NCBI RefSeq assembly: GCF_013315695.1
Contig: NZ_CP054353.1
Origin: Escherichia coli
GTDB lineage: Bacteria; Pseudomonadota; Gammaproteobacteria; Enterobacterales; Enterobacteriaceae
Length of the DNA stretch: 64,000 nucleotides
Reading direction: 5' to 3' (one strand)
Shown here: positions 1-64,000 of the stretch, piece by piece
How the letters are laid out: each line of letters begins with the position of its first letter
Position numbering within the stretch: position 1 is the stretch's first letter
Program-made: the position numbers and the translations under genes
The notes under the pieces: generated by a model
Databases searched by the model: none
What the model was told of the DNA's origin: nothing
The model's input: the letters and a program-made list of their open reading frames with translations, nothing else

Positions 1-1011
1 AATGGTGTTGATGAATTTGGTTTTTCATATGCCAAAATGCGAACAAAAGATAATATGACAGGACAATCATCTGCACTTAGTCTGCATACATGCAGTGCAT
101 CCCGGGGGATTGATGTTAGTGGCGATAATAAGTATTGCACTGTTTCATGCAGGGTTAAAGCTCCTGATGGTCTTCGTTGTCGTTTGCGTTTTGAAAAATA
201 CGATGGGTCGGTTTATACATTTTTAGGAGATGCTTATTTAACTTTCGGAACTCTGATAATAGAAAAAACTGGCGGAGCAGCCAATAGAATAGCAGCTACT
301 GCAACTAAAGATCCGGTTACAGGGTGGATTTTCTATGAGGCAACTATAGAAGCTGTTGAAGGTGAAACCTTAATTGGCGCAATGATTCAGTATGCGCCGA
401 AAAAAGGTGGTATAACTGAAGCGGGAGATTATATTTACCTTGCAACACCACAATTTGAAAACGGCGGATGTGCTTCATCTTTTGTTATTACGACAACTGC
501 ACCCGCAACCCGCTCCAGTGATATGGTGACGATCCCAACTGAAAATAATATCTATAATAGACCGCTTACGTGTCTTGTCGAGGTTAATAGAAATTGGGGC
601 GATATTCCTCCTAATGTAGCACCGCGTATTTTTGATTTTTCTGGTGTGCCACCTATTGAGTCAATTACATACGCTTTTAACACAACTGAGAAATATTACG
701 GTCAGCTTTATATGCAAACTTATAAAGCGTCGACAAGTACTTACGTTTCTAGTGTGTTTGCTGGTCGAGCTGATGTTCGAAAATTCATTGGTGGTTTTAA
801 TATTTATTCTGATGGTACTAAACGAGTAGTTTCTAACGGTGAGGCTACTAAAACTATGAAAACGGAGTGGACGGGCGTAAAAACACGGACCTTTATTCGA
901 ATTGGAGGTCAAGCCACATCGGGAACTCGTCATCTATTCGGCCATTTGAGAAATCTTCGTCTCTGGCATAAAGAATTAACTGATGCGCAAATGGGGGAGA
1001 GTATTAAATGA
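1..1011 (+). CDS. Phage tail-fibre / receptor-binding protein, C-terminal part with LamG-like (concanavalin-like) domain; 5' end beyond window
   Basis: The reading frame is open from position 1 (first ATG at 37). C-terminus ...GGQATSGTRHLFGHLRNLRLWHKELTDAQM resembles LamG-fold ends of phage fibre proteins. Stop overlaps the next ORF start (ATGA). Confidence 0.45.
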   Translation, partial: NGVDEFGFSYAKMRTKDNMTGQSSALSLHTCSASRGIDVSGDNKYCTVSCRVKAPDGLRCRLRFEKYDGSVYTFLGDAYLTFGTLIIEKTGGAANRIAATATKDPVTGWIFYEATIEAVEGETLIGAMIQYAPKKGGITEAGDYIYLATPQFENGGCASSFVITTTAPATRSSDMVTIPTENNIYNRPLTCLVEVNRNWGDIPPNVAPRIFDFSGVPPIESITYAFNTTEKYYGQLYMQTYKASTSTYVSSVFAGRADVRKFIGGFNIYSDGTKRVVSNGEATKTMKTEWTGVKTRTFIRIGGQATSGTRHLFGHLRNLRLWHKELTDAQMGESIK

Positions 1012-1289
1012 AAGATTTAACACTCAAATTTGCAGACAGGGCCGACTTTTCGGCCTTTATGGAGAGCATTGGCTATTATGATGACGAGTCGATGCAGGAT
1101 GATATTCTTATTGACGTGATAGGTAATGTGTACAAAGAAACCGGAGAACTTACTGAAGATGGCGAGCCGGTATGTGTTAAGGAGGACGGATATTTTGTAA
1201 ATGTGCGCATCATTAATGATTCGCAAATATCGTCATTATTCGATGAATACGTGGTTGCTGTTGAGCATCAACTCCGTAGCTGGATGTGA
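1008..1289 (+). CDS. Hypothetical small prophage protein (93 aa), translationally coupled to the upstream fibre gene
   Basis: ORF with a 4-nt overlap with the preceding stop, in the same operon-like array. No recognisable motif. Confidence 0.35.
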   Translation: MKDLTLKFADRADFSAFMESIGYYDDESMQDDILIDVIGNVYKETGELTEDGEPVCVKEDGYFVNVRIINDSQISSLFDEYVVAVEHQLRSWM

Positions 1290-1298
1290 GGAAGAAAA

Positions 1299-2003
1299 AT
1301 GGCTACATCGACAGTAATTCCTGATGACATCAAAACGCTAAAGGGAGATGTCAGTAAGGCAAAGGAAGATATTTCCTCAATTAACGTAAAAGTATCAACG
1401 CTTCAGACTGATATGGACAGTGCAAAGCAGGATATCAGTACCAGATACACAAAAACAGAAGTGGATAATAAGCTGAAAAACAAAGTGGAAGTGAACGATC
1501 TGGAAAGTGGTCGTTATGGCGGAGATTTTTACCCGCTGACTGGCCGTGAAGCGTTTTATTTATGGGGATTGGGCACAACTACAGCGGCGGCAAATCTTTA
1601 TCTTAATCCTGACCCTGCAATTTCGTCTGTGCTGCGGTCAACATCGTCTATCCGCTATAAACATTCAGTAGAGACGATAGATTCAGAGCACGCCGATCTC
1701 ATTTTCAGGATGCGCCCTGTGTGGTACAGGTCGCAATGCGAAAATGACAGGCGTGACTGGGGATTCTATGGATTGATTGCCGAGGAAGTAGGAGAAATTG
1801 CCCCTCAGTTTGTTCACTGGCGACCAGCCAACGAAGATGATGCACCGGAAACCATTTCCAGCAATGGCCTTGTTGCCGAAGGTGTAATGTACGAACGTCT
1901 GGTTGTTCCACTGATTCACCATATCCAGAAACTGACTGAAAGAGTTGATGAACTTGAGTCAGAATTGAAGTTGTTATCAACTTCCCAAAGCGATATCGGA
2001 TAA
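1299..2003 (+). CDS. Short tail-fibre-like protein with C-terminal peptidase-S74-type intramolecular chaperone domain
   Basis: N-terminal coiled-coil-like segment. C-terminal region has an S..R.K motif (SSIRYK) followed by LIFRMRPVWY...GFYGLIAEEVGEIAPQFV...YERLVVPLIHHIQKL, the typical signature of self-cleaving chaperone domains of phage fibres/endosialidases. Confidence 0.55.
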   Translation: MATSTVIPDDIKTLKGDVSKAKEDISSINVKVSTLQTDMDSAKQDISTRYTKTEVDNKLKNKVEVNDLESGRYGGDFYPLTGREAFYLWGLGTTTAAANLYLNPDPAISSVLRSTSSIRYKHSVETIDSEHADLIFRMRPVWYRSQCENDRRDWGFYGLIAEEVGEIAPQFVHWRPANEDDAPETISSNGLVAEGVMYERLVVPLIHHIQKLTERVDELESELKLLSTSQSDIG

Positions 2004-2013
2004 AGGAGGAGTA

Positions 2014-2307
2014 ATGGATATAACACCTTTTCTTCATGCGCTTTGTGCTGTGGCTGCGCAGGTAATGATTGGTCTTTTTGCCGGAAACTGGGTTTACGGG
2101 GCGATAGCCGGTTGTACGTTCTTCATTGCGCGTGAACACACCCAGGCAGAATATCGCTGGATTGAAATGTTCGGGCATGGCAAGTGGATTAACATGCCGT
2201 GGTGGGGCGGTTTTGATCCGCGTGTTTGGGATGTGGCAAGCCTGATAGATTTTGCTGTGCCGGTGGTGGCGTGTCTGCTGGTCTGGCTGTTGGTTAATCG
2301 TGGGTGA
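2014..2307 (+). CDS. Hypothetical small membrane protein (97 aa, about 3 predicted TM helices) of prophage origin
   Basis: Hydrophobic segments (LHALCAVAAQVMIGLFAGNWVYGAIAGCTFFIA; FAVPVVACLLVWLLV). Lies directly after the fibre genes. Confidence 0.35.
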   Translation: MDITPFLHALCAVAAQVMIGLFAGNWVYGAIAGCTFFIAREHTQAEYRWIEMFGHGKWINMPWWGGFDPRVWDVASLIDFAVPVVACLLVWLLVNRG

Positions 2308-2317
2308 AAAAAGGTGA

Positions 2318-2446
2318 GCTGTATATGCAACGGAGGAAGAAACCCCGTTGCTGGAAGCCTGGAAAAAGTATCGGGTGTTGCTGAACCGTGTTGATACATC
2401 AACTGCACCTGATATTGAGTGGCCTACGAACCCTGTCAGGGAGTAA
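2318..2446 (+). pseudogene. Tail fibre assembly protein (Tfa) C-terminal fragment
   Basis: Frame translation ...[38 protein letters not shown] matches the conserved Tfa C-terminus. No N-terminal part upstream, and an in-frame stop at 2315-2317. Confidence 0.55.
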
Positions 2447-2500
2447 TCATTGGGATTATGCCGCAGCACGTCTTAAGCAAGAACGTGCTGCGGTTGGATG

Positions 2501-3169
2501 CTATTTTTTCCCTGAAGCGGAAAACATTACTACAGTACCTTGAACCTTGGTTTTAACATTCTCGAAATGCTCTGAGAGTATATGTGTTAAGCCTTCTTCG
2601 GAATCTTTTGTGTTTGAAAAGATGCCTTTCTGATTGTAAATGCGCATCAGTTTTTGACCGAAGCTATTGTGCACAACTCCATCGCCAAGAATTGTGGCTC
2701 CGTATAGAGTTCCATCGTCAGTTAAGGCCTGCGCCGCATTGCGTATTACACAGCTTTTTGTAGATATATTTCCAGGCAGGCAGTGAAGAAGGTAAAACAT
2801 GGAAATGGAATCAAATTGACCATGTAACGCCGCGGGATAAGGTTCAAAAACATCATGGCTAATTTTATGTTTAATTTTTGATTCCCCAGCCCTTGTAGAT
2901 GCCGCGTTCAGGCTAGCTTCGTTCAAATCCATTAAAGATATCAGACTACTCTCAGGTACGTGAGTAAGGTAAAACCCAGTTCCAACACCAATATCCAGAT
3001 GGTTGTTACCTAAATGTTCCAGAAAGTGTGGAAGAAGGTGTTCCTTTGTAGGACATCCCCATGCAAGCCGATTTGATACTCCCAAAACCCACCAGTCATA
3101 AAGCTTTAGGGTAAGTGGTGTGTAAATTTTAGCCCCATCATCTGTGTTTTTTTTCATTAATTTCACCAT
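2501..3169 (-). CDS. ybcY: SAM-dependent methyltransferase (YbcY-like, prophage-borne)
   Basis: 222-aa ORF with class-I methyltransferase motif I (LDIGVGTGFY). Lies between two tfa fragments, as ybcY does in K-12 DLP12. The ORF is intact here. Confidence 0.6.
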   Translation of the reverse strand: MVKLMKKNTDDGAKIYTPLTLKLYDWWVLGVSNRLAWGCPTKEHLLPHFLEHLGNNHLDIGVGTGFYLTHVPESSLISLMDLNEASLNAASTRAGESKIKHKISHDVFEPYPAALHGQFDSISMFYLLHCLPGNISTKSCVIRNAAQALTDDGTLYGATILGDGVVHNSFGQKLMRIYNQKGIFSNTKDSEEGLTHILSEHFENVKTKVQGTVVMFSASGKK

Positions 3170-3225
3170 GTTATAGTTTTATTTGTGAATTAAATCAATT
3201 ATGGCGATGAATTACAAGGGGTTAA

Positions 3226-3524
3226 ATGCTGCCGCAGCATAGCGATATTGAAATAGCCTGGTATGCTTCGATACAGCAGGAGCCGAATGGCTGGAAGACC
3301 GTCACCACACAGTTCTACATCCAGGAATTCAGTGAGTATATTGCGCCACTGCAGGATGCTGGGAAATCGCAACGGAGGAAGAAAGATCGTTGCTGGAGGC
3401 ATGGAATAAATATCGGGTATTGTTGAATCATGTTGATACATCAGTAGCTCTGGGTATGAAGCTGTTTGTAACTCATGTTACAGTAACAGCCATTACTATC
3501 TCGAAGGTGCAAAATGTATATTGA
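3226..3524 (+). pseudogene. tfaX: Tail fibre assembly protein fragment, frameshifted (tfaX-like)
   Basis: ORF 3226-3426 contains Tfa-like ...[10 protein letters not shown]... and then shifts frame. The next frame reads [27 protein letters not shown]... and then diverges from the Tfa consensus. Confidence 0.5.
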
Positions 3525-3651
3525 TTTGATATTTTATAAATTTACTTCGAATCTGGCACGTCAACTTTTGATTAAAGTAATATCAGTTTTCGGCGAAAAA
3601 AGGACCGTGTACATGAGACGATTTCATACAAGAATAACAAAAATATGAATA

Positions 3652-3688
3652 TGCTCCCAATGCAATATATGTTTTGCATTGGGAGCAA
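3652..3688 (-). terminator. Hairpin terminator downstream of the hydrolase gene
   Basis: Perfect 14-bp inverted repeat TGCTCCCAATGCAA-N9-TTGCATTGGGAGCA with A/T-rich flanks, just 3' of the minus-strand CDS ending at 3711. Confidence 0.45.
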
Positions 3689-3710
3689 ATAGCGGAATAT
3701 TTTGAAATTA

Positions 3711-5192
3711 TTATATTTCTGCTTCAGAATTTCCTGGGCAGTATATATTTTCTATTTTTTGTGGAGTGATCAGGTGATGTACAACTGCTTTATCTACACA
3801 TAAATTAACTCCGGTGAGAGCTAATGTATGCCCATCACCATTTATTGTTAGTAACGGGCTGGAAAATTTCTCTGCCATCTTACGGGCATTAATCCAGGGC
3901 GTTGTTGGGTCGTATTTGTGTGCTACAAACAGTAAACCAGAGGGCAGAACAGTATTTTTCAGGCGAGTTTTGTTCAGGTCGCTATGTATTGGCCATAATT
4001 CACAAAAATCAGGTGAATCGGAACGTCCATTGTCAAAGTTAATAGCCGGGAAGGCATTCGCAAGAGCGTCTTTTCGGGATTTTCGCTCTTCTGGTGTTAA
4101 TTGCTCATCCCCCTGATCTACACAGAGGATTACCCCCGAAGCATCGCTTGACTCTTCTGAGGCTATCTGAGCACTGAGCGCAGTTTCAATTTCATTACTG
4201 ACAATCCCCTGAGAGAACTGGCGTATGGCAGTTGCAAGGGTTGGCCATGATGAACGCCATAGCAGAAGGTCTGTTGTTAATGATATGAGTTCATCTGAAG
4301 ATATATTTTCTCCCTTACTGTCTAATAAAGGTTTGTGATGTAATTTTGATAATAGCTCATGGAACTGAGTTATTGCCTTATCTCTGTCTGAAGAAAGCGG
4401 GCAACTTTTTGTACGCGCACACCAGGATGCAAAGCGATCAAACGTTTCCTGATAACTCTGTGCCTGTTTGAGTTGCCATGTGAAGTTGTCCTCCAGGTCA
4501 TCGATATCGACGACTCCATCAAGAACGATAGATCTTACGTTGTAGGGAAAACGTTCTGCATATAAGGCTGCAATTTGAGTTCCATACGAATACGCCACGG
4601 CTGTCAGTTGTTTATCCCCCAAGGCTTGCCTAATACGATCAATATCGTATACAGCCTCGTTAGAGCCGATATGGCGAATGACTTCGGCTCCGGTATTATG
4701 GATACAGGCATTAATTTTATTTAATACTTGTTGCTTTTCGGTTATGTTTTCCTGAGTCTCTGTATCTGATTGCCGGCAGTTTATTGTCGGAGTGGACTGT
4801 CCGACGCCTCGAGGATCAAATCCAATAATATCCCATGACTCACGAAGATTTGTGACTGGCCAGTCAAAGTTAATATAAGGATTTATGCCTGGTAACCCGG
4901 GACCACCACTTATTATCAGGATACTTCCTTTATGCTTGCTTTTTGCCGGCAATTTTGTCAACGCTAGTTTGACTTGTGATTTTTTTTCATAAGAAGCATC
5001 TCCGCCTGTGTCTGTATATTTTAATGGAACAGACAAATAACCACATAGTAAGTCAGGAGACGGTTTTTCCTCACCAAACCAGTGGTTGAATTGACTGGCC
5101 ATACAGGATTGCCACTGTATCTGCTGGGCAGATACGGTTACTGGTAGAAGTAACGTTAAAACAACTTTGAAATGAGTAATTATTTTTCGCAT
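3711..5192 (-). CDS. Secreted alpha/beta-fold hydrolase (peptidase S33 / TAP-like family)
   Basis: 493-aa ORF with N-terminal signal-peptide-like segment (MRKIITHFKVVLTLLLPVTVSAQQ), oxyanion-hole region GFDPRGVGQS and nucleophile elbow AYSYGTQ (GxSxG). Gene is AT-rich and occupies the position of appY in K-12. Confidence 0.7.
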   Translation of the reverse strand: MRKIITHFKVVLTLLLPVTVSAQQIQWQSCMASQFNHWFGEEKPSPDLLCGYLSVPLKYTDTGGDASYEKKSQVKLALTKLPAKSKHKGSILIISGGPGLPGINPYINFDWPVTNLRESWDIIGFDPRGVGQSTPTINCRQSDTETQENITEKQQVLNKINACIHNTGAEVIRHIGSNEAVYDIDRIRQALGDKQLTAVAYSYGTQIAALYAERFPYNVRSIVLDGVVDIDDLEDNFTWQLKQAQSYQETFDRFASWCARTKSCPLSSDRDKAITQFHELLSKLHHKPLLDSKGENISSDELISLTTDLLLWRSSWPTLATAIRQFSQGIVSNEIETALSAQIASEESSDASGVILCVDQGDEQLTPEERKSRKDALANAFPAINFDNGRSDSPDFCELWPIHSDLNKTRLKNTVLPSGLLFVAHKYDPTTPWINARKMAEKFSSPLLTINGDGHTLALTGVNLCVDKAVVHHLITPQKIENIYCPGNSEAEI

Positions 5193-5322
5193 TGTGTCTC
5201 TGAATATCGGAATAAAGATAAGATTTGAATATATTGAGGTCTTGTGTTGCGGTAAGAGATTACACGTTATGACATAGGTTAAATGCTTACAAAATTAGTG
5301 GATATTGTCTACTTGTAACTGT

Positions 5323-5360
5323 AAACAAATTCCCCGGGGTTATACAATACCACCGGGGAG
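5323..5360 (-). terminator. Rho-independent terminator of ompT
   Basis: Hairpin CCCCGG...CCGGGG followed on the minus strand by TTTGTTT, immediately 3' of the ompT stop. Confidence 0.45.
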
Positions 5361-5378
5361 AAAATCTGGTTAACTTCG

Positions 5379-6332
5379 TTAAAAGGTGTACTTAAGACCA
5401 GCAGTAGTGATGAAGTTATAGTTTTCTATGCCTGCACCATTTTTGCTGTAGTCTGAAGTGTTATCATTGTGATCATAAAGTGAAGTATTACCTTTTTTAT
5501 TCGTAACCCGATTCCATGCGCCTTCAACATAAACTTTTGCGTTAGGTGTTACGTAATAACCTGCATTGACTGCAACAGAATAGTAATTTTGGTCTTTGAC
5601 TTTACTGCGATAAGTGATTCTTTTTCCTGGGTCATAGTGCTCATCGTTATCAGATGCTTCCACCCAGCCGCTGTATTTAAATGTGCCACCTAGCTCAAAA
5701 TCTTCATAACGATAACTTCCAGTCAAGCCAATGTAGGGCATTTTAAAACGTTGTTTGTAGCCGATTGCTCTTTCTCCATTCGGGAAGGAGCCGATATCAT
5801 CTCTGAATCCCTCCTCAGAACTGTAGATATAGGAACCACCTCTGGCTGTAAAGCTATAACGGCTTTCCTGATATCCGGCCATGAGTCCCAGGCGGTAATT
5901 GGGTTCGTTGAGGAGCCAGCCTTTGATATTCAGATCAAATTCGTTGGCATAATTGAGTTGTGTATCAGGGTGCCTACTTTCATCTGTCCAGGTTCCGGGG
6001 TTACTGGAATCCATCCAGTCCTGATCGACCATATTGCCACCTCGGCTGCCGAGAGTAGTCCAGCCCGCAGCCCCAATAGATATCTGGGGCATCAAATCCC
6101 AATTAATTGCACCTTTAATAATTGCAGCGTTATTGAATTTCCAGTCGAGTTGACTGACTTTTCGGCCTCCTTCTTCAGCTAGATAAACGCGCTCTTTTGT
6201 TTTTCCGCTCAGAGTTCCAAGACTAATGTCCGCATTTATGTTGTCAGGAGTAAACGATATAGTCTCGGTAGAAGCAAAAGAGCTGATCGCAATAGGGGTT
6301 GTCAGGACTATTCCCAGAAGTTTCGCCCGCAT
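5379..6332 (-). CDS. ompT: Outer membrane protease OmpT (omptin)
   Basis: 317-aa ORF MRAKLLGIVLTTPIAISSFA...AGLKYTF, recognised as OmpT precursor. Confidence 0.95.
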   Translation of the reverse strand: MRAKLLGIVLTTPIAISSFASTETISFTPDNINADISLGTLSGKTKERVYLAEEGGRKVSQLDWKFNNAAIIKGAINWDLMPQISIGAAGWTTLGSRGGNMVDQDWMDSSNPGTWTDESRHPDTQLNYANEFDLNIKGWLLNEPNYRLGLMAGYQESRYSFTARGGSYIYSSEEGFRDDIGSFPNGERAIGYKQRFKMPYIGLTGSYRYEDFELGGTFKYSGWVEASDNDEHYDPGKRITYRSKVKDQNYYSVAVNAGYYVTPNAKVYVEGAWNRVTNKKGNTSLYDHNDNTSDYSKNGAGIENYNFITTAGLKYTF

Positions 6333-6754
6333 AAAAGTTCTCCATTCAATCGTTTTAATGATTGAATATGTATTTTTTATATCTAACTTAATGAGTCAAT
6401 TACATATTGCTCCACTGTTTATATTTTGTTTAGTATTGAATGATTATCACAATGCGCTATCTGTTTTTGGTTTAATTATCTGTTATTGTTTTATGTTGCG
6501 GTTTTACTGTGTGGTTTTTTATGCTTTTGTGGTGTTTTTATCTATTTAAGCGCCATGCCTTTAGAGGCATATAAGCGAAAATAGCATGAGGTTTATCCTC
6601 AATTGCTATGTTTTTTGGTACAAAAAAGAGGGACAAAACTGAGACACATAAGGCCTCACAATGGCTTGCAAGGCTTTACATGTTTTGAGGTAGTGGGACG
6701 TGTGAGCGCAGAGATGGCGCGGTAAGTTGTTGACTTAAAATGTCGTTCTAGGAA

Positions 6755-6799
6755 CTTCTAAGTCGTGGGCCGCAGGTTCGAATCCTGCAGGGCGCGCCA
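6755..6799 (+). other. attR: 45-nt copy of the 3' end of tRNA-Arg(UCU) argU (anticodon loop through CCA), not a full tRNA
   Basis: CTTCTAAGTCGTGGGCCGCAGGTTCGAATCCTGCAGGGCGCGCCA: T-arm GCAGG/TTCGAAT/CCTGC, acceptor 3' strand and CCA present, but no matching 5' half upstream. Confidence 0.7.
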
Positions 6800-6844
6800 T
6801 TTCTTCTTCATTTATCCCCGTCTTATCCGTTTCCGCTTTGCCCT

Positions 6845-7606
6845 TCACCACATCACTTTTTGTCGCTGTTTGGCGAGATAATTCAACGGTGTCAGGCCGT
6901 AAAACGCCTTAAAAACAGAGATAAAGTACGACGTGCTGCTATAGCCACATAATTGCGCTACCTGAGTGATATTTTTGTTATCCATCAATAACATCTGTAC
7001 GGCGTAACGCATACGACACTCTGTGACAATCTGGCTATAGCTGGTATTTTCGTTTTTTAATTTCTTTTTGAGCAGGCTGGGGCTTAAACATAGCGAACTG
7101 GCGACAATTCGCAGATTCCAGTAATGCTGAATATCGCTTTGAATAATGCGGCAGACGCTGTCGCGGACGCTGCTGCGTAAGATATACATCAGTAGGGCAA
7201 TAAACCGCGATTGCTCAAGAAAGTTAGACAATACGGTAAAAAGCAATGCGCGCGTCAACTCCGCTTCGCAGGGTTTGCTGGGTTGCTGCTTGCTGTGGTT
7301 GGCGGCTAGCCGGAACACTTCCGGTGTACGGCTATGACAAGCGATAACCGGGGTTGCCAGCCGCGACCAGGGCTTTATACAGGTTAAGTTCTTATTTAAA
7401 AACAACAGATAATCGTTGATGATGTTACGGTTGATGTGGGTGATTAATACGTGATTTAACGTTGAGAGTTCAATGACGTTATTGTTGCACGCGAAGGCGG
7501 CCAGGTAGTTTTTCGGAAGGGTAAACGTAGCATGGTTATTGACGCTTACCTCTACCTCTTTTTCGGTCAGGATCACCACGCAAGGTTCACTGCTGCTCAA
7601 TTGCAT
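6845..7606 (-). CDS. envY: AraC-family transcriptional regulator EnvY
   Basis: 253-aa ORF with C-terminal AraC HTH region (...ITQVAQLCGYSSTSYFISVFKAFYGLTPLNY...). Confidence 0.85.
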   Translation of the reverse strand: MQLSSSEPCVVILTEKEVEVSVNNHATFTLPKNYLAAFACNNNVIELSTLNHVLITHINRNIINDYLLFLNKNLTCIKPWSRLATPVIACHSRTPEVFRLAANHSKQQPSKPCEAELTRALLFTVLSNFLEQSRFIALLMYILRSSVRDSVCRIIQSDIQHYWNLRIVASSLCLSPSLLKKKLKNENTSYSQIVTECRMRYAVQMLLMDNKNITQVAQLCGYSSTSYFISVFKAFYGLTPLNYLAKQRQKVMW

Positions 7607-7788
7607 TTCGCACTCCTCAGATATCAGAAACTCCGCTCAAAGGATCTATGCTTCCTGCATGAGTGATCGGCCCGTTCGCCGATAACGATCTTCTTTCTTT
7701 AGCACGCTTTTTAGCAATTAATCTTGATGGAATTCTGACGAGAGCGAAAGAGGTAAGCCAGGTCGTACCCGACTTACCTGGAGGAGAT

Positions 7789-8679
7789 TTAATACTCGAG
7801 AATGCCGTGCGCGACGGGCAAATAGCGCAGAGAGAAATAGAGCGTGTCTTTACCGCAAGAGGAACGTTTCGCTAACAGCGAGGCAATTTCTGCGTCCGGT
7901 TTCGGTTTCGCTGTAAAGGTTTTGCCTTTGCCGGCGACAAACAGTTCATAAACAATGCCGCTTGCTGGGGCGGAGCTTTGGCAATCGGCGCTGGCCTGTA
8001 GATAACGTTCACGCTGTTCAGCGGTCAGTTTATCCACGCCGCTGCCATCCTGTACCCAGACATTAACGCCGGTTGCTTTAACGTGTTCCAGCAGTTGGCG
8101 ATAGCCATCGGGCGACATGTTTCCGGCGAAAAAACTACTGATATAAACCGGTTTTGCTGAAACATCGCTAATCAACCGCTGCGCGTTGTTTAACCATGTT
8201 AGCAAAGGCTGACGGGCGGCTTCGCTGCGCCAGTTCAGGTCGTCAATTTCCGCGCTGATGTACCAGCCATCCGGCGTTACGCCAGGTACGGCGCTCCATA
8301 ATCTGGCTTGCTGGAGATCGGCAGCCAGCAGGCGGTTAAGATAGCTTTCCAGCGCTGCAGACGACTGTTTCTGGTGCATAAAAAATTCCGGATCGGCATT
8401 CAGCCCGACAATCAGCTTCAGGCCAGCCTGTTGCGCAGCTGCGGCACGCTTAAACAATAACGCGCGCTGTTCTGGCTGGGTGAATGCATCGCCGTAACGA
8501 GTCCATTGCAAAACCAGGGTATCGAAGCCTTGCAAACGTAACTGACTCATCAGCCCCTGCCACTGGGTATCGGTAACCTGACTATCACGGTTTTGTGGTT
8601 GCCAGATAATACCTTTCATCGCAAAGGAAAAAGGGCTGACCAAAAGCAGTGTCAGCAATACGAAAATGAACTTACGCAT
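7789..8679 (-). CDS. ybcH: YbcH (DUF4434 periplasmic protein; third gene of the nfrBA-ybcH operon)
   Basis: 296-aa ORF with signal peptide, directly abutting the nfrA stop. Confidence 0.8.
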   Translation of the reverse strand: MRKFIFVLLTLLLVSPFSFAMKGIIWQPQNRDSQVTDTQWQGLMSQLRLQGFDTLVLQWTRYGDAFTQPEQRALLFKRAAAAQQAGLKLIVGLNADPEFFMHQKQSSAALESYLNRLLAADLQQARLWSAVPGVTPDGWYISAEIDDLNWRSEAARQPLLTWLNNAQRLISDVSAKPVYISSFFAGNMSPDGYRQLLEHVKATGVNVWVQDGSGVDKLTAEQRERYLQASADCQSSAPASGIVYELFVAGKGKTFTAKPKPDAEIASLLAKRSSCGKDTLYFSLRYLPVAHGILEY

Positions 8680-11652
8680 TTACCAGTGCACTCCAATGGT
8701 GAGAAACGCGTTGTTGCGCTCTCCGTTACGTTGATTAATCGCCTTAAAGGTATGTTGATACTCGACGCCGAGACTGACTTTGTGCGGCCAGGCGTCGTAG
8801 TGCGTCTCGCCGGTCCAGATATTCCAGCGGACCCCGACTCCGCCAAGCTGCGCGCCCTGAGTGCCTTTATCACGATAGCCGTTGTCCTGAACGTGAGCGT
8901 AAGGCTCAATAGTCTGTCCGTTAGCCACCTTCTGATGCCAGCTGACGCGATAATCTGCCGTCCACGCCTGAATATCCTGGCGGACATATTGCGCCGCATC
9001 GAGGTACAGGTTTTGGGCAAACCAGCCTGAACCGTTCGGGTGCCATTCGTCGCTGTATTTGCCGCCATTAAAGAATGAGGCGCTGGCGCGCAGCATGGTA
9101 TCGGATGCGCCATTTTGGCCGTTCAGCGGCAACTGCTGTTCGACGGCGAGGAAAAAGATCTGATCGCGCAGCGGCTTCCAGCGCAGACCGGTGCCGGACA
9201 TCGGATTTTTCACCGGCATCATCACCCCGTTTTCACCGGTATCGGCAAATACACGGCTGTAAACCGAGAGCAGGTCGCCTTCCAGCAGCATATTGCGTCC
9301 GATGCGGTACTCGGCTTCCAGTTGCCCGTAGCTACGATAGCTTTTCCCTGGCGCTGCGCCGCCGACATTATTGTTAGCGGTACTCATTGCGCCGGAACGC
9401 AAGCCGATAGAAGAATCGAAACTGAACGTCCAGCGGCGACCGACCTCCTCATGCAGACGGCGGAAATTGAAGCGTTGCTGATTTTGCTCTGGGGTCAGTG
9501 GGGTTATCAGCGCCTGATTATCAATGTCATCAATCACCAGCCGGGCGTAGTGCTGCGTCGCAGGCATGTCATCCAGACGCTGGTTCACGTAGGCCAGTTG
9601 TCGGATAAGTGCCGGATCGTCCGGTAGCCCTTTATGCGCCTGTTCGAGCATTTTCCGCGACTGTGCGATATCACCGCTATCCCACAAGGCGTAACCGAGC
9701 GCTGCCTGGGTGTTGCTATTATTCGGTTCCAGTTCCAGCGCGGCGCGCAAATCACTCACCGCCGCCGGGACATTATGACGTTGGCGATAAATTGTCGCCC
9801 GCGCAACGTAAGCGTTGGCAGAAGGCGCAATATTGATTGAGCGCGTGAGATCGTTCAGTGCGAGTTCCGGCTGACCAGGAATGTAACGTTGCGCATGCAG
9901 CCACCTGTAGAGGGCATTGTTTCCCAGCCCACGTTGTTCTGCCTGCTGAAGCCAGCGATCGCGAGCCGCACCATTTCCTGCCGCCTGGGCGGTATTGGCA
10001 GCAGCAAGCAGATCCTCATTGCTCATGTCGTGAAGACTGATTTTCTGCCAGGCCGCCAGTGCGGTGGCGTAGTCCTCAACCTGATACGCCTGATAGGCTA
10101 CCGCACGATGTTGCCAGGCGTTCGGTTGTCGTTGTTCGGCCTGAAGCCATGCATACAACGCCACACCGGGTAGCGTGTCCCGATAACACTTTGCCAGACG
10201 GTTCCAGGCGGCGGCATCGTAGGAAGGCGACATATCGCCCAGCAAGCGAACTATTGCCGGGCAATTATCTGCAATACCCGGCAACTGACTTTGCCACTGA
10301 CGTTGCTCCGCCAGCGGTAAGGGTTTCGATAAAATCGCCACCTTCGCCGGCGTTGCCAGGTAAGGATGACTTTCCAGCAGAGACGCCAGTTGCGCCATTA
10401 ACGTCTGGCTGACACGCGCATCGCCCTGGAAAGGATAGCGTTGCAGCAATAAATCGGCAGCTTCGCGTGACTGCTCGTTCTGCATCAGTTGCCAGGTCAG
10501 TTGATCCAGGCGGGTAAGATTTGCCGGTTCTTGCTGATACAGCAATCGTGCCAGACGCAGAGCTTCAGCCTTGTTATGGGTCGCTACGCTAACGGTATAA
10601 CGCTCCTCAAGCATTTCATTGGCGGGGAGGGTGGCGAGCAGTTTTTGCGCTGCGTCGTACTGACCTTCTTTTAACAGCACCGGTAGCGTCGCGCCAACAA
10701 CATACTGGCGGTTATCGGCAAACTGTACCGTATAATTCGCCAACGCCTGAACGGGGTTGACGCTGTATTTAGATAACAGATAGAGCCAACTTTTCTCTTG
10801 TGCGTCCGTGGTAAACAGCGGCTTATTTTCAATGAGATAACGCTGGAGGCGTGCTTTTTCGCCACGATAAGCCAGCGCGGTCGCGTAAGTAATATATGAC
10901 TGCGGATCGGTGAAGATCCCCTGTGATTGCAGCGCCAGGATCCGATCGTCCAGCTGCCCGGCAAGAAGCACATCAAACCACTGGCGGCGTTCTGCCGCGC
11001 TTAATGTGTTCTGCTGGCGTGCTTCATTGTATAGCGTATCTGCCTGGGACCATTGTTTCAGGTAGATTGCGCGTTGCAGCAGATCGGTTCGCAGCGTTTT
11101 TCCTTCCGGCGATGCAGCAAACGTCGCATCGTTTAGTTGCGCTCTGGCGACAGGTAATTGTGCCAGCCGCAGGGCATTCTGCCCGACTTCACTGCGACAA
11201 CGCAGGGTCGGCGCAGCATCGCACGCTTTTTGCTGGGCAAGCAGTTCTTCAACAGTCGTAACGCTTTTCACTTCAACTGGAATAGCCGCCAGACTGCGCT
11301 CAAGCCGGTCATCTCCTGGGTGACGTTTCAGTTGATCCTCAAGCAACAGCCGCGCCCGGTCATCATGACCAAAATGGCGATAGGCTTCCGCAAGGTATAA
11401 AGTTAGTGGAATATTATCCGGCACCTGTTGGTGTATATATTCAAATTCGCGGATGGCGGTTGCTTCGTCGTTATTTTTCTGTGCCTTCAGCGCCTTGTCG
11501 AGACGGGGATAAATAACGAAATGGCGATAATCGCTCAGCCCCAGCTCTTCTGCGCTGGTGCCGATATTGTCTGCGAGTGCGCTGGTACTCAATAAAGACG
11601 TCAGCAGTAAACCAGACCATCCGATGACGCGATTAAGGTTATTCTCCTTCAT
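8680..11652 (-). CDS. nfrA: NfrA, outer-membrane TPR protein required for phage N4 adsorption
   Basis: ORF track begins at a TTG. The recognisable N-terminus MKENNLNRVIGWSGLLL... starts at the ATG at 11652 and gives 990 aa. The C-terminal region is beta-barrel-like. Confidence 0.9.
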   Translation of the reverse strand: MKENNLNRVIGWSGLLLTSLLSTSALADNIGTSAEELGLSDYRHFVIYPRLDKALKAQKNNDEATAIREFEYIHQQVPDNIPLTLYLAEAYRHFGHDDRARLLLEDQLKRHPGDDRLERSLAAIPVEVKSVTTVEELLAQQKACDAAPTLRCRSEVGQNALRLAQLPVARAQLNDATFAASPEGKTLRTDLLQRAIYLKQWSQADTLYNEARQQNTLSAAERRQWFDVLLAGQLDDRILALQSQGIFTDPQSYITYATALAYRGEKARLQRYLIENKPLFTTDAQEKSWLYLLSKYSVNPVQALANYTVQFADNRQYVVGATLPVLLKEGQYDAAQKLLATLPANEMLEERYTVSVATHNKAEALRLARLLYQQEPANLTRLDQLTWQLMQNEQSREAADLLLQRYPFQGDARVSQTLMAQLASLLESHPYLATPAKVAILSKPLPLAEQRQWQSQLPGIADNCPAIVRLLGDMSPSYDAAAWNRLAKCYRDTLPGVALYAWLQAEQRQPNAWQHRAVAYQAYQVEDYATALAAWQKISLHDMSNEDLLAAANTAQAAGNGAARDRWLQQAEQRGLGNNALYRWLHAQRYIPGQPELALNDLTRSINIAPSANAYVARATIYRQRHNVPAAVSDLRAALELEPNNSNTQAALGYALWDSGDIAQSRKMLEQAHKGLPDDPALIRQLAYVNQRLDDMPATQHYARLVIDDIDNQALITPLTPEQNQQRFNFRRLHEEVGRRWTFSFDSSIGLRSGAMSTANNNVGGAAPGKSYRSYGQLEAEYRIGRNMLLEGDLLSVYSRVFADTGENGVMMPVKNPMSGTGLRWKPLRDQIFFLAVEQQLPLNGQNGASDTMLRASASFFNGGKYSDEWHPNGSGWFAQNLYLDAAQYVRQDIQAWTADYRVSWHQKVANGQTIEPYAHVQDNGYRDKGTQGAQLGGVGVRWNIWTGETHYDAWPHKVSLGVEYQHTFKAINQRNGERNNAFLTIGVHW

Positions 11653-13651
11653 TTTCGGACTCCAGTTGCGCAACCTGTTCTGTGTTTAAACCTGCTTTGA
11701 GTAATAGTGATTGCATCGAAACTTGTAATTCGCGTTGAATTGTCAGGACGCGATCCAACGTTTCCTGGCTGATAACGCCTTCGGTGACCAAAAACTTGCC
11801 GAGCGGCAGAGAACTGCGTTCATGGCGCAATAACAACACGTTAATTGCTGAACGATTAATATGACCGAGCGTGGTCAGTATTTCGGCGAACAGGAACTGA
11901 TGCGGCACATATTGCCGCCAGATTTCACCGGCCTGCTGTTCCGTGAGCCACTGATGCTGAACTGCATTGTACAACATTGCCCGCGGATCGTGACCGCGTC
12001 GGCGTGCATACCAGTGGCGTAATCCGGTGACAATTTGTCCCCGCAGAACAATGACGTAACGCACTTTGCGTCCGACTTTACGCGTCAGGGCCGCCAGCGA
12101 AACCGGGTCAATACCATCTTCACTGCCGACAATTAACTCATCATTGTCCAGACGCAGCGGCAGTACCGCATAATGCAGCGCCACGGAGGCCGGCATTTCG
12201 GCAATCAGCGAGGAAGGGATCTGCCAGGCATCGATGGATTCCCACGCCACTCGACGCGGATCGCCGTGTTGAAGTACCTGTTTTAACGCGCGCCAGTTGG
12301 CCATGAAGTTAATCAGGTTACCCCAGAAAAGACGCAGGACAGATAGCAGCCCCTGCGTCAGACCGTAGTAGCCAGTGACAAAAATCACCCGCTGCACGAT
12401 GCGGTTAACCATCAAACCAAAGTTTAGCCACAGCAGGGTCATTAACCATGCGCTGCCGCTGAAAATAGAAAGGAAATGCCAGGCATCGGGCCACAAACTT
12501 TCATACGCCAGTAACAGCAAAAGCTGGATCATCACCAGCATCGCGAGGAAGCTGACAAAGTTACTGATTGCCCCTTTGCGGTCGCGCCAGAGAAAGTAGT
12601 TCAGCGTCAGGCTGGAGGTCCATTTGTGGGTTTTAAAGCCCTGGAAAACAATGCCGATGATCCAGCGAGATTTTTGTCGAACCGCAGTCGAAAAGGTATC
12701 GGGGAAATATTCGCGCACGCAGATCATGTTTGACGTCCGTGCGTGCTGTAAAAATTTACGCTGCTCGCGTTCTTTGGCTTCGTCCACCACCGGAAAACGG
12801 ACAAAAATTTCCGTCATACCTTTTTCTTTCAGGCGGAAGCCAATATCGTAATCTTCAGTCAGACTCTGCACGTCGAAAGCAATACCGTCACCGTCAGCTA
12901 ACAGAGCGGTCACGGCGCGGCGGCTGAAACAGGTGCCGACGCCTGCGCTGGGCACTTGTCCGGCGAGGGCTTCACGCACCGGAACATCCTTGCCATGCAG
13001 TTCTGAAAACTCATCAATGTAAGTCATGCTGGTGAAGTGCGTCCATTCGCGTTCGAACGGATACACTGGGATCTGAATCAGATCTTTACGCTCGACCAGA
13101 TAGTTGAACAGACGCAATTCCATCGGTGAAATCACATCTTCGGCGTCATGCAGAATAAAACCAGCAAAAGCGAAATTGGCGCTACGTTCAAATTGGGTGA
13201 TGGCGTCCAGCACGTTGTTCAGACAGTCGGCTTTGCTGGTGGGGCCAGGACGCGCGCAGACTACCTTATGCACGTTCGGGAAGCGAGCGCACACTTCGTC
13301 AACATCACGCTGAGTATCGGGGTCGTTGGGGTAGGTGCCAACAAAGATATGATAGTTTTCGTAGTCGAGCGTGGTCGCCGCCAGCTCGGCCATATTGCCG
13401 ATGACGCCCGTTTCATTCCACGCCGGAACCATAATCGCTAACGGTTTTTCATCTGGTTTATACAGTTCGCGGTAACTCATTCGCGGGTAGCGGCGATAAA
13501 CACTCAACTTGCGTTTAATGCGGCGTACCCAGTAGACGACATCAATAAAAAAATCGTCCAGCCCGCTGATGAACATGATGACCGCTAACGTTATCGCGAT
13601 TACTTTTAAGCCGTAGAGCCAGGTAGCAAAAACATCAAGAAGCCAGTCCAC
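11639..13651 (-). CDS. nfrB: NfrB, inner-membrane family-2 glycosyltransferase with C-terminal MshEN-like c-di-GMP-binding region
   Basis: 670-aa ORF from a GTG start, with an in-frame stop 3 codons upstream. GT2 region (..AWNETGVIGNMAEL..DAED..) and C-terminal LPLGKFLVTEGVISQETLDRVLTIQ motif. Overlaps the nfrA start by 14 nt. Confidence 0.85.
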   Translation of the reverse strand: MDWLLDVFATWLYGLKVIAITLAVIMFISGLDDFFIDVVYWVRRIKRKLSVYRRYPRMSYRELYKPDEKPLAIMVPAWNETGVIGNMAELAATTLDYENYHIFVGTYPNDPDTQRDVDEVCARFPNVHKVVCARPGPTSKADCLNNVLDAITQFERSANFAFAGFILHDAEDVISPMELRLFNYLVERKDLIQIPVYPFEREWTHFTSMTYIDEFSELHGKDVPVREALAGQVPSAGVGTCFSRRAVTALLADGDGIAFDVQSLTEDYDIGFRLKEKGMTEIFVRFPVVDEAKEREQRKFLQHARTSNMICVREYFPDTFSTAVRQKSRWIIGIVFQGFKTHKWTSSLTLNYFLWRDRKGAISNFVSFLAMLVMIQLLLLLAYESLWPDAWHFLSIFSGSAWLMTLLWLNFGLMVNRIVQRVIFVTGYYGLTQGLLSVLRLFWGNLINFMANWRALKQVLQHGDPRRVAWESIDAWQIPSSLIAEMPASVALHYAVLPLRLDNDELIVGSEDGIDPVSLAALTRKVGRKVRYVIVLRGQIVTGLRHWYARRRGHDPRAMLYNAVQHQWLTEQQAGEIWRQYVPHQFLFAEILTTLGHINRSAINVLLLRHERSSLPLGKFLVTEGVISQETLDRVLTIQRELQVSMQSLLLKAGLNTEQVAQLESENEGE

Positions 13652-13800
13652 ACAAAAACCTTACATTAACGCTGGTTATGTTTAGGGTGGCGTATATTAA
13701 AGTTTTTTATGAATTGTGACAGCTTTTTATCATTAATAGGTATGACTATTGCGGCACGTTATTTTTACACTGGTTATAAAAGTTGCCGTTTGCTGAAGGA

Positions 13801-15243
13801 TTAAGCGGGTAATGTGATAACAAACCTTGTCCCCCGCGCATCCGACGTTACCGCAACCGTGCCTTTATGTGCGACAACAATCGATTTCACTATCGCCAGG
13901 CCAATGCCGCTACCTTCGCCTTTTCGCTGGCGGGAAGGATCAACGCGGTAGAAACGGTCAAACAATCGCGGTAAGTGTTCGGGCGCAATGGGCGTACCGG
14001 GGTTTTCGACGGAAACTTGCACCTGGTGATCGACCGTCTGGCAGCGCACAACAATTGCCTCTCCGGGTGGCGTATAACGCAGGGCGTTCGAAAGCAGGTT
14101 GCTTAACGCCCGACGCAACATCAGCGGATCGCCCGCAACCTGACACTCGTCACCAACAAACCGCAACTCCACGCCGCGATCTTCCGCTAACGCCTCGAAA
14201 AAATCGAACACTTTGCCGACTTCATCCGCCAGGTTGAGCATTTTCTTTTCGGGGATTAACTGGTTGTTATCGGCCTGGGCGAGAAACAACATATCGCTGA
14301 CCATTTTCGCCATTCGCGTCAGCTCTTCGAGATTAGAGTAGAGCACATCTTCCAGCTCCTTCTGGCTGCGCGACTGGCTGAGGGCGATTTCCGTTTGCGT
14401 TATGAGATTCGTAATTGGTGTACGAATTTCGTGGGCGATATCCGCTGAGAAATTGGACTGGCGGGTAAAGACATCCTCAATACGCTCGATCATATGGTTG
14501 AACGACAGCACCAGTTGTTCGAGTTCAATGGGCACGGTCTGTGGATCGAGGCGAACGTCGAGATCTTTCGAGGTGATATTCTGGATTTGACGGCTGACGC
14601 TGCGGATCGGCGCGTGACCTTTATGTACCGCCAACAGCACGATAAAGACGATCAGGATGCTGATTACCGATGCGGTCATTACAAGTTTATTCATCAAATC
14701 ATTTATGTAATGAAGATGAAAATCGATCGAAAGCGCAATGTAGAGCGTATAAATCGGTTTGCCGTCCACCAGTGGGCCAACCGGCAAGCTAATCATCCGC
14801 CAGTTGCTGTGTTCCATATGTCCGTGACCGTGGCCTGGCATCATCATTGTCGGGCCGGAAAGGAGATACACCTCGCCGCCCCGAGCGTCTTTATCGGGTA
14901 TGGCATCACGTGCAAACTCGCGGATATCGGGCGCGTCGGGGGAGTGATACACCGTTTTACCCAGGCTATCTGCCAGGGAGATCAACACATTGGAATAACC
15001 ACTGACAATATCTTCCAGCGTCATTAAGCGTCGGGCTTGCGTTTCGTCAGGGTGATTAAGTACCCGTTCAAGGGTGGCGCTAATCTCTTTTAAATCATTA
15101 ATATCCTGCTCGGCAAAATGCACTTTTACCGAGTGGATCATGATCCAGGCAAAGGCGAAAAACGCCGCGATGGTGGCCAGGCTAATAAAAAAGGTCAGGC
15201 GGGTTGCCAGCGAAAACGGGCGCTGAAACGGCTTACTGACCAT
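13801..15243 (-). CDS. cusS: Copper/silver sensor histidine kinase CusS
   Basis: N-terminus [16 protein letters not shown]..., HAMP and HisKA ([10 protein letters not shown]) then HATPase region. 480 aa from the internal ATG. Confidence 0.9.
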
Positions 15244-15916
15244 CCGGCACCTCAAGCATGTAACCCACGCCGCGCACGGTCTGAATCAGCTTCGGCTCAA
15301 AGTCGTTGTCGATTTTGCCGCGCAGCCGCTTCACCGCCACATCAATGGCGTTGGTATCGCTGTCGAAATTCATGTCCCACACCTGCGAGGCGATAAGCGA
15401 GCGGGGCAGCACTTCACCCTGATGGCGGAGGAAAAACTCCAGCAAAGTAAATTCTTTACTGGTCAACGTGATGCGCGTGCCGCTACGGGTGACTTTGCGG
15501 CTGACGAGATCGACCATCAAATCGGCAACCTGAAACTGACTTTCGATAATTACCGCCGCCCCGCGCCGCAGTAGAGTGCGCACCCGCGCCAGCAGTTCAG
15601 CAAAAGCGAACGGCTTCACCAGATAGTCATCCGCCCCCAACTCCAGCCCCTTGACGCGATGTTCAATGGTGCCAAGCGCGGTAAGCAACAGAATTGGCAT
15701 CCCTTTATTGGCGGAACGCAACATGCGCACGATATCCCAGCCGTTCACGTCCGGCAGCATAATATCGAGGATTATCAGATCATAATCACCGGTCATCGCC
15801 AGATGGTAGCCATTCAGCCCGTTGTCGGCCAAATCGACCACAAAACCGGCTTCGGTTAACCCTTTGGTCAAGTATTCTCCGGTTTTCTTTTCATCTTCGA
15901 CAATCAACAGTTTCAT
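15233..15916 (-). CDS. cusR: Response regulator CusR (OmpR family)
   Basis: 227 aa, [16 protein letters not shown]..., receiver plus winged-helix domain. Overlaps the cusS start. Confidence 0.95.
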
Positions 15917-15982
15917 ATTTCCTCCGCATGTTGCCCGGGCAATTCTAGAGTAGCGGGATCAGATGGCAATCGCTTATTGGCA

Positions 15983-16004
15983 AAATGACAATTTTGTCAT
16001 TTTC
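15983..16004. promoter_or_regulatory. CusR box in the cusR-cusC divergent promoter
   Basis: Perfect palindrome AAAATGACAATTTTGTCATTTT in the intergenic region. Confidence 0.65.
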
Positions 16005-16072
16005 CTGTCACCGGAAAATCAGAGCCTGGCGAGTAAAGTTGGCGGCATAAAATCACCAGAAATTATGAGCCT

Positions 16073-17455
16073 ATGTCTCCTTGTAAACTTCTGCCATTTT
16101 GTGTGGCCCTTGCGCTAACCGGTTGTTCACTGGCACCGGATTATCAGCGTCCGGCAATGCCCGTGCCGCAGCAGTTCTCACTCAGCCAGAACGGCCTGGT
16201 TAACGCAGCAGATAACTACCAGAACGCGGGCTGGCGCACCTTTTTTGTTGATAATCAGGTGAAGACGCTGATTAGCGAGGCGTTGGTGAATAACCGGGAT
16301 TTGCGCATGGCGGCGCTGAAAGTGCAGGAAGCGCGGGCGCAATATCGTCTGACCGATGCCGACCGCTACCCACAGCTCAATGGCGAGGGCAGCGGCAGCT
16401 GGAGCGGCAATCTTAAAGGCGATTCAGCCACGACGCGGGAGTTCTCGACTGGCCTTAACGCCAGCTTTGATCTCGATTTTTTCGGGCGCTTAAAGAACAT
16501 GAGCGAAGCCGAGCGCCAAAATTATTTAGCTACTGAGGAAGCTCAGCGCGCGGTGCATATTCTGCTGGTTTCTAATGTCGCGCAAAGCTATTTCAATCAG
16601 CAACTGGCGTATGCGCAATTGCAAATAGCCGAAGAAACGTTGCGTAATTATCAGCAGTCATATGCGTTTGTCGAAAAACAACTGTTGACCGGTAGCAGTA
16701 ATGTTCTGGCGCTGGAACAGGCTCGCGGGGTGATAGAAAGTACCCGCAGCGACATCGCTAAACGTCAGGGGGAACTGGCGCAGGCAAATAATGCATTGCA
16801 ACTGTTATTGGGAAGCTACGGCAAGCTGCCGCAAGCGCAGACAGTAAACAGCGACAGCCTGCGAAGCGTTAAATTACCGGCGGGCTTGTCGTCGCAAATC
16901 TTATTGCAGCGCCCGGATATTATGGAAGCTGAACACGGGTTAATGGCGGCTAATGCCAATATTGGCGCTGCACGCGCGGCATTTTTCCCGTCTATCAGCC
17001 TGACCAGCGGAATATCGACCGCCAGTAGCGATCTGTCGTCATTATTTAACGCCAGCAGCGGGATGTGGAATTTTATACCCAAAATTGAGATCCCCATTTT
17101 TAATGTCGGACGCAACCATGCCAATCTGGATATCGCCGAAATTCGCCAGCAGCAGTCGGTGGTGAATTATGAACAGAAAATCCAGAATGCCTTTAAAGAA
17201 GTGGCAGATGCGCTGGCATTACGTCAAAGCCTGAACGATCAAATCAGCGCCCAGCAGCGTTATCTGGCATCGCTGAAAATTACTTTGCAACGGGCGCGGG
17301 CATTATATCAGCACGGCGCAGTAAGTTATCTGGAAGTGCTGGATGCCGAGCGTTCTTTATTTGCAACCCGACAAACTTTACTCGACCTGAATTATGCCCG
17401 TCAGGTTAACGAAATTTCTTTATATGCCGCCTTAGGCGGCGGTTGGCACCAGTAA
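16073..17455 (+). CDS. cusC: Outer-membrane efflux channel CusC (lipoprotein)
   Basis: MSPCKLLPFCVALALTGCSL lipobox, OMF family. Confidence 0.9.
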   Translation: MSPCKLLPFCVALALTGCSLAPDYQRPAMPVPQQFSLSQNGLVNAADNYQNAGWRTFFVDNQVKTLISEALVNNRDLRMAALKVQEARAQYRLTDADRYPQLNGEGSGSWSGNLKGDSATTREFSTGLNASFDLDFFGRLKNMSEAERQNYLATEEAQRAVHILLVSNVAQSYFNQQLAYAQLQIAEETLRNYQQSYAFVEKQLLTGSSNVLALEQARGVIESTRSDIAKRQGELAQANNALQLLLGSYGKLPQAQTVNSDSLRSVKLPAGLSSQILLQRPDIMEAEHGLMAANANIGAARAAFFPSISLTSGISTASSDLSSLFNASSGMWNFIPKIEIPIFNVGRNHANLDIAEIRQQQSVVNYEQKIQNAFKEVADALALRQSLNDQISAQQRYLASLKITLQRARALYQHGAVSYLEVLDAERSLFATRQTLLDLNYARQVNEISLYAALGGGWHQ

Positions 17456-17478
17456 CTTTTAACTCCAGGAGAGAATAT

Positions 17479-17811
17479 ATGAGAAAAGCACTGCAAGTCG
17501 CAATGTTCAGTCTGTTTACCGTTATTGGCTTTAATGCCCAGGCTAACGAACATCATCATGAAACCATGAGCGAAGCACAACCACAGGTTATTAGCGCCAC
17601 TGGCGTGGTAAAAAGTATTGATCTGGAAAGCAAAAAAATCACCATACATCACGATCCGATTGCTGCCGTGAACTGGCCGGAGATGACCATGCGCTTTACC
17701 ATCACCCCGCAGACGAAAATGAGCGAAATTAAAACCGGCGACAAAGTGGCGTTTAATTTTGTCCAGCAGGGCAACCTTTCTTTATTACAGGATATTAACG
17801 TCAGCCAGTAA
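17479..17811 (+). CDS. cusF: Periplasmic copper chaperone CusF
   Basis: 110 aa from the internal ATG (MRKALQVAMFSLFTVIGFNAQA signal peptide). The ORF track over-extends the 5' end. Confidence 0.9.
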   Translation: MRKALQVAMFSLFTVIGFNAQANEHHHETMSEAQPQVISATGVVKSIDLESKKITIHHDPIAAVNWPEMTMRFTITPQTKMSEIKTGDKVAFNFVQQGNLSLLQDINVSQ

Positions 17812-17826
17812 CCCAGGTTTAATGAG

Positions 17827-19050
17827 ATGAAAAAAATCGCGCTTATTATCGGCAGCATGATCGTGGGCGGTATTATTTCTGCGGTAGGTTTTACCTGGTT
17901 TGCAAAGGCTGAACCGCCCGCAGAAAAAACGCCGACCGCAGAACGTAAAATCTTATTCTGGTACGACCCGATGTATCCCAATACGCGGTTCGATAAACCA
18001 GGTAAATCGCCGTTTATGGATATGGATCTGGTGCCGAAATATGCCGATGAAGAGAGTTCTGCGTCTGGTGTACGCATTGACCCGACCCAGACGCAGAATC
18101 TGGGGGTGAAAACGGCGACCGTCACGCGCGGGCCGCTGACTTTTGCCCAGAGTTTCCCGGCGAATGTCAGTTACAACGAGTATCAGTATGCCATTGTGCA
18201 GGCTCGCGCTGCCGGGTTTATCGATAAGGTGTATCCGCTTACCGTGGGCGATAAAGTACAAAAGGGCACACCGCTTCTCGACCTGACCATTCCCGACTGG
18301 GTGGAAGCGCAGAGTGAGTATTTACTGCTGCGCGAAACCGGCGGTACGGCGACCCAGACTGAAGGCATTCTTGAGCGGCTGAGACTGGCGGGAATGCCGG
18401 AGGCGGATATTCGCCGCCTGATCGCCACGCAAAAAATACAGACTCGCTTTACGCTCAAAGCGCCCATTGATGGCGTGATCACCGCGTTTGATCTGCGCGC
18501 GGGAATGAATATCGCCAAAGATAACGTGGTCGCGAAAATTCAGGGTATGGACCCGGTGTGGGTCACTGCTGCGATCCCGGAGTCCATCGCCTGGCTGGTG
18601 AAAGATGCCTCGCAGTTTACCCTCACCGTTCCGGCGCGACCGGATAAAACACTCACCATTCGCAAATGGACCCTGCTACCCGGCGTGGATGCCGCGACCC
18701 GCACGCTGCAACTGCGTCTGGAAGTCGACAACGCCGACGAGGCGCTAAAACCGGGCATGAACGCCTGGTTGCAACTCAATACCGCCAGCGAACCGATGCT
18801 GCTCATTCCGTCACAGGCGCTGATTGATACCGGCAACGAACAGCGGGTGATTACCGTTGATGCTGACGGGCGCTTTGTACCGAAACGCGTTGCCGTTTTC
18901 CAGGCATCGCAAGGCGTCACCGCGTTACGCTCTGGTCTGGCGGAAGGTGAAAAGGTGGTTTCCAGCGGCCTGTTCCTGATTGATTCTGAAGCCAATATTT
19001 CTGGCGCACTGGAGCGGATGCGCTCTGAAAGTGCTACCCATGCGCATTGA
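17827..19050 (+). CDS. cusB: Membrane fusion protein CusB
   Basis: 407 aa, MKKIALIIGSMIVGGIISAV... Confidence 0.9.
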   Translation: MKKIALIIGSMIVGGIISAVGFTWFAKAEPPAEKTPTAERKILFWYDPMYPNTRFDKPGKSPFMDMDLVPKYADEESSASGVRIDPTQTQNLGVKTATVTRGPLTFAQSFPANVSYNEYQYAIVQARAAGFIDKVYPLTVGDKVQKGTPLLDLTIPDWVEAQSEYLLLRETGGTATQTEGILERLRLAGMPEADIRRLIATQKIQTRFTLKAPIDGVITAFDLRAGMNIAKDNVVAKIQGMDPVWVTAAIPESIAWLVKDASQFTLTVPARPDKTLTIRKWTLLPGVDAATRTLQLRLEVDNADEALKPGMNAWLQLNTASEPMLLIPSQALIDTGNEQRVITVDADGRFVPKRVAVFQASQGVTALRSGLAEGEKVVSSGLFLIDSEANISGALERMRSESATHAH

Positions 19051-19061
19051 GGGAATAGCCA

Positions 19062-22000
19062 ATGATTGAATGGATTATTCGTCGCTCGGTGGCGAACCGT
19101 TTTCTGGTGCTGATGGGCGCGTTGTTTCTGAGTATCTGGGGCACCTGGACCATCATTAACACGCCAGTGGATGCACTGCCGGATCTCTCTGATGTACAGG
19201 TGATTATTAAAACCAGCTATCCCGGTCAGGCACCGCAAATCGTTGAAAATCAGGTGACTTATCCGCTAACCACCACCATGTTGTCGGTGCCTGGCGCGAA
19301 GACTGTGCGCGGTTTCTCGCAGTTTGGCGACTCTTATGTGTATGTCATTTTCGAAGATGGCACCGATCCGTACTGGGCGCGCTCGCGGGTGCTGGAGTAC
19401 CTCAACCAGGTACAGGGTAAGCTGCCTGCGGGAGTCAGCGCCGAGCTGGGGCCAGATGCCACGGGTGTTGGCTGGATCTATGAATATGCACTGGTGGATC
19501 GCAGCGGTAAGCACGATCTGGCCGATTTACGCTCATTGCAGGACTGGTTTCTCAAATATGAGCTAAAAACCATCCCTGACGTTGCGGAAGTGGCGTCGGT
19601 GGGCGGTGTGGTGAAAGAGTATCAGGTGGTTATCGATCCTCAGCGCCTGGCGCAGTATGGCATCAGTCTCGCCGAAGTAAAAAGCGCGCTGGATGCTTCA
19701 AACCAGGAAGCGGGCGGTTCGTCGATCGAACTGGCGGAAGCGGAATATATGGTGCGCGCCAGCGGCTATCTGCAAACGCTCGACGACTTTAATCACATCG
19801 TTTTAAAAGCCAGTGAAAATGGCGTGCCCGTTTATCTGCGTGATGTTGCGAAGGTCCAGGTTGGCCCGGAGATGCGCCGGGGCATTGCCGAACTGAACGG
19901 CGAAGGCGAAGTGGCGGGCGGGGTGGTGATCCTGCGTTCCGGCAAAAACGCCCGTGAAGTGATCGCTGCCGTGAAGGACAAACTGGAAACGCTGAAAAGC
20001 AGTCTGCCGGAAGGCGTGGAGATAGTTACAACATACGATCGCAGCCAGCTCATTGACCGCGCCATTGACAACCTCAGTGGCAAGTTGCTGGAAGAGTTTA
20101 TTGTGGTGGCGGTAGTCTGTGCGCTGTTTCTCTGGCATGTGCGCTCGGCGCTGGTGGCGATTATTTCGTTGCCGCTGGGGTTGTGTATTGCTTTTATTGT
20201 CATGCACTTTCAGGGACTGAACGCCAATATTATGTCGTTGGGTGGCATTGCGATTGCCGTCGGGGCGATGGTCGATGCCGCTATCGTCATGATCGAGAAT
20301 GCGCATAAACGGCTGGAAGAGTGGCAGCACCAGCATCCTGACGCCACGCTGGATAATAAAACGCGCTGGCAGGTGATCACCGATGCATCTGTTGAAGTGG
20401 GGCCGGCGCTGTTTATCAGTCTGCTGATTATCACGCTGTCGTTTATCCCGATCTTCACCCTGGAAGGGCAGGAAGGTCGTCTGTTTGGCCCGCTGGCGTT
20501 CACCAAAACCTATGCGATGGCGGGCGCGGCGCTACTGGCGATCGTAGTGATCCCGATCCTGATGGGCTACTGGATCCGTGGCAAAATTCCGCCGGAAAGC
20601 AGTAACCCGCTCAATCGCTTTTTGATTCGTGTTTATCATCCGCTGTTGCTGAAAGTACTGCACTGGCCGAAAACCACGCTGTTGGTGGCAGCGCTTTCGG
20701 TGCTGACGGTTCTCTGGCCGCTCAATAAAGTTGGCGGGGAATTTTTACCGCAGATCAATGAAGGGGACTTGTTGTATATGCCATCGACGCTGCCGGGGAT
20801 TTCCGCAGCAGAGGCGGCGAGCATGCTGCAAAAAACCGACAAGCTAATTATGAGCGTACCGGAAGTGGCGCAGGTATTTGGCAAAACCGGGAAAGCGGAA
20901 ACCGCCACCGATTCTGCTCCGCTGGAGATGGTAGAAACGACTATTAAGCTTAAGCCGCAGGATCAGTGGCGGCCTGGCATGACGATGGACAAAATCATTG
21001 AGGAACTGGATAACACCGTGCGTCTGCCGGGGCTGGCGAATCTGTGGGTGCCGCCAATTCGTAACCGTATCGATATGCTCTCAACCGGCATTAAAAGCCC
21101 TATCGGCATTAAAGTTTCCGGCACTGTGCTGGCGGATATCGACACGATGGCGGAGCAAATTGAAGAAGTGGCGCGAACGGTGCCAGGCGTGGCTTCTGCG
21201 CTTGCTGAGCGTCTGGAAGGTGGGCGCTATATCAACGTTGAGATTAACCGTGAAAAAGCCGCGCGTTACGGTATGACGGTGGCGGATGTGCAGTTGTTTG
21301 TGACTTCTGCGGTGGGCGGGGCGATGGTTGGCGAAACGGTGGAAGGGATTGCTCGTTATCCAATTAATCTGCGTTATCCGCAAAGCTGGCGCGATAGCCC
21401 GCAGGCACTGCGCCAGTTGCCGATCCTCACGCCGATGAAGCAGCAAATCACCCTGGCAGACGTGGCCGACGTTAAAGTCTCTACCGGACCGTCGATGCTG
21501 AAAACCGAGAATGCGCGCCCGACGAGCTGGATTTATATCGATGCCCGCGATCGTGACATGGTGTCGGTGGTTCACGATCTGCAAAAAGCGATAGCTGAAA
21601 AAGTGCAGTTAAAACCGGGCACCAGCGTGGCATTCTCCGGGCAGTTCGAGCTACTGGAGCGCGCCAACCATAAGCTGAAACTGATGGTGCCGATGACGCT
21701 GATGATCATCTTCGTGCTGTTGTATCTGGCGTTCCGTCGGGTGGGCGAAGCGTTGCTGATTATCAGCAGCGTACCGTTTGCGCTGGTGGGCGGCATCTGG
21801 TTGCTGTGGTGGATGGGCTTTCATCTTTCCGTGGCGACGGGCACCGGTTTTATTGCCCTTGCCGGGGTTGCCGCCGAATTTGGCGTGGTGATGCTGATGT
21901 ATTTACGTCACGCCATAGAGGCCGAGCCGTCGTTGAATAATCCGCAAACATTCAGCGAGCAGAAGCTGGATGAGGCGTTGTATCACGGCGCGGTCCTGCG

Positions 22001-22205
22001 CGTGCGCCCGAAAGCGATGACGGTGGCGGTGATTATCGCTGGTCTGCTGCCGATTCTGTGGGGAACGGGAGCAGGTTCAGAGGTGATGAGCCGGATTGCC
22101 GCGCCGATGATTGGCGGCATGATCACCGCGCCTTTGCTATCGCTGTTTATTATCCCGGCGGCGTATAAGCTGATGTGGCTGCACCGACATCGGGTACGGA
22201 AATAA
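19062..22205 (+). CDS. cusA: RND heavy-metal efflux pump CusA
   Basis: 1047-aa RND transporter, [23 protein letters not shown]... Confidence 0.95.
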
Positions 22206-22306
22206 AAGCAGGATACCCGGTTTAACCGTGTGGATTGTGTCTTGCGACGATGGGCACTAAATGTTAAAAGGTGCCCCTCAACAAAAAAGACACACAGGGG
22301 AAAGGC

Positions 22307-23683
22307 GTGAAAAACGCGTCAACCGTATCGGAAGATACTGCGTCGAATCAAGAGCCGACGCTTCATCGCGGATTACATAACCGTCATATTCAACTGATTG
22401 CGCTGGGTGGCGCAATTGGTACTGGTCTGTTTCTTGGCATTGGCCCGGCGATTCAGATGGCGGGTCCGGCTGTATTGCTGGGCTACGGCGTCGCCGGGAT
22501 CATCGCTTTCCTGATTATGCGCCAGCTTGGCGAAATGGTGGTTGAGGAGCCGGTATCCGGTTCATTTGCCCACTTTGCCTATAAATACTGGGGACCGTTT
22601 GCGGGCTTCCTCTCTGGCTGGAACTACTGGGTAATGTTCGTGCTGGTGGGAATGGCAGAGCTGACCGCTGCGGGCATCTATATGCAGTACTGGTTCCCGG
22701 ATGTTCCAACGTGGATTTGGGCTGCCGCCTTCTTTATTATCATCAACGCCGTTAACCTGGTGAACGTGCGCTTATATGGCGAAACCGAGTTCTGGTTTGC
22801 GCTGATTAAAGTGCTGGCGATCATCGGTATGATCGGCTTTGGCCTGTGGCTGCTGTTTTCTGGGCACGGCGGCGAGAAAGCCAGTATCGATAACCTCTGG
22901 CGCTATGGCGGTTTCTTTGCCACCGGCTGGAATGGGCTGATTTTGTCGCTGGCGGTGATTATGTTCTCCTTCGGCGGGCTGGAGCTGATTGGGATTACTG
23001 CCGCTGAAGCGCGCGCTCCGGAAAAAAGCATCCCGAAAGCAGTGAATCAGGTGGTGTATCGCATCCTGCTGTTTTATATCGGTTCACTGGTGGTTTTACT
23101 GGCACTCTATCCGTGGGTGGAAGTGAAATCCAACAGTAGCCCGTTTGTGATGATTTTCCATAATCTCGACAGCAACGTGGTAGCTTCTGCGCTGAACTTC
23201 GTCATTCTGGTAGCATCATTATCGGTGTATAACAGCGGGGTTTACTCTAACAGCCGCATGCTGTTTGGCCTTTCTGTGCAGGGTAATGCGCCGAAGTTTT
23301 TGACTCGCGTCAGCCGTCGCGGTGTGCCGATTAACTCGCTGATGCTTTCCGGAGCGATCACTTCGCTGGTGGTGTTAATCAACTATCTGCTGCCGCAAAA
23401 AGCGTTTGGTCTGCTGATGGCGCTGGTGGTAGCAACGCTGCTGTTGAACTGGATTATGATCTGCCTGGCGCATCTTCGTTTTCGTGCTGCGATGCGACGT
23501 CAGGGACGTGAAACACAGTTTAAGGCGCTGCTTTATCCGTTCGGCAACTATCTCTGCATTGCCTTCCTCGGCATGATTTTGCTGCTGATGTGCACGATGG
23601 ATGATATGCGCTTGTCAGCGATTCTGCTGCCGGTGTGGATTGTATTCCTGTTTGTAGCATTTAAAACGCTGCGTCGGAAATAA
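22307..23683 (+). CDS. pheP: Phenylalanine-specific permease PheP
   Basis: APC-family permease. Recognisable N-terminus MKNASTVSEDTASNQEP begins at the GTG at 22307 (458 aa); the ORF track starts 12 codons upstream. Confidence 0.9.
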   Translation: MKNASTVSEDTASNQEPTLHRGLHNRHIQLIALGGAIGTGLFLGIGPAIQMAGPAVLLGYGVAGIIAFLIMRQLGEMVVEEPVSGSFAHFAYKYWGPFAGFLSGWNYWVMFVLVGMAELTAAGIYMQYWFPDVPTWIWAAAFFIIINAVNLVNVRLYGETEFWFALIKVLAIIGMIGFGLWLLFSGHGGEKASIDNLWRYGGFFATGWNGLILSLAVIMFSFGGLELIGITAAEARAPEKSIPKAVNQVVYRILLFYIGSLVVLLALYPWVEVKSNSSPFVMIFHNLDSNVVASALNFVILVASLSVYNSGVYSNSRMLFGLSVQGNAPKFLTRVSRRGVPINSLMLSGAITSLVVLINYLLPQKAFGLLMALVVATLLLNWIMICLAHLRFRAAMRRQGRETQFKALLYPFGNYLCIAFLGMILLLMCTMDDMRLSAILLPVWIVFLFVAFKTLRRK

Positions 23684-23714
23684 GGCATTCACGCTACATC
23701 CGACAAAACGATGT

Positions 23715-23748
23715 CCGCTCTCATCCATTCGATGAGAGCGGTTTTTTT
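23715..23748 (+). terminator. Rho-independent terminator after pheP (bidirectional with ybdG)
   Basis: CCGCTCTCATC-cattc-GATGAGAGCGG followed by TTTTTTT. Confidence 0.65.
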
Positions 23749-23750
23749 AA

Positions 23751-25046
<1,296 letters not shown>

Positions 25047-25105
25047 TTATGCAAATCAGGAGAATCTGAGGGGAAATAGCCGGGCAGATGCCCGGCAAGA
25101 GAGAA

Positions 25106-25759
25106 TTACACTTCGGTTAAGGTGATGTTTTGCGGCAGACGAGATTTCGGCAGCGTAGCGTTAAAATCTTCAACGCTGTGATGTCCCACCGGAACAACCA
25201 CCAGACTGGTGTAGCCTTTCTCTTTCAGACCAAATTCTGCATCGAGGATTGCGGCGTCAAAACCTTCGATGGGTACCGCGTCCAGACCCAGCGCTGCAAC
25301 GCCGAGCAGGAAGTTACCGACGTTGAGATAAACCTGTTTTGCCATCCACTCTGCATCATCATGCAAATCTTTACGGTGCATATCGGCGAAGAACTTGCGA
25401 CCTTTATCGTTCGCGGCTTTCGCTTCCGGCGTGGCAAAGCGGCCATCGGCATCTTCCTGGTCAACAACCAGCTTCAGCCAGGCATCGTCCATCGCGGTTT
25501 TTGCACAGAACACCACAACGTGCGAGGCATCGAGCATTTTACGCTCGTTGAACACGTAATTACCGGCAGCGGATTTGGCAACACGCGCTTTACCTTCTTC
25601 CGTGCTGGCAACAATAAAATGCCACGGCTGGGAGTTGGTGCTGGATGGGCTGTATTGCAGTAGCGTTTTGATCTGCTCGGCCTGTTCCGGGGTAAGTTTT
25701 TTGCTGGCATCAAATGCCTTAGTGGAATGACGCTTTAAGGCGACAGAAATGATATCCAT
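25106..25759 (-). CDS. nfsB: Oxygen-insensitive NAD(P)H nitroreductase NfsB
   Basis: 217 aa from [23 protein letters not shown]... Confidence 0.95.
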
Positions 25760-25852
25760 AAAGACTCCATGTGAAAGTAATTTTGCGTGCCAGCAGATTA
25801 CAAGGTTCAACGAGAAATGGTAAGCGAGAAAAATGCGCTATAGATTTCCGCT

Positions 25853-26221
25853 TTAGCCTGGACGCACTCTTTTTTGATCGCGTTTAGCCAGACCATCAAC
25901 CACCAGATTCCACGAATCGTTGATCAGATCGCTAAGTAACGCTTCGGAGATTTCCTCGCCGGGATACACTGAAATCCAGTGCTTTTTATTCATGTGATAT
26001 CCTGGCTTGATGCTTGGGTATATTTGCTGATTTAGCAGGGATTTTTGTGGATCGGACTTCAGATTGATAAAGGGGACGCCGCGCAGCTCCGACGACAGCA
26101 TAAAAATCTTGCCGCCAATTTTAAAAACATCGAACTCCGGGCCAAAAGGCCAGCAAAGCTCGACAAAGGGTAACTCAAGAGCCAGGCGTTTCGCCGTTTC
26201 GTGCAGTGATTGCTTATCCAT
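25853..26221 (-). CDS. ybdF: YbdF (DUF419/MmcQ-YjbR-like protein)
   Basis: 122 aa from the internal ATG ([21 protein letters not shown]...). Confidence 0.8.
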
Positions 26222-26285
26222 AAACGTTCCTTTAGGCGAAGGAGAATAAGCAAAGTATGCTGCGAAGTTCGGCGATAATCGACGT

Positions 26286-26534
26286 TTAATCCGCCAGCGA
26301 GAACCAGCGTCGCCAGATAAAGCGTAGAACAAAATACTCAATAGCGCCCAGCACTAAAAACCACAGACAAAACAATAAAGTGTAAAGCTGGCTAAGATCC
26401 ATCAGATGGAACGTGGTCACCAGTTTTTGTGCCAGCGTCAGCCCCAATGCGGGGGCGGGAAGCAGCAGGCAAGAGAGGAAAGCCATCAGCAAAATGCCTG
26501 CTGCGGTGGTCAAGGTTTCTAAAGGGTGTTTCAT
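26286..26534 (-). CDS. ybdJ: YbdJ small inner-membrane protein
   Basis: 82-aa hydrophobic [24 protein letters not shown]... Confidence 0.8.
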
Positions 26535-26599
26535 AACATTGTTAAATGTAAGTTAAAACACCATTGTCAGGGATATTCTTCTGTAAGGCAATTCCCGGC

Positions 26600-27727
<1,128 letters not shown>

Positions 27728-27968
27728 TTATGTTGGCGTTTTCTATTCAGTATAGAAGTGGGAGCGACTGGGCGAGATGCGGAAGTTCTGGAATATTTCT
27801 TTTTTTTGGATGGTGACTGAAGCAAATTGGCTACATTTTGCAATGTGACCAGTTGCGTCATAGCTGGCTGGTGGCGAAGAATTTTGACGATTGCGGCATG
27901 CAGAAAAAAACGGGTTCAGCTTCAGTTGATCAAATGGGGAGTGAGAAGTCCGAAACAGGATTTACTGT

Positions 27969-27976
27969 ATAAATAA
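27969..27976. repeat. Target-site duplication (left copy) ATAAATAA
   Basis: 8-bp direct repeat immediately outside the left terminal inverted repeat; identical copy at 29862-29869. Confidence 0.65.
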
Positions 27977-28004
27977 GGGTCTTCCCCGATCATGGTGGGA
28001 AGAC

Positions 28005-29225
28005 TCAGTACGCCATATTCAGTTTCCCATAGTGGAACATAACTCCCAGTTTAAAGCGTTCCCGGTTTCGGTATCCCCTGGCCTTTATCCTCAGCAGTCT
28101 GATCTTGCTGTTCAGCGCCTCCGCATTTCCATTCGAGACGCGATGACGCATTGCATTCAGTATTCCGTATAACCGTTTTTTAATGGTTTTCGCTGCGTTT
28201 TTCATCATCGGCACATCACATTCAGACGCCAGCGATATCCACTGCAACCAGTCATTCCTGCGTTCTGTGCTCCAGGGGCGATCCCAGATATTTTTTGCCA
28301 GCTCTTTCAGTGTCCAGCACTGGCTTGTCTGTTGCATCTGTTCCCGCAACCACATCAGCTTTTCCTGCCGGGACTCAGTCATCCATTTGTCGCTGTACTG
28401 CCACAGGAAGCGGGTACCTTTGGCCTGACGACGACTTTCAACAGGGAGGTGCGGATGTTCATTCTGGCGGGTTTTATCAACCACTTCGCCCAGTTGCTTC
28501 GCCACATGGAAGCGATCGAAGGCGATTTTCTCGACCGCATTGGGTAAATGGATACGCGCTGCTCTTATATAGCCCGCATTCATGTCCATCGACAGTGTTT
28601 TGATGGCCAACAACTGACTGTCAGTAAGCGAACGGAGATAGCTGGCAAGACTCTCTGTGCCACGATCATCGGTTAATGCCAGTGCCCGCCCGTCGCGATC
28701 AGATACCACGGTTATATACCTATGCCCTTTTTTAAAGGCGACTTCGTCTACATTCATATGACGCACTGATAAAGGCTTTTTAATCCGCGACAGGCCTCGC
28801 TTAACCGCGCGGGTCATGATGCCGTCAACGGCATTCCAGCTAAGTTTAAGTTGTTTTCTGACCGCATCAACGGTGCTGATTTTAAGCCATGAGAGCACGA
28901 ACGATTCGAACAGCAGAGTGTACCGACTGCCGGAACCTGCCCACGGTACAGGCAGAGTCTGGCAGCCATGCTCCGGGCACATAACGCGGGGAACATCGGC
29001 TTCTACTAATGTCATGAACTGGCAGGTATCAAGGTGGCGCCATTTACGATGTCGGTGATCGTGAACAGAACAGGATTTCCTGCAGGTCGGACAGGTTAAC
29101 TGAGTATTTTCAGCAATTCCGACTGTAACAGTAACGGAACCTGCATTTTCATCGAGGGTAAGGGATTTAACCTGCCATGGTGCAGTCAGGTTAAGGATAT
29201 GGGCATAGAGGGATTTTTCGTCCAT
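28005..29225 (-). CDS. ISL3-family transposase
   Basis: 406 aa. N-terminal Cys/His-rich zinc-finger-like region (CPTCRKSCSVHDHRHRKWRHLD...CPEHGC) followed by a DDE-type core, typical of IS204/IS1001/IS1096/IS1165 transposases. Confidence 0.85.
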   Translation of the reverse strand: MDEKSLYAHILNLTAPWQVKSLTLDENAGSVTVTVGIAENTQLTCPTCRKSCSVHDHRHRKWRHLDTCQFMTLVEADVPRVMCPEHGCQTLPVPWAGSGSRYTLLFESFVLSWLKISTVDAVRKQLKLSWNAVDGIMTRAVKRGLSRIKKPLSVRHMNVDEVAFKKGHRYITVVSDRDGRALALTDDRGTESLASYLRSLTDSQLLAIKTLSMDMNAGYIRAARIHLPNAVEKIAFDRFHVAKQLGEVVDKTRQNEHPHLPVESRRQAKGTRFLWQYSDKWMTESRQEKLMWLREQMQQTSQCWTLKELAKNIWDRPWSTERRNDWLQWISLASECDVPMMKNAAKTIKKRLYGILNAMRHRVSNGNAEALNSKIRLLRIKARGYRNRERFKLGVMFHYGKLNMAY

Positions 29226-29243
29226 ATAATTTCATTCTGAAGC

Positions 29244-29762
29244 TTACTTTAAACTGATATTATTATTTTTTGCCCACTTTCTTAATCTTCCATTAGCGTT
29301 GGCGTAAGGCGAAGATGTGTTAAATGAGATCATTCTCCCCATCGTCCATTTTGTGTACCATGGTCTTCCATACAAAATATCATCGGTACGATCATTAATA
29401 AGGTTCACAATCTCATTTTTTACAGTCTGAAGTTCAGCTACTAACAACTCATAACTTAACTCACTGTAATCTGAGTAAAATTTTTGAGCAAGAAGGCCAA
29501 GCTGATTCCATTTATAGCCAGTTTCCGGAAAATCGACAGGCAGACCTTTAGCATCAGAAGCGATCCACTTTACAACAAGAGCATTCCATCCAAGCAGATA
29601 CGAAACGAGATCACGAACACTCATCTCCGTTCCTTTGGCGTGTCCGTCCATTGATTTATCTGAAGTAATTTCTGGTGGGATTGTGTTGAGGTAACTAATT
29701 AATTTACTAAAATTTTTATCAATAGCTAAAAGCAGTTCAGCTTTTGTTTGCGGCACACTCAT
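29244..29762 (-). CDS. ClbS-like / DUF1706 family protein (passenger gene inside the IS)
   Basis: 172-aa ORF with features recalled for the colibactin self-resistance protein ClbS family (GHAKGT, VSYLLGW, YGRPWYTKWTMGRMISFNTSSPY...NISLK C-terminus). Located between the transposase 5' end and the right IR. Confidence 0.6.
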   Translation of the reverse strand: MSVPQTKAELLLAIDKNFSKLISYLNTIPPEITSDKSMDGHAKGTEMSVRDLVSYLLGWNALVVKWIASDAKGLPVDFPETGYKWNQLGLLAQKFYSDYSELSYELLVAELQTVKNEIVNLINDRTDDILYGRPWYTKWTMGRMISFNTSSPYANANGRLRKWAKNNNISLK

Positions 29763-29861
29763 AAGAATTCCCTCTCATGTAAAAAGAGACACCATAAAGG
29801 TACTGTGTGGTGTTTGAAAATCACTCAATTATGTACCACCCACCACAACAGGGGAAGACCC

Positions 29862-29869
29862 ATAAATAA
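29862..29869. repeat. Target-site duplication (right copy) ATAAATAA
   Basis: Identical to 27969-27976, immediately outside the right IR. Confidence 0.65.
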
Positions 29870-29884
29870 ACAGTTATTTTGTTG

Positions 29885-29950
29885 AGGAAGGGTAAGATAA
29901 CTGCGGGTGCCTGAAGCTTTCCGGTTTCAGGTTTACTTTGAGGTCTGGAA
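29885..29950 (-). ncRNA. sokE: Putative sokE antisense RNA of the hokE type I toxin-antitoxin locus (position approximate)
   Basis: Inferred from hok/sok locus architecture (antisense to the mok start/hok leader). Boundaries not determined from sequence. Confidence 0.25.
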
Positions 29951-30204
29951 AGATGAAGCCCCAGGAGATATTTCTATCAACCCTGGGGCTGCCACTCCAA
30001 ACCCGAACAATTTGGATGGTAGTCCCTTCTTCGCATGGAGGCAATATAAACATGCTGACGAAATATGCCCTTGTGGCAGTCATAGTGCTGTGTTTAACGG
30101 TGCTGGGATTTACGCTTCTGGTCGGAGACTCGCTGTGTGAGTTTACGGTGAAGGAACGTAATATTGAGTTTAAGGCTGTTCTCGCTTACGAACCGAAGAA
30201 GTAG
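29938..30204 (+). CDS. mokE: mokE, overlapping reading frame that mediates hokE translation
   Basis: 88-codon frame that runs through and ends with hokE, as in hok/mok loci. True start uncertain. Confidence 0.4.
30052..30204 (+). CDS. hokE: HokE type I toxin (Hok/Gef family)
   Basis: 50 aa, [50 protein letters not shown]. Followed by hairpin TGCGGGGAGTAATCCCCGCA (30207-30227). Confidence 0.85.
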
Positions 30205-30325
30205 CCGCTGTGCGGGGAGTAATCCCCGCATATCCGGTTGTCAGGTCAGGATGGTAAGGCACCTGCTTTACACTTTCGCCCGCGGTCAGCAATGGCTGCG
30301 GGCGAATCGTACCAGATGTTGTCAA

Positions 30326-30946
30326 TTAATCGTGTTGGCACAGCGTTATGACTATTTTTTCTTTTATCTGCCAGTGCACAGCAAACTGCTCATCCTCTAG
30401 TCGAATGATGATCTGCTGTTTATTCCAGCTAATTATCTGATAATCCAGAAAACCTTGAGCGGCCTGTATCTTGCTTGCCTTAAATGCGCTCTCTTTGGCG
30501 GAAAATGCCAGTGTCAGCGCCAGAGAAAAGGTTAAACCGCATTCTGCGAGTCGCTCGTGTTCTGCTGGTGTAATAATGTTGTCTGTCAATTCTCTAGCGG
30601 TTTGTACAGAGAAAATCTCTTCGATATCAATGCCAATCGGTTGACGAGATACCACGGCTAATGCCGTAGTCCCATAGTGACTAATGCTGCCGTATACCCC
30701 CGCAGGCCACACAGGTTGGCGTAGCTCGCCGATTGCGGGCACACATTTATAGCCATATTCCCGCAGCGCATAAACTGCAGCGATCCGTCCGGCTAAATGC
30801 TCTGTTTTACGTTTACGTCCAGCGTGTTGCAGTTGCGCGTAGTGCGGCAGCCAGAGTAAATCCTGCTCGCGAAAACTCGCAGGATCGAACTCAACAAAAT
30901 GCAGCGTATGTCCGGTAAAGGGGAGGGCGGTATGCGTAGTTTTCAT
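30326..30946 (-). CDS. entD: Enterobactin synthase phosphopantetheinyl transferase EntD
   Basis: 206 aa, MKTTHTALPFTGHTLHFVEFDPASF... Confidence 0.9.
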   Translation of the reverse strand: MKTTHTALPFTGHTLHFVEFDPASFREQDLLWLPHYAQLQHAGRKRKTEHLAGRIAAVYALREYGYKCVPAIGELRQPVWPAGVYGSISHYGTTALAVVSRQPIGIDIEEIFSVQTARELTDNIITPAEHERLAECGLTFSLALTLAFSAKESAFKASKIQAAQGFLDYQIISWNKQQIIIRLEDEQFAVHWQIKEKIVITLCQHD

Positions 30947-30995
30947 GTCAACTATATTATTCCTCCCCCAAATATCGGGGGAGGAAGCGTTAGCA

Positions 30996-33236
30996 TCAGA
31001 AGTGAGTGTTTACGCTCATATACCACGTACGTCCCGGCTCGTTATAGGTATACGCCCCGGCACCGGCGATATAGTTGGCTCCTGCCAGATCGCCCGTGGT
31101 CTGGGCATTACCCGCACGCCACAAACGTTTGTCGAACAGGTTGTCCACGCCGCCGGTCAGACTGACATTCTTCGTCACATCCCAGGTCGCGCTCAGACCC
31201 ACAATGCTGTAAGGACTGATTTCTTTGGTTTCCGGGCCAACCGCTGGCTGACCTTTATAGTTGTACTTCTTCGGCTGCTGCTTGCCGTACCAGGTGAAGG
31301 TCGTTTGCATCGACAAATCTTCCCGTGCCTGCCAGCTCAGCGTTGAGTTCAACGTATACTCCGGGATGATCGACAAACGGTCGCCCGTGGTTTTGTTTTC
31401 ACTCTTCAGCATATAAGTGATGTTATTGGTCCACATCACCGTTTCGCTAACCGGTACGTTTAACGATCCTTCCAGACCTTCAACCACCGCTTTCGGTACG
31501 TTATCCCACTGATAGAGATCGGTGCCGACTGCGTTTTGCCCTACAGCCACATAGCCCGCTTCAATCTTATTGCGATAATCGTTGCGGAACCAGGTGACGC
31601 CCGCCAGCCAGCCGTCGCGTTTGAACTCCAGACCAATCTCTTTGTTGATGCTGGTTTCTGCTTTCAGGTCATCATTACCTTGCAGATAGCAGCCGCCCGC
31701 GCTGGCATAGCAGCCCTGACCTTTACTGTAGAGAATGTAGTTTGGGTTAGTCTGGTACAGACTCGGCGCTTTATAAGCACGGGCAATGCCCATTTTCAGC
31801 GTGAAGTCATCGCCTAAACCTTGCGATATGTTTAGAGCCGGACTCCAGTTATTGCCAACAATGCTGTGATGATCGAAACGCAGCCCCGGCGTTACGATGG
31901 TGCTGTCAGTCAGCTCCATATTGTTTTCGGCAAATAGCGAGAAAATTTCTGCTTTTGAATACGGGCTACGGTCGGTGGCACTCACACCATCAATAGCACC
32001 GCCGGTATTCGTCCCAGTGAGCGCCTGGGTGTTGGAACTTAAATCCTTCATCCGCTGCTGATTCCACTCCGTACCCAGCGTCAGCGTCTGGTTAACGAGG
32101 AAATCAATCGGCAGGTTAACTTCGCTGTGCAGCATCACGTCATCGAGATCGATATCGACGAAATCCTGTGTCGCTTTTTCGTTAAATTTCCCTTCGGTAC
32201 CGCCCGCCAGACCTTCCGGAATACGCGAGTTACGGGTGTGTTCGTACTGCACCCAGTTGCTGGTGGTCACGCCGTTATCCCAGCCGCCGTTCCATGTCAG
32301 CGAGTAGTTCTGGCGATACAGACGGTTGGTTTCATCGCCATATTTCGAGCGGGTATAGGAGTCAGAGTTGGTGTTCTGGGTGTCGCCCGCATACAGGTTA
32401 CCCTGGCGGCTGTAGCCCGCTTCCAGTTCGAGTGATTGCAGAGGCGCGAAGTCCCAGCGCACTACGCCATTAATATCTTTGTTAATTACCCCTTCGCGCC
32501 CGGCTGGTAACGTCGTGGCATACGTTCCGGCACGCGCGGACTGATGGCCCTGGTTGATATCCCACGCGTCAGCCTGGGTTTTGTCGAGGTTGCCATACAA
32601 GCGGAAGCTGAATTCGTCGCCCAGCGGACCGGTCAGGCTGAAGTTGGTGCGTTTGGTGGCACCTTCCTCTTTATGTTCTGGCGCATTGAAATAAGCATCC
32701 CAGGAGCCGTGCCACTCACCGCTGCCTTTTTTGGTAATGATGTTAACCACGCCGCCCGCCGCGCCGTTGCCATAACGCGCAGCTGCCGGACCACGCAGAA
32801 CTTCAATACGTTCAATCATTTCAGGTGGCACCCAGGAGGTATCACCACGGGTATCGCGCTCGCCACGCCAGCCCTGACGCACTGAGTTACGGCTGCTTAC
32901 CGGCTTGCCGTCAATCAAAATCAGTGTGTTTTCCGGACCCATGCCGCGGATATCAATCTGGCGGTTATTCCCACGCTGACCACTGGTGGAGTTACCGGTC
33001 AGGTTAACGCCTGGCATGGTACGGATGATCTCCGACACATCGCGGGCAACGGGGTTTTTGCGGATTTCATCTGCGGTGATGGTCGAAACGCCAGGCGCCT
33101 GTAAGTTCTGCTCAGCGGCGGTAACGACAATGGTATCGTCATGTGAAACAGGAGTATCGGTTGGCTCTTGTGCCTGTGCTACCCCATAAATCCCCAGATT
33201 GACCAACAAGGCCAGGGAATGAATCTTCTTGTTCAT
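30996..33236 (-). CDS. fepA: Ferric enterobactin outer-membrane receptor FepA (TonB-dependent)
   Basis: 746 aa from MNKKIHSLALLVNLGIYGVAQA. TonB box DTIVVTA, C-terminal ...YMSVNTHF. Confidence 0.95.
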   Translation of the reverse strand: MNKKIHSLALLVNLGIYGVAQAQEPTDTPVSHDDTIVVTAAEQNLQAPGVSTITADEIRKNPVARDVSEIIRTMPGVNLTGNSTSGQRGNNRQIDIRGMGPENTLILIDGKPVSSRNSVRQGWRGERDTRGDTSWVPPEMIERIEVLRGPAAARYGNGAAGGVVNIITKKGSGEWHGSWDAYFNAPEHKEEGATKRTNFSLTGPLGDEFSFRLYGNLDKTQADAWDINQGHQSARAGTYATTLPAGREGVINKDINGVVRWDFAPLQSLELEAGYSRQGNLYAGDTQNTNSDSYTRSKYGDETNRLYRQNYSLTWNGGWDNGVTTSNWVQYEHTRNSRIPEGLAGGTEGKFNEKATQDFVDIDLDDVMLHSEVNLPIDFLVNQTLTLGTEWNQQRMKDLSSNTQALTGTNTGGAIDGVSATDRSPYSKAEIFSLFAENNMELTDSTIVTPGLRFDHHSIVGNNWSPALNISQGLGDDFTLKMGIARAYKAPSLYQTNPNYILYSKGQGCYASAGGCYLQGNDDLKAETSINKEIGLEFKRDGWLAGVTWFRNDYRNKIEAGYVAVGQNAVGTDLYQWDNVPKAVVEGLEGSLNVPVSETVMWTNNITYMLKSENKTTGDRLSIIPEYTLNSTLSWQAREDLSMQTTFTWYGKQQPKKYNYKGQPAVGPETKEISPYSIVGLSATWDVTKNVSLTGGVDNLFDKRLWRAGNAQTTGDLAGANYIAGAGAYTYNEPGRTWYMSVNTHF

Positions 33237-33395
33237 TGTTTTATTCCTGCATTTTTGCCACGAATTGCAACTGTCGGGCATGGTCGTCATCAATACGACG
33301 CACCCCGCTACCGCGAAAACCTTTGATCCTGAAAGACACGCAGTGCAGTTGGTTAATTAATGTCCGCGCTTCCCACGGCGCGCCATTACGCTATT

Positions 33396-33450
33396 GCAAA
33401 TGCAAATAGTTATCAATAATATTATCAATATATTTCTGCAATCAATAAAA
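33396..33450. promoter_or_regulatory. Fur-box cluster in the fepA-fes bidirectional promoter
   Basis: GCAAATGCAAATAGTTATCAATAATATTATCAATAT... resembles overlapping GATAATGATAATCATTATC-type Fur sites. Confidence 0.6.
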
Positions 33451-33478
33451 AATTGCACAGTAAACATGGGGTTATGGT

Positions 33479-34681
33479 GTGACGGCGTTAAAAGTAGGAA
33501 GTGAGAGCTGGTGGCAGTCGAAACATGGCCCGGAATGGCAGCGTCTGAATGACGAAATGTTTGAGGTCACTTTCTGGTGGCGTGATCCCCAAGGTTCTGA
33601 AGAATACTCGACGATAAAGCGCGTATGGGTCTACATCACTGGTGTGACCGATCACCATCAGAACACCCAGCCCCGGTCGATGCAGCGAATTGCAGGAACC
33701 GATGTTTGGCAGTGGACGACACAACTCAATGCCAACTGGCGCGGCAGCTACTGCTTTATTCCTACCGAACGCGATGACATTTTTTCTGCACCATCCCCCG
33801 ATCGCCTCGAATTACGCGAAGGCTGGCGAAAACTATTACCCCAGGCGATAGCCGATCCGCTGAATCCACAAAGCTGGAAAGGCGGGCGAGGGCACGCTGT
33901 TTCTGCACTCGAAATGCCGCAAGCGCCTCTGCAACCGGGATGGGATTGTCCGCAAGCGCCAGAAACGCCTGCCAAAGAAATTATCTGGAAAAGTGAGCGG
34001 TTGAAAAATTCACGCCGTGTATGGATTTTTACCACCGGCGATGCAACAGCAGAAGAACGCCCGCTGGCAGTTTTGCTTGATGGCGAATTTTGGGCGCAGA
34101 GTATGCCCGTCTGGCCTGCGCTAACTTCGCTGACCCATCGTCGGCAACTTCCTCCCGCCGTGTATGTGTTGATCGATGCTATCGACACCACGCACCGCGC
34201 CCACGAACTGCCGTGTAATGCGGATTTCTGGCTGGCAGTACAGCAAGAGTTATTACCCCTGGTGAAAGCTATTGCCTCTTTTAGCGATCGCGCCGATCGC
34301 ACCGTGGTCGCCGGGCAGAGTTTTGGTGGGCTTTCTGCGCTGTATGCCGGACTAAACTGGCCTGAACGCTTTGGCTGTGTATTAAGCCAGTCAGGATCGT
34401 ACTGGTGGCCGCATCGGGGCGGGCAGCAAGAAGGTGTTTTACTTGAGCAACTTAAAGCTGGTGAAGTTAGCGCCGAAGGTCTGCGCATTGTGCTGGAAGC
34501 GGGTATTCGCGAGCCGATGATCATGCGGGCCAATCAGGCGCTGTATGCGCAATTACACCTCATAAAAGAATCCATTTTCTGGCGTCAGGTTGACGGCGGA
34601 CATGATGCGCTTTGTTGGCGCGGTGGCTTGATGCAGGGGCTAATCGACCTCTGGCAACCACTTTTCCATGACAGGAGTTGA
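33479..34681 (+). CDS. fes: Enterochelin esterase Fes
   Basis: 400-aa ORF from a GTG start (MTALKVGSESWWQSKHGPEW...), esterase motif GQSFGG. Confidence 0.9.
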   Translation: MTALKVGSESWWQSKHGPEWQRLNDEMFEVTFWWRDPQGSEEYSTIKRVWVYITGVTDHHQNTQPRSMQRIAGTDVWQWTTQLNANWRGSYCFIPTERDDIFSAPSPDRLELREGWRKLLPQAIADPLNPQSWKGGRGHAVSALEMPQAPLQPGWDCPQAPETPAKEIIWKSERLKNSRRVWIFTTGDATAEERPLAVLLDGEFWAQSMPVWPALTSLTHRRQLPPAVYVLIDAIDTTHRAHELPCNADFWLAVQQELLPLVKAIASFSDRADRTVVAGQSFGGLSALYAGLNWPERFGCVLSQSGSYWWPHRGGQQEGVLLEQLKAGEVSAEGLRIVLEAGIREPMIMRANQALYAQLHLIKESIFWRQVDGGHDALCWRGGLMQGLIDLWQPLFHDRS

Positions 34682-34683
34682 AT

Positions 34684-34902
34684 ATGGCATTCAGTAATCC
34701 CTTCGATGATCCGCAGGGAGCGTTTTACATTTTGCGCAATGCGCAGGGGCAATTCAGTCTGTGGCCGCAACAATGCGCCTTACCGGCAGGCTGGGACGTT
34801 GTGTGTCAGCCGCAGTCACAGGCGTCCTGCCAGCAGTGGCTGGAAGCCCACTGGCGTACTCTGACACCGACGAATTTCACCCAGTTGCAGGAGGTGCAAT
34901 GA
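34684..34902 (+). CDS. ybdZ: MbtH-like protein YbdZ
   Basis: 72 aa, MAFSNPFDDPQGAFYILRNAQGQFSLWP... Stop overlaps the entF start. Confidence 0.9.
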   Translation: MAFSNPFDDPQGAFYILRNAQGQFSLWPQQCALPAGWDVVCQPQSQASCQQWLEAHWRTLTPTNFTQLQEVQ

Positions 34903-37900
34903 GCCAGCATTTACCTTTGGTCGCCGCACAGCCCGGCATCTGGATGGCAGAAAAACTGTCAGATTTACCCTCCGCCTGGAGCGTGGCGCATTACGTTGAG
35001 TTAACCGGAGAGGTTGATGCGCCATTACTGGCCCGCGCGGTGGTTGCCGGATTAGCGCAAGCAGATACGCTGCGGATGCGTTTTACGGAAGATAACGGCG
35101 AAGTCTGGCAGTGGGTCGATGATGCGCTGACGTTCGAACTGCCAGAAATTATCGACCTGCGAACCAACATTGATCCGCACGGTACTGCGCGGGCATTAAT
35201 GCAGGCGGATTTGCAACAAGATCTGCGCGTCGATAGCGGTAAACCACTGGTCTTTCATCAGTTGATACAGGTGGCGGATAACCGCTGGTACTGGTATCAG
35301 CGTTATCACCATTTGCTGGTCGATGGCTTCAGTTTCCCGGCCATTACCCGCCAGATCGCCAATATTTACTGCGCATGGCTGCGTGGCGAACCAACGCCTG
35401 CTTCGCCGTTTACGCCTTTCGCTGATGTAGTGGAAGAGTACCAGCAATACCGCGAAAGCGAAGCCTGGCAGCGTGATGCGGCATTCTGGGCGGAACAGCG
35501 TCGTCAATTGCCGCCGCCCGCGTCACTTTCTCCGGCACCTTTACCGGGGCGCAGCGCCTCGGCAGATATTCTGCGCCTGAAACTGGAATTTACCGACGGG
35601 GAATTCCGCCAGTTGGCTACGCAACTTTCAGGTGTGCAGCGTACCGATTTAGCCCTTGCGTTGGCAGCCTTGTGGCTGGGGCGATTGTGCAACCGCATGG
35701 ACTACGCTGCCGGATTTATCTTTATGCGTCGACTGGGCTCGGCGGCGCTGACGGCTACCGGACCCGTGCTCAACGTTTTGCCGTTGGGTATTCACATTGC
35801 GGCGCAAGAAACGCTGCCGCAACTGGCAACCCGACTGGCAGCACAACTGAAAAAAATGCGCCGCCATCAACGCTACGACGCCGAACAAATTGTCCGTGAC
35901 AGTGGGCGAGCGGCAGGAGAGGAACCGCTGTTCGGTCCGGTACTCAATATCAAGGTATTTGATTACCAACTGGATATTCCTGGTGTTCAGGCGCAAACCC
36001 ATACCCTGGCAACCGGTCCGGTTAATGACCTTGAACTGGCCCTGTTCCCGGATGAACACGGTGATTTGAGTATTGAGATCCTCGCCAATAAACAGCGTTA
36101 CGATGAGCCAACGTTAATTCAACACGCTGAACGCCTGAAAATGCTGATTGCGCAGTTCGCCGCGGATCCGTCGCTGTTGTGCGGCGATGTCGATATTATG
36201 CTGCCAGGCGAGTATGCGCAGCTGGCGCAGATCAACGCCACTCAGGTTGAGATTCCAGAAACCACGCTGAGCGCGCTGGTGGCAGAAAAAGCGGCAAAAA
36301 CACCGGATGCTCCGGCGCTGGCAGATGCGCGCTACCAGTTCAGCTATCGGGAAATGCGCGAGCAGGTAGTGGCGCTGGCAAATCTCCTGCGTGAGCGTGG
36401 CGTTAAACCGGGCGACAGCGTAGCGGTGGCGCTACCGCGCTCGGTCTTTTTGACTCTGGCGCTACATGCAATTGTTGAGGCTGGTGCGGCCTGGTTACCG
36501 CTGGATACCGGCTATCCGGACGATCGCCTGAAAATGATGCTGGAAGATGCGCGTCCGTCGCTGTTAATCACCACTGACGATCAACTGCCGCGCTTTGCCG
36601 ATGTTCCAGATTTAACCCGCCTTTGCTATAACGCCCCGCTTACACCGCAGGGCAGTGCGCCGCTGCAGCTTTCACAACCGCACCACACGGCTTATATCAT
36701 CTTCACCTCCGGTTCCACCGGCAGACCAAAAGGGGTAATGGTCGGGCAGACGGCTATCGTTAATCGCCTGCTTTGGATGCAAAACCATTACCCGCTTACA
36801 GGCGAAGATGTCGTTGCCCAAAAAACGCCGTGCAGTTTTGATGTCTCGGTGTGGGAGTTTTTCTGGCCGTTTATTGCCGGGGCTAAACTGGTGATGGCTG
36901 AACCGGAAGCGCACCGCGACCCGCTCGCTATGCAGCAATTCTTTGCCGAATATGGTGTAACGACCACGCACTTTGTGCCGTCGATGCTGGCGGCATTTGT
37001 TGCATCGCTGACGCCGCAAACCGCTCGCCAGAGTTGCGCGACGTTGAAACAGGTTTTCTGTAGTGGTGAAGCCTTACCGGCTGATTTATGCCGCGAATGG
37101 CAACAGTTAACCGGCGCGCCGTTGCATAATCTATATGGCCCGACGGAAGCGGCGGTAGATGTCAGTTGGTATCCGGCTTTTGGCGAGGAACTGGCAGAGG
37201 TGCGCGGCAGCAGTGTGCCGATTGGTTATCCGGTGTGGAATACGGGCCTGCGCATTCTCGATGCGATGATGCATCCGGTGCCGCCGGGTGTGGCGGGAGA
37301 TCTCTATCTCACCGGTATTCAACTGGCGCAGGGGTATCTTGGACGACCCGATCTGACCGCCAGCTGCTTTATTGCCGATCCTTTTGCCCCAGGTGAACGG
37401 ATGTACCGTACCGGCGATGTGGCCCGCTGGCTGGATAACGGCGCAGTGGAGTACCTCGGGCGCAGTGACGATCAGCTAAAAATTCGCGGGCAGCGTATCG
37501 AACTGGGCGAAATTGATCGCGTGATGCAGGCGCTGCCGGATGTCGAACAAGCCGTTACCCACGCCTGTGTGATTAACCAGGCGGCAGCCACTGGTGGTGA
37601 TGCGCGTCAGTTGGTGGGCTATCTGGTGTCGCAATCAGGTCTGCCGTTGGATACCAGCGCATTACAGGCGCAGCTTCGTGAAACATTGCCACCACATATG
37701 GTACCGGTGGTTCTGCTGCAACTTCCACAGTTACCACTTAGCGCCAACGGCAAGCTGGATCGCAAAGCCTTACCGTTGCCTGAACTGAAGGCACAAGCGC
37801 CTGGGCGTGCGCCGAAAGCGGGCAGTGAAACGATTATCGCCGCGGCATTCTCGTCGTTGCTGGGTTGTGACGTGCAGGATGCCGATGCTGATTTCTTTGC

Positions 37901-38780
37901 GCTTGGCGGTCATTCGCTACTGGCAATGAAACTGGCTGCGCAGTTAAGTCGGCAGTTTGCCCGCCAGGTGACGCCGGGGCAAGTGATGGTCGCGTCAACT
38001 GTCGCCAAACTGGCAACGATTATTGATGGTGAAGAAGACAGCTCCCGGCGCATGGGATTCGAAACCATTCTGCCGTTGCGTGAAGGTAATGGCCCGACGC
38101 TGTTTTGTTTCCATCCGGCCTCCGGTTTTGCCTGGCAGTTCAGCGTGCTCTCGCGTTATCTCGATCCACAATGGTCGATTATCGGCATTCAGTCGCCGCG
38201 CCCCAATGGCCCCATGCAGACCGCGGCAAATCTGGATGAAGTCTGCGAAGCGCATCTGGCAACGTTACTTGAGCATCAACCGCACGGCCCTTATTACCTG
38301 CTGGGTTATTCGCTGGGCGGTACGCTGGCGCAGGGTATTGCGGCGCGGCTGCGTGCCCGTGGCGAACAGGTGGCATTTCTTGGCTTGCTGGATACCTGGC
38401 CGCCAGAAACGCAAAACTGGCAGGAAAAAGAGGCTAATGGCCTGGACCCGGAAGTGCTGGCGGAGATTAACCGCGAGCGCGAGGCCTTCCTGGCGGCACA
38501 GCAGGGAAGTACTTCAACGGAGTTGTTTACCACCATTGAAGGCAACTACGCTGATGCTGTGCGCCTGCTGACGACTGCTCATAGCGTACCGTTTGAAGGT
38601 AAAGCGACGCTGTTTGTTGCTGAACGCACGCTTCAGGAAGGTATGAATCCCGAACGCGCCTGGTCGCCGTGGATTACGGAGCTGGATATCTATCGTCAGG
38701 ATTGTGCGCATGTGGATATTATCTCTCCAGGGGCGTTTGAAAAAATTGGGCCGATTATTCGCGCTACGCTAAACAGGTAA
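34899..38780 (+). CDS. entF: Enterobactin NRPS EntF (C-A-PCP-TE, serine-activating)
   Basis: 1293 aa from MSQHLPLVAAQPGIWMAEKL. Adenylation core motifs (YIIFTSGSTGRPKGV; YRTGDVARW), PCP FFALGGHSLLAMKL, TE GYSLGG. The ORF track over-extends the 5' end through ybdZ. Confidence 0.95.
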   Translation: MSQHLPLVAAQPGIWMAEKLSDLPSAWSVAHYVELTGEVDAPLLARAVVAGLAQADTLRMRFTEDNGEVWQWVDDALTFELPEIIDLRTNIDPHGTARALMQADLQQDLRVDSGKPLVFHQLIQVADNRWYWYQRYHHLLVDGFSFPAITRQIANIYCAWLRGEPTPASPFTPFADVVEEYQQYRESEAWQRDAAFWAEQRRQLPPPASLSPAPLPGRSASADILRLKLEFTDGEFRQLATQLSGVQRTDLALALAALWLGRLCNRMDYAAGFIFMRRLGSAALTATGPVLNVLPLGIHIAAQETLPQLATRLAAQLKKMRRHQRYDAEQIVRDSGRAAGEEPLFGPVLNIKVFDYQLDIPGVQAQTHTLATGPVNDLELALFPDEHGDLSIEILANKQRYDEPTLIQHAERLKMLIAQFAADPSLLCGDVDIMLPGEYAQLAQINATQVEIPETTLSALVAEKAAKTPDAPALADARYQFSYREMREQVVALANLLRERGVKPGDSVAVALPRSVFLTLALHAIVEAGAAWLPLDTGYPDDRLKMMLEDARPSLLITTDDQLPRFADVPDLTRLCYNAPLTPQGSAPLQLSQPHHTAYIIFTSGSTGRPKGVMVGQTAIVNRLLWMQNHYPLTGEDVVAQKTPCSFDVSVWEFFWPFIAGAKLVMAEPEAHRDPLAMQQFFAEYGVTTTHFVPSMLAAFVASLTPQTARQSCATLKQVFCSGEALPADLCREWQQLTGAPLHNLYGPTEAAVDVSWYPAFGEELAEVRGSSVPIGYPVWNTGLRILDAMMHPVPPGVAGDLYLTGIQLAQGYLGRPDLTASCFIADPFAPGERMYRTGDVARWLDNGAVEYLGRSDDQLKIRGQRIELGEIDRVMQALPDVEQAVTHACVINQAAATGGDARQLVGYLVSQSGLPLDTSALQAQLRETLPPHMVPVVLLQLPQLPLSANGKLDRKALPLPELKAQAPGRAPKAGSETIIAAAFSSLLGCDVQDADADFFALGGHSLLAMKLAAQLSRQFARQVTPGQVMVASTVAKLATIIDGEEDSSRRMGFETILPLREGNGPTLFCFHPASGFAWQFSVLSRYLDPQWSIIGIQSPRPNGPMQTAANLDEVCEAHLATLLEHQPHGPYYLLGYSLGGTLAQGIAARLRARGEQVAFLGLLDTWPPETQNWQEKEANGLDPEVLAEINREREAFLAAQQGSTSTELFTTIEGNYADAVRLLTTAHSVPFEGKATLFVAERTLQEGMNPERAWSPWITELDIYRQDCAHVDIISPGAFEKIGPIIRATLNR

Positions 38781-38805
38781 ATTAATATTATCTATAAACC
38801 CATAA

Positions 38806-38838
38806 TTACAGGAAATAATTATGGGTTTATCATTTATT
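38806..38838 (+). terminator. Terminator hairpin after entF
   Basis: AAACCCATAATTA-caggaaa-TAATTATGGGTTT followed by an A/T-rich tract. Confidence 0.5.
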
Positions 38839-38995
38839 TAATTTATAAGTTTGGTGGATATTTCTCTTAAATAGAGTGAATGTTGCATTCAGTGGAAGGA
38901 ATTTACAAACTTCAGCTTCGGATAATTCTCACCAACTGGTAAAGTGAGCGCCGTGGAGATTTCCCCCTATTGGACTCATTTTCAGGTTATACCCC

Positions 38996-40129
38996 ATGTC
39001 ATCACTGAATATTAAACAGGGAAGTGACGCTCATTTTCCCGAGTATCCTCTGGCGTCGCCCAGTAATAATGAAATTGATTTACTTAATCTAATTGAAGTT
39101 TTATGGCGGGCCAAAAAAACGGTCATGGCGGTCGTTTTTGCGTTTGCCTGCGCAGGTTTACTGATCTCTTTCATCCTACCGCAAAAATGGACCTGCGCGG
39201 CGGTTGTCACGCCTCCAGAACCTGTTCAGTGGCAGGCGCTTGAGAAAACATTCACTAAGCTTCGTGTGCTGGATCTGGATATCAAAATTGATCGTACAGA
39301 AGCATTTAACCTGTTTATCAAGAAGTTTCAGTCGGTTAGCTTGCTGGAAGAGTACCTGCGTTCATCACCTTATGTGATGGACCAATTAAAAGAGGCGAAA
39401 ATCGATGAACTGGATTTGCATCGCGCAATTGTCGCATTGAGCGAAAAAATGAAAGCGGTTGATGACAATGCCAGTAAGAAAAAAGATGAACCGTCACTGT
39501 ATACCTCCTGGACGCTAAGTTTTACCGCGCCAACCAGTGAAGAGGCGCAGACCGTTTTGAGCGGGTATATCGATTATATCTCTGCGTTGGTGGTGAAAGA
39601 GTCGATAGAAAACGTCCGTAATAAACTGGAGATCAAAACCCAGTTTGAAAAAGAAAAACTGGCTCAGGATCGCATTAAAACGAAAAATCAACTTGATGCA
39701 AACATTCAGCGCCTCAATTATTCACTCGACATTGCCAACGCGGCAGGAATTAAAAAGCCCGTTTACAGTAATGGTCAGGCCGTTAAAGATGACCCCGATT
39801 TCTCTATTTCTCTCGGCGCAGACGGTATTGAACGCAAACTGGAAATTGAAAAAGCGGTTACTGACGTTGCGGAACTGAACGGTGAATTACGTAATCGTCA
39901 GTATCTTGTTGAGCAGCTAACAAAAGCAAATATCAACGATGTGAATTTTACGCCGTTTAAATATCAGTTAAGCCCGTCATTGCCAGTGAAAAAAGACGGT
40001 CCGGGTAAGGCGATTATTGTGATCCTTTCTGCGATGATCGGCGGGATGGTGGCTTGTGGTGGCGTGCTGTTGCGCTATGCGATGGCATCCAGAAAACAGG
40101 ATGCCGTGATGGAAGAGCACTTAGTTTAA
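38996..40129 (+). CDS. fepE: FepE polysaccharide co-polymerase (Wzz-like O-antigen chain-length regulator)
   Basis: 377 aa, MSSLNIKQGSDAHFPEYPLASPSNNEIDLLNL... Confidence 0.9.
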   Translation: MSSLNIKQGSDAHFPEYPLASPSNNEIDLLNLIEVLWRAKKTVMAVVFAFACAGLLISFILPQKWTCAAVVTPPEPVQWQALEKTFTKLRVLDLDIKIDRTEAFNLFIKKFQSVSLLEEYLRSSPYVMDQLKEAKIDELDLHRAIVALSEKMKAVDDNASKKKDEPSLYTSWTLSFTAPTSEEAQTVLSGYIDYISALVVKESIENVRNKLEIKTQFEKEKLAQDRIKTKNQLDANIQRLNYSLDIANAAGIKKPVYSNGQAVKDDPDFSISLGADGIERKLEIEKAVTDVAELNGELRNRQYLVEQLTKANINDVNFTPFKYQLSPSLPVKKDGPGKAIIVILSAMIGGMVACGGVLLRYAMASRKQDAVMEEHLV

Positions 40130-40941
40130 ATCTTGGCAGTTGAAGGTGCCGTTCGTCCGAGCGGCACCACGAGCGGCGTTCCGGCAACCGGATCGTCAAT
40201 AATCATGCAGCGCAGACCATAAATGCGCTCAATCAGTTCAGCAGTGACAATCTCCTTCGGCGCTCCCTGAGCAACAATTTTCCCTTCCCGCAATGCAATC
40301 AAATGGCTGGCGTAACGACAGGCCTGATTAAGATCGTGCAGCACCGCCGCCAGGGTATAGCCTTTCTCGCGGTTCAGTTCGCTTAACAGTTCCAGTAGAT
40401 CAATCTGATGACTGATATCCAGCCAGGTCGTGGGTTCGTCGAGCAGCATAATTGCCGTTTCCTGGGCCAGCACCATTGCTATCCACGCTCGCTGGCGTTG
40501 TCCGCCAGAAAGGGTATCCACGCTTTGATCTGCCAGATGAGTGATTCCCGTGGCCTGCATCGCTTTTGTGACTGCCTCTTCATCTTCTTTCCGCCAGCGG
40601 GTAAACAGCGGTTGATGCGGGTAACGTCCACGCGCCACCAGCTCCTGCACGGTGATATCGCCCGGCGTGGTAGCATTTTGCGCCAACAGACCAATCCGGC
40701 GTGCAACCTCTTTACTGGCGTAATGTTGAATGTGCTCACCATCCAGCCAGACATGCCCGTGAGCAGGCGTCATCAGGCGGCTTAAAGTACGCAGTAAAGT
40801 GGATTTACCGCAGCCATTTGGCCCGATAATTGCCGTGAAGTGACCATCAGGTATTTCTACAGTCAGATTCTCCGCAACGGTATATTTGCCATATCCGAGG
40901 GTTAACTGTTCGCCGCGCAAACGGGCTACTGATTCGGTCAT
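40126..40941 (-). CDS. fepC: Ferric enterobactin ABC transporter ATPase FepC
   Basis: 271 aa from MTESVARLRGEQLTLGYGKY, Walker A GPNGCGKST, signature LSGGQRQR. Confidence 0.95.
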   Translation of the reverse strand: MTESVARLRGEQLTLGYGKYTVAENLTVEIPDGHFTAIIGPNGCGKSTLLRTLSRLMTPAHGHVWLDGEHIQHYASKEVARRIGLLAQNATTPGDITVQELVARGRYPHQPLFTRWRKEDEEAVTKAMQATGITHLADQSVDTLSGGQRQRAWIAMVLAQETAIMLLDEPTTWLDISHQIDLLELLSELNREKGYTLAAVLHDLNQACRYASHLIALREGKIVAQGAPKEIVTAELIERIYGLRCMIIDDPVAGTPLVVPLGRTAPSTAKI

Positions 40942-41930
40942 TTTTTGCGAGACTCCTGAATTAACAAGACGATAAGGTAAATACCGCCGAGGCTGACGGT
41001 AACGACGCCAACCGGAAGTTGATACGGCATAAACAGTTGTTGGGCGCAGAGATCGGCCGCCAGCAGTAACAACGCCCCGCACAGCGCCGCCTGGGTCAGC
41101 CCCCAGCGAGCGGTGCCGCTAATGCGTCGGGCAATGTGCGGCGCGACTAAAGCAATAAAGGAAATCGGCCCGGCAAGCGCTGTTGCCGCAGCGGTAAGCA
41201 CCACTGCAACCAGCATCATTAACAGACGCGAACGTTCGACGCTGACGCCCAGCGCACACGCGGTATCATCGCCCATTTCCAGCAAGCGCATCCGGCGTAC
41301 CAGTAAGGCGGCGGCAATTAGCATCAATATAATGATGGGTGCGGAAGGCGAGGTTTTTGCCCACGTCAGGCCGTTGAGCGATCCGGCATTCCATAAACCC
41401 GCTGTTAGCGCCGTTTCTAAAGACGCTTTCAGCAACAGCCAGGTATTAAAGGCCACCAGCATGGCGCGAACGCCGATACCAATAATAATCAACCGAAAGG
41501 TGTCGATGCCGTTACGCCAGGCGAGCAGCCAGACCAGCAGCGAAGTGACAATGCCGCCCACCATTGCTGCCAGCGCGATAGCCGTCAGATCCTGACCAAA
41601 CAGCACCATCGCCACCAGCACGCCGCTCCACGCCCCGGTGTTAAAGCCCATTACGTCAGGGCTACCGAGCGGGTTACGCATCAGCGACTGAAAAATCGCG
41701 CCGCTGACGCCCAGAGCCGCGCCAATTAACAGCGCCATCAGCACGCGTGGTAAACGCCATTCAGTGACCACCATCGTCATACTGCGCGGCGCATCGCCCA
41801 TCAGCGCGGCGAATACCTGCGAGGTTTCCAGCGTGACGGTACCGCTGCGTAATCCCCAGATACCTGCAACCACACAGGCGGTAATTAGCAGCAAACAGGT
41901 GATGATTAATCGGCGAGAGACGTAAATCAT
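40938..41930 (-). CDS. fepG: Ferric enterobactin ABC transporter permease FepG
   Basis: 330 aa, FecCD-family permease. Overlaps the fepC start and fepD stop. Confidence 0.95.
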   Translation of the reverse strand: MIYVSRRLIITCLLLITACVVAGIWGLRSGTVTLETSQVFAALMGDAPRSMTMVVTEWRLPRVLMALLIGAALGVSGAIFQSLMRNPLGSPDVMGFNTGAWSGVLVAMVLFGQDLTAIALAAMVGGIVTSLLVWLLAWRNGIDTFRLIIIGIGVRAMLVAFNTWLLLKASLETALTAGLWNAGSLNGLTWAKTSPSAPIIILMLIAAALLVRRMRLLEMGDDTACALGVSVERSRLLMMLVAVVLTAAATALAGPISFIALVAPHIARRISGTARWGLTQAALCGALLLLAADLCAQQLFMPYQLPVGVVTVSLGGIYLIVLLIQESRKK

Positions 41931-42931
41931 GCGCCACCTCGCGTTTTACGTCGCACGAGGAAGATCAGCACCGGTGCGCCAATAAAGGCACTGACTACAG
42001 AAACGCGTAACTCGCCGGGCACAATCACCCGCCCGATGATATCGGCAAACAGCAGCAGGGCAGGGGTGGCAAGTAGCGTGACGGGCAGCGACCAGCGATG
42101 ATCGGCACCTACCAGCCAGCGCGCCATATGCGGCATCATCAGGCCAATAAAGGCAATCGGGCCAACTACCGCCGTCGCACTACCACAAAGCACGGTAATC
42201 GCCAGCAGACCAATCAACTGTGTGCGCGCCACGCGGCTGCCCAGCGCCGTCGCGGTGTCACTGCCGAGGCTTAAACTGTTCAGCGCGCGGCTCAGTAATA
42301 GCGCGGTTGCTCCGGCGATCAGCACCGGGATCAGCACAACTTTTAAGGTATATAGATTGCGAATATCCAGCGAACCGGCTTGCCAGAAACGCAGTTGATC
42401 GTAGACGTCAGGATTAAGCAGGGCGATGCCGCTGGTCAGCCCTTCCAGCACCGCCGCCAGCGCCACGCCCGCCAGGGTTAAACGCACCGGACTTAACTGC
42501 CCGCCGCCCTGGCTGCCGGTAAAGGCAACAATCAACGAGGCCACCAGCGCCCCGGCGAAGGCCATCGCCAGTTGTTCCTGCGCGGATGAGTATCCAAACA
42601 GCGCCGCACCCAGCACAATGGCAAAGCTGGCTCCGGCGTTTACGCCAAGCAAGCCGGGGTCGGCAAGTGGGTTTCGGGTGAGGGTTTGCATCAACGCCCC
42701 GGCAAGGCCAAGCGCACCGCCGGCCAGTAAACCGGCAAGGGTGCGCGGCAGTCGTGCGTCGAGCACGATGGTGCAGTCGGCGCTCTGGCAGGTGCCGGAG
42801 AGGGCCTCCAGCACTACGGAAGCGGGGAGTGATTTTGCTCCAATGAGCAGGCTTAATGCCGTCGCGATAATCAGTAATAACAGCAATCCGGGCACGGCAA
42901 TGGCGCGTGTCACGGCAACAGAACCAGACAT
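41927..42931 (-). CDS. fepD: Ferric enterobactin ABC transporter permease FepD
   Basis: 334 aa from MSGSVAVTRAIAVPGLLLLL... Confidence 0.95.
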   Translation of the reverse strand: MSGSVAVTRAIAVPGLLLLLIIATALSLLIGAKSLPASVVLEALSGTCQSADCTIVLDARLPRTLAGLLAGGALGLAGALMQTLTRNPLADPGLLGVNAGASFAIVLGAALFGYSSAQEQLAMAFAGALVASLIVAFTGSQGGGQLSPVRLTLAGVALAAVLEGLTSGIALLNPDVYDQLRFWQAGSLDIRNLYTLKVVLIPVLIAGATALLLSRALNSLSLGSDTATALGSRVARTQLIGLLAITVLCGSATAVVGPIAFIGLMMPHMARWLVGADHRWSLPVTLLATPALLLFADIIGRVIVPGELRVSVVSAFIGAPVLIFLVRRKTRGGA

Positions 42932-42943
42932 ACGAACTTCCAT

Positions 42944-42968
42944 GATAATGAAATTAATTATCGTTATC
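42944..42968. promoter_or_regulatory. Fur box in the fepD-entS divergent promoter
   Basis: GATAATGAAATTAATTATCGTTATC between the divergent starts. Confidence 0.6.
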
Positions 42969-43041
42969 GATCTTATTTGGATATGTTAGCATGTGCAGCC
43001 TAAGAATAGGTATTTAAAATATTTGATGGCAAGGCATTGTA

Positions 43042-44292
43042 ATGAATAAACAATCCTGGCTGCTTAACCTCAGCCTGTTGAAAACGCACCCGGCGTTTCG
43101 CGCAGTATTCCTCGCTCGTTTTATCTCAATTGTTTCTCTGGGTTTGCTCGGCGTCGCGGTGCCGGTGCAGATCCAGATGATGACGCATTCTACCTGGCAG
43201 GTGGGGCTTTCGGTGACGCTGACCGGCGGCGCGATGTTTGTTGGCCTGATGGTCGGCGGTATGCTGGCGGATCGCTATGAGCGTAAAAAAGTGATTTTGC
43301 TGGCGCGCGGCACCTGTGGCATTGGCTTCATTGGACTGTGCCTGAACGCGCTGCTGCCGGAGCCGTCATTGCTGGCAATCTATTTACTTGGTTTATGGGA
43401 TGGTTTTTTCGCATCACTTGGCGTTACGGCGCTACTGGCGGCGACACCTGCACTGGTAGGGCGTGAAAACCTAATGCAGGCCGGGGCGATCACCATGTTG
43501 ACTGTGCGTCTGGGATCGGTGATTTCGCCCATGATTGGCGGTTTACTGCTGGCGACCGGAGGCGTAGCTTGGAACTACGGGCTGGCGGCGGCGGGCACGT
43601 TTATTACCTTGCTACCGTTGTTAAGCCTTCCGGCGTTGCCACCACCGCCGCAGCCGCGTGAGCATCCGTTGAAATCATTACTGGCAGGATTTCGTTTTCT
43701 ACTCGCCAGCCCGCTGGTGGGAGGGATTGCGTTGCTGGGTGGTTTATTGACGATGGCGAGCGCGGTGCGGGTCCTGTATCCGGCGCTGGCTGACAACTGG
43801 CAGATGTCGGCGGCACAGATTGGTTTTCTCTATGCGGCGATTCCGCTCGGCGCGGCTATTGGCGCGTTAACCAGCGGGAAGCTGGCACATAGTGCGCGAC
43901 CAGGGTTATTGATGCTGCTCTCCACGCTGGGATCGTTCCTTGCCATTGGTCTGTTTGGCCTGATGCCGATGTGGATTTTAGGCGTGGTTTGCCTGGCGCT
44001 GTTCGGTTGGTTGAGCGCGGTTAGTTCGTTGCTGCAATATACAATGCTGCAAACGCAAACCCCGGAAGCGATGTTAGGGCGGATTAACGGTTTGTGGACG
44101 GCGCAAAACGTGACGGGCGATGCCATAGGCGCAGCGCTGCTGGGCGGTTTGGGCGCGATGATGACACCGGTTGCTTCCGCAAGCGCGAGCGGTTTTGGTT
44201 TGTTGATTATCGGCGTGTTGTTATTGCTGGTGCTGGTGGAGTTGCGACGTTTTCGCCAGACGCCGCCGCAGATGACAGCGTCCGACAGTTAA
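43042..44292 (+). CDS. entS: Enterobactin exporter EntS (MFS)
   Basis: 416 aa, [31 protein letters not shown]... Confidence 0.9.
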
Positions 44293-44295
44293 TGC

Positions 44296-45252
44296 TTAAA
44301 ACAGCGCCTTAAGTCGTTCCAGCACTTGCATGGCGCTGTAGTAATCCAGGCGGAACGTCTCGGTTCCCAGCGCATAAACCTGCTTGTTTTGTACTGCAGG
44401 CAGGTGCGCGAGCAGTGGATTGGCATAAATCGCATCGGCATCTTTCTGATCACCAGCGAACAGGAATAGTGAATCGCCATTTAACCCTGCAGCCAGATTT
44501 TCTCCACCAAGCTGAATGATGTCATGGCGTTTGCCTTGGCTTTGGCTGGCGTTTAACCCTGCGGGCAATTTCGCCAACGTAAAGCCGAGTTGTTCCAGCA
44601 TCTGCCCTTGTGCTGATTCCGGCGTCCAGAGATTGGCACTGTGTGCAGCGGCGGTATAGACAATGGCAGTGACCGGCTGCGGCGGTAATTTGATTTGCTC
44701 TTTCGCCGCCGCCAGTTGCTTATCAAACTGTGCAATCCGCTCTGCCGCTTGTTTCTCATGCCCGGTAATTTCGCCAAGCTGCGTTAACAGCGACTGCCAG
44801 CTTTTGTCGTCGTAATTGATGATTAATGTTGGGGCGATGGTAGAAAGCTGATCGTACAGCGCCAGCGCCGAATCCCCGCCGGTTGCGCTAATTAAAATCA
44901 GATCCGGCATTTGCGCGGCAACGGCTTCGGCGCTCGGTTCGCCGATATAGATCCGTTGCAGTTTGCGTTCTTTCGCCACCTTGCTCCACTGGCGTAAAAA
45001 GCCCTGGTCATCCGCGACGCGGTTATTTGGCGTGGTCGCGCCGCTGGCGATCACCGGAGCATCAATCGCCAGCAGTGAGCCGGTCAGGGTGACGCTGGTG
45101 GAAACTATACGCTGCGGCTGGCTTTCCAGGGTATGAGTGCCCCGGCTGTCAGTAATCTGACGCGGCCAGTCGGCGGCCTGAACTGCGACTATTCCTGAAA
45201 GCAAAAGTCCTGTTAATAGAAGGGCGTTGCGGTAGAGCGGGGCGAGTCTCAC
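44296..45252 (-). CDS. fepB: Periplasmic ferric enterobactin-binding protein FepB
   Basis: 318 aa, [35 protein letters not shown]... Confidence 0.95.
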
Positions 45253-45392
45253 AAATTAGCTTCCTGTTATTAATAGAGTTAATGCTTCTCATTTTCATTG
45301 TAACCACAAACAGATGCAACCCCGAGTTGCAGATTGCGTTACCTCAAGAGTTGACATAGTGCGCGTTTGCTTTTAGGTTAGCGACCGAAAAT

Positions 45393-45415
45393 ATAAATGA
45401 TAATCATTATTAAAG
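45393..45415. promoter_or_regulatory. Fur box in the fepB-entC bidirectional promoter
   Basis: ATAAATGATAATCATTATTAAAG contains a near-consensus AATGATAATCATTAT. Confidence 0.7.
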
Positions 45416-45440
45416 CCTTTATCATTTTGTGGAGGATGAT

Positions 45441-46616
45441 ATGGATACGTCACTGGCTGAGGAAGTACAGCAGACCATGGCAACACTTGCGCCCAATCGC
45501 TTTTTCTTTATGTCGCCGTACCGCAGTTTTACGACGTCAGGATGTTTCGCCCGCTTCGATGAACCGGCTGTGAACGGGGATTCGCCCGACAGTCCCTTCC
45601 AGCAAAAACTCGCCGCGTTGTTTGCCGATGCCAAAGCGCAGGGCATCAAAAATCCGGTGATGGTCGGGGCGATTCCCTTCGATCCACGTCAGCCTTCGTC
45701 GCTGTATATTCCCGAATCCTGGCAGTCGTTCTCCCGTCAGGAAAAACAAGCTTCCGCACGCCGTTTCACCCGCAGCCAGTCGCTGAACGTGGTGGAACGT
45801 CAGGCAATTCCGGAACAAGCCACGTTTGAACAGATGGTTGCCCGCGCCGCCGCACTTACCGCCACGCCGCAGGTCGACAAAGTGGTGTTGTCACGGTTGA
45901 TTGATATCACCACTGACGCCGCCATTGATAGTGGCGTATTGCTGGAACGGTTGATTGCACAAAACCCGGTTAGTTACAACTTCCATGTCCCGCTGGCTGA
46001 TGGTGGCGTTCTGCTGGGGGCCAGCCCGGAGCTGCTGCTACGTAAAGACGGCGAGCGTTTTAGCTCCATTCCGTTAGCCGGTTCCGCGCGTCGTCAGCCG
46101 GATGAAGTGCTCGATCGCGAAGCGGGTAATCGTCTGTTGGCCTCAGAAAAAGATCGTCATGAACATGAGTTGGTGACTCAGGCGATGAAAGAGGTACTGC
46201 GAGAACGCAGCAGTGAGTTAAACGTTCCTTCCTCTCCACAATTGATTACCACGCCGACGCTGTGGCATCTCGCAACTCCCTTTGAAGGTAAAGCGAATTC
46301 GCAAGAAAACGCACTGACTCTGGCCTGTCTGCTGCATCCGACCCCCGCGCTGAGCGGTTTCCCGCATCAGGCCGCGACCCAGGTTATTGCTGAACTGGAG
46401 CAGTTCGACCGCGAACTGTTTGGCGGCATTGTGGGTTGGTGTGACAGCGAAGGTAACGGCGAATGGGTTGTGACCATCCGCTGCGCGAAGCTGCGGGAAA
46501 ATCAGGTGCGTCTGTTTGCCGGAGCGGGGATTGTGCCTGCGTCGTCACCGTTGGGTGAGTGGCGCGAAACGGGCGTCAAACTTTCTACCATGTTGAACGT
46601 TTTTGGATTGCATTAA
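45441..46616 (+). CDS. entC: Isochorismate synthase EntC
   Basis: 391 aa from MDTSLAEEVQQTMATLAPNRFFFMSPYRSF. Confidence 0.95.
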   Translation: MDTSLAEEVQQTMATLAPNRFFFMSPYRSFTTSGCFARFDEPAVNGDSPDSPFQQKLAALFADAKAQGIKNPVMVGAIPFDPRQPSSLYIPESWQSFSRQEKQASARRFTRSQSLNVVERQAIPEQATFEQMVARAAALTATPQVDKVVLSRLIDITTDAAIDSGVLLERLIAQNPVSYNFHVPLADGGVLLGASPELLLRKDGERFSSIPLAGSARRQPDEVLDREAGNRLLASEKDRHEHELVTQAMKEVLRERSSELNVPSSPQLITTPTLWHLATPFEGKANSQENALTLACLLHPTPALSGFPHQAATQVIAELEQFDRELFGGIVGWCDSEGNGEWVVTIRCAKLRENQVRLFAGAGIVPASSPLGEWRETGVKLSTMLNVFGLH

Positions 46617-46625
46617 GGAGTGAGG

Positions 46626-48236
46626 ATGAGCATTCCATTCACCCGCTGGCCGGAAGAGTTTGCCTGTCGCTATCGGGAAAAAGGCTACTGGCAGGATTTG
46701 CCGCTGACCGACATTCTGACGCGACATGCTGCGAGTGACAGCATCGCGGTTATCGACGGCGAGCGGCAGTTGAGTTACCGGGAGCTGAATCAGGCGGCGG
46801 ATAACCTCGCGTGTAGTTTGCGCCGTCAGGGCATTAAACCTGGTGAAACCGCGCTGGTACAGCTGGGTAACGTCGCTGAATTGTATATTACCTTTTTCGC
46901 GCTGCTGAAACTGGGCGTTGCGCCGGTGCTGGCGCTGTTCAGCCATCAGCGTAGTGAACTGAACGCCTACGCCAGCCAGATTGAACCGGCGTTACTGATT
47001 GCCGATCGCCAACATGCGCTGTTTAGCGGGGATGATTTCCTCAACACATTTGTTGCAGAGCATTCTTCCATTCGCGTGGTGCAGCTGCTCAACGACAGCG
47101 GTGAGCATAACTTGCAGGATGCGATTAACCATCCGGCAGAGGGTTTTACTGCCACGCCATCACCTGCTGATGAAGTGGCCTATTTCCAGCTTTCCGGCGG
47201 CACCACCGGCACACCGAAACTGATCCCGCGCACTCATAACGACTACTACTACAGCGTGCGTCGTAGCGTCGAGATTTGTCAGTTCACACAACAGACACGC
47301 TACCTGTGCGCGATCCCGGCGGCTCATAACTACGCCATGAGTTCACCGGGATCGTTGGGGGTATTTCTCGCTGGCGGCACTGTCGTTCTGGCGGCCGACC
47401 CCAGCGCCACGCTTTGCTTCCCATTGATTGAAAAACATCAGGTGAACGTCACCGCGCTGGTGCCGCCAGCAGTCAGCCTGTGGTTGCAGGCACTGGCTGA
47501 AGGCGAAAGCCGGGCGCAGCTTGCCTCGCTGAAACTGTTACAGGTTGGCGGCGCCCGTCTTTCTGCCACCCTTGCGGCGCGTATTCCCGCTGAGATTGGC
47601 TGTCAGTTGCAGCAGGTGTTTGGCATGGCGGAAGGGCTGGTGAACTACACCCGTCTTGATGATAGTGCGGAGAAAATTATCCATACCCAGGGTTACCCAA
47701 TGTGCCCGGACGATGAAGTATGGGTTGCCGATGCCGAAGGAAATCCACTGCCGCAAGGGGAAGTTGGACGCCTGATGACGCGCGGGCCGTACACCTTCCG
47801 TGGCTATTACAAAAGCCCGCAGCACAATGCCAGCGCCTTTGATGCCAACGGTTTTTACTGTTCCGGCGATCTGATCTCTATTGATCCAGAGGGTTACATC
47901 ACCGTGCAGGGGCGCGAGAAAGATCAGATCAACCGTGGCGGCGAGAAGATCGCTGCCGAAGAGATCGAAAACCTGCTGCTGCGCCATCCGGCGGTGATCT
48001 ACGCCGCACTGGTGAGCATGGAAGATGAGCTGATGGGCGAAAAAAGCTGTGCTTATCTGGTGGTAAAAGAGCCGCTGCGCGCGGTGCAGGTGCGTCGTTT
48101 CCTGCGTGAACAGGGTATTGCCGAATTTAAATTACCGGATCGCGTGGAGTGTGTGGATTCACTTCCGCTGACGGCGGTCGGGAAAGTCGATAAAAAACAA
48201 TTACGTCAGTGGCTGGCGTCACGCACATCAGCCTGA
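46626..48236 (+). CDS. entE: 2,3-dihydroxybenzoate-AMP ligase EntE
   Basis: 536 aa from [13 protein letters not shown]. Adenylation motifs ([16 protein letters not shown]; YCSGDLISI). Confidence 0.95.
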
Positions 48237-48249
48237 AGGAGAGAACACG

Positions 48250-49106
48250 ATGGCTATTCCAAAATTACAGGCTTACGCACTGCCGGAGTCTCACGATATT
48301 CCGCACAATAAAGTCGACTGGGCCTTTGAACCGCAACGTGCCGCGTTGTTAATCCATGATATGCAGGACTATTTTGTCAGCTTCTGGGGTGAGAACTGCC
48401 CGATGATGGAGCAGGTGATCGCGAATATTGCGGCACTACGCGACTACTGCAAACAGCACAATATCCCGGTTTATTACACCGCCCAGCCGAAAGAGCAGAG
48501 CGATGAAGATCGGGCGCTGTTGAATGATATGTGGGGGCCTGGCCTGACCCGTTCGCCGGAACAGCAAAAGGTGGTGGATCGCCTGACGCCAGATGCCGAC
48601 GACACGGTGCTGGTGAAGTGGCGCTACAGCGCGTTTCATCGTTCCCCGCTGGAGCAAATGCTCAAAGAGAGTGGACGTAACCAGCTGATTATTACCGGGG
48701 TATATGCCCACATTGGCTGTATGACCACCGCAACGGACGCATTTATGCGCGATATTAAACCGTTTATGGTGGCGGATGCGCTGGCCGATTTCAGCCGTGA
48801 CGAGCATTTGATGTCGCTGAAATATGTGGCCGGACGTTCTGGTCGGGTGGTGATGACCGAAGAATTGCTGCCAGCACCTATCCCCGCCAGCAAAGCGGCG
48901 CTGCGTGAGGTGATCCTGCCGTTGCTGGACGAGTCCGATGAACCGTTCGATGACGACAACCTGATCGACTACGGTCTGGATTCGGTGCGCATGATGGCGC
49001 TGGCGGCGCGCTGGCGCAAAGTGCATGGCGATATCGACTTTGTCATGCTGGCGAAAAACCCGACCATCGACGCCTGGTGGAAGCTACTCTCCCGCGAGGT
49101 GAAATA

Positions 49107-49107
<1 letters not shown>
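48250..49107 (+). CDS. entB: Isochorismatase / aryl carrier protein EntB
   Basis: 285 aa, MAIPKLQAYALPESHDIP..., C-terminal ArCP LIDYGLDSVRMMAL. Confidence 0.95.
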
Positions 49108-50269
<1,162 letters not shown>

Positions 50270-50449
50270 ACCCGACAGAATAAAATGAGATTGCAGGAAA
50301 ATTCGGTTAACGGAGTGATCGAGTTAACGTTGTTAAGTTAAATATTGGTTTTAACTCTGATTTACATGGTTGCTGTGTTGTTAAATTGTACAAAGATGTT
50401 ATAGAAACAAAATGTAACATCTCTATGGACACGCACACGGATAACAACT

Positions 50450-52555
50450 ATGAACAAATCAGGGAAATACCTCGTCTGGACAGTGCTCTCTGTAATGGGA
50501 GCATTTGCTCTGGGATATATTGCTTTAAATCGTGGGGAACAGATCAACGCGCTGTGGATTGTGGTGGCGTCGGTCTGTATCTATCTGATCGCTTACCGTT
50601 TTTATGGGCTGTATATCGCCAAAAATGTGCTGGCGGTTGACCCGACGCGTATGACGCCCGCGGTGCGCCATAACGACGGGCTGGACTATGTGCCGACGGA
50701 CAAAAAAGTGCTGTTCGGTCACCATTTTGCGGCCATTGCCGGAGCAGGTCCGTTGGTTGGGCCGGTACTGGCGGCGCAAATGGGCTACCTGCCGGGGATG
50801 ATCTGGCTGCTTGCCGGGGTGGTTCTCGCCGGTGCGGTGCAGGATTTCATGGTGCTGTTTGTTTCTACGCGCCGTGACGGTCGCTCGCTGGGTGAGCTGG
50901 TCAAAGAAGAGATGGGGCCAACCGCCGGGGTGATAGCGCTGGTGGCCTGCTTTATGATCATGGTCATTATCCTTGCCGTGCTGGCGATGATCGTGGTGAA
51001 AGCCCTGACTCATAGCCCGTGGGGAACGTATACCGTTGCGTTCACCATTCCGCTGGCTCTGTTTATGGGGATCTACCTGCGCTATTTGCGTCCGGGCCGC
51101 ATTGGGGAAGTGTCGGTGATTGGCCTGGTATTCCTGATTTTCGCCATTATCTCTGGCGGCTGGGTGGCAGAAAGCCCGACCTGGGCACCGTACTTTGACT
51201 TTACCGGCGTGCAGCTGACCTGGATGCTGGTGGGTTACGGTTTTGTGGCGGCGGTGCTGCCGGTGTGGTTGCTGCTGGCCCCGCGCGACTACCTCTCAAC
51301 TTTCCTGAAAATCGGGACTATCGTCGGTCTGGCGGTAGGCATTCTGATTATGCGCCCGACGCTGACCATGCCCGCGCTAACTAAATTTGTCGATGGCACT
51401 GGCCCGGTATGGACCGGTAACCTGTTCCCGTTCCTGTTTATCACCATCGCCTGTGGCGCGGTGTCTGGCTTCCATGCGCTGATCTCTTCCGGCACCACGC
51501 CGAAGATGCTGGCGAACGAAGGGCAGGCGTGTTTTATCGGCTACGGCGGGATGTTAATGGAATCCTTCGTGGCGATTATGGCGCTGGTTTCCGCCTGTAT
51601 CATCGATCCAGGTGTGTACTTCGCTATGAACAGCCCGATGGCAGTGCTGGCTCCGGCAGGGACGGCGGATGTAGTCGCTTCTGCGGCGCAGGTGGTGAGT
51701 AGCTGGGGCTTTGCGATTACCCCGGATACGCTAAATCAGATTGCCAGCGAAGTGGGGGAACAGTCGATCATTTCCCGTGCGGGCGGTGCGCCGACCCTGG
51801 CGGTGGGGATGGCCTACATTCTGCACGGTGCTCTGGGCGGCATGATGGATGTGGCGTTCTGGTATCACTTCGCCATTCTGTTTGAAGCACTGTTTATTCT
51901 GACGGCGGTGGATGCAGGTACGCGTGCTGCGCGCTTTATGTTGCAGGATCTGCTGGGCGTGGTGTCTCCGGGCCTGAAACGGACCGATTCACTGCCTGCT
52001 AACCTGCTGGCAACGGCGCTGTGCGTGCTGGCTTGGGGTTACTTTCTGCATCAGGGCGTGGTCGATCCGCTGGGCGGTATTAACACTCTGTGGCCACTGT
52101 TTGGTATTGCCAACCAGATGCTGGCAGGGATGGCGCTGATGCTTTGTGCTGTGGTGCTGTTCAAAATGAAACGTCAACGTTACGCCTGGGTGGCGCTGGT
52201 ACCAACGGCCTGGCTGCTGATTTGTACCCTGACCGCAGGCTGGCAGAAAGCGTTTAGCCCGGATGCGAAAGTCGGCTTCTTGGCCATTGCTAATAAGTTC
52301 CAGGCAATGATCGACAGCGGCAATATTCCGTCGCAGTATACTGAGTCACAACTGGCGCAACTGGTGTTCAACAACCGTCTTGATGCCGGGTTAACCATCT
52401 TCTTTATGGTGGTCGTGGTGGTTCTGGCGCTGTTCTCGATTAAGACGGCACTGGCGGCATTGAAAGAGCCGAAGCCAACGGCGAAAGAAACGCCGTATGA
52501 GCCAATGCCGGAAAATGTCGAGGAGATCGTGGCGCAGGCAAAAGGCGCGCACTAA
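50450..52555 (+). CDS. cstA: Carbon starvation protein A CstA (peptide/pyruvate transporter family)
   Basis: 701-aa polytopic membrane protein, MNKSGKYLVWTVLSVMGAFALGYIALNRGEQ... Confidence 0.9.
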   Translation: MNKSGKYLVWTVLSVMGAFALGYIALNRGEQINALWIVVASVCIYLIAYRFYGLYIAKNVLAVDPTRMTPAVRHNDGLDYVPTDKKVLFGHHFAAIAGAGPLVGPVLAAQMGYLPGMIWLLAGVVLAGAVQDFMVLFVSTRRDGRSLGELVKEEMGPTAGVIALVACFMIMVIILAVLAMIVVKALTHSPWGTYTVAFTIPLALFMGIYLRYLRPGRIGEVSVIGLVFLIFAIISGGWVAESPTWAPYFDFTGVQLTWMLVGYGFVAAVLPVWLLLAPRDYLSTFLKIGTIVGLAVGILIMRPTLTMPALTKFVDGTGPVWTGNLFPFLFITIACGAVSGFHALISSGTTPKMLANEGQACFIGYGGMLMESFVAIMALVSACIIDPGVYFAMNSPMAVLAPAGTADVVASAAQVVSSWGFAITPDTLNQIASEVGEQSIISRAGGAPTLAVGMAYILHGALGGMMDVAFWYHFAILFEALFILTAVDAGTRAARFMLQDLLGVVSPGLKRTDSLPANLLATALCVLAWGYFLHQGVVDPLGGINTLWPLFGIANQMLAGMALMLCAVVLFKMKRQRYAWVALVPTAWLLICTLTAGWQKAFSPDAKVGFLAIANKFQAMIDSGNIPSQYTESQLAQLVFNNRLDAGLTIFFMVVVVVLALFSIKTALAALKEPKPTAKETPYEPMPENVEEIVAQAKGAH

Positions 52556-52667
52556 AGTCAGAGTGAGGGGGAATGTGCTGAGCGTTCCCCTTACTCTCAG
52601 CCCGAGCATGTTGATAGCAATTAAGCCCTCTTAATTCAGGAGGGCATTTGTATTACCGGAGGTTTAG

Positions 52668-52865
52668 ATGTTTGATTCACTGGCAAAAGCCGGAAAATAT
52701 TTAGGTCAGGCGGCGAAACTGATGATTGGTATGCCTGATTACGACAACTATGTCGAACATATGCGGGTTAACCATCCCGATCAAACGCCGATGACCTACG
52801 AGGAGTTTTTCCGTGAGCGGCAGGACGCGCGCTACGGTGGAAAAGGCGGCGCGCGCTGCTGCTAA
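52668..52865 (+). CDS. ybdD: YbdD (DUF466 small protein, CstA partner)
   Basis: 65 aa, [65 protein letters not shown]. Confidence 0.8.
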
Positions 52866-52874
52866 ATTTGTACG

Positions 52875-53963
52875 TCAGGCTTTAAACGATTCCACTTTTT
52901 CGAACGCTGCACGCAACGTATCCGGTGTCAGCGTGACCGGCAGGTAATGAATGGATTCCACCGGACGTAAGGTGTGGGCAATCACTTTGTCGATCTCCGC
53001 CTGATTATTGATATCCACTTCCAGCTCCGCCAGCGTAGTCGGCAGATGAAAACGCTGATACGCCCCGGTTAATTGCGCCAGCACATCATCCTGACCCAGC
53101 AAGGCGCTTTGCACCAGAATTCCGTAGGCGACTTTGGTGCCGTGGAGAAACTTCTCGGTTTGCGGCAGCACGGTCAGACCGTTATGCACGGCATGGGCCG
53201 CCGCCACACGCGTAAAACGATCGCCCAGACCACCGACCATTCCACCTCCGGCGATAATCGCATCCACCACATCGCAAAATGATTGCGTTAACTGGTGATT
53301 TTGCTGATCGCTCAGCGCCTGTTCGCTACTGTTTAACAAGACGTCGCGAATAGCCTGCGCATTATTGATCCCTAGCCGCACGGTTAGCGGCAACGTTTCT
53401 GGTTGCGGGGCCAGCACCACCGCTTCATACCATTTCGCCAGCGTGTCACCGATCCCCGCCAGCAGATATTGTTGCGGCGCGTTGAGGATAATCTCCGGTT
53501 CCACCAGCACCATAAAATTGGCGTCGTCGAAAATCTCATAATGCAGCGCTTGTCCGGCATCGTTGTACCAGACAGAGAGCGGTGTCCAGGCTGCGCAGGT
53601 AGCGGCGATCGTCGGAACGGCAACAAACGGCAGACCGAGACGGCGGGCGAGGGCTTTCGCGGTGTCGAGCAGTGCGCCGCCGCCGACGCCAATCACCACG
53701 CTGCGATCGTCACCGGACTCAGCCGCCAGTTGTTGTACATCGCTTTCGCTGCAATGACCACGAAACAAAATATGCTTTACCCCTGGCAGTTCAAACGCAG
53801 GCGGCAGTTTGGTTTGTGCCGCAGCAATGGCGCGTTCGCCGTAGATCCACACTGCGCGAGAAAGTTGTTCATCAGTGAAAAAATCGTGCAGGTGATTGAA
53901 ACTTCCGGGATGTGAAAAGTAGTTAGCCGGGCCGACGACCACGCGGATAGGATTGTGAGGCAT
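52875..53963 (-). CDS. ybdH: Iron-containing alcohol-dehydrogenase-family oxidoreductase YbdH (hydroxycarboxylate dehydrogenase)
   Basis: 362 aa, MPHNPIRVVVGPANYFSHPGS..., GGGALLDTAKA motif. Confidence 0.85.
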   Translation of the reverse strand: MPHNPIRVVVGPANYFSHPGSFNHLHDFFTDEQLSRAVWIYGERAIAAAQTKLPPAFELPGVKHILFRGHCSESDVQQLAAESGDDRSVVIGVGGGALLDTAKALARRLGLPFVAVPTIAATCAAWTPLSVWYNDAGQALHYEIFDDANFMVLVEPEIILNAPQQYLLAGIGDTLAKWYEAVVLAPQPETLPLTVRLGINNAQAIRDVLLNSSEQALSDQQNHQLTQSFCDVVDAIIAGGGMVGGLGDRFTRVAAAHAVHNGLTVLPQTEKFLHGTKVAYGILVQSALLGQDDVLAQLTGAYQRFHLPTTLAELEVDINNQAEIDKVIAHTLRPVESIHYLPVTLTPDTLRAAFEKVESFKA

Positions 53964-54071
53964 GTTGTGTTGTCCTTATTGTTTTATTTAGACATCTAAA
54001 CGTCTTGATTGCCAAATACTAGCATCGTGTTATAGTGCCTTCAACACGCAACTTCGTCAGGTACAATAAAA

Positions 54072-55232
54072 ATGACAAATAACCCTCTGATTCCACAAAG
54101 CAAACTTCCACAACTTGGCACCACTATTTTCACCCAGATGAGCGCGCTGGCGCAGCAACACCAGGCGATTAACCTTTCGCAAGGCTTTCCTGATTTTGAT
54201 GGTCCGCGCTATTTACAAGAGCGGCTGGCGTACCACGTTGCCCAGGGGGCAAACCAATACGCGCCTATGACTGGCGTGCAGGCCTTGCGCGAGGCGATTG
54301 CTCAGAAAACGGAACGTCTGTATGGCTATCAACCGGATGCCGATAGTGATATCACCGTAACGGCAGGGGCGACGGAAGCGTTATATGCAGCGATTACCGC
54401 ATTGGTGCGCAATGGTGATGAAGTGATCTGCTTTGATCCCAGCTATGACAGTTACGCCCCCGCCATCGCGCTTTCTGGGGGAATAGTGAAGCGTATGGCA
54501 CTGCAACCACCGCATTTTCGCGTGGACTGGCAGGAATTTGCCGCATTGTTAAGCGAGCGCACCCGACTGGTGATCCTCAACACCCCGCATAACCCCAGTG
54601 CAACTGTCTGGCAGCAGGCTGATTTCTCCGCTCTGTGGCAGGCGATTGCCGGGCACGAGATTTTTGTCATTAGCGATGAAGTCTACGAGCACATCAATTT
54701 TTCACAACAGGGCCATGCCAGCGTGCTGGCGCATCCGCAATTGTGTGAGCGAGCGGTGGCGGTGTCATCGTTTGGCAAGACCTATCATATGACCGGCTGG
54801 AAAGTGGGGTATTGCGTTGCACCTGCGCCCATCAGCGCCGAGATCCGCAAAGTGCATCAGTATCTGACCTTTTCGGTGAATACCCCGGCACAGTTGGCGC
54901 TTGCCGATATGCTACGTGCAGAACCTGAGCATTATCTTGCGTTACCGGACTTTTATCGCCAGAAGCGCGATATTCTGGTGAATGCCTTAAATGAAAGTCG
55001 GCTGGAGATTTTACCGTGCGAAGGTACATACTTTTTGCTGGTGGATTACAGCGCCGTATCTACGATGGATGATGTTGAGTTTTGCCAGTGGCTGACGCGG
55101 GAGCACGGCGTAGCGGCGATTCCGCTGTCGGTGTTTTGCGCCGATCCCTTCCCACATAAACTGATTCGTCTCTGTTTTGCCAAAAAGGAATCGACGTTGC
55201 TGGCAGCAGCAGAACGCCTGCGCCAGCTGTAG
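54072..55232 (+). CDS. ybdL: PLP-dependent methionine aminotransferase YbdL
   Basis: 386 aa, MTNNPLIPQSKLPQLGTTIFTQMSALAQQH..., PLP lysine motif SFGKTYHMTGWKVG. Confidence 0.9.
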   Translation: MTNNPLIPQSKLPQLGTTIFTQMSALAQQHQAINLSQGFPDFDGPRYLQERLAYHVAQGANQYAPMTGVQALREAIAQKTERLYGYQPDADSDITVTAGATEALYAAITALVRNGDEVICFDPSYDSYAPAIALSGGIVKRMALQPPHFRVDWQEFAALLSERTRLVILNTPHNPSATVWQQADFSALWQAIAGHEIFVISDEVYEHINFSQQGHASVLAHPQLCERAVAVSSFGKTYHMTGWKVGYCVAPAPISAEIRKVHQYLTFSVNTPAQLALADMLRAEPEHYLALPDFYRQKRDILVNALNESRLEILPCEGTYFLLVDYSAVSTMDDVEFCQWLTREHGVAAIPLSVFCADPFPHKLIRLCFAKKESTLLAAAERLRQL

Positions 55233-55862
55233 TTATTTAACCGTCCAGGCGCGGGAAAATTGACGGTCGGCAAACAACTCTTGCAGGCCGTTAATTTGCT
55301 TCAGGCGCAACACTTCGTCGCTGTCCATTCCCAGCTCTTTGCCAATTTTATTATCGTCCCATCCCAACTGGCTGAGTTCACGGACGATTTCTGACATGGC
55401 AGTGATTTGGTGACGTCCACGAGCGCGATTATGACGAATAGTCGCGGCGATGCGTTGATTACGCGTACCTTCCAGACAGGTCACCGGCAAATAACCTTTT
55501 AAGCGTAATTTTAACGATGATGAGCCTTTACCAATTTCATGGCGGTGAAAACCATCCACGATTTCCAGGGCATTTTTATCCGTATGCGTGACCACAATGG
55601 GTTGGGTAAAACCATCTATTTCAATGGATTTTTTCAGCAGTTTTTTTTCGGGTGGTGCCACGTTGTTTGGGTTGTAATCATTAGGCATAAGTTGGCTGTT
55701 TTTAACCCACAGAACGCAATCCACTGGCTCTTCACGAAAGGGGCTAACCTGATGGATCGCCATGCGGATTTCATTAATCGCTTTGATGCGATCATCTTCC
55801 GGCAAGCTGGCGAGAAATTGGGTTAAATCCTGCGTTAATCGTTGTTGCATAGTATCCCCCAT
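55233..55862 (-). CDS. ybdM: YbdM, ParB/sulfiredoxin-like nuclease-domain protein (IbrB-like)
   Basis: 209 aa, contains a ParB/Srx-type DGxHR motif (IVDGFHRHEIGK). Start overlaps the ybdN 3' end by 28 nt. Confidence 0.8.
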   Translation of the reverse strand: MGDTMQQRLTQDLTQFLASLPEDDRIKAINEIRMAIHQVSPFREEPVDCVLWVKNSQLMPNDYNPNNVAPPEKKLLKKSIEIDGFTQPIVVTHTDKNALEIVDGFHRHEIGKGSSSLKLRLKGYLPVTCLEGTRNQRIAATIRHNRARGRHQITAMSEIVRELSQLGWDDNKIGKELGMDSDEVLRLKQINGLQELFADRQFSRAWTVK

Positions 55863-57055
55863 TCCTGACGTTTTCCTTTTATCCGTTCGTTATAACGCTG
55901 ATAGTTCTTCGCTTTCGTAGGACTAAATGATAATGCCCGGCACCAGTAATCGTTATTGAGTAAAACTTTGCATATTCGCCGCCAGGAGGGGATATCTTTC
56001 GCGCCAATGTCCCCTTGCTGGGTTTGTGGAACTTCGATGCCTTTTTTCTGATACCAGTGCAAATAAATGGCGATTTTATTGCGGTAATGCTCAGCTGTTT
56101 TTTCCGGCATGCTATTGAGCAGCAATAATGCATATTCTTGCCAGTCTAAATGTTCTGGCTTGAGGATTTTCCGATGACCATAAAAATGATTATCATGTCC
56201 GGCGTAAATGCCGCCACTTTTTACCCCGCTGACTCGTGCGCACATAGCAGCCCAGCGATCCGGTTCGATAACGTGATAGAGCCATAATCCTTGCCGTTGC
56301 TCCGGGCCAAAAGGTTCGCAAATTCGCATATGACGCAGAGGAACGCCTGCCTGATACATTATATTATACAGTGGGTTACAGAGCTGTTGATGGTTAGCAT
56401 ACCAGGTCCAGATATCAGCCACTTTCCAGTCGTAGATGGGGTAAATGTACCAACTATGACCGCCTGGTGCGGCGGTGGTCCAGGGCTTATCATCGGCAAA
56501 ACGTTGTTTATTTAAACTGGCGATGGCGACAAAACGGTTGTAGGACTCATCTGCACGGATGCCGATCATCATCGCCGCCGGACGTTTTTGTGAAAACCAT
56601 TCAGCAAACTCACGCACAAATTGTTCGAAGGTCATGCCAGGCTGGTAAAAGGAGAAAAAGTCAGGATCGGTTATCGCATCTTGCGGAGGCTGACGCACCC
56701 ATTCGACATCAGGTTCCCAGCACTGCCATTCGGGTTGGTATTGAGAAAGGGAATTTTGCGTCGTAAGCGGGAGCGCAACCCAGTAAAACTCTTCGATGAC
56801 ATCGGCGTAAAACTCACGTAATGACTGAACATAGTTAATAGTGCATGAGAACTGCGCTTCCCAGTCGATAAACAAAACGCAGATTTTTTTGCCCATTTGT
56901 CGGACAATTTCGGCGGTCAGATGCAGCATTAATCCGGAATCTTTACCACCCGAAAAAGAAACGCAGACACGGGGTAGGGTATTAAGTGTCCAGGTAATAC
57001 GTTCTTTTGCAGCTTCCAGAATATTCAGTGGAAGCGGGATTTTATAAATAGACAT
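55835..57055 (-). CDS. ybdN: YbdN, PAPS-reductase-like PP-loop ATPase with DUF3440 (IbrA-like)
   Basis: 406 aa, PP-loop SGGKDS motif near the N-terminus (VSFSGGKDSGLMLHL). Confidence 0.8.
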   Translation of the reverse strand: MSIYKIPLPLNILEAAKERITWTLNTLPRVCVSFSGGKDSGLMLHLTAEIVRQMGKKICVLFIDWEAQFSCTINYVQSLREFYADVIEEFYWVALPLTTQNSLSQYQPEWQCWEPDVEWVRQPPQDAITDPDFFSFYQPGMTFEQFVREFAEWFSQKRPAAMMIGIRADESYNRFVAIASLNKQRFADDKPWTTAAPGGHSWYIYPIYDWKVADIWTWYANHQQLCNPLYNIMYQAGVPLRHMRICEPFGPEQRQGLWLYHVIEPDRWAAMCARVSGVKSGGIYAGHDNHFYGHRKILKPEHLDWQEYALLLLNSMPEKTAEHYRNKIAIYLHWYQKKGIEVPQTQQGDIGAKDIPSWRRICKVLLNNDYWCRALSFSPTKAKNYQRYNERIKGKRQEWGILCNND

Positions 57056-57201
57056 CTAAAAACGCTCTCTGAACGTTACGGGGTGACTCGTGAGATGAAT
57101 CCGCTAATTATAGGATAAACGAAGCAAGATAGAGCACATTATTTTATATTCACATAATGAATTAATTGATGCGTAATATATTATTTGTCAGTGGTAATGA
57201 A

Positions 57202-58104
57202 TCAGAAGCTATCATTTAAACGATCTATGAATCGGGAGAAGACAAGGTTGTTCAACGAAGCCTTGTTATAGGAAATATAAAGTTTAACCGCAGGAAGAGG
57301 TTGTTCCAGTTTTATTTCTTTTAACTTCAAAAAGTCACGATGTAAATTGTACAGTTCGGTGGGCACAATGCCTAATAAGTCAGTAACAGAAATACTATTA
57401 ATTATAGTCATCAAAGAAGAACTGCGAAATGAAACTTTACGGTTCATAAAGCGTTCATCTATGTCCATTTGAATTTCGTCAATCCCTGCTGATTTAGATA
57501 TCAACAGGGTGAATTCTTCGGCGATAATTTGTTCATAGTTACTGGTATCAGTAATACGAGGATGTTTGTTGCTACATATAAGGGAATTGCGAATAGTGTG
57601 TAACGGCATGCAGATGACAGAGCGACTAATTACTGGTTGTAGTGTAATTGCCAGGTCAGTTTTGCGTTGAACCAACAGTTCTTCGGCATTTTCAGCTGAA
57701 AGCAGTATGTCATGGCATTCTATATCGATTGAAGTATCTTGTCTAAGACAGCGGATTAGCATGTTGTTATTAGTACAAGAAATAAGCTGAGGACCGTAGA
57801 TAATAAAATTTTTCTTTAGTTCAGACTTATTAACGATATTGATCGTTTGTTCAAGGCCTCTGAGATTTTTCTCAAGATGGTGATGCAGGTTTAACCCTGT
57901 TGTAGTCGGCGCGATACCTTTCCCTGAGCGAATGAATAACGGGTCATTAAATTGCGCACGTAAACGTTGTAACGACTGACTAACAGCAGAGGGCGTTATA
58001 TATAATGATTCTGCCGCTTTACTAATGCTGAGATGTTGATAAATACATTCAAATATAACCAGTAAATTGAGGTCAAATTTTTTTAGATCATAAAGATTAG
58101 CCAT
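57202..58104 (-). CDS. ybdO: LysR-family transcriptional regulator YbdO
   Basis: 300 aa from the internal ATG (MANLYDLKKFDLNLLVIFECIYQHLSISKAAESLYITPSAVSQSLQRL, HTH). AT-rich gene. Confidence 0.8.
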   Translation of the reverse strand: MANLYDLKKFDLNLLVIFECIYQHLSISKAAESLYITPSAVSQSLQRLRAQFNDPLFIRSGKGIAPTTTGLNLHHHLEKNLRGLEQTINIVNKSELKKNFIIYGPQLISCTNNNMLIRCLRQDTSIDIECHDILLSAENAEELLVQRKTDLAITLQPVISRSVICMPLHTIRNSLICSNKHPRITDTSNYEQIIAEEFTLLISKSAGIDEIQMDIDERFMNRKVSFRSSSLMTIINSISVTDLLGIVPTELYNLHRDFLKLKEIKLEQPLPAVKLYISYNKASLNNLVFSRFIDRLNDSF

Positions 58105-58308
58105 AACATACTCCGTTGTATTGTCTCTTCCATAAATCATTCACTTGATCAATAATGTTGTTGTATTTATATGTGTTATGTTTTTCTGCTTAACTTTGGA
58201 TTAAGATTTTCTAAAATAGCATAGCTGTCAGGTGGGTTACGAGCAATTCATGCTTTTTTAGGATGGTTGAAAAGCAGGGATATATTTCAACCATCCATGA
58301 ATTATCTT

Positions 58309-59055
58309 TTATTTATTCCCCATAATGATATTAAGCGTTTTCTGATCGGGCAACCCCACGGCCTGTTGCAGTGTATTTTCCTTACTCATGTAATAGATAG
58401 CTGGCGTGACATTTGCCCCCAGATCGTCCATCAGTTTCTCGTTATCGCTTAACACTTTCATTTGCTCTGTACTTACGTTTGCAGGCACGTTTAGCTTAAG
58501 CTTGCCACCAGAGGCTTCATATTCTTGCCAGGTTTTTGCGGGATCTTTGGAGGCAAGAATTGCCGCTGCTGTCGCCGGGCTTTCTGGCTTGATAACGCCA
58601 ACCAACAATGTTCTTAATTGCACTTTGCCAGAATCTACCCACGGGCGAGCCTGCTGCCAGAACTGTTTACAATATGGGCAGAACGGATCGGCGAAGACGT
58701 AGACAATGACCGGCGCGTCTTTTTTACCGTCGAGGAGCCAGTGGGATTGTTCCATCCGTTGCCACATTTCACGTCCGGCGGGTGCGTAAATTTCTTTTTC
58801 GATAAGCGTGTTACTCAGGTTTTCACCTTTTTCGTTGTACATGTAACCAGAGATAGCGTGCTTACCATCTGGAGTCAGGTAGATGGTGACGCCCATATCC
58901 TGATACTTACCGAGATAACCTTTCATTCCTCCAGGGGCATCGAACGTTTTGATGATTGTAATACCCTGTTTTTCAATCGCTTTTACTGGGGCAGGAAGTT
59001 CCTCTGCGAAGGCGGTTGCAGGAAGCAGGGCCAGTAAAAGTATCTTTTTTAACAT
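58309..59055 (-). CDS. dsbG: Periplasmic disulfide isomerase/chaperone DsbG
   Basis: 248 aa from [21 protein letters not shown] active site. Confidence 0.9.
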
Positions 59056-59115
59056 TAATTTGTCCTTTTCAGTCAGTGCAAAAGTCGAGTAAAAGGCATA
59101 ACCTATCACTGTCAT

Positions 59116-59426
59116 AGGTAAGAGCTTAGATCAGGTGATTGCCCTTTGTTTATGAGGGTGTTGTAATCCATGTCGTTGTTGCATTTGTAAAGGCAACACC
59201 TCAGCCTGCAGGCAGGCGCTGAAGATACCAAAGGGTAGTTCAGATTACACGGTCACCTGGAAAGGGGGCCATTTTACTTTTTATCGCCGCTGGCGGTGCA
59301 AAGTTCACAAAGTTGTCTTACGAAGGTTGTAAGGTAAAACTTATCGATTTGATAATGGAAACGCATTAGCCGAATCGGCAAAAATTGGTTACCTTACATC
59401 TCATCGAAAACACGGAGGAAGTATAG
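59116..59426. promoter_or_regulatory. dsbG-ahpC divergent promoter region (known OxyR-controlled in E. coli; binding site not mapped here)
   Basis: Intergenic region between divergent dsbG and ahpC. OxyR control is from established knowledge; the exact site was not resolved by eye. Confidence 0.4.
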
Positions 59427-59990
59427 ATGTCCTTGATTAACACCAAAATTAAACCTTTTAAAAACCAGGCATTCAAAAACGGCGAATTCATCGAAATCAC
59501 CGAAAAAGATACCGAAGGCCGCTGGAGCGTCTTCTTCTTCTACCCGGCTGACTTTACTTTCGTATGCCCGACCGAACTGGGTGACGTTGCTGACCACTAC
59601 GAAGAACTGCAGAAACTGGGCGTAGACGTATATGCAGTATCTACCGATACTCATTTCACCCACAAAGCATGGCACAGCAGCTCTGAAACCATCGCTAAAA
59701 TCAAATATGCGATGATCGGCGACCCGACTGGCGCCCTGACCCGTAACTTCGACAACATGCGTGAAGATGAAGGTCTGGCTGACCGTGCGACCTTCGTTGT
59801 TGACCCGCAGGGTATCATCCAGGCAATCGAAGTTACCGCTGAAGGCATTGGCCGTGACGCGTCTGACCTGCTGCGTAAAATCAAAGCAGCACAGTACGTA
59901 GCTTCTCACCCAGGTGAAGTTTGCCCGGCTAAATGGAAAGAAGGTGAAGCAACTCTGGCTCCGTCTCTGGACCTGGTTGGTAAAATCTAA
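59427..59990 (+). CDS. ahpC: Alkyl hydroperoxide reductase peroxiredoxin subunit AhpC
   Basis: 187 aa, [51 protein letters not shown]... Confidence 0.97.
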
Positions 59991-60010
59991 GTTCCGCAAT
60001 CGCGTAATTA

Positions 60011-60038
60011 ATCGGGTGCTGCGGCACCCGATTTTCTT
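60011..60038 (+). terminator. Hairpin with U-tract between ahpC and ahpF (partial terminator/attenuator)
   Basis: ATCGGGTGCTGCGGCACCCGAT followed by TTTTCTT. Confidence 0.5.
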
Positions 60039-60118
60039 CCCCGCACCATGATGCAAGCTGCATCCAGGTAGCCGCAGAGGCCGCTTGCATGATGATGTTT
60101 AAAGCCCAGGAGATAAAC

Positions 60119-61684
60119 ATGCTCGACACAAATATGAAAACTCAACTCAAGGCTTACCTTGAGAAATTGACCAAGCCTGTTGAGTTAATTGCCACGCTGG
60201 ATGACAGCGCTAAATCGGCAGAAATCAAGGAACTGTTGGCTGAAATCGCAGAACTGTCAGACAAAGTCACCTTTAAAGAAGATAACAGCTTGCCGGTGCG
60301 TAAGCCGTCTTTCCTGATCACTAACCCAGGTTCCAACCAGGGGCCACGTTTTGCAGGATCCCCGCTGGGCCACGAGTTCACCTCGCTGGTACTGGCGTTG
60401 CTGTGGACCGGTGGTCATCCGTCGAAAGAAGCGCAGTCACTGCTGGAGCAGATTCGCCATATTGACGGTGATTTTGAATTCGAAACCTATTACTCGCTCT
60501 CTTGCCACAACTGCCCGGACGTGGTGCAGGCGCTGAACCTGATGAGCGTACTGAACCCGCGCATCAAGCACACTGCAATTGACGGCGGCACCTTCCAGAA
60601 CGAAATCACCGATCGCAACGTGATGGGCGTTCCGGCAGTGTTCGTAAACGGGAAAGAGTTTGGTCAGGGCCGCATGACGTTGACTGAAATCGTTGCCAAA
60701 ATTGATACTGGTGCGGAAAAACGTGCGGCAGAAGAGCTGAACAAGCGTGATGCTTATGACGTATTAATCGTTGGTTCCGGCCCGGCGGGTGCAGCGGCAG
60801 CAATTTACTCCGCACGTAAAGGCATCCGTACCGGTCTGATGGGCGAACGTTTTGGTGGTCAGATCCTCGATACCGTTGATATCGAAAACTACATTTCTGT
60901 ACCGAAGACCGAAGGCCAGAAACTGGCAGGTGCGCTGAAAGTTCATGTTGATGAATACGACGTTGATGTGATCGACAGTCAGAGCGCGAGCAAACTGATC
61001 CCGGCAGCGGTTGAAGGCGGCCTGCATCAGATTGAAACAGCTTCTGGCGCGGTACTGAAAGCACGCAGCATTATCGTGGCGACCGGTGCAAAATGGCGCA
61101 ACATGAACGTTCCTGGCGAAGATCAGTATCGCACCAAAGGCGTGACCTACTGCCCGCACTGCGACGGCCCGCTGTTTAAAGGCAAACGCGTAGCGGTTAT
61201 CGGCGGCGGTAACTCCGGCGTGGAAGCGGCAATTGACCTGGCGGGTATCGTTGAGCACGTAACGCTGCTGGAATTTGCGCCAGAAATGAAAGCCGACCAG
61301 GTTCTGCAGGACAAACTGCGCAGCCTGAAAAACGTCGACATTATTCTGAATGCGCAAACCACGGAAGTGAAAGGCGACGGTAGCAAAGTCGTAGGTCTGG
61401 AATATCGCGATCGTGTCAGCGGCGATATTCACAACATCGAACTGGCCGGTATTTTCGTCCAGATTGGTCTGCTGCCGAACACCAACTGGCTGGAAGGCGC
61501 AGTCGAACGTAACCGCATGGGTGAGATTATCATTGATGCGAAATGTGAAACCAACGTCAAAGGCGTGTTCGCAGCGGGTGACTGTACGACGGTTCCTTAC
61601 AAGCAGATCATCATCGCCACTGGCGAAGGTGCCAAAGCCTCTCTGAGTGCTTTTGACTACCTGATTCGCACCAAAACTGCATAA
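60119..61684 (+). CDS. ahpF: Alkyl hydroperoxide reductase flavoprotein subunit AhpF
   Basis: 521 aa from [17 protein letters not shown]. CxxC motifs (CHNCPD; CPHCDGP), FAD/NAD-binding GSGPAG and GGGNSG. Confidence 0.95.
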
Positions 61685-61713
61685 GAAGAAGTAAGATTCA
61701 CCTGCAATTGCTT

Positions 61714-61746
61714 AGCCGCCGGGGTCAAACCTGGCGGCTTTTTTAT
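61714..61746 (+). terminator. Rho-independent terminator after ahpF
   Basis: AGCCGCCGGGGTCAAACCTGGCGGCT followed by TTTTTTATT. Confidence 0.65.
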
Positions 61747-61804
61747 TGCATTAAAAAGCCCTGCAGGGATGGCTCCGGGCAGGGCGGGATACTTATTCTG
61801 GCAA

Positions 61805-62233
61805 TTAACGCACAACCAGCACCGGCAAATTGGCGTGGCGGATCACGCTCGAGGCGTTAGAACCCAACAGATGAGTTGAAATCGATGGGTTACGCGAACC
61901 AATCACTACTACATCTGCATCAAGTTCTTTCGCTAACTCGTTAACTTCATCCCGCACACTACCAAAACGGACATGTTGCTTAATGCGGGAAGGATCGATG
62001 GTGAAGTGGCTGACCATCGTTTGCAGACGTTCTTCTGCTTCATGTTGCAGATGCTCTTCAAAACGACGTACATCAGCGGCAAAACGGTGCAGGCTCAGGC
62101 TGGCTGACCCCGGTAGTACGTGAAGTAGATGAATAACTCCGTCATCCTGGGCGAGGAATTCAGCGTGGCGAACCGCTTTGTCGCTCAATTCCATTTCGAA
62201 AACATCCACTGGCATGATGATTGTTTTGTACAT
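61805..62233 (-). CDS. uspG: Universal stress protein UspG
   Basis: 142 aa from [21 protein letters not shown]... Confidence 0.9.
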
Positions 62234-62356
62234 AAGCATTCTCTCCTTGTTTTTGCATGTATACATAACAGCACATTATTGGTTATGAATCTATGATTTG
62301 CGAGGCTGATTTGATCTGAATTTGCTATTGAGCTGGAAAATAAATAAAACCAGGCG

Positions 62357-62446
62357 CTACCAGCGTTGTTCAAGGTATAGCACTGCAGCAACAATAATTG
62401 CGGCTATGAATATATAAAATGCAGTGATACCGAGAGCTTCGCTCAT
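62357..62446 (-). CDS. Candidate 29-aa small hydrophobic protein (hypothetical)
   Basis: ATG-initiated ORF encoding MSEALGITAFYIFIAAIIVAAVLYLEQRW (single predicted TM helix), upstream of and co-oriented with uspG. No strong Shine-Dalgarno. Unverified. Confidence 0.25.
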   Translation of the reverse strand: MSEALGITAFYIFIAAIIVAAVLYLEQRW

Positions 62447-62588
62447 ATGAGGTTCCGCAGATGAATAACCAGTTCAGATTAGAATGCTGCGCTTAAGAGC
62501 AAAATGATAAATCTGGTTGATATTTGAGCGGAAAGAGGATGCGAGTGCATCCTCTGGGCAAAGCGAGTTATCGCTTGTGCAGATGGGA

Positions 62589-62999
62589 TTAAAGCAGGTA
62601 ATCGCCAGCAGCTTCTGGCTGGTATTCGAGTTCCAGCACTTCAAGGTGGGTTGCAACGCCGCCTGGAAGTTCCCAGTGAATGGAATCGCCAACGCGCAGC
62701 CCCAGCAGTGCGGCACCTACCGGAGCCATAACGGAAAGCTGAGTATTGCTGTCGGTCATTTTTGCCGGATACACCAGCGTGCGCACACGCACTTCGCCAT
62801 CGCTAAGATTGCGGAATTTAACCCGGCTGTTCATTGTCACCACGTCGTGTGGCATCTCTTCTGGCGAACACATTTGGGCGCGATCCAACTCTGCGTTTAA
62901 CGCGTCGGCGATTGGCAAACCAGCATAGGCGGGTTGCTCCAGCAGAATATCGATGCGTTCGGCATCCAGGTCGTTAATGATGATAGTTGGTCTGGACAT
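62589..62999 (-). CDS. rnk: Regulator of nucleoside diphosphate kinase Rnk (GreA/GreB-like)
   Basis: 136 aa, [43 protein letters not shown]... Confidence 0.9.
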
Positions 63000-63044
63000 T
63001 TTTACTCCATGTCGTCGGTACTGCGAGTGTCGCAGATAAACATA

Positions 63045-63082
63045 CCCAAAAGAAAACCCTCACCGTCAGGCGGCGAGGGTTT
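63045..63082 (-). terminator. Terminator hairpin downstream of rna
   Basis: AAAACCCTCACCG-tcagg-CGGCGAGGGTTT, with a U-rich run following on the minus strand. Confidence 0.45.
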
Positions 63083-63228
63083 AACGCACATGATGATACT
63101 GACTGTTGCTCACTCTTTGAAGTGATTTGCGTCACATTCAGGGAATTCCTCAATGTAGCGCATTATGTATAAATCTTAATCGTCATGGTTTATGGAAGAC
63201 GAATTAGCGTGTTTTGTAAATCAGAGGA

Positions 63229-64000
63229 TTAATAACCTGCTTTATCAATCACAAAGGTTTTGCCACAGTTGCCTGGGTGTGGTTGTGGCAAGAATGAGTT
63301 GGCAGAAAGCGGAGCGTTGATGGCGTCAGCTTTGATCGAGATCTGAATTTCAGTCAAATACGCAGGGTTACCCTGGCACGTTAGCTTAACTGCTTTCACG
63401 TTCTCTTTTCCCCAGCTTTTGGCAAAGGCGGCATCAAAGTCACGGCGGCTCACTGTTTTACCGTAGTTATCCGCAAGGAATTTTCCGGCTTCGCTCTCTT
63501 TAATTTCTTGATTCAGGCGTACCATCGTGCCGAAGTATGCGTCTGGATCAAAACCAAAGCAGGCACCGTGTTTGGCATATTCGTAGCGTTCCAGGCAGGA
63601 ACGTCCGCCAGCTCCTGGCATGACTTCACTTAGTTTAGCTGCCGTTTCCAGCGATAACCCGGTTTCCGGAGATGAACACATTCGGCTGGCGCGCGCTTCT
63701 GATAGATTCGGGATTGGGCGAGTAGCGCAACCGAAGCGCATCCAGCGGCGTTCATCAACACCACGGGCAGCAACCGATTTAGGCAATCCTGGCCACAGAC
63801 CATGTACGGTCAGAAAATCAGCTTTGTTGGTCGTTTCGGTTTGCAGGCGACATTCATCTCGTTCGTTACGATTTCGATCGTGTTGACTCTGGCAAAATCC
63901 GGTTTGCCAGGAGAGGGCCAGGACATAGCGATCAAAATCGCCATACTGTTTTGCCTGCAACGCCACGGCGTTGGCAGAAGAGAAGGGAAGCAGAGAAACC
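63229..64000 (-). CDS. rna: Periplasmic RNase I (RNase T2 family); N-terminal end beyond window
   Basis: C-terminal 257 codons recognised (...LALSWQTGFCQSQHD..., ...HGLWPG...). The frame is open to the window edge. Confidence 0.9.
   Translation of the reverse strand, partial: VSLLPFSSANAVALQAKQYGDFDRYVLALSWQTGFCQSQHDRNRNERDECRLQTETTNKADFLTVHGLWPGLPKSVAARGVDERRWMRFGCATRPIPNLSEARASRMCSSPETGLSLETAAKLSEVMPGAGGRSCLERYEYAKHGACFGFDPDAYFGTMVRLNQEIKESEAGKFLADNYGKTVSRRDFDAAFAKSWGKENVKAVKLTCQGNPAYLTEIQISIKADAINAPLSANSFLPQPHPGNCGKTFVIDKAGY

Follow-up and report, generated by a model that had tools for sequence, protein, structure and literature searches.

The stf-tfa region of phage lambda and the lambdoid mosaics sets the pattern to which the locus described here belongs: a side tail fibre gene placed after J and lom, a Prophage tail fibre N-terminal domain (PF08400), a fibre with a conserved N-terminal shaft and a variable distal end, and a tfa 3' end downstream. 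Lambda has a tip of the lambda/T4 gp37 type and a functional Tfa (tail fibre assembly) protein. Here, in contrast, the distal end consists of two lectin-like beta-sandwiches, one resembling a gene transfer agent spike fibre and the other LamG, and there is no functional Tfa; genes for proteins of 93, 234 and 97 aa occupy its place. In chromosomal site and right arm, the locus is the same as the cryptic prophage DLP12 of Escherichia coli K-12 (tfaD-ybcY-tfaX-appY-ompT). Within the window (the whole 64,000-nt stretch of E. coli contig NZ_CP054353.1 that was analysed), identity to DLP12 is 97% over positions 2327-3448 and resumes from 5329 onward (ompT and beyond), with no K-12 homology over 3449-5328. 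K-12 has lost everything from the terminase genes to tfaD and has no fibre genes there; it retains a full-length tfaD, a ybcY pseudogene, and appY at the position of an alpha/beta hydrolase gene in the window. That the fibre genes differ from those of DLP12, as a first-pass annotation of the sequence had put it, is correct, but it results from two events, a deletion on the K-12 side and a swap of cassettes here.

Closer matches were found in one chromosome and two phages. The chromosome of E. coli MSB1_4I is 100% identical to the region, with terminase through J, lom and stf upstream and ompT, envY and nfrA downstream. The temperate, plaque-forming phage PhiR49_1 (PV340568) is 99.9% identical over window positions 1-6805 (6.8 kb), and its genome contains ybcY, both tfa scars, the alpha/beta hydrolase gene and ompT. 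Phage 2G7b (Nesevirus, NC_049954) is 99.4% identical over 2013-6320 and likewise has ybcY, the tfa scars, the hydrolase gene and ompT all inside its genome, but it carries another Stf distal allele and a 346-aa allele of the Peptidase_S74 (S74) protein. The small genes in both phage records are annotated merely as hypothetical proteins.

In positions 1-3524 of the window, a DLP12-family lambdoid prophage integrated at argU finishes its late operon and enters its cargo ("b-region") arm. Right-hand ends of this kind are ordinary and already known for lambda-like prophages at the DLP12/ompT site of E. coli. Every feature in the first-pass list was recovered in place, and the set now reads as follows:

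1..1011, + strand: C-terminal 336 aa (of 798 aa) of Stf, a lambda Stf-type side tail fibre; frame open from base 1, stop codon at 1009-1011
1008..1289, + strand: conserved 93-aa protein that accompanies LamG-ended fibres; its start codon and the stf stop codon overlap as ATGA
1299..2003, + strand: 234-aa putative mini-fibre with Peptidase_S74 domain; begins 9 nt past the previous stop codon, Shine-Dalgarno sequence GAGGAAG
2014..2307, + strand: 97-aa predicted inner-membrane protein, last gene of the late operon; begins 10 nt past the previous stop codon, Shine-Dalgarno sequence AAGGAGG
2327..2446, + strand: 3' remnant of a Tfa gene, 39 codons corresponding to the end of K-12 tfaD (Caudo_TAP, E 8.5e-17)
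2460..2510, + strand: stem-loop with a following U run, lying where the tfa remnant and ybcY converge; it probably terminates the late (fibre) operon
2501..3169, - strand: ybcY, intact class I SAM-dependent methyltransferase of small-molecule type (Methyltransf_12/23/25/11 above cut-offs)
3226..3524, + strand: tfaX, frameshifted and 3'-truncated Tfa remnant, an older scar; the Tfa-homologous part is 3319-3443
3711..5192, - strand: secreted alpha/beta hydrolase (TAP-like), cargo at the place of K-12 appY (Abhydrolase_1, 116 bits)

The first four genes are co-oriented and closely packed, as originally described. Each gene of this module has hundreds of homologues, and the three small genes have dN/dS values of 0.18, 0.16 and 0.32 (0.16 for the 234-aa gene) over 29-50 distinct alleles, which indicates purifying selection and shows that the features are not due to chance.

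The side tail fibre

The opening ORF, taken at first as the end of a fibre gene, is indeed part of one. With the upstream sequence of the identical genome added, it becomes a Stf of 798 aa whose PF08400 domain, lying outside the window, scores 229.8 bits against a cut-off of 26.6, and the RefSeq annotation of that genome and of PhiR49_1 places stf downstream of J and lom in the lambdoid late operon. The part within the window is the variable receptor-binding region, with two beta-sandwich domains of which the second is LamG/ConA-like, and a conserved anchor formed by the last ~39 codons (893-1011). The LamG label given to this end holds for the fold but not for the profile: structure prediction (a monomer model of moderate confidence, pLDDT 75, built on a 14-sequence alignment) gives a jelly-roll beta-sandwich similar to LamG, pentraxin or CBM40, but Pfam Laminin_G_3 stays below its gathering score of 27.6 bits for both the window allele (19.6 bits) and the Nissle allele (25.2 bits). 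Stf residues 434-634 match, above cut-off, the NCBIfam model for the head spike fibre domain of the Rhodobacter capsulatus gene transfer agent (NF048003), although that domain belongs to a head spike and this one to a tail side fibre. The R. capsulatus head spikes bind capsular polysaccharide. The N-terminal domain of Stf would dock the fibre on the tail tip, and the modelled LamG/CBM-like distal domains may bind a surface glycan. No intact Tfa gene (Caudo_TAP) was found immediately downstream of stf, only the two remnants, and the annotation of PhiR49_1 lists no further tfa.

The 93-aa and 97-aa proteins

Through its ATGA overlap the 93-aa gene is translationally coupled to stf, and the coupling of this gene with a LamG-ended fibre gene is kept in distant relatives that have no S74 gene. 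The lateral tail fibre locus of the T1-like Drexlerviridae (for example vB_EcoS_XY3 and the BASEL phage PeterMerian) encodes a LamG-ended fibre, a 92-aa protein and an S74 protein of ~231-245 aa, with 51-64% protein identity to the module here. Those phages are virulent, however, and have a different N-terminal fibre anchor and no 97-aa gene. The 93-aa protein would be a dedicated partner of Stf, either an assembly factor or a distal subunit, in the role that Tfa has for the lambda-type Stf.

The 97-aa protein has three hydrophobic segments by hydropathy (about 3-24, 25-39 and 74-95), in agreement with its initial reading as a membrane protein. It gave no match in Pfam, NCBIfam or PADLOC, but it belongs to a family of 556 homologous clusters, reaching from E. 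coli to Comamonas and Aeromonas, whose alignment has an invariant loop (AREHTQAEYRWI...NMPWWGGFD). The gene directly follows receptor-binding-protein genes in lambdoid, P22-like, P2-like and other prophages. The 10-nt gap, the strong Shine-Dalgarno sequence, and an overlap with the tailspike stop codon in JEP4 argue that it is expressed with the late genes; co-expressed as the last of them, it would have a role in the envelope tied to receptor-binding proteins.

A different, possible but doubtful, reading takes the 97-aa gene as unrelated to the fibre system, a gene for lysogenic conversion or superinfection exclusion whose place at the end of the operon is incidental. T1-like virulent phages with the other three genes lack this one. 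It borders the cargo arm, in a position equivalent to that of the conversion genes of P22-like phages, and Aeromonas has a standalone chromosomal homologue. Against this, a consensus scan detected no promoter of its own, and in five unrelated tail architectures it stands behind a receptor-binding-protein gene. The 93-aa and 97-aa proteins are in either case conserved, uncharacterised families that travel with receptor-binding-protein genes, and the functions suggested for them come from gene linkage alone.

The 234-aa protein

The 234-aa protein is composed of a conserved N-terminus (MATSTVIPDDIKTLK), shaft repeats of T5 type, a small tip, and a Peptidase_S74 domain starting at S116. Its Pfam score is 27.3 bits against a gathering score of 22, with residues 116-172 covering profile positions 1-57 of 58; the alternative 346-aa allele also has the domain (52.3 bits). 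The Ser/Lys dyad is intact, with S116 and K121, five residues apart, invariant in 10 relatives (including an allele with the canonical SDRDLK) and aligned with the MYRF and LtfA sites. The chaperone domain recognised in the first-pass annotation is thus upheld as an S74 domain, predicted to be self-cleaving, with a profile score above cut-off and an intact dyad. Cleavage is predicted between T115 and S116, where the dyad would cut its own polypeptide, and the C-terminal intramolecular chaperone would help the protein to trimerise (the structure predictions are of monomers). The mature mini-fibre of ~115 residues may then be attached to the virion by its conserved N-terminus, giving the phage a second fibre element that can be exchanged independently.

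Such an arrangement would resemble LtfB on LtfA in the T5-like phage DT57C. The branched, L-shaped fibres of DT57C (LtfA/LtfB) and T5 pb1 offer a parallel, with two fibre proteins encoded side by side as here and with YTKTEVD-type shaft repeats that recur in the 234-aa protein; the best PDB sequence match of the latter is DT57C LtfA (8hqz), this repeat included. In DT57C, LtfB rides on LtfA (PMC10713586). Here, by contrast, the chaperone domain is found only on the second, very short protein, and the first fibre, LamG-ended, has the 93-aa protein as its partner. Gene order and the conserved N-terminus suggest that the mini-fibre may attach to Stf in the DT57C manner. The tip is rather conserved, which is unusual in a receptor-binding domain and counts against a mini-fibre.

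The short mature part and conserved tip would also suit a protein that is not structural at all, but acts in trans as a chaperone of the LamG-tipped Stf in place of Tfa and is released or degraded after assembly. A homologue 56% identical in a BASEL phage is labelled "putative lateral tail fiber chaperone" and others "chaperone of endosialidase", PhiR49_1 encodes no intact Tfa, and S74 alleles are linked with Stf C-terminal clusters. This nevertheless seems unlikely. In characterised cases such as endoNF and T5 pb1, S74 domains are known to act in cis on their own polypeptide. The N-terminal half has T5/DT57C-type shaft repeats, and the same tip and chaperone domain end bona fide fibres of 350-410 aa. 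At least 12 Stf C-terminal clusters, only 36-57% identical to one another, occur with the 234-type allele, and pairs of a LamG-ended fibre and a 93-aa protein occur without any S74 gene, so Stf does not need the 234-aa protein.

Exchange of fibre cassettes

When the locus is compared with 2G7b, IdasGreatGrand, Nissle and K-12, conserved anchors alternate with variable cassettes. The Stf shaft (aa 1-442) is followed by a first variable segment, V1 (Stf aa ~443-759, the two beta-sandwich lectin-like domains); a 450-bp anchor that runs through the final 39 codons of stf and the 93-aa gene and ends 15 codons into the gene that follows; a second variable segment, V2 (the gene for the S74 protein, whose alleles encode 234 or 346 aa); and a final anchor, the 97-aa gene. 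The product of the gene that follows the 93-aa one begins MATSTVIP in all of 80 IMG/VR loci, and it is of ~234 aa in 30 and ~346 aa in 31. Five Stf C-terminal clusters occur with both S74 alleles, and reassortment of V1 and V2 alleles among E. coli prophages is well supported by these sequence comparisons. Pairing is not random, most Stf clusters favouring one S74 allele, and this bias could reflect functional matching rather than free exchange.

The cassette is joined, 20 nt after the 97-aa stop codon, to codon ~149 of the resident tfaD, leaving the 39-codon scar; many loci, including the Nissle icd/sit prophage, have a junction at the same 20 nt. To the right of the scar the arrangement is K-12-like, with ybcY on the opposite strand and then the tfaX scar. 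The cassette exchange suspected earlier is confirmed by the two variable segments between anchors and by K-12 homology that resumes exactly at 2327, inside tfaD. An invertible fibre segment of the Mu Gin or e14 Pin type was not found: the tfa remnants repeat in the same direction, and the RefSeq annotation of the identical genome has no invertase in the vicinity.

Functional state of the module

The tfa scars had been read as signs of prophage decay, but the same scars occur in the complete, plaque-forming PhiR49_1; being inherited, and present in an active phage, they are no evidence of decay. The prophage may be "defective" for a different reason, since in the 100%-identical genome its cI-O-Q region (cI, O, P, Q) has been lost beside an IS1. 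This loss, the two tfa pseudogene pieces, the heavy deletion of DLP12 in K-12 and the Nissle-type copies with a broken stf would all fit a non-functional relic in which the fibre genes are drifting and the mosaic represents accumulated deletions. Such an outcome is improbable, however, given that all four ORFs of the fibre module are intact (dN/dS 0.16-0.32 over the alleles compared), that translational coupling and Shine-Dalgarno sites are preserved, and that the same module and scars occur in PhiR49_1 and in environmental phage isolates. Since lambda-type phages do not need side fibres to form plaques, the viability of PhiR49_1 does not itself prove that the module works.

The tfa remnants, ybcY and the cargo arm

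Both Tfa assignments of the first-pass annotation stand. The 39-codon remnant carries the Caudo_TAP signature, although it covers only profile positions 95-130 of 131. In tfaX, read from 3226, the Tfa reading continues after a frameshift at 3369 relative to K-12 TfaD; it has 82.6% nucleotide identity to an internal part of K-12 tfaD and is called frameshifted and incomplete by PGAP. The two pieces share a 75-nt direct repeat, 85% identical, with one copy at 2327-2401. The same C-terminal segment is present in both; they are therefore paralogous 3' ends from two tfa genes, left behind as the right arm was replaced more than once, and not halves of one gene.

The opposite-strand methyltransferase gene ybcY is intact, as reported initially, and the K-12 copy is a pseudogene. 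The translation contains the motif LDIGVGTGF and scores 37.6 bits with Methyltransf_12 (cut-off 30), with matches to three further methyltransferase models. Among solved structures, its closest relatives are UbiG and juvenile-hormone acid methyltransferase. The resemblance is to small-molecule methyltransferases rather than to those acting on DNA. For K-12 ybcY, a promoter (TTGATT-17-TATAAC) has been reported by genomic SELEX, along with H-NS binding (PMC3946193); both hexamers are present in the window at ~3176-3204, although a consensus scan of the promoter here was not above chance. The stem-loop at 2460..2510 is stable (-30.7 kcal/mol, z-score -4.76, matched by none of 200 shuffles); after the ybcY stop codon on the - strand, no convincing terminator was found. 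The gene would be independently transcribed prophage cargo. The alpha/beta hydrolase gene, outside positions 1-3524, is carried with ompT in PhiR49_1 and 2G7b.

The first-pass model of ybcY as a moron inserted into one tfa gene, splitting it into the flanking fragments, is favoured by its opposite orientation and reported K-12 promoter (PMC3946193), a higher AT content than the 1400-2400 stretch and its place between two tfa-like pieces, but it is very improbable, as the pieces hold the same 3' Tfa segment (ATEEE..LLEAW.KYRVLLN.VDTS) twice, as 85%-identical direct repeats rather than complementary halves, and K-12, in the order tfaD-ybcY-tfaX, has a complete 187-aa tfaD upstream of ybcY with tfaX still downstream.

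Implications

Overall, the region is probably (at roughly 70%) the distal late operon of a DLP12-family prophage with exchanged fibre cassettes, encoding a 93-aa partner of Stf, a self-cleaving 234-aa mini-fibre and a 97-aa envelope protein, with ybcY as cargo. It is a locus of a known kind, a swappable side-tail-fibre cassette near-identical to that of an already sequenced plaque-forming phage. More tentatively, the 93-aa and 97-aa proteins might represent two accessory families, the first an obligate coupled partner of LamG-ended fibres that functionally replaces Tfa, the second a membrane factor, expressed late and linked to glycan-targeting receptor-binding proteins in prophages of siphovirus, podovirus and myovirus type. 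If this is true, the 97-aa protein might hinder the making or the display of the receptor glycan, or keep out superinfecting phage.

Gene layout of the fibre locus

The start of the window belongs to a known kind of locus, the mosaic side-fibre locus of lambdoid phages. Its predicted two-protein fibre has a precedent in DT57C. ORF, Pfam, and translation checks found every feature listed in the first-pass annotation where it had been placed. The genes considered here are as follows.

Genes of the fibre locus and its downstream flank (position; strand; description)
1–1011; +; C-terminal part of stf (side tail fibre), frame open from base 1, stop codon at 1009–1011
1008–1289; +; 93-aa ORF, its ATG overlapping the stf stop as ATGA
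1299–2003; +; 234-aa ORF with a Shine-Dalgarno sequence, 9-nt gap from the 93-aa ORF
2014–2307; +; 97-aa ORF with a Shine-Dalgarno sequence, 10-nt gap from the 234-aa ORF
2327–2446; +; tfa 3' remnant matching the final 36 Caudo_TAP positions (E 8.5e-17)
2501–3169; −; ybcY, four class I methyltransferase models (Pfam) above their cut-offs
3711–5192; −; TAP-like alpha/beta hydrolase of 493 aa, signal-peptide-like N-terminus, match to PADLOC candidate-defence model C3a206 (E 2.7e-56)
5379–6332; −; ompT, also within the genomes of phages PhiR49_1 and 2G7b

The three small genes have dN/dS values of 0.18, 0.16, and 0.32, indicating purifying selection on all of them. A 45-aa "hypothetical protein" in RefSeq (2419–2556, + strand) overlaps the tfa remnant, a terminator hairpin, and the 3' end of ybcY, and looks spurious. 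Antisense to tfaX (3226–3524, a second tfa remnant), PGAP marks a 27-codon "DinI family" fragment (3244–3324, − strand), for which a Pfam scan of the 27 residues gave no match. Elsewhere in the window, Rfam matches include a sok antitoxin RNA (29905–30060, + strand, 83.5 bits), the STnc70 sRNA (59189–59282, + strand, 42.2 bits), and an rnk leader (63045–63153, − strand, 120.7 bits), all ordinary E. coli features with no relation to the fibre locus.

Relatives in host genomes and phages

The fibre-locus sequence is already public: positions 1–3700 match the chromosomes of E. coli MSB1_4I and two further strains at 100% identity. At least 80% of this stretch is found in one place in only 25 of 5426 complete genomes, while some part of it, chiefly the ybcY/tfa portion, occurs in 4905. 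Upstream DNA in MSB1_4I encodes terminase, portal, capsid, tail, J, and lom, then a 798-aa "prophage tail fiber N-terminal domain-containing protein" whose last 336 residues correspond to window positions 1–1008. The fibre N-terminus expected upstream is thus recovered (PF08400, 229.8 bits). Downstream are the alpha/beta hydrolase, ompT, envY, ybcH, and nfrA. The site is that of DLP12, with argU and intD at the opposite side.

Escherichia phage PhiR49_1 is 99.9% identical to the window across 6.8 kb. Its 45.3-kb record includes integrase, cI, cro, O, Q, lysis, head, and tail genes along with ybcY, both tfa remnants, the hydrolase, and ompT; an nmpC/OmpD-like porin gene is also present. PhiR49_1 is one of a set of temperate phages of ECOR origin employed in plaque assays, which PMC13190303 credits to Brenes & Laub 2025. 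Since ompT lies inside complete DLP12-type genomes (PhiR49_1 and 2G7b), an active phage family carries it as cargo, and not just a cryptic remnant. The hydrolase gene, which stands in place of K-12 appY, accompanies ompT in both phages.

The tfa scars had been taken as marks of a decaying prophage. Since the complete PhiR49_1 genome carries both, they cannot count as evidence of decay. The MSB1_4I prophage itself has IS1A (locus L093, 8010–8962) where PhiR49_1 has yfdQ through Q. The missing segment, of about 9 kb, includes cI, cro, O, a methyltransferase gene, rusA, and Q (immunity, replication, and antitermination), while all late genes are kept. The MSB1_4I copy is probably non-inducible; the window begins only within stf.

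Two exchangeable cassettes

Relative to phage 2G7b, homology of 90–92% extends over Stf residues 1–442 and is lost over residues 443–759. It returns at 893–1342, a stretch that takes in the final 39 codons of Stf, the 93-aa gene, and 15 codons of the gene after it; 1343–2012 again shows none, and from 2013 on homology is 99.4%. A search with the 93-aa protein yielded 80 IMG/VR loci. In every one of them the next gene product starts with MATSTVIP, and its length is about 234 aa (30 loci) or about 346 aa (31 loci). The Stf distal regions sort into 19 or more clusters, of which five with multiple members pair with both alleles of this S74 gene. The broken homology to 2G7b and the occurrence of both alleles within Stf clusters indicate two exchangeable cassettes between conserved anchors. 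The locus comprises two variable blocks between three conserved anchors, with the tfa 3' scar as the right-hand joint. An invertible switch resembling the G segment was rejected, the repeats being direct and no invertase being annotated nearby.

In Nissle 1917, a variant module lacking an S74 gene (locus L007, 3666–6307) combines a broken Stf with a 92-aa partner and the 97-aa gene. The tfa-scar junction recurs there, interrupted after 20 codons by sitABCD iron/manganese transporter cargo, and the same arrangement is found on a 195-kb plasmid, p23AR0151A (L008).

Stf, the S74 protein, and two small families

Of the domains proposed for the fibre genes, Peptidase_S74 and Caudo_TAP were matched in profile searches, while Pfam Laminin_G_3 stayed below threshold (19.6 bits for the window allele of Stf, 25.2 bits for that of Nissle). 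Residues 434–634 of full-length Stf match NCBIfam GTA_spike_fiber (58.1 bits against a cut-off of 36).

The 93-aa protein has a confident alpha/beta model (pLDDT 86.6), for which structure comparison returned no informative neighbour. Its relatives, 32–38% identical, again overlap by 4 nt a preceding gene with the LamG_3 motif (LFGH.RN.R.WH..L) at its C-terminal end, as at 1008–1289 in the window and in three compared loci (L173, 5001–5285; L174, 1516–1800; L176, 5001–5294). That this coupling is kept at such divergence, with or without a nearby S74 gene, argues that the 93-aa protein is probably a dedicated partner of the LamG-ended fibre type, in a pairing that looks obligate.

The Peptidase_S74 match in the 234-aa protein spans residues 116–172 (27.3 bits against a cut-off of 22), with the first profile position at S116. 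Both S116 and K121 are kept in all ten relatives compared, among them the divergent 346-aa allele, which has a canonical SDRDLK motif; the two residues align with the region around the cleavage site in MYRF and DT57C LtfA. YTKTEVD-type repeats at residues 21–65 resemble the LtfA shaft. Homologues of 221–245 aa occur in many T1-like phages, one of them labelled "putative lateral tail fiber chaperone", and in relatives of 350–410 aa ordinary fibre repeats precede the same tip and chaperone domain. A match to positions 1147–1384 of the 1385 in PHROG 3299 prompted the reading that the gene is a truncated leftover of a long fibre. This reading was rejected in view of its own Shine-Dalgarno sequence and ATG, its equal length in 30 loci and in T1-like phages, and its dN/dS of 0.16. 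The 234-aa protein would instead be a very short fibre, processing itself to about 115 residues.

The 97-aa protein (PHROG 1443) has three hydrophobic segments and a loop, AREHTQAEYRWI..NMPWWGGFD, that is invariant across Escherichia, Salmonella, Leclercia, Aeromonas, and Comamonas. It matched no Pfam, NCBIfam, or PADLOC model, and no PADLOC defence model matched the 93-, 234-, or 97-aa proteins. Family members were placed at 2014–2307 in the window and in compared loci L091 (3989–4288), L009 (6001–6303), L096 (5001–5297), L095 (5001–5297), and L010 (6001–6309). The diverse contexts were examined one by one, a locus scan with the 97-aa alignment having given only close E. coli relatives. The gene lies directly after a receptor-binding-protein gene in lambdoid phages generally, in a P22-like phage, and in a Comamonas prophage; it also follows one in P2/HP1-like prophages, where the fibre likewise has S74. 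On a contig from a Salmonella assembly it sits between two tailspike genes. It is absent in T1-like phages, and the Aeromonas homologue stands alone on the chromosome, close to genes for lipid A acyltransferases.

The tfa remnants and ybcY

K-12 homology begins exactly at 2327, inside tfaD (full-length in K-12, 187 aa), continues at 97% up to 3448, and resumes at ompT. Beyond the 97-aa stop codon there are two main classes of sequence: a hairpin terminator, as in IdasGreatGrand, and an identical 20-nt spacer followed by the tfa remnant, shared by the DLP12 site and the icd/sit prophage of Nissle. The identity of spacer and remnant at both sites indicates that this junction originated once and later spread. 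A hairpin with a U run at 2460–2510 (−30.7 kcal/mol, z −4.8) is the predicted end of the late operon.

In tfaX the Tfa reading is split over two frames, and compared with K-12 TfaD it is a frameshifted, 3'-truncated piece. A 75-nt direct repeat (85% identity) is common to both tfa pieces, and they code the same part of Tfa, which makes them independent, paralogous 3' ends and not halves of one gene; an insertion of ybcY into a single tfa gene is accordingly rejected. The first-pass annotation was right in part: it holds for the fibre module, for the S74 domain and the Tfa scars, and for cassette exchange, and fails in explaining the position of ybcY between two tfa pieces and in reading the scars as decay. 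In the simplest history, of three steps, tfaX would be the oldest layer and a tfaD-ybcY unit the second; most recently, a LamG-Stf/93/S74/97 cassette would have replaced the distal end of stf and most of tfaD.

The ybcY gene is plausibly independent cargo. It resembles UbiG-, RquA-, and JHAMT-type small-molecule methyltransferases. Among solved structures, UbiG and juvenile-hormone acid methyltransferase come closest to it, and with a PADLOC match of only 14 bits a role as DNA methyltransferase or defence gene was rejected. In K-12, a sigma-70 promoter and H-NS binding are reported in the ybcY-tfaX spacer (PMC3946193). The promoter hexamers are also present in the window, where our own promoter scan was not above chance. 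Because, within 3157–3204 (− strand), the annotated start (ATG at 3169) directly abuts the reported −10 hexamer TATAAC, and because the PHROG 2132 alignment starts at residue 5, the true start is probably the ATG at 3157 (218 aa), possibly with a very short leader.

Implications

Apart from the 93-aa and 97-aa families, the features of the locus are expected lambdoid mosaicism. The modest remaining interest lies in these two families, which are widespread, unannotated, under purifying selection, and linked to receptor-binding-protein genes. The "cryptic" DLP12 region of K-12 has intact plaque-forming relatives carrying ompT, ybcY, and a secreted hydrolase. Side-fibre cassettes determine which surface glycans a temperate phage can use, and a map of their recombination points helps in engineering host range and in tracing the history of prophages.

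Follow-up and report, generated by a model that had tools for sequence, protein, structure and literature searches.

A predicted exported serine hydrolase related to Mycobacterium tuberculosis Hip1 lies beside ompT in an Escherichia coli prophage

Hip1 of Mycobacterium tuberculosis (Rv2224c, CaeA; PDB 5UGQ, 7SFM and 9MD7) is a cell-envelope serine protease that cleaves GroEL2; it serves immune evasion in tuberculosis and is a drug target. Experiments identify Hip1 as a serine protease with an esterase side activity, and five disulfides are predicted in it (PMC4022732). Its oxyanion hole is made up of Gly110 and Tyr229 (PMC13041806). The protein is 30-38% identical to Streptomyces TPP A/B/C (PMC4022732), which in Streptomyces lividans are Tap, SlpD and SlpE, the MEROPS S33 enzymes from which the Pfam domain PF08386 was named.

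OmpT has been much studied for its part in virulence and peptide resistance, and it is a familiar nuisance in protein production; most work on it has been done in K-12, in BL21 or in strains whose neighbouring gene was ignored. Here we analyse such a neighbour, encoded in a stretch of 64,000 nucleotides of E. coli DNA (contig NZ_CP054353.1 of assembly GCF_013315695.1), hereafter the window. It is an uncharacterised member of an already known family, and a literature search found no study of the gene, its close relatives or its pairing with an omptin gene. PMC4606577 names the O157 gene ECs1662 only in passing, for a sequence similarity, and says nothing of its function.

The gene, its export signal and its predicted active site

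The reading frame is intact, codes for exactly 493 aa on the minus strand and carries the RefSeq label 'alpha/beta hydrolase' (WP_001571067.1). Its main features are as follows.

3711..5192, minus strand: coding sequence of the predicted exported Hip1/TAP-like alpha/beta hydrolase, 493 aa (open reading frame, Pfam, PDB, AF2/Foldseek, RefSeq)
5130..5192, minus strand: signal peptide region, residues 1-21, with a predicted SPase I cut after VSA (sequence features)
4896..4907, minus strand: GGPG motif, Gly96-Gly99, aligned with Hip1 Gly109-Gly112; Gly97 is the predicted oxyanion-hole residue
4587..4589, minus strand: codon of the predicted catalytic nucleophile Ser202 (A-Y-S-Y-G), invariant, aligned with Hip1 Ser228
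3909..3911, minus strand: codon of the predicted catalytic acid Asp428 (YDPTTP), invariant, aligned with Hip1 Asp463
3828..3830, minus strand: codon of the predicted catalytic base His455 (GDGHTL), invariant, aligned with Hip1 His490

The N-terminus reads MRKIITHFKVVLTLLLPVTVSA, with QQ after the predicted cut; its n-region is basic, its core hydrophobic, and positions -3/-1 fit V-x-A. The cleavage junction, (T)VSA-(Q/R)(Q/R)-I-(E/Q)-W, is retained in all seven diverged copies, and the alignment to mature Hip1 begins at residue 21. A lipobox is absent from this N-terminus, the first cysteine being residue 30. In accordance, the preliminary description of a 493-aa gene with a signal peptide holds, and its term 'secreted' is borne out as far as the Sec/SPase I signal goes; the predicted location is the periplasm and not the space outside the cell. 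That description had also called the gene strongly AT-rich. Its GC content (42.2%) does lie below that of the backbone (52-58%), but 'strongly' has to be given up because the value equals that of ompT (43.6%). A review statement that Z1931 occurs in EHEC supernatants was dropped as a lead on the hydrolase; Z1931 is ompT and not the hydrolase. The gene is under purifying selection, with dN/dS of 0.11-0.19 at dS of about 0.6-1.1.

In profile searches the protein falls into hydrolase families, PF00561 (Abhydrolase_1) over residues 91-460 (E 5e-33) and the C-terminal PF08386 (Abhydrolase_4/TAP-like) over residues 386-479 (E 6e-14). Its closest solved relative is Hip1, found with E 2.4e-51 by a single sequence and 1e-151 by a family profile, at 32% identity over 436 aligned positions; in the same PDB search prolyl aminopeptidases follow at great distance. 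An AF2 model of alternating strands and helices (pLDDT 88.4, pTM 0.89) gave, in Foldseek, Hip1 structures as all of its best six matches (TM-score 0.74-0.82), and it places a helical lid, helices 230-410, between the strands at 219-225 and 420-427. Taken together, profiles, alignment and model point to an exported serine hydrolase of the MEROPS S33 type, placed within the alpha/beta-hydrolase superfamily on its Hip1/TAP-like branch. The prolyl/tripeptidyl aminopeptidase-like character proposed earlier stands through the S33-type relative Hip1 and the TAP-like domain, and fails where it would mean a prolyl aminopeptidase equivalog: TIGR01249 matches only residues 167-263 and reaches 35.8 bits, far from its cut-off of 259.75, and TIGR01250 likewise stays far under its cut-off.

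Ser202, Asp428 and His455 align with the catalytic triad of Hip1 and, together with Gly97, Pro98 and Gly99, do not vary among 40 homologues that are 27-82% identical, so that the Ser/Asp/His triad is retained on alignment. By homology to crystal structures of Hip1, the oxyanion hole would consist of Gly97 of the GGPG motif and Tyr203, which align with Hip1 Gly110 and Tyr229. The sequence does contain both motifs named in the preliminary description, with GFDPRGVGQS spanning residues 124-133 and AYSYGTQ spanning 200-206. The former does not correspond to the oxyanion hole, to which it had been assigned, and the latter does hold the nucleophile, though as an AxSxG variant (A-Y-S-Y-G) of the GxSxG motif that had been claimed. 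All ten cysteines of the protein are at least 90% conserved in the 40 homologues, and nine of them align with cysteines of Hip1. The specificity pocket, on the other hand, is changed (R232 to Q206, K469 to I434, Y342 to L311 and E113 to L100, Hip1 residue first), and the substrate preference of Hip1 is therefore not transferable.

The omptin-hydrolase pair, its transcription signals and its alleles

In E. coli the gene keeps close company with ompT, and the two lie in the window among the following elements.

5379..6332, minus strand: ompT, omptin outer-membrane protease, upstream partner of the hydrolase gene (open reading frame, RefSeq annotation)
6372..6399, minus strand: promoter-like site upstream of ompT, TTGACT, 16 nt, AAAAAT (consensus scan only)
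5331..5359, minus strand: GC-rich hairpin just 3' of the ompT stop (fold; in 7/7 cassettes and K-12)
5193..5378, minus strand: 186-bp spacer between ompT and the hydrolase gene; AGAG(A) at 5197-5201 is conserved and resembles a Shine-Dalgarno sequence (seven-cassette alignment)
3652..3687, minus strand: terminator-like hairpin after the hydrolase gene, 14-bp perfect stem, 8-nt loop, U-rich tail (folding)

The hydrolase gene directly adjoins ompT in 1220 of the 1253 hydrolase-positive genomes. We compared seven diverged cassettes covering chromosomal prophages, O157 Sp8 (ECs1662/ECs1663, of which ECs1662 is the hydrolase), lambdoid phage genomes, ompP of the F plasmid and other plasmids. The order, omptin then hydrolase, and the strand are identical in all of them; identity ranges over 71-99% for the omptin and 76-99% for the hydrolase, the divergence of the two being correlated (r = 0.94), and the flanking genes vary with the context, be it phage, plasmid or chromosome. 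The start ATG of the hydrolase and an upstream (G)GAG are kept in 7/7 cassettes. This conservation strengthens the earlier proposal of a two-enzyme cargo.

What do the signals around the two genes suggest about their transcription? A scan of the coding strand of the spacer found no sigma-70-like promoter site; the spacer of the window type carries about 72 extra bases, which could hold a non-consensus promoter. The hairpin at 5331-5359 folds with -19.8 kcal/mol (z = -2.6) and is possibly a weak terminator or a read-through point. The one behind the hydrolase gene, described beforehand as a perfect-palindrome terminator, lives up to that description with its 14-bp perfect stem and U-rich stretch: in a 78-nt context it folds with -24.4 kcal/mol, z = -5.7, and none of 200 shuffles was as stable. 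An Rfam scan of 2300-7000 returned nothing bearing on the hydrolase, the terminator hairpin itself appearing as a spurious sub-threshold match to mir-450. In O157 Sakai, transcript of the hydrolase gene has been detected in the growing lysogen, and ECs1662 and ompT both drop more than 4-fold on entry into stationary phase (PMC2241611). As co-expression this is weak evidence, because both genes belong to the largest Sakai expression cluster, of 1078 ORFs.

The pair is part of a prophage in the window, and it occupies a non-essential region in lambdoid phage genomes. Two further features mark the limits of this setting.

6705..6801, plus strand: tRNA-like fragment at the end of the homology to phage 2G7b, where the prophage probably ends on its right side, attR (Rfam, BLASTN)
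3449..5328, no strand assigned: segment differing from K-12, which there carries an appY-containing segment (BLASTN against MG1655)

The tRNA-like fragment scores 24.8 bits in Rfam, under the gathering score of 29. Homology to phage 2G7b stops at 6801, and in 2G7b the integrase comes after ompT; the hydrolase gene of that phage lies between the tail-fibre genes and the integrase, in the b region, next to lom-type conversion genes. The omptin-hydrolase pair is at least 99% identical in 11 deposited phage genomes. The PHROGs entries for both the hydrolase and OmpT read unknown function.

Homology between K-12 and the window ends at about 3448 and about 5329 in sensitive BLASTN, and the MG1655 annotation has appY at the counterpart position; both agree with the earlier observation that the hydrolase gene takes the place of K-12 appY. 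Among 5426 complete E. coli genomes, 3094 have ompT and 1253 match the hydrolase. About 40% of the ompT-positive complete genomes, O157:H7 included, thus have the Hip1-like hydrolase directly downstream, and about 60% are without it. An 'empty' allele found in B2 retains 5223-5378 of the spacer and misses 3253-5222, and the hairpin after ompT is still present in K-12. TBLASTN for remnants of the hydrolase in K-12 and in the B2 allele found none, just spacer or hairpin being left. The sequences indicate that the hydrolase-ompT pair is older than the split between OmpT and OmpP. Given this age, the B2 spacer and the K-12 hairpin, the hydrolase arrangement is probably ancestral and the K-12 appY and B2 'empty' alleles derived. 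The allele comparison bears on the ancestral state at the right arm of DLP12.

Proposed role and competing explanations

The most likely product, as predicted from the sequence, is a periplasmic, disulfide-bonded serine peptidase that is partly co-transcribed with ompT. Sec export, cleavage after Ala21 and formation of five disulfides by Dsb would yield a mature enzyme active in the periplasm or cell envelope. We expect it to be a peptidase in the manner of Hip1 and the Streptomyces TPPs, whether endo- or tripeptidyl-type, that also has a side esterase activity. At least part of its transcription would start at the ompT promoter and read through the weak hairpin, to end at the strong terminator of the gene itself. 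Most speculatively, the hydrolase may break down in the periplasm the peptides that OmpT releases at the surface (from antimicrobial peptides, colicins or host proteins), and omptin and hydrolase would then form a two-compartment proteolytic cargo module. The account as a whole, in which a Hip1/TAP-like exported hydrolase is a periplasmic peptidase, receives ompT read-through, acts after the omptin and belongs to the ancestral arrangement, we consider fairly probable.

A question remains, is the linkage with ompT a sign of joint function? It may instead be historical hitch-hiking, a single capture after which mere adjacency keeps together two genes of independent function, and this is a serious competitor that we place a little below even. 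Homologues at greater distance occur by themselves on transposons and plasmids: an omptin gene was found near none of six at about 45-54% identity (Salmonella P0015, Serratia P0017, Budvicia P0012, Pantoea P0024 and the contigs P0010 and P0011). Many omptins, in turn, are without the hydrolase; beside ColV ompTp, IcsP and Pla no hydrolase was found, the matches covering the omptin alone. The pairing is confined to the hydrolase clade of at least 76% identity, and such unpaired homologues and unpaired omptins show that the hydrolase family needs no omptin in general. Two common E. coli alleles, moreover, have lost the hydrolase and still carry ompT, and a hairpin stands between the two genes. 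Against a mere shared history, however, the pair has endured to a dS of about 1 or above, through transfer among phage, F-type plasmid, other plasmid and chromosome; order, strand, hairpin and the SD-ATG stay constant while the flanks change; and in three cassettes the spacer is just 92-128 bp.

A second question concerns the substrate. The enzyme might be a carboxylesterase, lipase, lactone or other small-ester hydrolase that acts on envelope lipids or small molecules and not on peptides, which we regard as unlikely. The triad and the alpha/beta fold are common to esterases and lipases, Hip1 was originally deposited as 'Carboxylesterase A' and cleaves p-nitrophenyl butyrate (PMC4022732), and several residues of its peptide pocket are changed in the hydrolase. 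One phage record bears the label 'putative lactone hydrolase', and homologues are called 'pimeloyl-ACP methyl ester carboxylesterase' in several sources. These database labels are automatic, however, and the constant partner gene encodes a protease. The nearest characterised relatives, Hip1 and Streptomyces TPP A/B/C, are peptidases (PMC4022732), and in NCBIfam and PDB the prolyl aminopeptidases come next.

Improbable, to our minds, is a role in phage or plasmid exclusion or defence, by which a periplasmic protease would attack proteins of incoming phages, colicins or conjugation partners. The b-region site in lambdoid phages with its lom-type neighbours and the presence on the F plasmid would suit such a role, and the PADLOC 'TAP-like protein' model PDLC01094 (C3a206) matches over the full length (E 2.7e-56). 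A match to a single HMM is not a system, however, and PDLC01094 is about as distant as Hip1; OmpT and the other neighbouring genes have no significant PADLOC match, and defence genes do not recur consistently around the distant homologues. An alpha/beta-fold enzyme with a non-hydrolytic or biosynthetic role is highly improbable: its models, TnmK1 and TnmK2, show that the fold family includes enzymes other than proteases and come next in structural similarity (TM-score 0.75-0.82, E 2.5e-18 and 1.3e-8), but Hip1 is much closer (E 2.4e-51), the signal peptide and conserved cysteines fit an exported enzyme, and no biosynthetic gene cluster surrounds the gene.

Returning to the exported peptidase, one may go further and picture an ancient, mobile and co-transcribed module: OmpT or OmpP would cut polypeptides at the surface, the periplasmic hydrolase would process or complete the digestion of whatever passes, and phages and conjugative plasmids would spread the pair because it shields the host, and with it the element, from cationic antimicrobial peptides, colicins or incoming phage proteins; we put this forward as a tentative and rather doubtful extension. 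The hydrolase might instead modulate host immunity, by analogy with Hip1. If it acts with OmpT, a periplasmic step would be added to omptin-mediated resistance, and strain differences in OmpT phenotypes could be accounted for. If the module exists, K-12 and B2 would be natural hydrolase knock-outs and the OmpT phenotypes described in them incomplete. Even without any coupling to OmpT, about 1250 complete genomes would gain a better annotation, as would several genes of phages and plasmids that now go under 'hypothetical' or 'alpha/beta hydrolase'.

Comparison with known systems

The neighbour of ompP on the F plasmid (WP_072145210.1, 'alpha/beta hydrolase') repeats the arrangement of the window, the hydrolase following the omptin on one strand, with 77% identity for the hydrolase and 71% for the omptin; it differs in lying on a plasmid and not in a prophage and in its spacer of 104 bp. 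The lambdoid b-region morons lom and bor resemble the hydrolase gene in position, for in lambdoid phage genomes such as 2G7b it lies between tail-fibre genes and att/int; it also has a terminator of its own. Unlike these morons, it belongs to a two-gene unit and is also plasmid-borne.

With prolyl aminopeptidase/proline iminopeptidase (PDB 1QTR, 1AZW) the protein shares its superfamily and a match over the nucleophile region, 167-263, whereas these enzymes, of about 315 aa, are cytoplasmic, have a smaller cap and reach TM-scores of 0.35/0.52. Its likeness to the Streptomyces TPPs is seen at the level of the PF08386 and PF00561 domains. The nearest known system is Hip1. On the one hand, the two share full-length homology, a fold with a helical lid, the triad, the GGPG-plus-Tyr oxyanion hole, nine aligned cysteines and export to the envelope, the last being predicted from sequence for the E. 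coli protein. On the other hand, the E. coli hydrolase has Ala in place of the first Gly of GxSxG, would reside in the periplasm of a Gram-negative host and, unlike Hip1, is an omptin-linked cargo of mobile elements.

Gene content and alleles at the appY position

At 3711..5192 the six-frame ORF list contains the 493-aa reading frame that the preliminary description had claimed, on the minus strand (N-terminus MRKIITHFKVVLTLLLPVTVSAQQIQWQSC); no second long frame overlaps it. The gene is matched at 100% over its length in E. coli blood isolate AF3 (NZ_OZ547117.1), where it is annotated 'alpha/beta hydrolase' and is flanked by tail-fibre remnants and by ompT, envY, ybcH and nfrA. Its GC content, 42.2%, lies below the 52-58% of the chromosomal backbone from ybcH on, and the gene is therefore compositionally foreign; "strongly AT-rich", as it had been called, overstates this, as adjoining ompT is at the same level (43.6%). 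The perfect-palindrome terminator assigned to the gene is upheld: the repeat is followed by a U-rich stretch, and the hairpin, in a 78-nt context, folds at -24.4 kcal/mol compared with -10.0 +/- 2.5 for shuffles.

Features of the locus (window positions)
3652-3687, minus strand: terminator-like inverted repeat, 14-bp perfect stem, 8-nt loop, 24 nt past the hydrolase stop
6372-6399, upstream of ompT: sigma-70-like site from the promoter scan
6705-6788, plus strand: tRNA-like fragment, Rfam sub-threshold (24.8 bits against a gathering score of 29)

Homology with K-12 MG1655 runs through ybcY and tfaX to about 3448 and restarts from about 5329, just beyond a hairpin located after the stop codon of ompT. 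The intervening stretch measures about 1.6 kb in K-12, where it carries appY, and about 1.9 kb in the window, where it carries the hydrolase; the breaks thus flank the replacement of appY originally proposed. A third allele, found in ST131, Nissle 1917 and Ecol_AZ161 (here the B2 allele), has neither gene, and in it a methyltransferase abuts ompT. It keeps 5223-5378, a 156-bp piece of the spacer reaching to 30 nt before the hydrolase start codon, lacks 3253-5222, and is read as a putative deletion of the hydrolase.

Occurrence among 5426 complete E. coli genomes
ompT: 3094
hydrolase, any match: 1253
hydrolase, coverage of at least 80%: 1229
hydrolase and ompT in a single contiguous match: 1220
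K-12 appY segment: 852

Homology with the deposited lambdoid phage 2G7b extends from 2013 to 6801 at 99.5%. Its end at 6801, together with the tRNA-like fragment, places the omptin-hydrolase pair inside the prophage, near attR; 6705-6801 is the probable attR, which would leave envY outside the prophage.

Several other features were noted. The tail-fibre region (1-2012) is mosaic relative to 2G7b, only 928-1342 matching (92%). The window and the phages have an intact class I SAM-dependent methyltransferase (2501-3169, minus strand, 222 aa), to which the pseudogene ybcY corresponds in K-12; PHROGs labels the methyltransferase as of unknown function and its PADLOC match is negligible (mad2, E 0.003). 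Two Rfam IS009 matches on the plus strand (3249-3445 and 2300-2403), scoring 79.5 and 69 bits, stay below the gathering score of 117; both overlie tail-fibre-assembly gene fragments, and the two stretches share about 85% similarity. Ecol_AZ161 also lacks envY. The nfrB frame (11639-13651, minus strand) encodes 670 aa, compared with 745 aa for NfrB of Ecol_AZ161, through an in-frame deletion of 75 aa after residue 467, in the C-terminal region, bounded by 'RRVAW' and 'NGVAW' repeats; AF3 labels the product only 'glycosyl transferase family protein'.

The omptin-hydrolase cassette and its transcription

The pair is present at 99% identity or more in eleven deposited Escherichia phage genomes, including 2G7b, ev243, Turner and the PhiR series, and in 2G7b it occupies the lambdoid b region, with the tail-fibre genes on one side and the integrase on the other. 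In O157:H7 the two genes are ECs1662 (annotated 'hydrolase') and ECs1663 (ompT), and they lie in prophage Sp8, close to minCDE. The same omptin-then-hydrolase order on one strand is found on the F plasmid, with ompP as the omptin, on a plasmid with the iro salmochelin locus, and in three further cassettes whose contigs are plasmid-like or metagenomic and whose neighbours are fimbrial, afa or autotransporter genes. The two-enzyme cargo suggested earlier is thus seen in seven diverged cassettes. Identities among them are 71-99% for the omptin and 76-99% for the hydrolase, correlated at r = 0.94 over 21 non-independent pairs, and in well-diverged pairs (dS about 0.6-1.1) dN/dS is 0.11-0.19 for the hydrolase and 0.06-0.13 for the omptin. 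These low ratios, with identities changing in step, indicate purifying selection on both genes and joint travel since before the OmpT/OmpP split. Given this age, the spacer kept by the B2 allele and the hairpin kept by K-12, the ancestral state of this prophage arm is most likely the one with the hydrolase, as judged from sequence relationships rather than a dated tree; the appY allele would then have arisen by replacement and the B2 allele by deletion.

Homologues of 45-54% identity in Salmonella, a Serratia plasmid, the Budvicia chromosome, Pantoea and two other contigs have no omptin neighbour, and no hydrolase adjoins ColV ompTp, IcsP or Pla. Within Enterobacterales the family moves about as cargo, and only one clade of it is linked to an omptin. 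Mere hitch-hiking is the rival account of that link, and we consider a real functional coupling of the two enzymes possible yet rather doubtful. The 53% identical Salmonella enterica homologue is cargo beside Tn7-like genes (TniQ, TniB, Mu-type transposase), with a serralysin-type metalloprotease gene a few kb away. Sp8 is a different prophage from that of the window, and in O157:H7 an ISEc8 element (IS66 family) has inserted immediately past the hydrolase terminator, at the equivalent of 3442-3450.

The spacer between the genes measures 92-188 bp across the seven cassettes, and in every one of them a GC-rich hairpin comes immediately behind the omptin stop codon and the SD-ATG is conserved; the window-type spacer has about 72 extra bases between the two. 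The post-ompT hairpin (-19.8 kcal/mol, z = -2.6, short U-rich tail) is a modest terminator, and the promoter scan detected no sigma-70-like site on the coding strand of the spacer. Together with the promoter-like site before ompT, this suggests that the hydrolase is transcribed by partial read-through from the omptin promoter. The sole expression data found, O157 Sakai microarrays, show that it is transcribed in growing lysogens: upon entry into stationary phase ECs1662 falls by 2.53 and ompT by 2.72 log2 units (PMC2241611). Both belong to the largest expression cluster, of 1078 ORFs (PMC2241611), a weak indication of co-regulation. The hydrolase is carried with ompT and probably in part co-transcribed with it.

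Predicted export, fold and probable activity of the hydrolase

At the N-terminus, three basic residues and an 11-residue hydrophobic core are followed by V-S-A and the predicted cut; there is no lipobox. The hydrophobic leader, ending '(T)VSA' and followed by '(Q/R)(Q/R)I(E/Q)W', is kept in all seven diverged copies, as are the start ATG and the preceding (G)GAG in the DNA alignment; this conservation favours the start at 5192 over the shorter, leaderless start used in the 2G7b record and the PHROG profile. The predicted Sec/SPase I signal supports the periplasm as destination in E. coli, and an oxidising compartment would suit the ten conserved cysteines. Thus, of the "secreted" enzyme described previously the export signal stands, as a prediction, and release into the medium found no support.

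Profile searches place the protein in hydrolase families, Pfam Abhydrolase_1 over residues 91-460 (5e-33) and Abhydrolase_4, the TAP-like C-terminal domain, over residues 386-479 (6e-14). NCBIfam prolyl aminopeptidase models are hit only below threshold (35.8 bits; cut-off 259.75), and the protein is therefore not a proline iminopeptidase. Among all PDB sequences the best matches are four deposited forms of Mycobacterium tuberculosis Hip1 (Rv2224c; E 2.4e-51 across residues 21-475, 32% identity over 436 aligned positions; 1e-151 with a 40-member family profile). A confident AlphaFold2 model built from the 40-homologue alignment (mean pLDDT 88.4, pTM 0.89) retrieves Hip1 structures as its top six Foldseek hits (TM-score 0.74-0.82), followed by TnmK1 and TnmK2, with prolyl aminopeptidases far behind.

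In the 40 homologues (Enterobacterales, Pseudomonas, Acinetobacter, Chromobacterium, Nocardia and Mycobacterium; 27-82% identity to the query), S202, D428, H455 and G97-P98-G99 are among the invariant columns, and each of the ten cysteines is invariant or at least 90% conserved; nine align with Hip1 cysteines. The triad is thus retained, its residues aligning with S228, D463 and H490 of Hip1, and G97 and Y203 correspond to G110 and Y229; these Hip1 residues form its triad and oxyanion hole (PMC4022732, PMC13041806). Both motifs quoted in the preliminary description are present, GFDPRGVGQS at residues 124-133 (P127, R128 and G129 invariant) and AYSYGTQ at 200-206. Given the match to defined Hip1 residues, the nucleophile had been correctly placed in the latter, and the oxyanion label was on the wrong motif. 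We hold this fold and active site to be almost certain.

The family is not new, and automatic annotation already covers the gene in about 1250 complete genomes. In the searchable literature, which leaves out most subscription journals, we found no description of the conserved omptin-hydrolase cassette and no report of the Hip1 kinship of the E. coli and F-plasmid genes.

The best supported reading is a periplasmic, disulfide-bonded serine peptidase of Hip1/TAP type. Hip1 itself has 11 Cys with 5 predicted disulfides and shows serine-dependent proteolysis of azocasein, peptides and GroEL2; it also has esterase activity on p-nitrophenyl butyrate (PMC4022732, PMC13041806). An esterase or lipase function is a rival, and we lean only modestly towards the peptidase. 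An exclusion or defence role, a less likely rival, is suggested by carriage on phages and plasmids and by a single candidate PADLOC-DB model, PDLC01094 'C3a206, TAP-like protein', which covers the whole protein (E 2.7e-56); PHROGs labels both the hydrolase and ompT as of unknown function. A TnmK-like, non-hydrolytic role is the weakest rival. The serine peptidase reading does not extend to substrate preference: the Hip1 pocket residues R232, K469, Y342 and E113 are changed to Q206, I434, L311 and L100, so that Hip1 specificity is not transferable. Pocket residues V254, Q267 and T466 of Hip1, an enzyme also named carboxylesterase A, are kept in the E. coli hydrolase.

Follow-up and report, generated by a model that had tools for sequence, protein, structure and literature searches.

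A partial copy of argU, the 77-nt gene for tRNA-Arg(UCU), lies at positions 6755-6799 of the window (the whole 64-kb stretch of Escherichia coli DNA under analysis) and is almost certainly the attR mark of a DLP12-family lambdoid prophage integrated in argU. On the plus strand the fragment reads CTTCTAAGTCGTGGGCCGCAGGTTCGAATCCTGCAGGGCGCGCCA. It spans 45 nt, from the first base of the anticodon loop to CCA, and matches argU positions 33-77 at 45/45 positions. The exact repeat shared with argU also takes in the following TT and measures 47 bp (6755-6801). To the left of this repeat, 6754 is mismatched to argU and GA at 6752-6753 matches again; the P arm upstream of 6752 showed no similarity to the 5′ half of argU, leaving the fragment without a 5′ half. 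The initial annotation had described an anticodon loop-to-CCA piece of tRNA-Arg(UCU) of just this length, lacking the 5′ half, and that description was borne out as written. When the 64-kb window was searched for 38 nt of the core at a tolerance of 3 mismatches, a single copy was returned, compared with 0 in 100 shuffles. Features of the site and its surroundings are collected in Table 1.

Table 1. Features of the attR region, with window coordinates
Feature	Position	Strand	Basis
Prophage tail-fibre genes, end of the late operon, continuing upstream of the window	1..2307	+	RefSeq annotation of near-identical genomes
Class I SAM-dependent methyltransferase; cargo, intact here but a pseudogene (ybcY) in K-12	2501..3169	-	Pfam methyltransferase domains; found at this place in both K-12 and 2G7b
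Alpha/beta hydrolase, 493 aa; cargo	3711..5192	-	Pfam Abhydrolase_1, E = 3e-33; annotated in AF3 and 2G7b
ompT, omptin outer-membrane protease; cargo gene nearest attR	5379..6332	-	Pfam Omptin, E = 2.8e-130; 99% identical to K-12 OmpT
P arm of attP, of phage origin; forms the inner side of attR	6631..6754	+	Matches Turner and 2G7b exactly as far as the core
CTTCTAA, heptamer of the anticodon loop; inferred region of strand exchange (overlap)	6755..6761	+	Identity block begins here
Displaced 3′ fragment of argU, tRNA-Arg(UCU)	6755..6799	+	45/45 identity; no tRNA called
47-bp att core, exact direct repeat common to attL, attR, attP and attB	6755..6801	+	Exact 47-mer in several genomes and phages
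Chromosomal flank, 43-bp spacer and then envY (6845-7606)	6802..7606	-	Pfam AraC-type HTH; argU abuts the same sequence in empty-site genomes

The attL end and the integrase gene lie outside the window, and their arrangement was deduced from two near-identical genomes, neither of which is an exact match. MSB1_4I (NZ_LR898874.1, L010) has 0 mismatches over window positions 1-8259 and 4 over all 64 kb, and AF3 (NZ_OZ547117.1, L002) has 7 over 1-28700 and 17 over all 64 kb. In AF3, ARAGORN called an intact 77-nt argU with the same sequence as K-12 argU (L002 22252-22328). This gene, in direct orientation with the fragment, is 46,024 bp upstream of it, and the corresponding core-to-core distance in MSB1_4I is 36,729 bp. 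Downstream of argU, after a gap of 15 bp, comes the integrase gene intD on the opposite strand; in AF3 it is followed by full sets of lambdoid early, lysis, head, and tail genes. IntD matched the Pfam Phage_integrase family with an E value of 5.7e-47 and is 99% identical to K-12 IntD. Each end of the prophage carries exactly one att core, and no further copies were found between attL and attR in either AF3 or MSB1_4I. Two marks of a tDNA fragment are thus present, namely, same-strand identity to a tRNA gene of which the replicon has an intact copy at another place and a rebuilt tRNA gene beside a tyrosine integrase gene. Phages Turner and 2G7b contain the exact 47-mer, which also stands at attL of AF3 and MSB1_4I and at each end of K-12 DLP12; comparison with argU and with attL and attR of DLP12 was the check that the initial annotation had proposed, and the core proved identical at both DLP12 ends.

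The two prophages differ in their early regions. The 46,024-bp AF3 prophage has an IS1 inside an early DUF2303 gene, and the 36,729-bp MSB1_4I prophage lacks the immunity, replication, and Q region beside an IS1. Judged from these sequences, the difference looks like an IS1-mediated deletion that would have grounded the MSB1_4I prophage.

To reconstruct the unoccupied chromosomal site, a virtual attB was assembled from the fimZ-argU side of AF3 and window positions 6800-7350. Of 5426 complete E. coli genomes, 2511 matched at least 80% of this fimZ-argU-envY sequence. Because the search joined pieces up to about 1 kb apart, genomes whose site is strictly empty number at most 2511. Among the best matches listed were single pieces with 100% identity, as in SMS-3-5, with fimZ, tRNA-Arg, and envY annotated beneath. 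A virtual attP of 1672 bp, made by joining window positions 5900-6801 to the int side of attL, was recovered as one piece (ompT-arm-core-int) from four isolated phages, 2G7b, ev243, Turner, and Kati, at identities of 99.0 to 99.6%. Records of PhiR phages (from ECOR13, K-12 MG1655, and E. coli C hosts) each contained one side of the attP junction, stopping or starting at about the core. In a four-way alignment, attR (window and K-12) and attP (Turner and 2G7b) were the same through 6801; beyond that position, the sequence is TCTTCTTCATTTAT on the envY side versus ACAATTCAATCA on the int side. The attR junction of the window, in which the P arm and the core meet the envY flank, was matched over at least 80% of its length in 1612 of the 5426 genomes. 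An unoccupied attB and a free attP, both expected of a tDNA fragment, thus exist with exactly the predicted junctions. The initial annotation had read the fragment as the footprint of tRNA-targeted integration, and the presence of attL, attR, attB, and attP in public sequences supports this reading.

The arrangement can be explained as follows. A lambdoid phage of the DLP12 family integrated through its tyrosine integrase, IntD, by recombination between attP and argU, which serves as attB. The phage attP brings its own copy of the 3′ part of argU, the 47-bp core. At attL, beside intD, argU is restored, its 5′ part being chromosomal and its 3′ part that of the phage, and the old 3′ part is stranded at attR as a nonfunctional fragment between the P arm, on the ompT side, and envY. 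Regeneration of the target gene together with a displaced fragment is a general principle of such integration (PMC4383910). In the window, everything to the left of the core is phage DNA, and the sequence from 6802 onward is chromosome. The fragment itself would have no function beyond that of a recombination substrate for excision.

Strand exchange probably takes place in the anticodon loop, at 6755-6761. This placement is based on the alignment: the identity block starts there, as expected for tRNA att sites of class "A", which are centred on the anticodon (PMC4383910), and the thrW core of the Sf/P22 type likewise begins at or beside the anticodon loop of its gene. If the crossover is so placed, 6762-6801 would be original chromosomal DNA, and the physical junction would be at the left end of the block and not at 6799. 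With identical cores at attL and attR, the boundary is ambiguous over 6755-6801, and 6799 is probably an outer limit. RefSeq annotates "cryptic prophage DLP12" in K-12 at 564755..586056, starting with the attL core and stopping one base short of the attR core, at the equivalent of window position 6754. The right boundary of about 6799 proposed in the initial annotation therefore held to within 47 bp, but the junction itself is likely to be at the left end of that interval, where K-12 DLP12 also ends. For annotation, the value of the site is that it fixes the right prophage boundary within 47 bp and places the resumption of the core genome at envY.

Genes on the two sides of the fragment are consistent with this boundary. 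In phages 2G7b and ev243, ompT adjoins attP, and the order in 2G7b is methyltransferase, tail-fibre-assembly scraps, alpha/beta hydrolase, ompT, attP, and int. Since cargo, attP, and int are contiguous in 2G7b, ompT and the hydrolase lie inside the mobile element. The same claim had been made from the window alone; the 2G7b gene order and the attP found in four phages support it. The protease OmpT, an extraintestinal virulence marker, is thus encoded by phage cargo and not by a core gene, as are the hydrolase and the methyltransferase. Because isolated phages carry the ompT-attP-int block, infectious virions could in principle transfer ompT from strain to strain. The 493-aa hydrolase has an Abhydrolase_1 domain and a TAP-like C-terminal domain. 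Its slot is occupied by appY in K-12 and some other genomes, and some genomes have neither gene.

On the other side, the empty fimZ-argU-envY sites indicate that envY is the first gene outside the insertion. The initial annotation had called envY the first core gene, and both the empty sites and the divergence of attP after 6801 agree with this, but the statement is bound to lineage: in strain NC101, no envY is annotated between ompT and ybcH. Past envY, RefSeq annotation of the near-identical genomes gives, in order, ybcH, nfrA, an nfrB-type gene ("glycosyl transferase family protein"), the cus operon, and the enterobactin cluster. Farther along, at about 28005-29762 and between ybdK and hokE, the same annotations place an ISL3-like ISEc53 transposase gene and an adjacent gene of the ClbS/DfsB family, a colibactin self-protection family.

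Other genomes carry reduced or repeated elements at argU. The B2 strain NC101 (L007 2788-6431) keeps only a 3.4-kb remnant made up of argU, a truncated int, a tail-fibre-assembly scrap, the methyltransferase gene, ompT, and a decayed core, after which comes ybcH. In Ecol_448 (L006 4820-9615), a full ompT phage stands in tandem with an NC101-type remnant (int′, tfa′, methyltransferase, ompT), giving two copies of ompT. These two genomes show that the argU site has been used repeatedly. They also lend some support to a different history of the right end, in which attR, ompT, and the hydrolase belong to an older resident remnant at argU and the tail-fibre genes come from a different, later phage, through tandem integration or recombination. 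Under such a history, ompT would be outside the unit that moves today. Pseudogene scraps of the DinI and tail-fibre-assembly families at 3245-3530, between the methyltransferase and hydrolase genes, suggest past rearrangements in the cargo region and would fit as well. We nevertheless regard this history as very unlikely. The block of methyltransferase, hydrolase, ompT, attP, and int is contiguous in isolated phages, with 99.0 to 99.6% identity across the junction, and neither AF3 nor MSB1_4I has an internal att core. Further, the attR core in the NC101 and Ecol_448 remnants has accumulated 4 to 5 substitutions, whereas the core in the window has 0.

A single prophage whose right end is the argU fragment can be compared directly with DLP12 of K-12. 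The two share an identical 47-bp core at both ends, an identical P arm beside the core, IntD and OmpT proteins that are each 99% identical, the flanks fimZ-argU and envY, and a right-end cargo order that includes the methyltransferase gene (ybcY) and ompT. Unlike DLP12, which is a defective 21.3-kb prophage without head and tail genes, the element measures 36.7 to 46.0 kb in the near-identical genomes and has complete lambda-like morphogenesis genes, and it carries the 493-aa alpha/beta hydrolase gene where DLP12 has appY. The element is therefore best called a DLP12-family lambdoid prophage, near phages 2G7b and ev243, and not DLP12 itself: its argU target and its IntD are those of the family, but it does not have the defective 21-kb content. 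In K-12 gene lists the fragment is called pauD, a name that does not appear in the K-12 RefSeq feature table.

Much of this agrees with published descriptions. The DLP12 attR has been given as 47 bp and argU-like (PMC6379469), ompT has been treated as a DLP12 gene (PMC2408971), and PMC10057817, citing Lindsey et al. (1989), places DLP12 in argU. The attachment site at argU and the prophage location of ompT are thus already documented, and the feature is real and ordinary. Pathogenicity islands at argU, PAI-IHE3034-argU and PAI-S88-argU, 38 to 50 kb in size, have been listed with ompT (PMC7545054; Desvaux et al. 2020); these are described as islands of B2 neonatal-meningitis strains and are likened to the element here by description only.

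Among free phages, 2G7b (Nesevirus), ev243, Turner, and Kati are the closest relatives at the attachment site, with the predicted attP at 99.0 to 99.6% and, in 2G7b, the same cargo order. This likeness covers the attP and cargo region; in contrast to the element in the window, these are free, circularly permuted virion genomes in which the core is flanked by int and not by envY. A literature search on phages 2G7b and ev243 found no papers. The thrW system of P22, SfI, SfII, SfV, and SfX is laid out in the same way, with cargo followed by attP, int, and xis. The identity between IntD and the SfI integrase is 74%, and the SfI/P22-type thrW core is 46 bp (versus 47 bp), starts at or beside the anticodon loop, and ends at CCA. 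The SfI/P22-type phages differ in their target, which is thrW (tRNA-Thr), and in their cargo, which consists of the gtrABC O-antigen modification genes in the place of ompT.

A different view of the site is prompted by the GenBank record of Escherichia phage Turner, in which an 84-nt "tRNA-Pro" is annotated at PP925837.1 6391-6474 on a sequence identical to window positions 6716-6799. These positions might form a genuine but unusual tRNA or tRNA-like gene, in which a phage-derived 5′ part pairs with the argU-derived 3′ part and which would be present in virions at attP and in the lysogen at attR. The P-arm bases 6712-6721 are able to pair with 6793-6802, and the Rfam tRNA model (RF00005) gave 24.8 bits (E = 0.02) at 6705-6788. 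This score is carried by a genuine T arm, but it falls below the gathering score of 29, and the alignment requires a 29-nt insertion. The initial annotation had held that no complete tRNA gene lies here, and ARAGORN agreed, returning no tRNA anywhere in the 64-kb window by default and none in 6500-7000 when introns were permitted or the -ps option was set. A cloverleaf was drawn only once the threshold was lowered to 80%, as a tRNA-Leu(tag) whose acceptor stem has two G.G mismatches, whose D stem is 3 bp long, and whose anticodon stem is mispaired. The isotype therefore differs between the two tools (Pro versus Leu). No complete cloverleaf, as required of a functional tRNA gene, was obtained at the site at standard thresholds. 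Folding of 6710-6802 gave a z score of -1.69, with 13 of 200 shuffles folding as well; this is not significant, and the region was dropped as a candidate tRNA-like fold. In the old remnants of NC101 and Ecol_448, some of the 4 to 5 core substitutions break the T stem and the acceptor stem and are uncompensated.

We consider a tRNA gene at 6716-6799 highly improbable on these results. The "tRNA-Pro" of the Turner record is probably an annotation artefact, given the defective model obtained at the 80% threshold only, the ordinary folding energy, and the uncompensated substitutions in old remnants. The same artefact will probably recur wherever this att site is annotated automatically, and tRNAscan-SE may return a low-scoring call at the site and not none. 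There is likewise little reason to expect that the 84-nt segment, composed of the core-proximal part of the P arm and the 3′ half of argU, is a tRNA-like element with a role of its own, such as a tRNA mimic that is expressed or a structure in the DNA that the integrase uses. If it were, the 10-bp pairing between 6712-6721 and 6793-6802 would be selected and not fortuitous. Finally, the fragment could be thought of as a tRNA pseudogene in decay, or as argU sequence duplicated locally by chance, with no link to site-specific integration. This view has in its favor the bare fact of a partial tRNA gene and nothing more. The perfect 47-bp identity, in direct orientation, exactly at the ends of a block of phage genes speaks against it, and the precise empty site and precise attP junction in public sequences refute it.

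The P arm, which forms the phage side of attR, would bind Int and IHF. A possible IHF site at a small hairpin (6723-6735) was rejected: it matches YAANNNNTTGATW with one mismatch, and 64 such matches occur in the window versus 56 expected, which is the level of chance. The 10-mer AAAATGTCGT occurs once in the P arm (6737-6746) and once in the P′ arm on the int side (L005 8977-8986), 139 bp apart. This pair is a weak candidate for an arm-type integrase site, as an exact 10-mer pair is estimated to arise by chance in about 7% of 371-bp stretches.

In some genomes, the sequence corresponding to window positions 6630-6754 is the sole piece retained. The distal part of the P arm (6631-6713) is identical at 79/83 positions to the attP arm of the thrW-targeting Shigella phage SfI and is a probable location of accessory binding sites. 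The core-proximal 41 bp (6714-6754) are identical to SfI at only 22/41 positions and are specific to this phage group, and the att cores of the two are identical at 29/47 positions. The attP thus looks modular, with a shared distal arm joined to a swapped, target-specific part and with distal-arm identity far above that of the proximal 41 bp, the core, or the integrase (74%).

Follow-up and report, generated by a model that had tools for sequence, protein, structure and literature searches.

A natural 225-bp in-frame deletion in Escherichia coli nfrB removes the four-helix MshEN_N unit and the conserved end of the synthase core

In Escherichia coli, the inner-membrane glycosyltransferase NfrB makes, upon activation by c-di-GMP, the glycan used as primary receptor by phage N4 and several other coliphages. 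The nfrBA-ybcH operon and the GT2 signatures DxD, TED, and QxxRW are described in PMC8669469. The MshEN domain consists of a four-helix MshEN_N half, with two 24-residue motifs and a 5-residue linker, followed by an alpha/beta MshEN_C half, and an isolated MshEN_N unit suffices for c-di-GMP binding (PMC5013675). In NfrB, the sensor substitutions L490A, L490/537A, and G491L lower N4 plating, the effect of L490A being moderate (PMC8669469). G491L abolishes N4 killing and G519S does so partly (PMC8669472), and the levels of the mutant proteins are unchanged (PMC8669469, PMC8669472). Overexpression of dgcJ rescues the G491L mutant (PMC8669472). Recurrent natural lesions of the nfr pathway in E. 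coli are mentioned in general terms (PMC8669472). Our literature search for a natural in-frame deletion in nfrB finds no description of one.

Here, we analyze a 64,000-nucleotide stretch of E. coli DNA (contig NZ_CP054353.1), hereafter called the window. An open reading frame of 670 codons with a GTG start, described in an earlier note on this DNA, is borne out by the ORF list and lies on the minus strand. This frame is nfrB with a 225-bp in-frame deletion (Table 1). The start context reads TAA GGT TTT TGT GTG: an in-frame stop occupies the fourth codon upstream, three sense codons separate it from the GTG, and the Shine-Dalgarno-like AAGG overlaps the TAA. According to the alignment, the GTG is the start codon used by the K-12-type reference nfrB. 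The nfrB gene of K-12 MG1655 (b0569) comprises 2238 nt, or 745 codons; the reference length of about 745 aa given in the note is therefore right, and the in-frame loss of about 75 residues that it suspected amounts to exactly 75. BLASTP and DNA alignment show an internal 75-residue gap and not full-length colinearity: residues 1-470 are identical to those of K-12 NfrB, residues 471-545 are absent, and one substitution (E577D) is present. The genes differ in length solely by one in-frame gap of 225 bp, at nt 1400-1624 of the reference gene, a placement that is ambiguous within one length of the flanking repeat. The protein is 100% identical to the product of the MSB1_4I CDS WP_021563101.1, for which the RefSeq name is merely the generic 'glycosyl transferase family protein'. 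The NCBIfam NfrB equivalog model NF008411 scores the window protein at 1186.8 bits in two stretches (cutoff 1170), compared with 1332.7 bits in one stretch for the reference.

Table 1 Features of the nfrB locus, in window coordinates
Feature	Coordinates	Strand	Description and evidence
nfrB deletion allele	11639..13651	minus	670 codons plus stop, GTG start, without K-12 residues 471-545
Translation start region	13649..13663	minus	GTG 13649-13651; Shine-Dalgarno-like AAGG 13659-13662; in-frame TAA 13661-13663 (direct sequence reading)
GT2 catalytic domain, residues 70-382	12506..13444	minus	Pfam PF13632 1.8e-40, PF13641 2.7e-35
Deletion junction, single remaining direct-repeat copy GTGGCGTGGGA	12240..12250	minus	alignment of 8 alleles
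Alpha/beta MshEN half (MshEN_C-like), window 470-553 = K-12 545-628	11993..12244	minus	Pfam PF05157
Second MshEN_N-like four-helix unit (unit 2), window 586-639 = K-12 661-714	11735..11896	minus	NF053729, family conservation, AF2
nfrA, outer-membrane export component	8680..11652	minus	intact, 990 aa; translation check and annotation in identical genome
ybcH, third gene of nfrBA-ybcH operon	7789..8679	minus	intact, 296 aa; translation check

There is practically no chance that nfrB carries no true deletion and that the short frame reflects an assembly or sequencing artefact, another start codon, or a wrong reference length. The gap is internal to the gene, the GTG is common to both alleles, and b0569 has 745 codons, ruling out start choice and a wrong reference length. 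The same junction occurs in five separately assembled complete genomes from three countries, the exact deleted NfrB proteins occur on 330, 233, and 104 contigs, and the junction probes match none of more than 5,000 undeleted genomes. The five genomes together with the hundreds of contigs exclude an assembly artefact. The deletion allele is real and circulating: it is found in 5 of 5,426 complete genomes, where it arose in two independent events, and a larger collection has it on at least 667 contigs. The 39-nt junction probe depends on an exact match of 28 nt and could miss alleles that have additional SNPs near the junction; its remaining two SNP combinations retrieve the same five genomes and no further carriers.

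The junction repeat GTGGCGTGGGA encodes V-A-W470 and is joined to E471, which corresponds to E546 of K-12. Accordingly, the synthase core, ending in ...RRVAW470, runs straight into the alpha/beta MshEN half (ESIDAW...). The undeleted allele of the sister strain MS 21-1 contains two perfect 11-bp copies of the repeat, 225 bp apart. In K-12 nfrB, the two copies are 13 bp long and form the longest perfect direct repeat within the gene, as well as the most closely spaced one (225 bp, compared with 647-1725 bp for the others). The flanking repeats thus measure 13 bp in K-12-type alleles and 11 bp in the window lineage, and in both cases the two copies encode Val-Ala-Trp. A single copy left at the junction between direct repeats spaced by 225 bp is the signature of slippage or illegitimate recombination. 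The origin of the deletion between the repeats is in part evident from these alleles, and in part we infer it; replication slippage or illegitimate recombination between short direct repeats would produce a 225-bp deletion. Recurrence at the longest and closest direct repeat of nfrB marks a hotspot for receptor loss.

Four of the carrier genomes, one from an Australian rectal swab and three from UK blood cultures, share one sequence background. The fifth, a bovine genome (USDA-ARS-USMARC-51408), has an nfrB allele that agrees with the K-12 type at all variable sites compared, among them two SNPs located 1 nt and 6 nt away from the repeat, which excludes a single origin followed by recombination. 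Its nfrA is frameshifted. MSB1_4I, AF3, AF10, and AF14 are among the carrier strains. The reading frame is open in all carriers, with three protein variants, and the carriers differ from each other by at most 1-2 nt within nfrB. The nearest relatives at the locus include SMS-3-5, IAI39, and CE10, which we take to be members of phylogroup F, a lead for the window lineage. The closest undeleted allele, that of MS 21-1, is 99.9% identical and flagged 'internal stop', owing to a nonsense mutation (Q326*, CAA to TAA) within the QxxRW motif. This stop lies outside the deleted segment, excluding the possibility that the deletion rescues a nonsense mutation. Other genomes have IS1 or IS3 insertions within or adjoining nfrB.

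The gene order of the window, cusS followed by nfrB-nfrA-ybcH, is that of MG1655, with nfrB as the first gene of the operon. The nfrA gene overlaps the 3' end of nfrB by 14 nt, as in K-12. Annotations of the carrier genomes and of the undeleted sister strain list the ybcH product WP_001224581.1, and that of the identical genome (MSB1_4I) lists an intact dgcJ. Checks of nfrA, ybcH, and dgcJ for wider pathway decay find all three intact, indicating no sign of wider pseudogenisation in the window lineage.

The lost segment, K-12 residues 471-545, comprises DKTTHDFP, a low-confidence linker, and an entire four-helix MshEN_N unit (unit 1). The deleted 75 residues alone score 54 bits with the NCBIfam c-di-GMP_motif model, confirming the suspected link of the lost part to c-di-GMP, since they carry MshEN-type binding motifs; the best stretch for the same model in the reference protein is 489-540. 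The tandem 24-residue motifs that directly follow the membrane core in K-12 (488-540) are absent from the window protein. The solved N-domains of MshE, PilF, and PilB align to K-12 residues 487-625 as one contiguous domain, indicating that only the second half of the domain is left in the window protein. In addition, all residues experimentally relevant for c-di-GMP-dependent N4 infection (L490, G491, G519, and L537) fall within 471-545.

The deletion also truncates the motif WDKTxHxFP (K-12 470-478), a feature that we define here by conservation. W470 alone persists in the window protein. A HMMER search with K-12 residues 1-485 against 1.84 billion representatives gives 1647 hits, and nearly all of the top alignments stop at residues 478-482. 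Within the motif, W, D, K, T, H, and P each occur in about 80-90% or more of the homologues, and this conservation extends to 32 homologues that end no more than 30 aa after the motif. K472, T473, H475, and P478 are among the 12 positions that are at least 90% conserved in a 114-sequence alignment, and the motif region is missing in none of the 107 homologues that include the core end. For the NCBIfam models of shorter homologues, profiles of 442-502 aa that we call sensor-less because of their length, the score on the window protein is 10-13 bits lower in each case. The family alignments indicate that WDKTxHxFP is near-invariant and closes the synthase core across the family, including homologues without the sensor. 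Removal of DKTTHDFP has probably also deprived the core of an element that it needs.

The remainder of the protein is retained. D169, T265-E266-D267, and Q326/R329/W330 are intact and identical to those of K-12, and the best Foldseek matches of the window model are BcsA, hyaluronan synthase, and chitin synthase. The Pfam MshEN model PF05157 scores 52.4 bits at window residues 470-553, compared with a match at 542-628 in the reference. Together with the PDB alignments, this places the MshEN_C half alone at the canonical position of the domain. The earlier note saw one MshEN motif near the C-terminus. This motif, LPLGKFLVTEGVISQETLDRVLTIQ, is indeed present at window residues 616-639; however, rather than a remnant of the canonical site, it forms the latter half of a distinct unit whose first half is there as well. 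On this unit 2, the c-di-GMP_motif model NF053729 gives 48.2 bits when the C-terminal 88 aa are scored alone (cutoff 38) and 37.2 bits in the 670-aa protein. Family conservation of unit 2 is close to that of unit 1 (G671, 94%; G693, 98%; Q714, 98%), and the first motif of unit 2 is degenerate in E. coli, with F663-A664 compared with the family consensus L-G. In the AF2 prediction, unit 2 forms four helices, mirroring those of unit 1. The deleted NfrB is modelled with a pLDDT of 94.4 (full-length, also about 94) and a pTM of 0.83 (full-length, 0.91), values that are uninformative on NfrB function; AF2 is insensitive to such lesions.

Taken together, these observations favour a deleted NfrB that is null or severely hypomorphic, with synthesis of the N4-receptor glycan blocked, to which we assign a probability of roughly 0.65. 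Since both the sensor and a conserved piece of the core are removed, loss of enzyme activity and N4 resistance of the strain are both probable. DgcJ-made c-di-GMP could no longer switch on the deleted protein, no NGR polysaccharide would be exported via NfrA, and resistance to N4 and other NGR-dependent phages would result. That N4 sensitivity and c-di-GMP control are affected we infer on good grounds from the published point mutants (PMC8669469, PMC8669472). However, the catalytic residues are intact, the frame is open in all carriers, AF2 models the protein confidently, and the weight given to WDKTxHxFP comes entirely from its conservation. The intact nfrA, ybcH, and dgcJ look as if the system were in use, although they are equally expected for a recent lesion, because the carriers differ so little within nfrB. 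In addition, a second conserved MshEN_N-like unit is kept, and if the sensor is autoinhibitory, by analogy with the PilZ domain of BcsA (PMC8669472), its removal could activate NfrB.

The retention of unit 2 makes it conceivable, but in our view rather unlikely, that NfrB is deregulated yet active, with autoinhibition relieved or control passed to unit 2. The glycan would then be made constitutively or at an altered c-di-GMP threshold, and the strain would be N4-sensitive or more so, with possible effects on motility. The intact catalytic residues and operon partners fit this reading, as do the persistence of the allele on at least 667 contigs and the precedent of BcsA, in which autoinhibition is released by c-di-GMP (cited in PMC8669472). 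Unit 2 alone exceeds the model cutoff and is about as family-conserved as unit 1, with the same predicted four-helix pattern, and a lone MshEN_N unit suffices for c-di-GMP binding (PMC5013675); yet the model stays just under its cutoff in the 670-aa protein, the F663-A664 of E. coli departs from the consensus in a motif whose glycines are critical in MshE (PMC5013675), and pTM drops in the deleted protein. G491L alone abolishes N4 killing in full-length NfrB (PMC8669472), indicating that unit 2 is no substitute for unit 1 in that context. In P0144, a diverged homologue of 673 aa, most of unit 1 is absent and both the MshEN_C half and the whole of unit 2 are present, but DKTTHDFP, gone from the window protein, is kept in P0144 and in the sensor-less homologues. 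It is also unlikely that the allele is a partial hypomorph of no regulatory novelty, a near-neutral hitchhiker in a successful clone whose weak basal c-di-GMP-independent activity would give some glycan and partial phage sensitivity. The sensor point mutants are graded (L490A moderate, G519S partial; PMC8669469, PMC8669472), but G491L already abolishes N4 killing and the deletion allele loses far more, including a near-invariant core motif that points to a stronger defect. The near-identity of the carriers fits recent clonal spread with no need for selection, and the repeats allow the deletion to arise easily by mutation; against this, the separate lesions in MS 21-1 and the bovine carrier suggest that pathway loss is recurrent and possibly selected. 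Quite unlikely, finally, is a protein in which unit 2, the sole one left of two putative MshEN_N-type units of the NfrB family, still binds c-di-GMP and perhaps DgcJ, which would make it either a rewired synthase with another threshold or a catalytically dead local c-di-GMP/DgcJ sink. The allele would in that event be a natural separation-of-function mutant for MshEN gating of a polysaccharide synthase.

With NfrB null or severely impaired, as we favour, a clinical lineage found in UK bloodstream infection and Australian carriage is probably intrinsically refractory to N4-class phages, which is relevant to host-range prediction and to therapeutic phage choice from genome data. The generic RefSeq name hides the lesion, so screens for the mere presence of receptor genes would score the carriers as receptor-positive. 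Two candidate features of NfrB emerge from the allele and the comparison across the family, namely the WDKTxHxFP core motif and the second MshEN_N-like unit. The known picture of the Nfr system is unchanged; the allele is an ordinary strain-level variant of a receptor gene.

Compared with K-12 NfrB (b0569, 745 aa; PMC8669469, PMC8669472), the window allele has the same locus, operon, GTG start, and catalytic residues, and its C-terminal 200 residues differ from the reference by E577D only. K-12 NfrB has, and the window allele lacks, L490, G491, L505, L509, L518, G519, L537, the linker, and DKTTHDFP. The engineered G491L, G519S, L490A, and L490/537A substitutions hit the same unit and are the best available predictor for the window allele. 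However, the point mutants keep the domain, possible inhibitory contacts, and the core motif, whereas the window allele excises the unit together with DKTTHDFP. A rescue by dgcJ overexpression, as seen for G491L, is unlikely here unless unit 2 binds c-di-GMP.

Sensor-less synthases of the NfrB family (about 464-506 aa), which we take the NCBIfam PRK14716-type 'glycosyl transferase family protein' models to represent on account of their profile length, share the GT2 core and the transmembrane region and have no MshEN_N directly after the core. These natural short homologues all end with WDKTxHxFP, which the window protein is without; unlike them, it has an MshEN_C half left without its partner, along with a further MshEN_N-like unit. 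In structure, the window model most closely matches the processive GT2 cellulose synthase BcsA (PDB 4P00, 5EJ1; Foldseek E 4e-12, identity 13-14%), likewise a membrane-embedded synthase with a C-terminal c-di-GMP receptor, through which c-di-GMP activates it; autoinhibition that lasts until ligand binding has been proposed (PMC8669472). The receptor fold is PilZ in BcsA and MshEN in NfrB. The other nfrB and nfrA lesions of E. coli (Q326*, the frameshifted nfrA, and the IS1/IS3 insertions) strike the same pathway recurrently. Unlike these, the lesion in the window is in-frame, domain-precise, and recurrent at a defined repeat hotspot, and its in-frame, domain-precise nature makes a stable shortened protein plausible.

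A GTG-initiated frame of 670 codons is present as the earlier note described. It is on the minus strand, with cusS on one side and nfrA-ybcH on the other, exactly the place of nfrB in K-12. The gene is nfrB by locus, sequence, and HMM score. The sequence 5′ of the start reads TAA GGT TTT TGT GTG, with an AAGG Shine-Dalgarno-like sequence overlapping the TAA. The frame is therefore closed as reported, by the fourth codon upstream of the GTG; the K-12-type allele uses the identical GTG start in DNA alignment. MG1655 nfrB (b0569) is 2238 nt long with 745 codons, which is the length given in the note. In protein alignment, residues 1–470 of window NfrB are identical to MG1655, K-12 residues 471–545 are missing, and the C-terminal 200 residues carry one substitution, E577D. 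The DNA alignment contains one gap only, of 225 bp (nt 1400–1624 of the reference gene). The suspected in-frame loss of about 75 residues is thus real, and full-length colinearity is not seen. Outside the gap, 29 nucleotide differences from the K-12-type allele amount to one amino-acid change, which suggests that nfrB was under purifying selection until the deletion occurred.

Features of the nfrB deletion allele
Feature	Position	Strand	Description or basis
nfrB deletion allele	11639..13651	minus	670 codons, GTG start (ORF list)
Deletion junction, single retained repeat copy	12240-12250	minus	allele alignment
WDKTxHxFP	K-12 NfrB 470-478; missing from the window protein at junction 12239-12244	minus	homologue conservation
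Second MshEN_N-like unit	11735-11896; window residues 586-639, K-12 661-714	minus	NCBIfam c-di-GMP_motif, AF2, conservation

In K-12-type alleles, the lost segment is flanked by a perfect 13-bp direct repeat, GCGTGGCGTGGGA, the longest within K-12 nfrB. Its copies are spaced by 225 bp, versus 647–1725 bp for the remaining perfect repeats of at least 10 nt. MS 21-1, whose allele is the nearest undeleted one to that of the window (99.9% identity), has a repeat of 11 bp, GTGGCGTGGGA. Slippage or illegitimate recombination between the repeats would excise the interval and keep one copy, and the allele bears this classic footprint, with one copy left and the interval precisely lost. We infer that the deletion probably arose in this way.

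The segment of 2.5 kb covering nfrB and its flanks (11400–13900) matches E. coli MSB1_4I (NZ_LR898874.1) at 100% identity. When 5,426 complete E. coli genomes are searched with junction probes, the window-type junction occurs in four: MSB1_4I (rectal swab, Australia) and AF3, AF10, and AF14 (blood cultures, UK). One further genome, USDA-ARS-USMARC-51408 (Kansas feedlot), carries the identical deletion in a K-12-type background. This bovine allele is K-12-type at all variable sites compared, including two SNPs that lie at most 6 nt from the repeat, so the 225-bp deletion has at least two independent origins. In the same genomes, probes for two other junction SNP combinations reveal no additional carriers, and the four junction probes give zero matches to undeleted genomes. 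In a collection of 15 billion proteins, three exact deletion-protein variants are found on 330, 233, and 104 contigs, counts that are lower bounds with strains not de-duplicated. Recurrence in complete genomes and hundreds of contigs excludes an assembly artefact. In MSB1_4I, the trp-to-yea region (2.30–2.95 Mb) is K-12-oriented and the cus-nfr locus (3.76 Mb) is opposite to K-12, indicating either a large chromosomal inversion or a difference in assembly orientation; IS1, IS5, and prophage sequences lie near the trp region.

The deletion removes the complete MshEN_N unit of NfrB. MshEN consists of a four-helix MshEN_N subdomain plus an alpha/beta subdomain, MshEN_C; MshEN_N comprises two 24-residue motifs and a 5-residue linker (53 residues) and alone suffices for c-di-GMP binding (PMC5013675). 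The solved N-terminal domains of MshE, PilF, and PilB align with K-12 NfrB 487–625 as one contiguous MshEN domain. The best stretch for NCBIfam c-di-GMP_motif in the reference is 489–540, AF2 places four helices at 490–541, and the deleted 75 residues alone score 54 bits. The Pfam MshEN match that survives (window residues 470–553) is the MshEN_C half only, and the MshEN_N motif pair, the feature that names NfrB as c-di-GMP-activated, is missing. L490A, L490/537A, and G491L lower N4 plating (PMC8669469); N4 killing is abolished by G491L and partly abolished by G519S, and L505, L509, and L518 were likewise targeted (PMC8669472). All NfrB residues experimentally tied to c-di-GMP-dependent N4 infection fall within the deleted segment.

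The loss extends beyond the sensor. The first eight deleted residues, DKTTHDFP, form with W470 the motif WDKTxHxFP, which characterizes the synthase core and not the sensor. With residues 1–485 as query, a full HMMER search across 1.84 billion representatives gives 1647 matches, and the top alignments nearly all stop at residues 478–482, regardless of what comes after. Among 149 aligned representatives, about 80–90% or more keep each of W, D, K, T, H, and P. Such conservation is seen both in 32 short, sensor-less homologues (464–506 aa, ending within 30 residues past the motif) and in 108 longer-tailed ones. K472, T473, H475, and P478 are four of the 12 positions conserved at 90% or more in a 114-sequence alignment. 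None of the 107 homologues covering the core end lacks the region, and sequences failing the strict motif regex are variants (e.g. WEKT, WVKT) or fragments. NCBIfam models of shorter homologues (442–502 aa profiles, regarded as sensor-less from their length) each drop 10–13 bits on the window protein. Window NfrB lacks WDKTxHxFP, a core motif defined in this analysis. Its near-invariance in about 140 diverse homologues suggests that the motif is important; no description of it was found in the NfrB literature searched.

The catalytic signatures D169, TED 265–267, and QxxRW 326–330 are intact. So are nfrA (990 aa), whose 14-nt overlap with nfrB is kept, ybcH (296 aa), and dgcJ in the identical genome MSB1_4I. 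The lone MshEN-type motif noticed earlier near the C-terminus, LPLGKFLVTEGVISQETLDRVLTIQ, is present and makes up the second half of a distinct MshEN_N-like unit, hereafter unit 2. Against c-di-GMP_motif (cutoff 38), unit 2 scores 48.2 bits in a scan of just the C-terminal 88 residues and 37.2 within the full 670 aa. Its AF2 prediction has four helices, mirroring those of the validated, deleted unit 1. In 49 diverse homologues, G671 (94%), G693 (98%), L696 (96%), and Q714 (98%) are conserved; the first motif glycine is alanine in E. coli and one third of homologues. NfrB-family proteins bear a second conserved MshEN_N-like tandem-motif unit, a candidate site for c-di-GMP binding. The region is a "domain of unknown function" in Sellner et al. 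(PMC8669472), and no mention of such a unit was found in the NfrB literature searched.

c-di-GMP binding is required for NfrB activity in vivo (PMC8669469, PMC8669472). Because G491L alone abolishes N4 killing and the window deletion takes out the entire unit together with a near-invariant core motif, window nfrB is most likely a null or severe hypomorph (probability about 0.65). As the main alternative, the deletion could leave NfrB deregulated yet active, either because an autoinhibitory sensor is removed, by the analogy with BcsA drawn by Sellner et al. (PMC8669472), or because unit 2 binds c-di-GMP and takes control. We consider this improbable, since WDKTxHxFP is gone, unit 2 does not compensate for G491L in full-length NfrB, and its first LG is degenerate in E. 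coli. A diverged homologue of 673 aa (P0144; 38% identity to K-12 NfrB), close in length to the 670-aa window protein, lacks most of unit 1 and keeps WDKTMHDFP, the MshEN_C half, and full unit 2. Its architecture indicates that an NfrB-type protein without the first sensor can exist, but there with the core motif. AF2 models (pLDDT 94.2 for full-length versus 94.4 for window NfrB; pTM 0.91 versus 0.83) cannot discriminate loss of function from deregulated activity.

What is seen in other genomes is consistent with recurrent inactivation of the N4-receptor pathway. MS 21-1 (NZ_CP146670.1, 4250–6487 of its locus segment) carries Q326* (CAA to TAA), which falls within the catalytic QxxRW and is a lesion different from the window deletion; the two sister lineages therefore damaged nfrB independently. 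In the bovine carrier (NZ_CP104114.1, 5613–8584 of its locus segment), nfrA is frameshifted by a 1-nt deletion relative to window nfrA, leaving the export component broken too. Natural lesions in the pathway are mentioned in general terms by Sellner et al. (PMC8669472). In several complete E. coli genomes, the nfrB/nfrA locus holds IS1 or IS3 elements or nfrB is absent, and in about 340 of 5,370 matching genomes no single place spans 80% or more of the 2.5-kb query.

The MSB1_4I record labels the allele merely "glycosyl transferase family protein", and such generic annotation blinds genome-based prediction of phage host range. In a profile scan, the allele lies just above the NfrB equivalog cutoff, despite the generic RefSeq name. 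Many PGAP records spell the gene nrfB or NrfB (newer ones, nfrB), a naming error, since nrfB properly names the nitrite-reductase cytochrome gene.

nfrB is a well-studied gene, of which the window carries a natural excision allele that is precise to the domain; no description of a natural in-frame nfrB deletion was found in the literature searched. The lesion is an ordinary receptor-gene polymorphism of some practical value, and it offers two small mechanistic leads, WDKTxHxFP in the core and unit 2. We know of no solved structure of NfrB; the closest solved structural relatives of its core are BcsA, hyaluronan synthase, and chitin synthase.

Follow-up and report, generated by a model that had tools for sequence, protein, structure and literature searches.

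The window, a 64-kb stretch (64,000 nucleotides) of Escherichia coli DNA, carries a 1,885-bp element at positions 27977-29861, upstream of the SOS gene hokE in the ybdK-entD interval. As read from the sequence, a transposase gene and a passenger gene both lie inside its inverted repeats (Table 1). In the element's own orientation, the passenger-end repeat (IRL) comes first; it is followed by a short leader that was captured with the cargo, the clbS-like cargo gene itself, the 18-bp spacer, the transposase gene and the transposase-3' end repeat (IRR). The perfect 11-bp terminal repeats given in the preliminary description are present (GGGTCTTCCCC at 27977-27987 on the plus strand and its reverse complement at 29851-29861), but the full repeats are longer, comprising 23 imperfect bp that match at 19 of 23 positions, the first 11 perfectly (GGGTCTTCCCC-GA-T-CA-TGGTGGG at 27977-27999 versus GGGTCTTCCCC-TG-T-TG-TGGTGGG at 29839-29861). 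This length falls within the roughly 15-40 bp of ISL3-family repeats. Besides these two, no further copy of GGGTCTTCCCC was found in the 64-kb window with one mismatch allowed, nor a second copy of the element. The pair alone is weakly unusual, as at least two matches (one mismatch) were seen in 12 of 100 shuffles; the significance of the element lies instead in its whole architecture, the empty site and the 100% identical copies elsewhere.

Table 1. Positions of the element, its parts and the neighboring hokE features in the window
Feature	Position	Strand	Sequence or basis
Left half of the split hokE LexA operator (TA-CTGT)	27963..27968		Sequence; contiguous with ATAAATAA-ACAG in L001 and K-12
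Left 8-bp target-site duplication (operator spacer)	27969..27976		ATAAATAA
Terminal inverted repeat, transposase-3' end (IRR, element's own orientation)	27977..27999	+	GGGTCTTCCCCGATCATGGTGGG
ISL3-family DDE transposase gene, 406 aa	28005..29225	-	Pfam and NCBIfam
Spacer, cargo stop codon to transposase ATG, 18 bp	29226..29243	-
Passenger gene, ClbS/DfsB-family (DUF1706) four-helix-bundle protein, 172 aa	29244..29762	-	Pfam, PDB
Passenger-gene leader	29763..29838	-	Citrobacter farmeri alignment; ISEc53 versus ISKox3 alignment
Terminal inverted repeat, passenger end (IRL, element's own orientation)	29839..29861	-	GGGTCTTCCCCTGTTGTGGTGGG (minus strand)
Right 8-bp target-site duplication	29862..29869		ATAAATAA
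Right half of the split hokE LexA operator (ACAG-TT)	29870..29875		Sequence
Conserved hok/sok RNA unit, RF01794	29905..30060	+	Rfam, 83.5 bits, E=1.9e-18, model positions 1-157
hokE toxin gene, 50 aa, SOS gene with the hit operator	30052..30204	+	ORF; hokE annotation in identical records
Hairpin after hokE	30212..30229		GCGGGGAGTAATCCCCGC; intact here; IS186B site in K-12, IS421 in L002

The transposase was correctly described as ISL3-type. It matches DDE_Tnp_ISL3 (1.7e-58), HTH_Tnp_ISL3 (1.1e-11) and Zn_ribbon_ISL3 (9.6e-10) in Pfam and scores 328 bits with the NCBIfam model transpos_ISL3 (NF033550; cutoff 180), placing it among the ISL3-type DDE transposases. No terminator is predicted in the 18-bp spacer, and the cargo gene is therefore probably co-transcribed with the transposase. 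A Rahnella variant has the identical 18-bp spacing ahead of its transposase gene. The idea that the transposase is itself SOS-regulated through an internal LexA box was discarded, as the sole candidate is a poor match located in the transposase gene with a GC-rich spacer.

Copies, relatives and cargo of the element

A search of complete E. coli genomes returned 100% identical copies, and at least 80% of the element is present in 656 of 5,426 genomes, including those of Nissle 1917, IAI39 and CE10; identical copies occur in about 12%. PGAP annotates the identical copies as ISEc53-family. The insertion in fimB of ST131 (clade C), published as fimB::ISEc55 (PMC4584265), has 0 mismatches to the window copy, although its length is given in the literature as 1,895 bp and the distance between inverted repeats here is 1,885 bp. 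A clbS-like gene beside a single ISL3 transposase has also been described, as a "clbS-like transposon", in a 2025 preprint (bioRxiv 10.1101/2025.11.17.686825). Judged by this near-identity along its whole length, the window carries an intact copy of ISEc53/ISEc55, a catalogued ISL3-family element, and the element itself is not new. It shares the same 1,885 bp (0-1 mismatches), ends, transposase and ClbS/DfsB cargo with other ISEc53/ISEc55 copies and has no sequence difference from them; what differs is its place, the hokE operator, which is occupied in this way in ~5 of 5,426 complete genomes. The earlier suggestion of a recent, intact and possibly active element is reasonable, given near-identical copies at many sites and the transposition of the sister element ISKox3 in the laboratory (PMC12057282), and the window copy is probably active.

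ISKox3 and ISCfr12 have the same 23-bp IRR, a near-identical IRL, a transposase gene that is ~85-88% identical and an 8-bp duplication, but they are 1,316 bp long and encode the transposase only. ISKox3 is common on IncX3 blaNDM plasmids. Between its first 25 bp and the transposase leader, ISEc53 has ~570 bp that ISKox3 lacks, a cassette made up of a leader and the clbS-like gene. The 23-bp end of ISEc53 also terminates further relatives, and members of the clade are found in Rahnella, Yersinia and Symbiopectobacterium, either without cargo or differently loaded. A FosA-type gene and an SH3 protein are the other cargo in relatives; the cargo slot has acquired at least three different genes, one of them for antibiotic resistance.

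The cargo of the window copy is a member of the ClbS/DfsB family, as PGAP also names it in identical copies. The protein matches Pfam DUF1706 over its full length (3.3e-54; residues 1-165 of the 166-position model), is 100% identical to the crystal structure PDB 5COF, which has the four-helix-bundle fold, and aligns at full length with ClbS (PDB 6ANR; E=1.1e-55). No NCBIfam match was found for either the ClbS-like or the SH3 cargo. Tripathi et al. reportedly identified Tyr55 of ClbS as catalytic in 2017, and the tyrosine is conserved at the same position (VSYLLGW in the cargo versus VSYLIGW in 6ANR; motif SYL(I/L)GW). ClbS is the colibactin self-resistance cyclopropane hydrolase of the pks island and belongs to the same DUF1706 four-helix-bundle family; unlike it, the cargo is IS-borne, outside the pks island and roughly half identical, with a predicted function. 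Silpe et al. found that every ClbS-like protein they assayed, E. albertii (WP_000115842) and Dickeya homologues among them, protected against colibactin (PMC8907063). Because the cargo is a ClbS-type protein, it probably shields its host from a colibactin-type genotoxin.

The 172-aa ORF was proposed earlier to be IS cargo, and this is borne out. The examined 1,885-bp copies, which occupy more than 15 unrelated sites on chromosomes, plasmids and prophages, all have the ORF between their inverted repeats, with 0-1 substitutions. That it might instead be a locus-specific neighbor, or a decayed remnant without function as cargo, could be argued from the missing NCBIfam match and from the minus strand upstream of it, where a scan of 27850-30100 detected no consensus sigma-70 promoter. 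The full-length DUF1706 match and the identity to a crystallized protein argue against a remnant, and we give this alternative almost no credence; as to position, the neighbor reading is refuted. The limits of the captured cassette are marked by a native locus in Citrobacter farmeri, where a close homologue (87%) stands alone on the chromosome. The native upstream region of that gene is homologous to about 60 bp of the cargo leader, indicating that the leader belongs to the captured cassette.

Other candidates were set aside. Of the close homologues outside E. coli, the Edwardsiella one is a decayed IS copy, leaving the Citrobacter locus as the only native one; a LexA box that might explain capture there is a half-convincing site with one mismatch, ~130 bp upstream; and an inverted repeat conserved within the leader of the cargo gene (29789-29813) folds no better than shuffles (z=-0.04). 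The sigma-70 and terminator scan of 27850-30100 gave a single plus-strand match, below the shuffle expectation.

The split hokE operator

The preliminary description reported an 8-bp duplication, and ATAAATAA indeed abuts both ends of the element. An otherwise identical empty allele (isolate AF14, L001) matches the reconstructed empty site at 294 of 294 bases and has one ATAAATAA, which is also single-copy in K-12. The hokE site is uninterrupted in 5,253 of 5,426 complete E. coli genomes. Clean 8-bp duplications flank 27 further copies of the clade.

With the element removed, the duplicated octamer is the spacer of a LexA operator. The reconstructed sequence at the window site is TACTGTATAAATAAACAGTT, and its K-12 counterpart is CACTGTATAAATAAACAGCT; the target CTGT-ATAAATAA-ACAG has the form CTGT-N8-ACAG and is close to the SOS-box consensus TACTG(TA)5CAGTA. 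The hok/sok unit, the only Rfam family found near the element, starts ~32-45 bp downstream of the split operator, which places the operator in hokE promoter territory. hokE is listed with a known SOS box (PMC6590174), and its operator has a heterology index (HI) of 4.9 (PMC11228462). The junctions read CTGT-N8-GGGT and ACCC-N8-ACAG, with no operator rebuilt and no hybrid box at either. Since neither junction regenerates the second half-site, the insertion should abolish LexA control of hokE.

K-12 was said to carry IS186 at this same locus, which is incorrect: IS186B lies beyond hokE, 365 bp from the present site, in a GGGG-N6-CCCC hairpin downstream of the gene. IS186 and IS421 are likewise recurrent in the ybdK-entD interval, but they belong to the IS4 family and target this hairpin (GGGG-AGTAAT-CCCC), and the two sites can be occupied together. 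The interval is a recurrent IS target, as proposed; recurrence at the present site stems not from AT-richness but from the hokE LexA operator, which the clade hits with base precision.

ISKox3 has been inserted at the identical hokE position in the same orientation and with the same duplication. A shared site could reflect one ancestral event, with one of the two elements already resident and later exchanged for the other by homologous recombination. The identical end sequences and the ~86% identical transposase genes would allow this, and hybrids of the form CTGT-N8a/IS/N8b-ACAG on metagenome contigs are compatible with recombination between copies, though these contigs may be assembly chimeras. 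We consider replacement improbable. Both elements are also paired at one operator at dinD and at sbmC, and more than 25 other operators have independent insertions. The ISKox3 allele and the window share ~90% identity over the interval, a difference in flanks that points to different lineages, and an empty allele with identical flanks exists for the lineage of the window.

Target sites across the clade

In order to compare target sites, the unique targets with clean duplications of ISEc53, ISKox3, ISCfr12 and their relatives were aligned (n=28). In 22 of 28 the target is exactly CTGT-N8-ACAG with the duplication equal to N8, so that independent insertions are concentrated in one motif in exact register, as in a motif "hunter". 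Allowing one mismatch raises this to 26; the remaining two are the known symE operator and one unrelated site. Position by position, the target consensus is TACTGTATATATATACAGT, i.e. TACTG(TA)5CAGT, which matches the SOS-box consensus (PMC6590174). The tetramer left of the duplication is nearly invariant (C 20/21, T 21/21, G 21/21, T 19/21), as is that on the right (A 19/21, C 21/21, A 21/21, G 20/21), and the duplications are 89% A+T. CTGT-N8-ACAG occurs nine times in 358 kb of comparison DNA and nowhere else in the window, giving a binomial P of ~2e-96 for its enrichment among the targets. In an independent metagenome sample, CTGT was found at -12..-9 in 49 of 62 unique junctions.

The occupied sites include hokE, dinD, sbmC, umuDC, tisB, dinI and symE, all of which are listed with known SOS boxes (PMC6590174), along with plasmid imp-like operons and prophages. 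ISCfr12 was found in a perfect box. Copies of ISEc53 at more than 15 unrelated sites have 0-1 mismatches over the whole element. Occupied operators have a lower HI than unoccupied ones (median 2.8 versus 8.2; Mann-Whitney p=0.0015; HI from PMC11228462), and the four operators with the lowest HI have all been hit; the most consensus-like operators are therefore the ones occupied.

The same data could be read as ordinary ISL3 behavior, i.e. a preference for AT-rich octamers, with the ybdK-entD interval a generic IS sink and the likeness to LexA boxes coincidental. The A+T content of the duplications, the other IS in this interval of K-12 and the AT-rich duplications of ISKox3 in capsule genes would agree with it. 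However, AT-richness offers no explanation for outside tetramers that are almost invariant at the above P value, SOS genes are the neighbors in E. coli, Klebsiella, plasmids and prophages alike, and IS186 uses a separate GC-rich hairpin 365 bp away. This reading is very improbable and is effectively refuted.

Specificity is incomplete. The ST131 fimB site, in coding sequence, is only half-box-like (TGTATATATAT), and its junction lacks a clean 8-bp duplication, with only a 5-bp ATATA overlap when compared to K-12 fimB. One insertion (L060) has a clean 8-bp duplication in an unrelated GC-rich site. Partial motifs were used inside an IS3-type element (CTGG...ACAG) and at L044 (ATGT...ACAG), and the symE operator (CTGA...CCAG) deviates at both fourth positions, yet is a documented LexA site. 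Under selection, capsule genes of Klebsiella have received de novo insertions of ISKox3, and the duplications are ATTTGTAA, ATACATAT and TTATAATT (PMC12057282). Because every sampled site has survived in an assembled genome, the share of operators is inflated by selection for tolerated intergenic positions; the base-exact register, however, is beyond what selection can create.

Proposed operator recognition and its possible consequences

Most probably, the DDE transposase cut with an 8-bp stagger at the inner edges of the two hokE operator half-sites (TACTGT/ATAAATAA/ACAGTT), and the spacer was thereby duplicated, leaving CTGT and ACAG 1.9 kb apart. ISEc53 and its relatives (ISKox3, ISCfr12 and the Rahnella, Yersinia and Symbiopectobacterium elements) appear to choose LexA operators, favoring the most consensus-like; ISKox3 and ISCfr12 share such targets with ISEc53. 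Most likely, the transposase itself recognizes the CTGT-N8-ACAG palindrome, whose center is a flexible (TA)n, rather than reaching it via LexA. Direct read-out is favored because partial-motif insertions, namely those in the fimB coding sequence, the IS3-type element and L044, are in places unlikely to be operators. Taken as a whole, an ISEc53/ISEc55 copy from an operator-selecting clade is a highly probable explanation of the locus.

Alternatively, the transposase may be drawn to LexA-bent DNA or to LexA itself and place its cuts evenly on either side of the dimer axis. The insertion register follows the symmetry of the operator dyad exactly, with the duplication as the spacer, the occupied operators include the tightest LexA binders by HI, and symE was used despite being off-consensus, all of which would fit capture guided by LexA. 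Since CTGT-[AT-rich 8]-ACAG is almost always a LexA operator, direct read-out and LexA guidance predict alike, and the HI trend is equally expected if the sequence preferred by the transposase is the consensus. LexA binding is unlikely at the partial-motif sites, bound LexA would presumably cover the half-sites whose inner edges need cutting, and the recognizable domains of the transposase are the ISL3 Zn-ribbon, HTH and DDE only, with no LexA-interaction module among them. Guidance by LexA is thus a possible but rather unlikely alternative to direct read-out.

Several target-specific mobile elements home to a repeated motif of the host or of plasmids, among them IS1397 and ISKpn1 (REP/BIME palindromes), IS621 and other IS110-type elements (REP), IS4321/IS5075 (Tn21-family inverted repeats), the "res hunters" Tn5053/Tn402 and Tn7 (attTn7). 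Like these elements, ISEc53 and its relatives appear to use a short, conserved, multi-copy palindrome that is mostly intergenic and present on conjugative plasmids, providing safe, transmissible landing pads; unlike them, they use the operator of LexA, a global repressor, by means of an ISL3-family DDE transposase with an 8-bp duplication. Because of this choice of motif, each insertion would also uncouple a stress-response gene from its regulator. Open-access full text was searched, and we found no report of LexA-operator homing by ISEc53, ISEc55 or ISKox3, nor any precedent for an IS that homes to the operator of a transcription factor. The published accounts of ISEc53/ISEc55 that were consulted do not discuss the choice of target, and the preprint on the clbS-like transposon mentions LexA 0 times (bioRxiv 10.1101/2025.11.17.686825). 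The target rule is thus the part for which we found no prior description, the element and its cargo being already catalogued.

We lean mildly towards the broader proposal that ISEc53, ISKox3, ISCfr12 and their Enterobacterales relatives constitute a clade of "SOS-box hunters" that prefer the strongest operators and split them at the half-site edges. If so, they would represent a class of target not described before, namely the operator of a global stress repressor, which would offer the elements safe and conserved places to land in chromosomes, conjugative plasmids and prophages alike. Genes for mutagenesis (umuDC), toxins and persistence (tisB, hokE, symE) and gyrase protection (sbmC), as well as dinI, would be uncoupled from LexA in clinically dominant lineages, and each new copy would be a small rewiring of the SOS network that touches polymerase V, persistence toxins, the gyrase protector or plasmid imp/umu operons. 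The cargo slot is filled with stress-relevant genes, i.e. a colibactin-resistance-like ClbS homologue and a FosA-type fosfomycin resistance gene. Elements of the clade are very common in ST131, ST69 and ST95 and on IncX3 NDM plasmids, which makes the effect of these IS on mutability, persistence and quinolone or genotoxin tolerance directly testable. The proposal, if true, would make the landing sites of new copies predictable, and a naturally occurring DDE transposase whose target is a defined 16-bp palindrome would be a candidate for the study of targeted insertion. It would also explain the frequent reports of ISKox3 beside umuD on resistance plasmids and the clbS-like transposon adjoining dinI-like genes on pUTI89-like plasmids.

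Insertion of the element in the hokE control region

The ISEc53-family element (ISEc55) is bounded by perfect 11-bp terminal repeats, the sole two matches to GGGTCTTCCCC and its reverse complement in the window with one mismatch tolerated. It is filled by two ORFs that are 18 bp apart. Direct reading of the window agreed with the preliminary description on the repeats, the flanking ATAAATAA copies and the ORFs, except that the repeats, perfect for 11 bp, extend imperfectly to 23 bp (19/23 matching; 27977-27999 versus 29839-29861).

Features of the element and its surroundings in the window
Feature	Position	Strand	Remark
Terminal repeat, perfect part	27977-27987		GGGTCTTCCCC, read in the window
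Terminal repeat, reverse complement of GGGTCTTCCCC	29851-29861		read in the window
8-bp duplication ATAAATAA	27969-27976 and 29862-29869		directly outside each element end
ORF, 406 aa	28005-29225	minus	
ORF, 172 aa	29244-29762	minus	
Hairpin GCGGGGAGTAATCCCCGC after hokE	30212-30229		intact in the window; IS186B is inserted here in K-12, and IS421 in L002 (E. coli AR_0114)

An empty-site query, made by fusing both flanks with a single ATAAATAA, was searched in 5,426 complete E. coli genomes, and the hokE site was uninterrupted in 5,253 of them. The empty site of isolate AF14 (L001) matches the reconstruction at 294/294 bases and holds ATAAATAA once, while the filled allele recurs in five genomes, two at 100% identity and three at 98.8-99.9%. 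The 8-bp repeat is therefore a genuine target duplication, as had been proposed. The insertion appears to be recent relative to the divergence of the window's own lineage.

The 406-aa protein contains all three ISL3 transposase domains (Pfam) and matches the NCBIfam ISL3 equivalog with 328 bits against a cutoff of 180. Together with the duplication and published copies, these domains support, with corrections, the original interpretation of an ISL3-family IS with a passenger gene. Many genomes have copies that match the full 1,885 bp at 100% identity; at least 80% of the element is found in 656 of the 5,426 genomes, and it occupies 711 places on plasmids. The ST131 copy named fimB::ISEc55 (PMC4584265) has 0 mismatches to that of the window. 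A November 2025 preprint (bioRxiv 10.1101/2025.11.17.686825) describes a transposon, made up of the clbS-like gene and one ISL3 family transposase, that is carried by pUTI89-like plasmids and by ST131 C1/C2, ST69 and ST95 chromosomes; it does not mention LexA. Both genes were classed as pUTI89/chromosome-associated in an ST95 study. The IS, its cargo and its epidemiology are thus already known, and the IS as such is of little interest; its homing to operators matters more, if unreported and functionally consequential. Damaged copies also occur on metagenome contigs: an ISEc53-like element broken by an IS21-type istA/istB element (L092 1980-5992; 4,013 bp in total), and a 1,872-bp derivative with its transposase frameshifted by a 13-bp deletion (L156 248-2119).

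Outside the duplication the flanks are mutually inverted (ACTGT left, ACAGT right). The reconstructed target, TACTGT-ATAAATAA-ACAGTT (K-12 equivalent, CACTGTATAAATAAACAGCT), appears from its form to be an E. coli SOS box, the hokE LexA operator; the SOS box consensus is TACTG(TA)5CAGTA, and hokE is among the genes with a known box (PMC6590174). Since the conserved hok/sok unit starts at 29905 (Rfam), the operator lies approximately 32-45 bp upstream, in promoter territory. The IS cuts at the exact inner edges of both half-sites, and the 8-bp spacer is duplicated. At least 13 genomes have ISKox3 at this identical position; its orientation matches that of the window's element, and ATAAATAA is again the duplicated sequence.

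Other arrangements were seen in this interval. E. coli AR_0114 (NZ_CP021732.1; L002 1582-2913) has the 1,316-bp, cargo-free ISKox3 in the hokE operator, and several ISKox3-filled genomes also contain IS421 or IS150. E. coli ATCC 43896 (NZ_CP024278.1; L003 1975-4761) carries two tandem hokE copies, the first with ATAAATAA uninterrupted (L003 2022) and the second with ISEc53 in its operator. The preliminary description had suggested that the interval is a recurrent IS target, and several ISs do occur there. The K-12 IS186B (L050 3508-4852), however, is not at the operator site; it lies in a GGGG-AGTAAT-CCCC hairpin directly after hokE, 365 bp away on the opposite side of the gene. ISKox3 at the operator coexists with IS421 at the hairpin in AR_0114. 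Each IS family therefore has a landing pad of its own in the interval, and the two are unrelated.

LexA operators as targets across the clade

Judged from its insertion junctions, the ISEc53/ISKox3/ISCfr12 clade appears to home to SOS boxes, as a clade-wide rule and not by accident. Copies were collected from contigs that encode the exact cargo protein, ISEc53 transposase or ISKox3 transposase; others came from a search with the shared terminal 23-mer in one genome of each species, from an ISCfr12 plasmid match and from a metagenome scan. CTGT-N8-ACAG was exact in 22 of 28 unique targets with clean 8-bp duplications and one base off in four; the remaining two were the documented symE operator (CTGA...CCAG) and one unrelated site. 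The column consensus was T-A-C-T-G-T-A-T-A-T-A-T-A-T-A-C-A-G-T, with the CTG and CAG positions conserved in 20-21/21. In 358 kb of collected DNA, which over-represents SOS loci, the motif occurred nine times, and it has no other occurrence in the window; against this 9-per-358-kb background, the enrichment among targets had a binomial P of ~2e-96.

Insertions lay beside hokE, dinD (which adjoins yicC), umuDC, tisB, dinI and symE, beside sbmC (which adjoins dacD) in three species contexts, beside plasmid dinI-umuD-like operons and at two prophage sites. The dinD and sbmC sites were common to ISKox3 and ISEc53, and the ISCfr12 target was a perfect CTGT-ATATATAT-ACAG. Both orientations relative to the SOS gene occurred, as expected because the target is palindromic. 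CTGT was present in 13/23 single-end junctions from other genera (Symbiopectobacterium, Yersinia, Rahnella, Izhakiella and others), most of the rest being near variants, and at -12 to -9 in 49/62 unique junctions of an independent metagenome sample.

Heterology indices (HI) of the occupied K-12 operators were 1.8 (tisB), 2.1 (umuDC), 2.2 (dinD), 2.8 (sbmC), 4.8 (dinI), 4.9 (hokE; PMC11228462) and 7.9 (symE). The median was 2.8, versus 8.2 for the 20 operators not seen occupied (one-sided Mann-Whitney p=0.0015, with gene identities taken from Pfam neighbours and some occupied sites in other species). The four best operators, those of lowest HI, were all occupied.

Motif-specific targeting by ISs is already known as a behaviour; such homing would be a variation on it, carried here by a catalogued element. 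In open-access full text we found no account of ISL3 elements or ISKox3 with LexA operators, and nothing relevant on the LexA/SOS box as an IS target site or with target-site duplication. The rule is therefore apparently undescribed, a rating that carries real uncertainty.

Two E. coli prophages (L061, L063) carry ISEc53 in perfect CTGT-N8-ACAG sites, in a Mu-like region between mor and a holin gene and in a lambdoid region near the Q antiterminator, which suggests that LexA-controlled prophage genes may be additional landing pads. In the insect symbionts Candidatus Symbiopectobacterium (L026-L038) and Candidatus Sodalis endolongispinus (L039), the IS terminal 23-mer forms the end of many contigs, a sign that a related element has multiplied greatly; CTGT or near variants were present in most junctions and absent in several. 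Many metagenome contigs have a half-site on each side of the IS with differing 8-bp spacers (for example, tataCTGT TTTTATAT | ATATAAAT ACAGttac), a pattern that either copy-copy recombination (inverting or deleting the DNA between SOS loci) or assembly chimeras spanning the repeat would produce.

Target recognition and its exceptions

The insertions show an ISL3 DDE transposase with an 8-bp stagger that cuts in exact half-site register and prefers consensus-like operators. The transposase may recognise the palindrome, with its deformable (TA)n centre, by direct read-out, or LexA may assist its capture at operators. The low-HI trend fits both equally. Direct read-out is preferred, with LexA-assisted capture the less likely alternative: insertions are found at partial-motif sites that are improbable operators (fimB, an IS3-type element, locus L044), and the cut sites should be covered when LexA is bound.

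The preference has exceptions. The ST131 fimB site (in K-12, AAAG-TGTATATATAT-CCAT) is operator-like in one half-site and a (TA)n spacer only. Its junctions, TGTATATA|IS|ATATATAT (L004/L007/L056/L058/L062), show no clean 8-bp duplication, and compared with K-12 fimB (L051 643-670) the duplicated stretch is just the 5-bp ATATA; this insertion has been published as 1,895 bp long, versus 1,885 bp between the inverted repeats. Near pspF/pspA, an E. coli copy (L060) has a clean duplication, GCTTATCG, in a GC-rich site (TCCG...GCGT) with no resemblance to a LexA box and appears to be a true off-target event. Under laboratory selection, ISKox3 also enters Klebsiella capsule genes; the duplications there are AT-rich and were published without flanks (PMC12057282). 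Operator preference is therefore strong, not absolute.

The junctions formed, CTGT-N8-GGGT and ACCC-N8-ACAG, regenerate the operator at neither end, and a search across the element found no LexA operator inside it. Insertion would thus either strip LexA control from a promoter still attached to its gene or detach the promoter; the hokE gene keeps its adjoining sequence from position -43 on.

Cargo genes and their origin

The 172-aa protein is a full-length DUF1706 member (Pfam, 3.3e-54), and alignment to ClbS shows conservation of the SYLxGW-motif tyrosine, which is reportedly catalytic. We infer the function of the cargo from this homology. More than 15 unrelated sites were compared, and at each the ORF was enclosed by the inverted repeats, bearing out its earlier designation as IS cargo. 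ISKox3 shares the first 25 bp and an approximately 86% identical transposase gene with ISEc53, but in alignment only ISEc53 has a cassette of ~570 bp between them. Cargo and transposase would be co-transcribed; no terminator is predicted in the gap between them, and a scan for a consensus promoter serving them found none.

A Citrobacter farmeri homologue (L053/L055 3001-3519; 87% identical) is a native clbS-like locus: the gene stands alone on the chromosome, and no transposase lies nearby. Its homology to the IS runs from ~60 bp before the start codon through ~18 bp beyond the stop codon, which delimits the captured segment. The inverted repeat ACACCA-N13-TGGTGT in the cargo leader (29789-29813, minus) is conserved in this native gene; its RNA fold was no better than shuffled controls (z=-0.04), and it is perhaps a site for protein binding or has no significance. 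A 91% identical Edwardsiella tarda gene (L052 2900-3700) was rejected as a stand-alone homologue: the IS end there is preceded by CTGT plus 8 bp, the transposase gene has internal deletions, and the locus is a decayed ISEc53-like copy.

Other cargoes were also observed. An ISKox3-like element of 1,761 bp (L114 1289-3049, metagenome contig Ga0160439_1000554; target CTGT-ATTGATAT-TCAG) carries, downstream of the transposase and within the inverted repeats, a 129-aa FosA-family fosfomycin-resistance glutathione transferase (NCBIfam NF000496, 194.8 bits versus a cutoff of 180). A 1,684-bp variant in Rahnella ecdela (L047 3813-5496; also L025 and L049) has another cargo, a 116-aa protein with two SH3 domains (Pfam SH3_2, 3e-08 and 4e-06); its gene occupies the slot of the clbS-like gene and likewise ends 18 bp before the transposase ATG.
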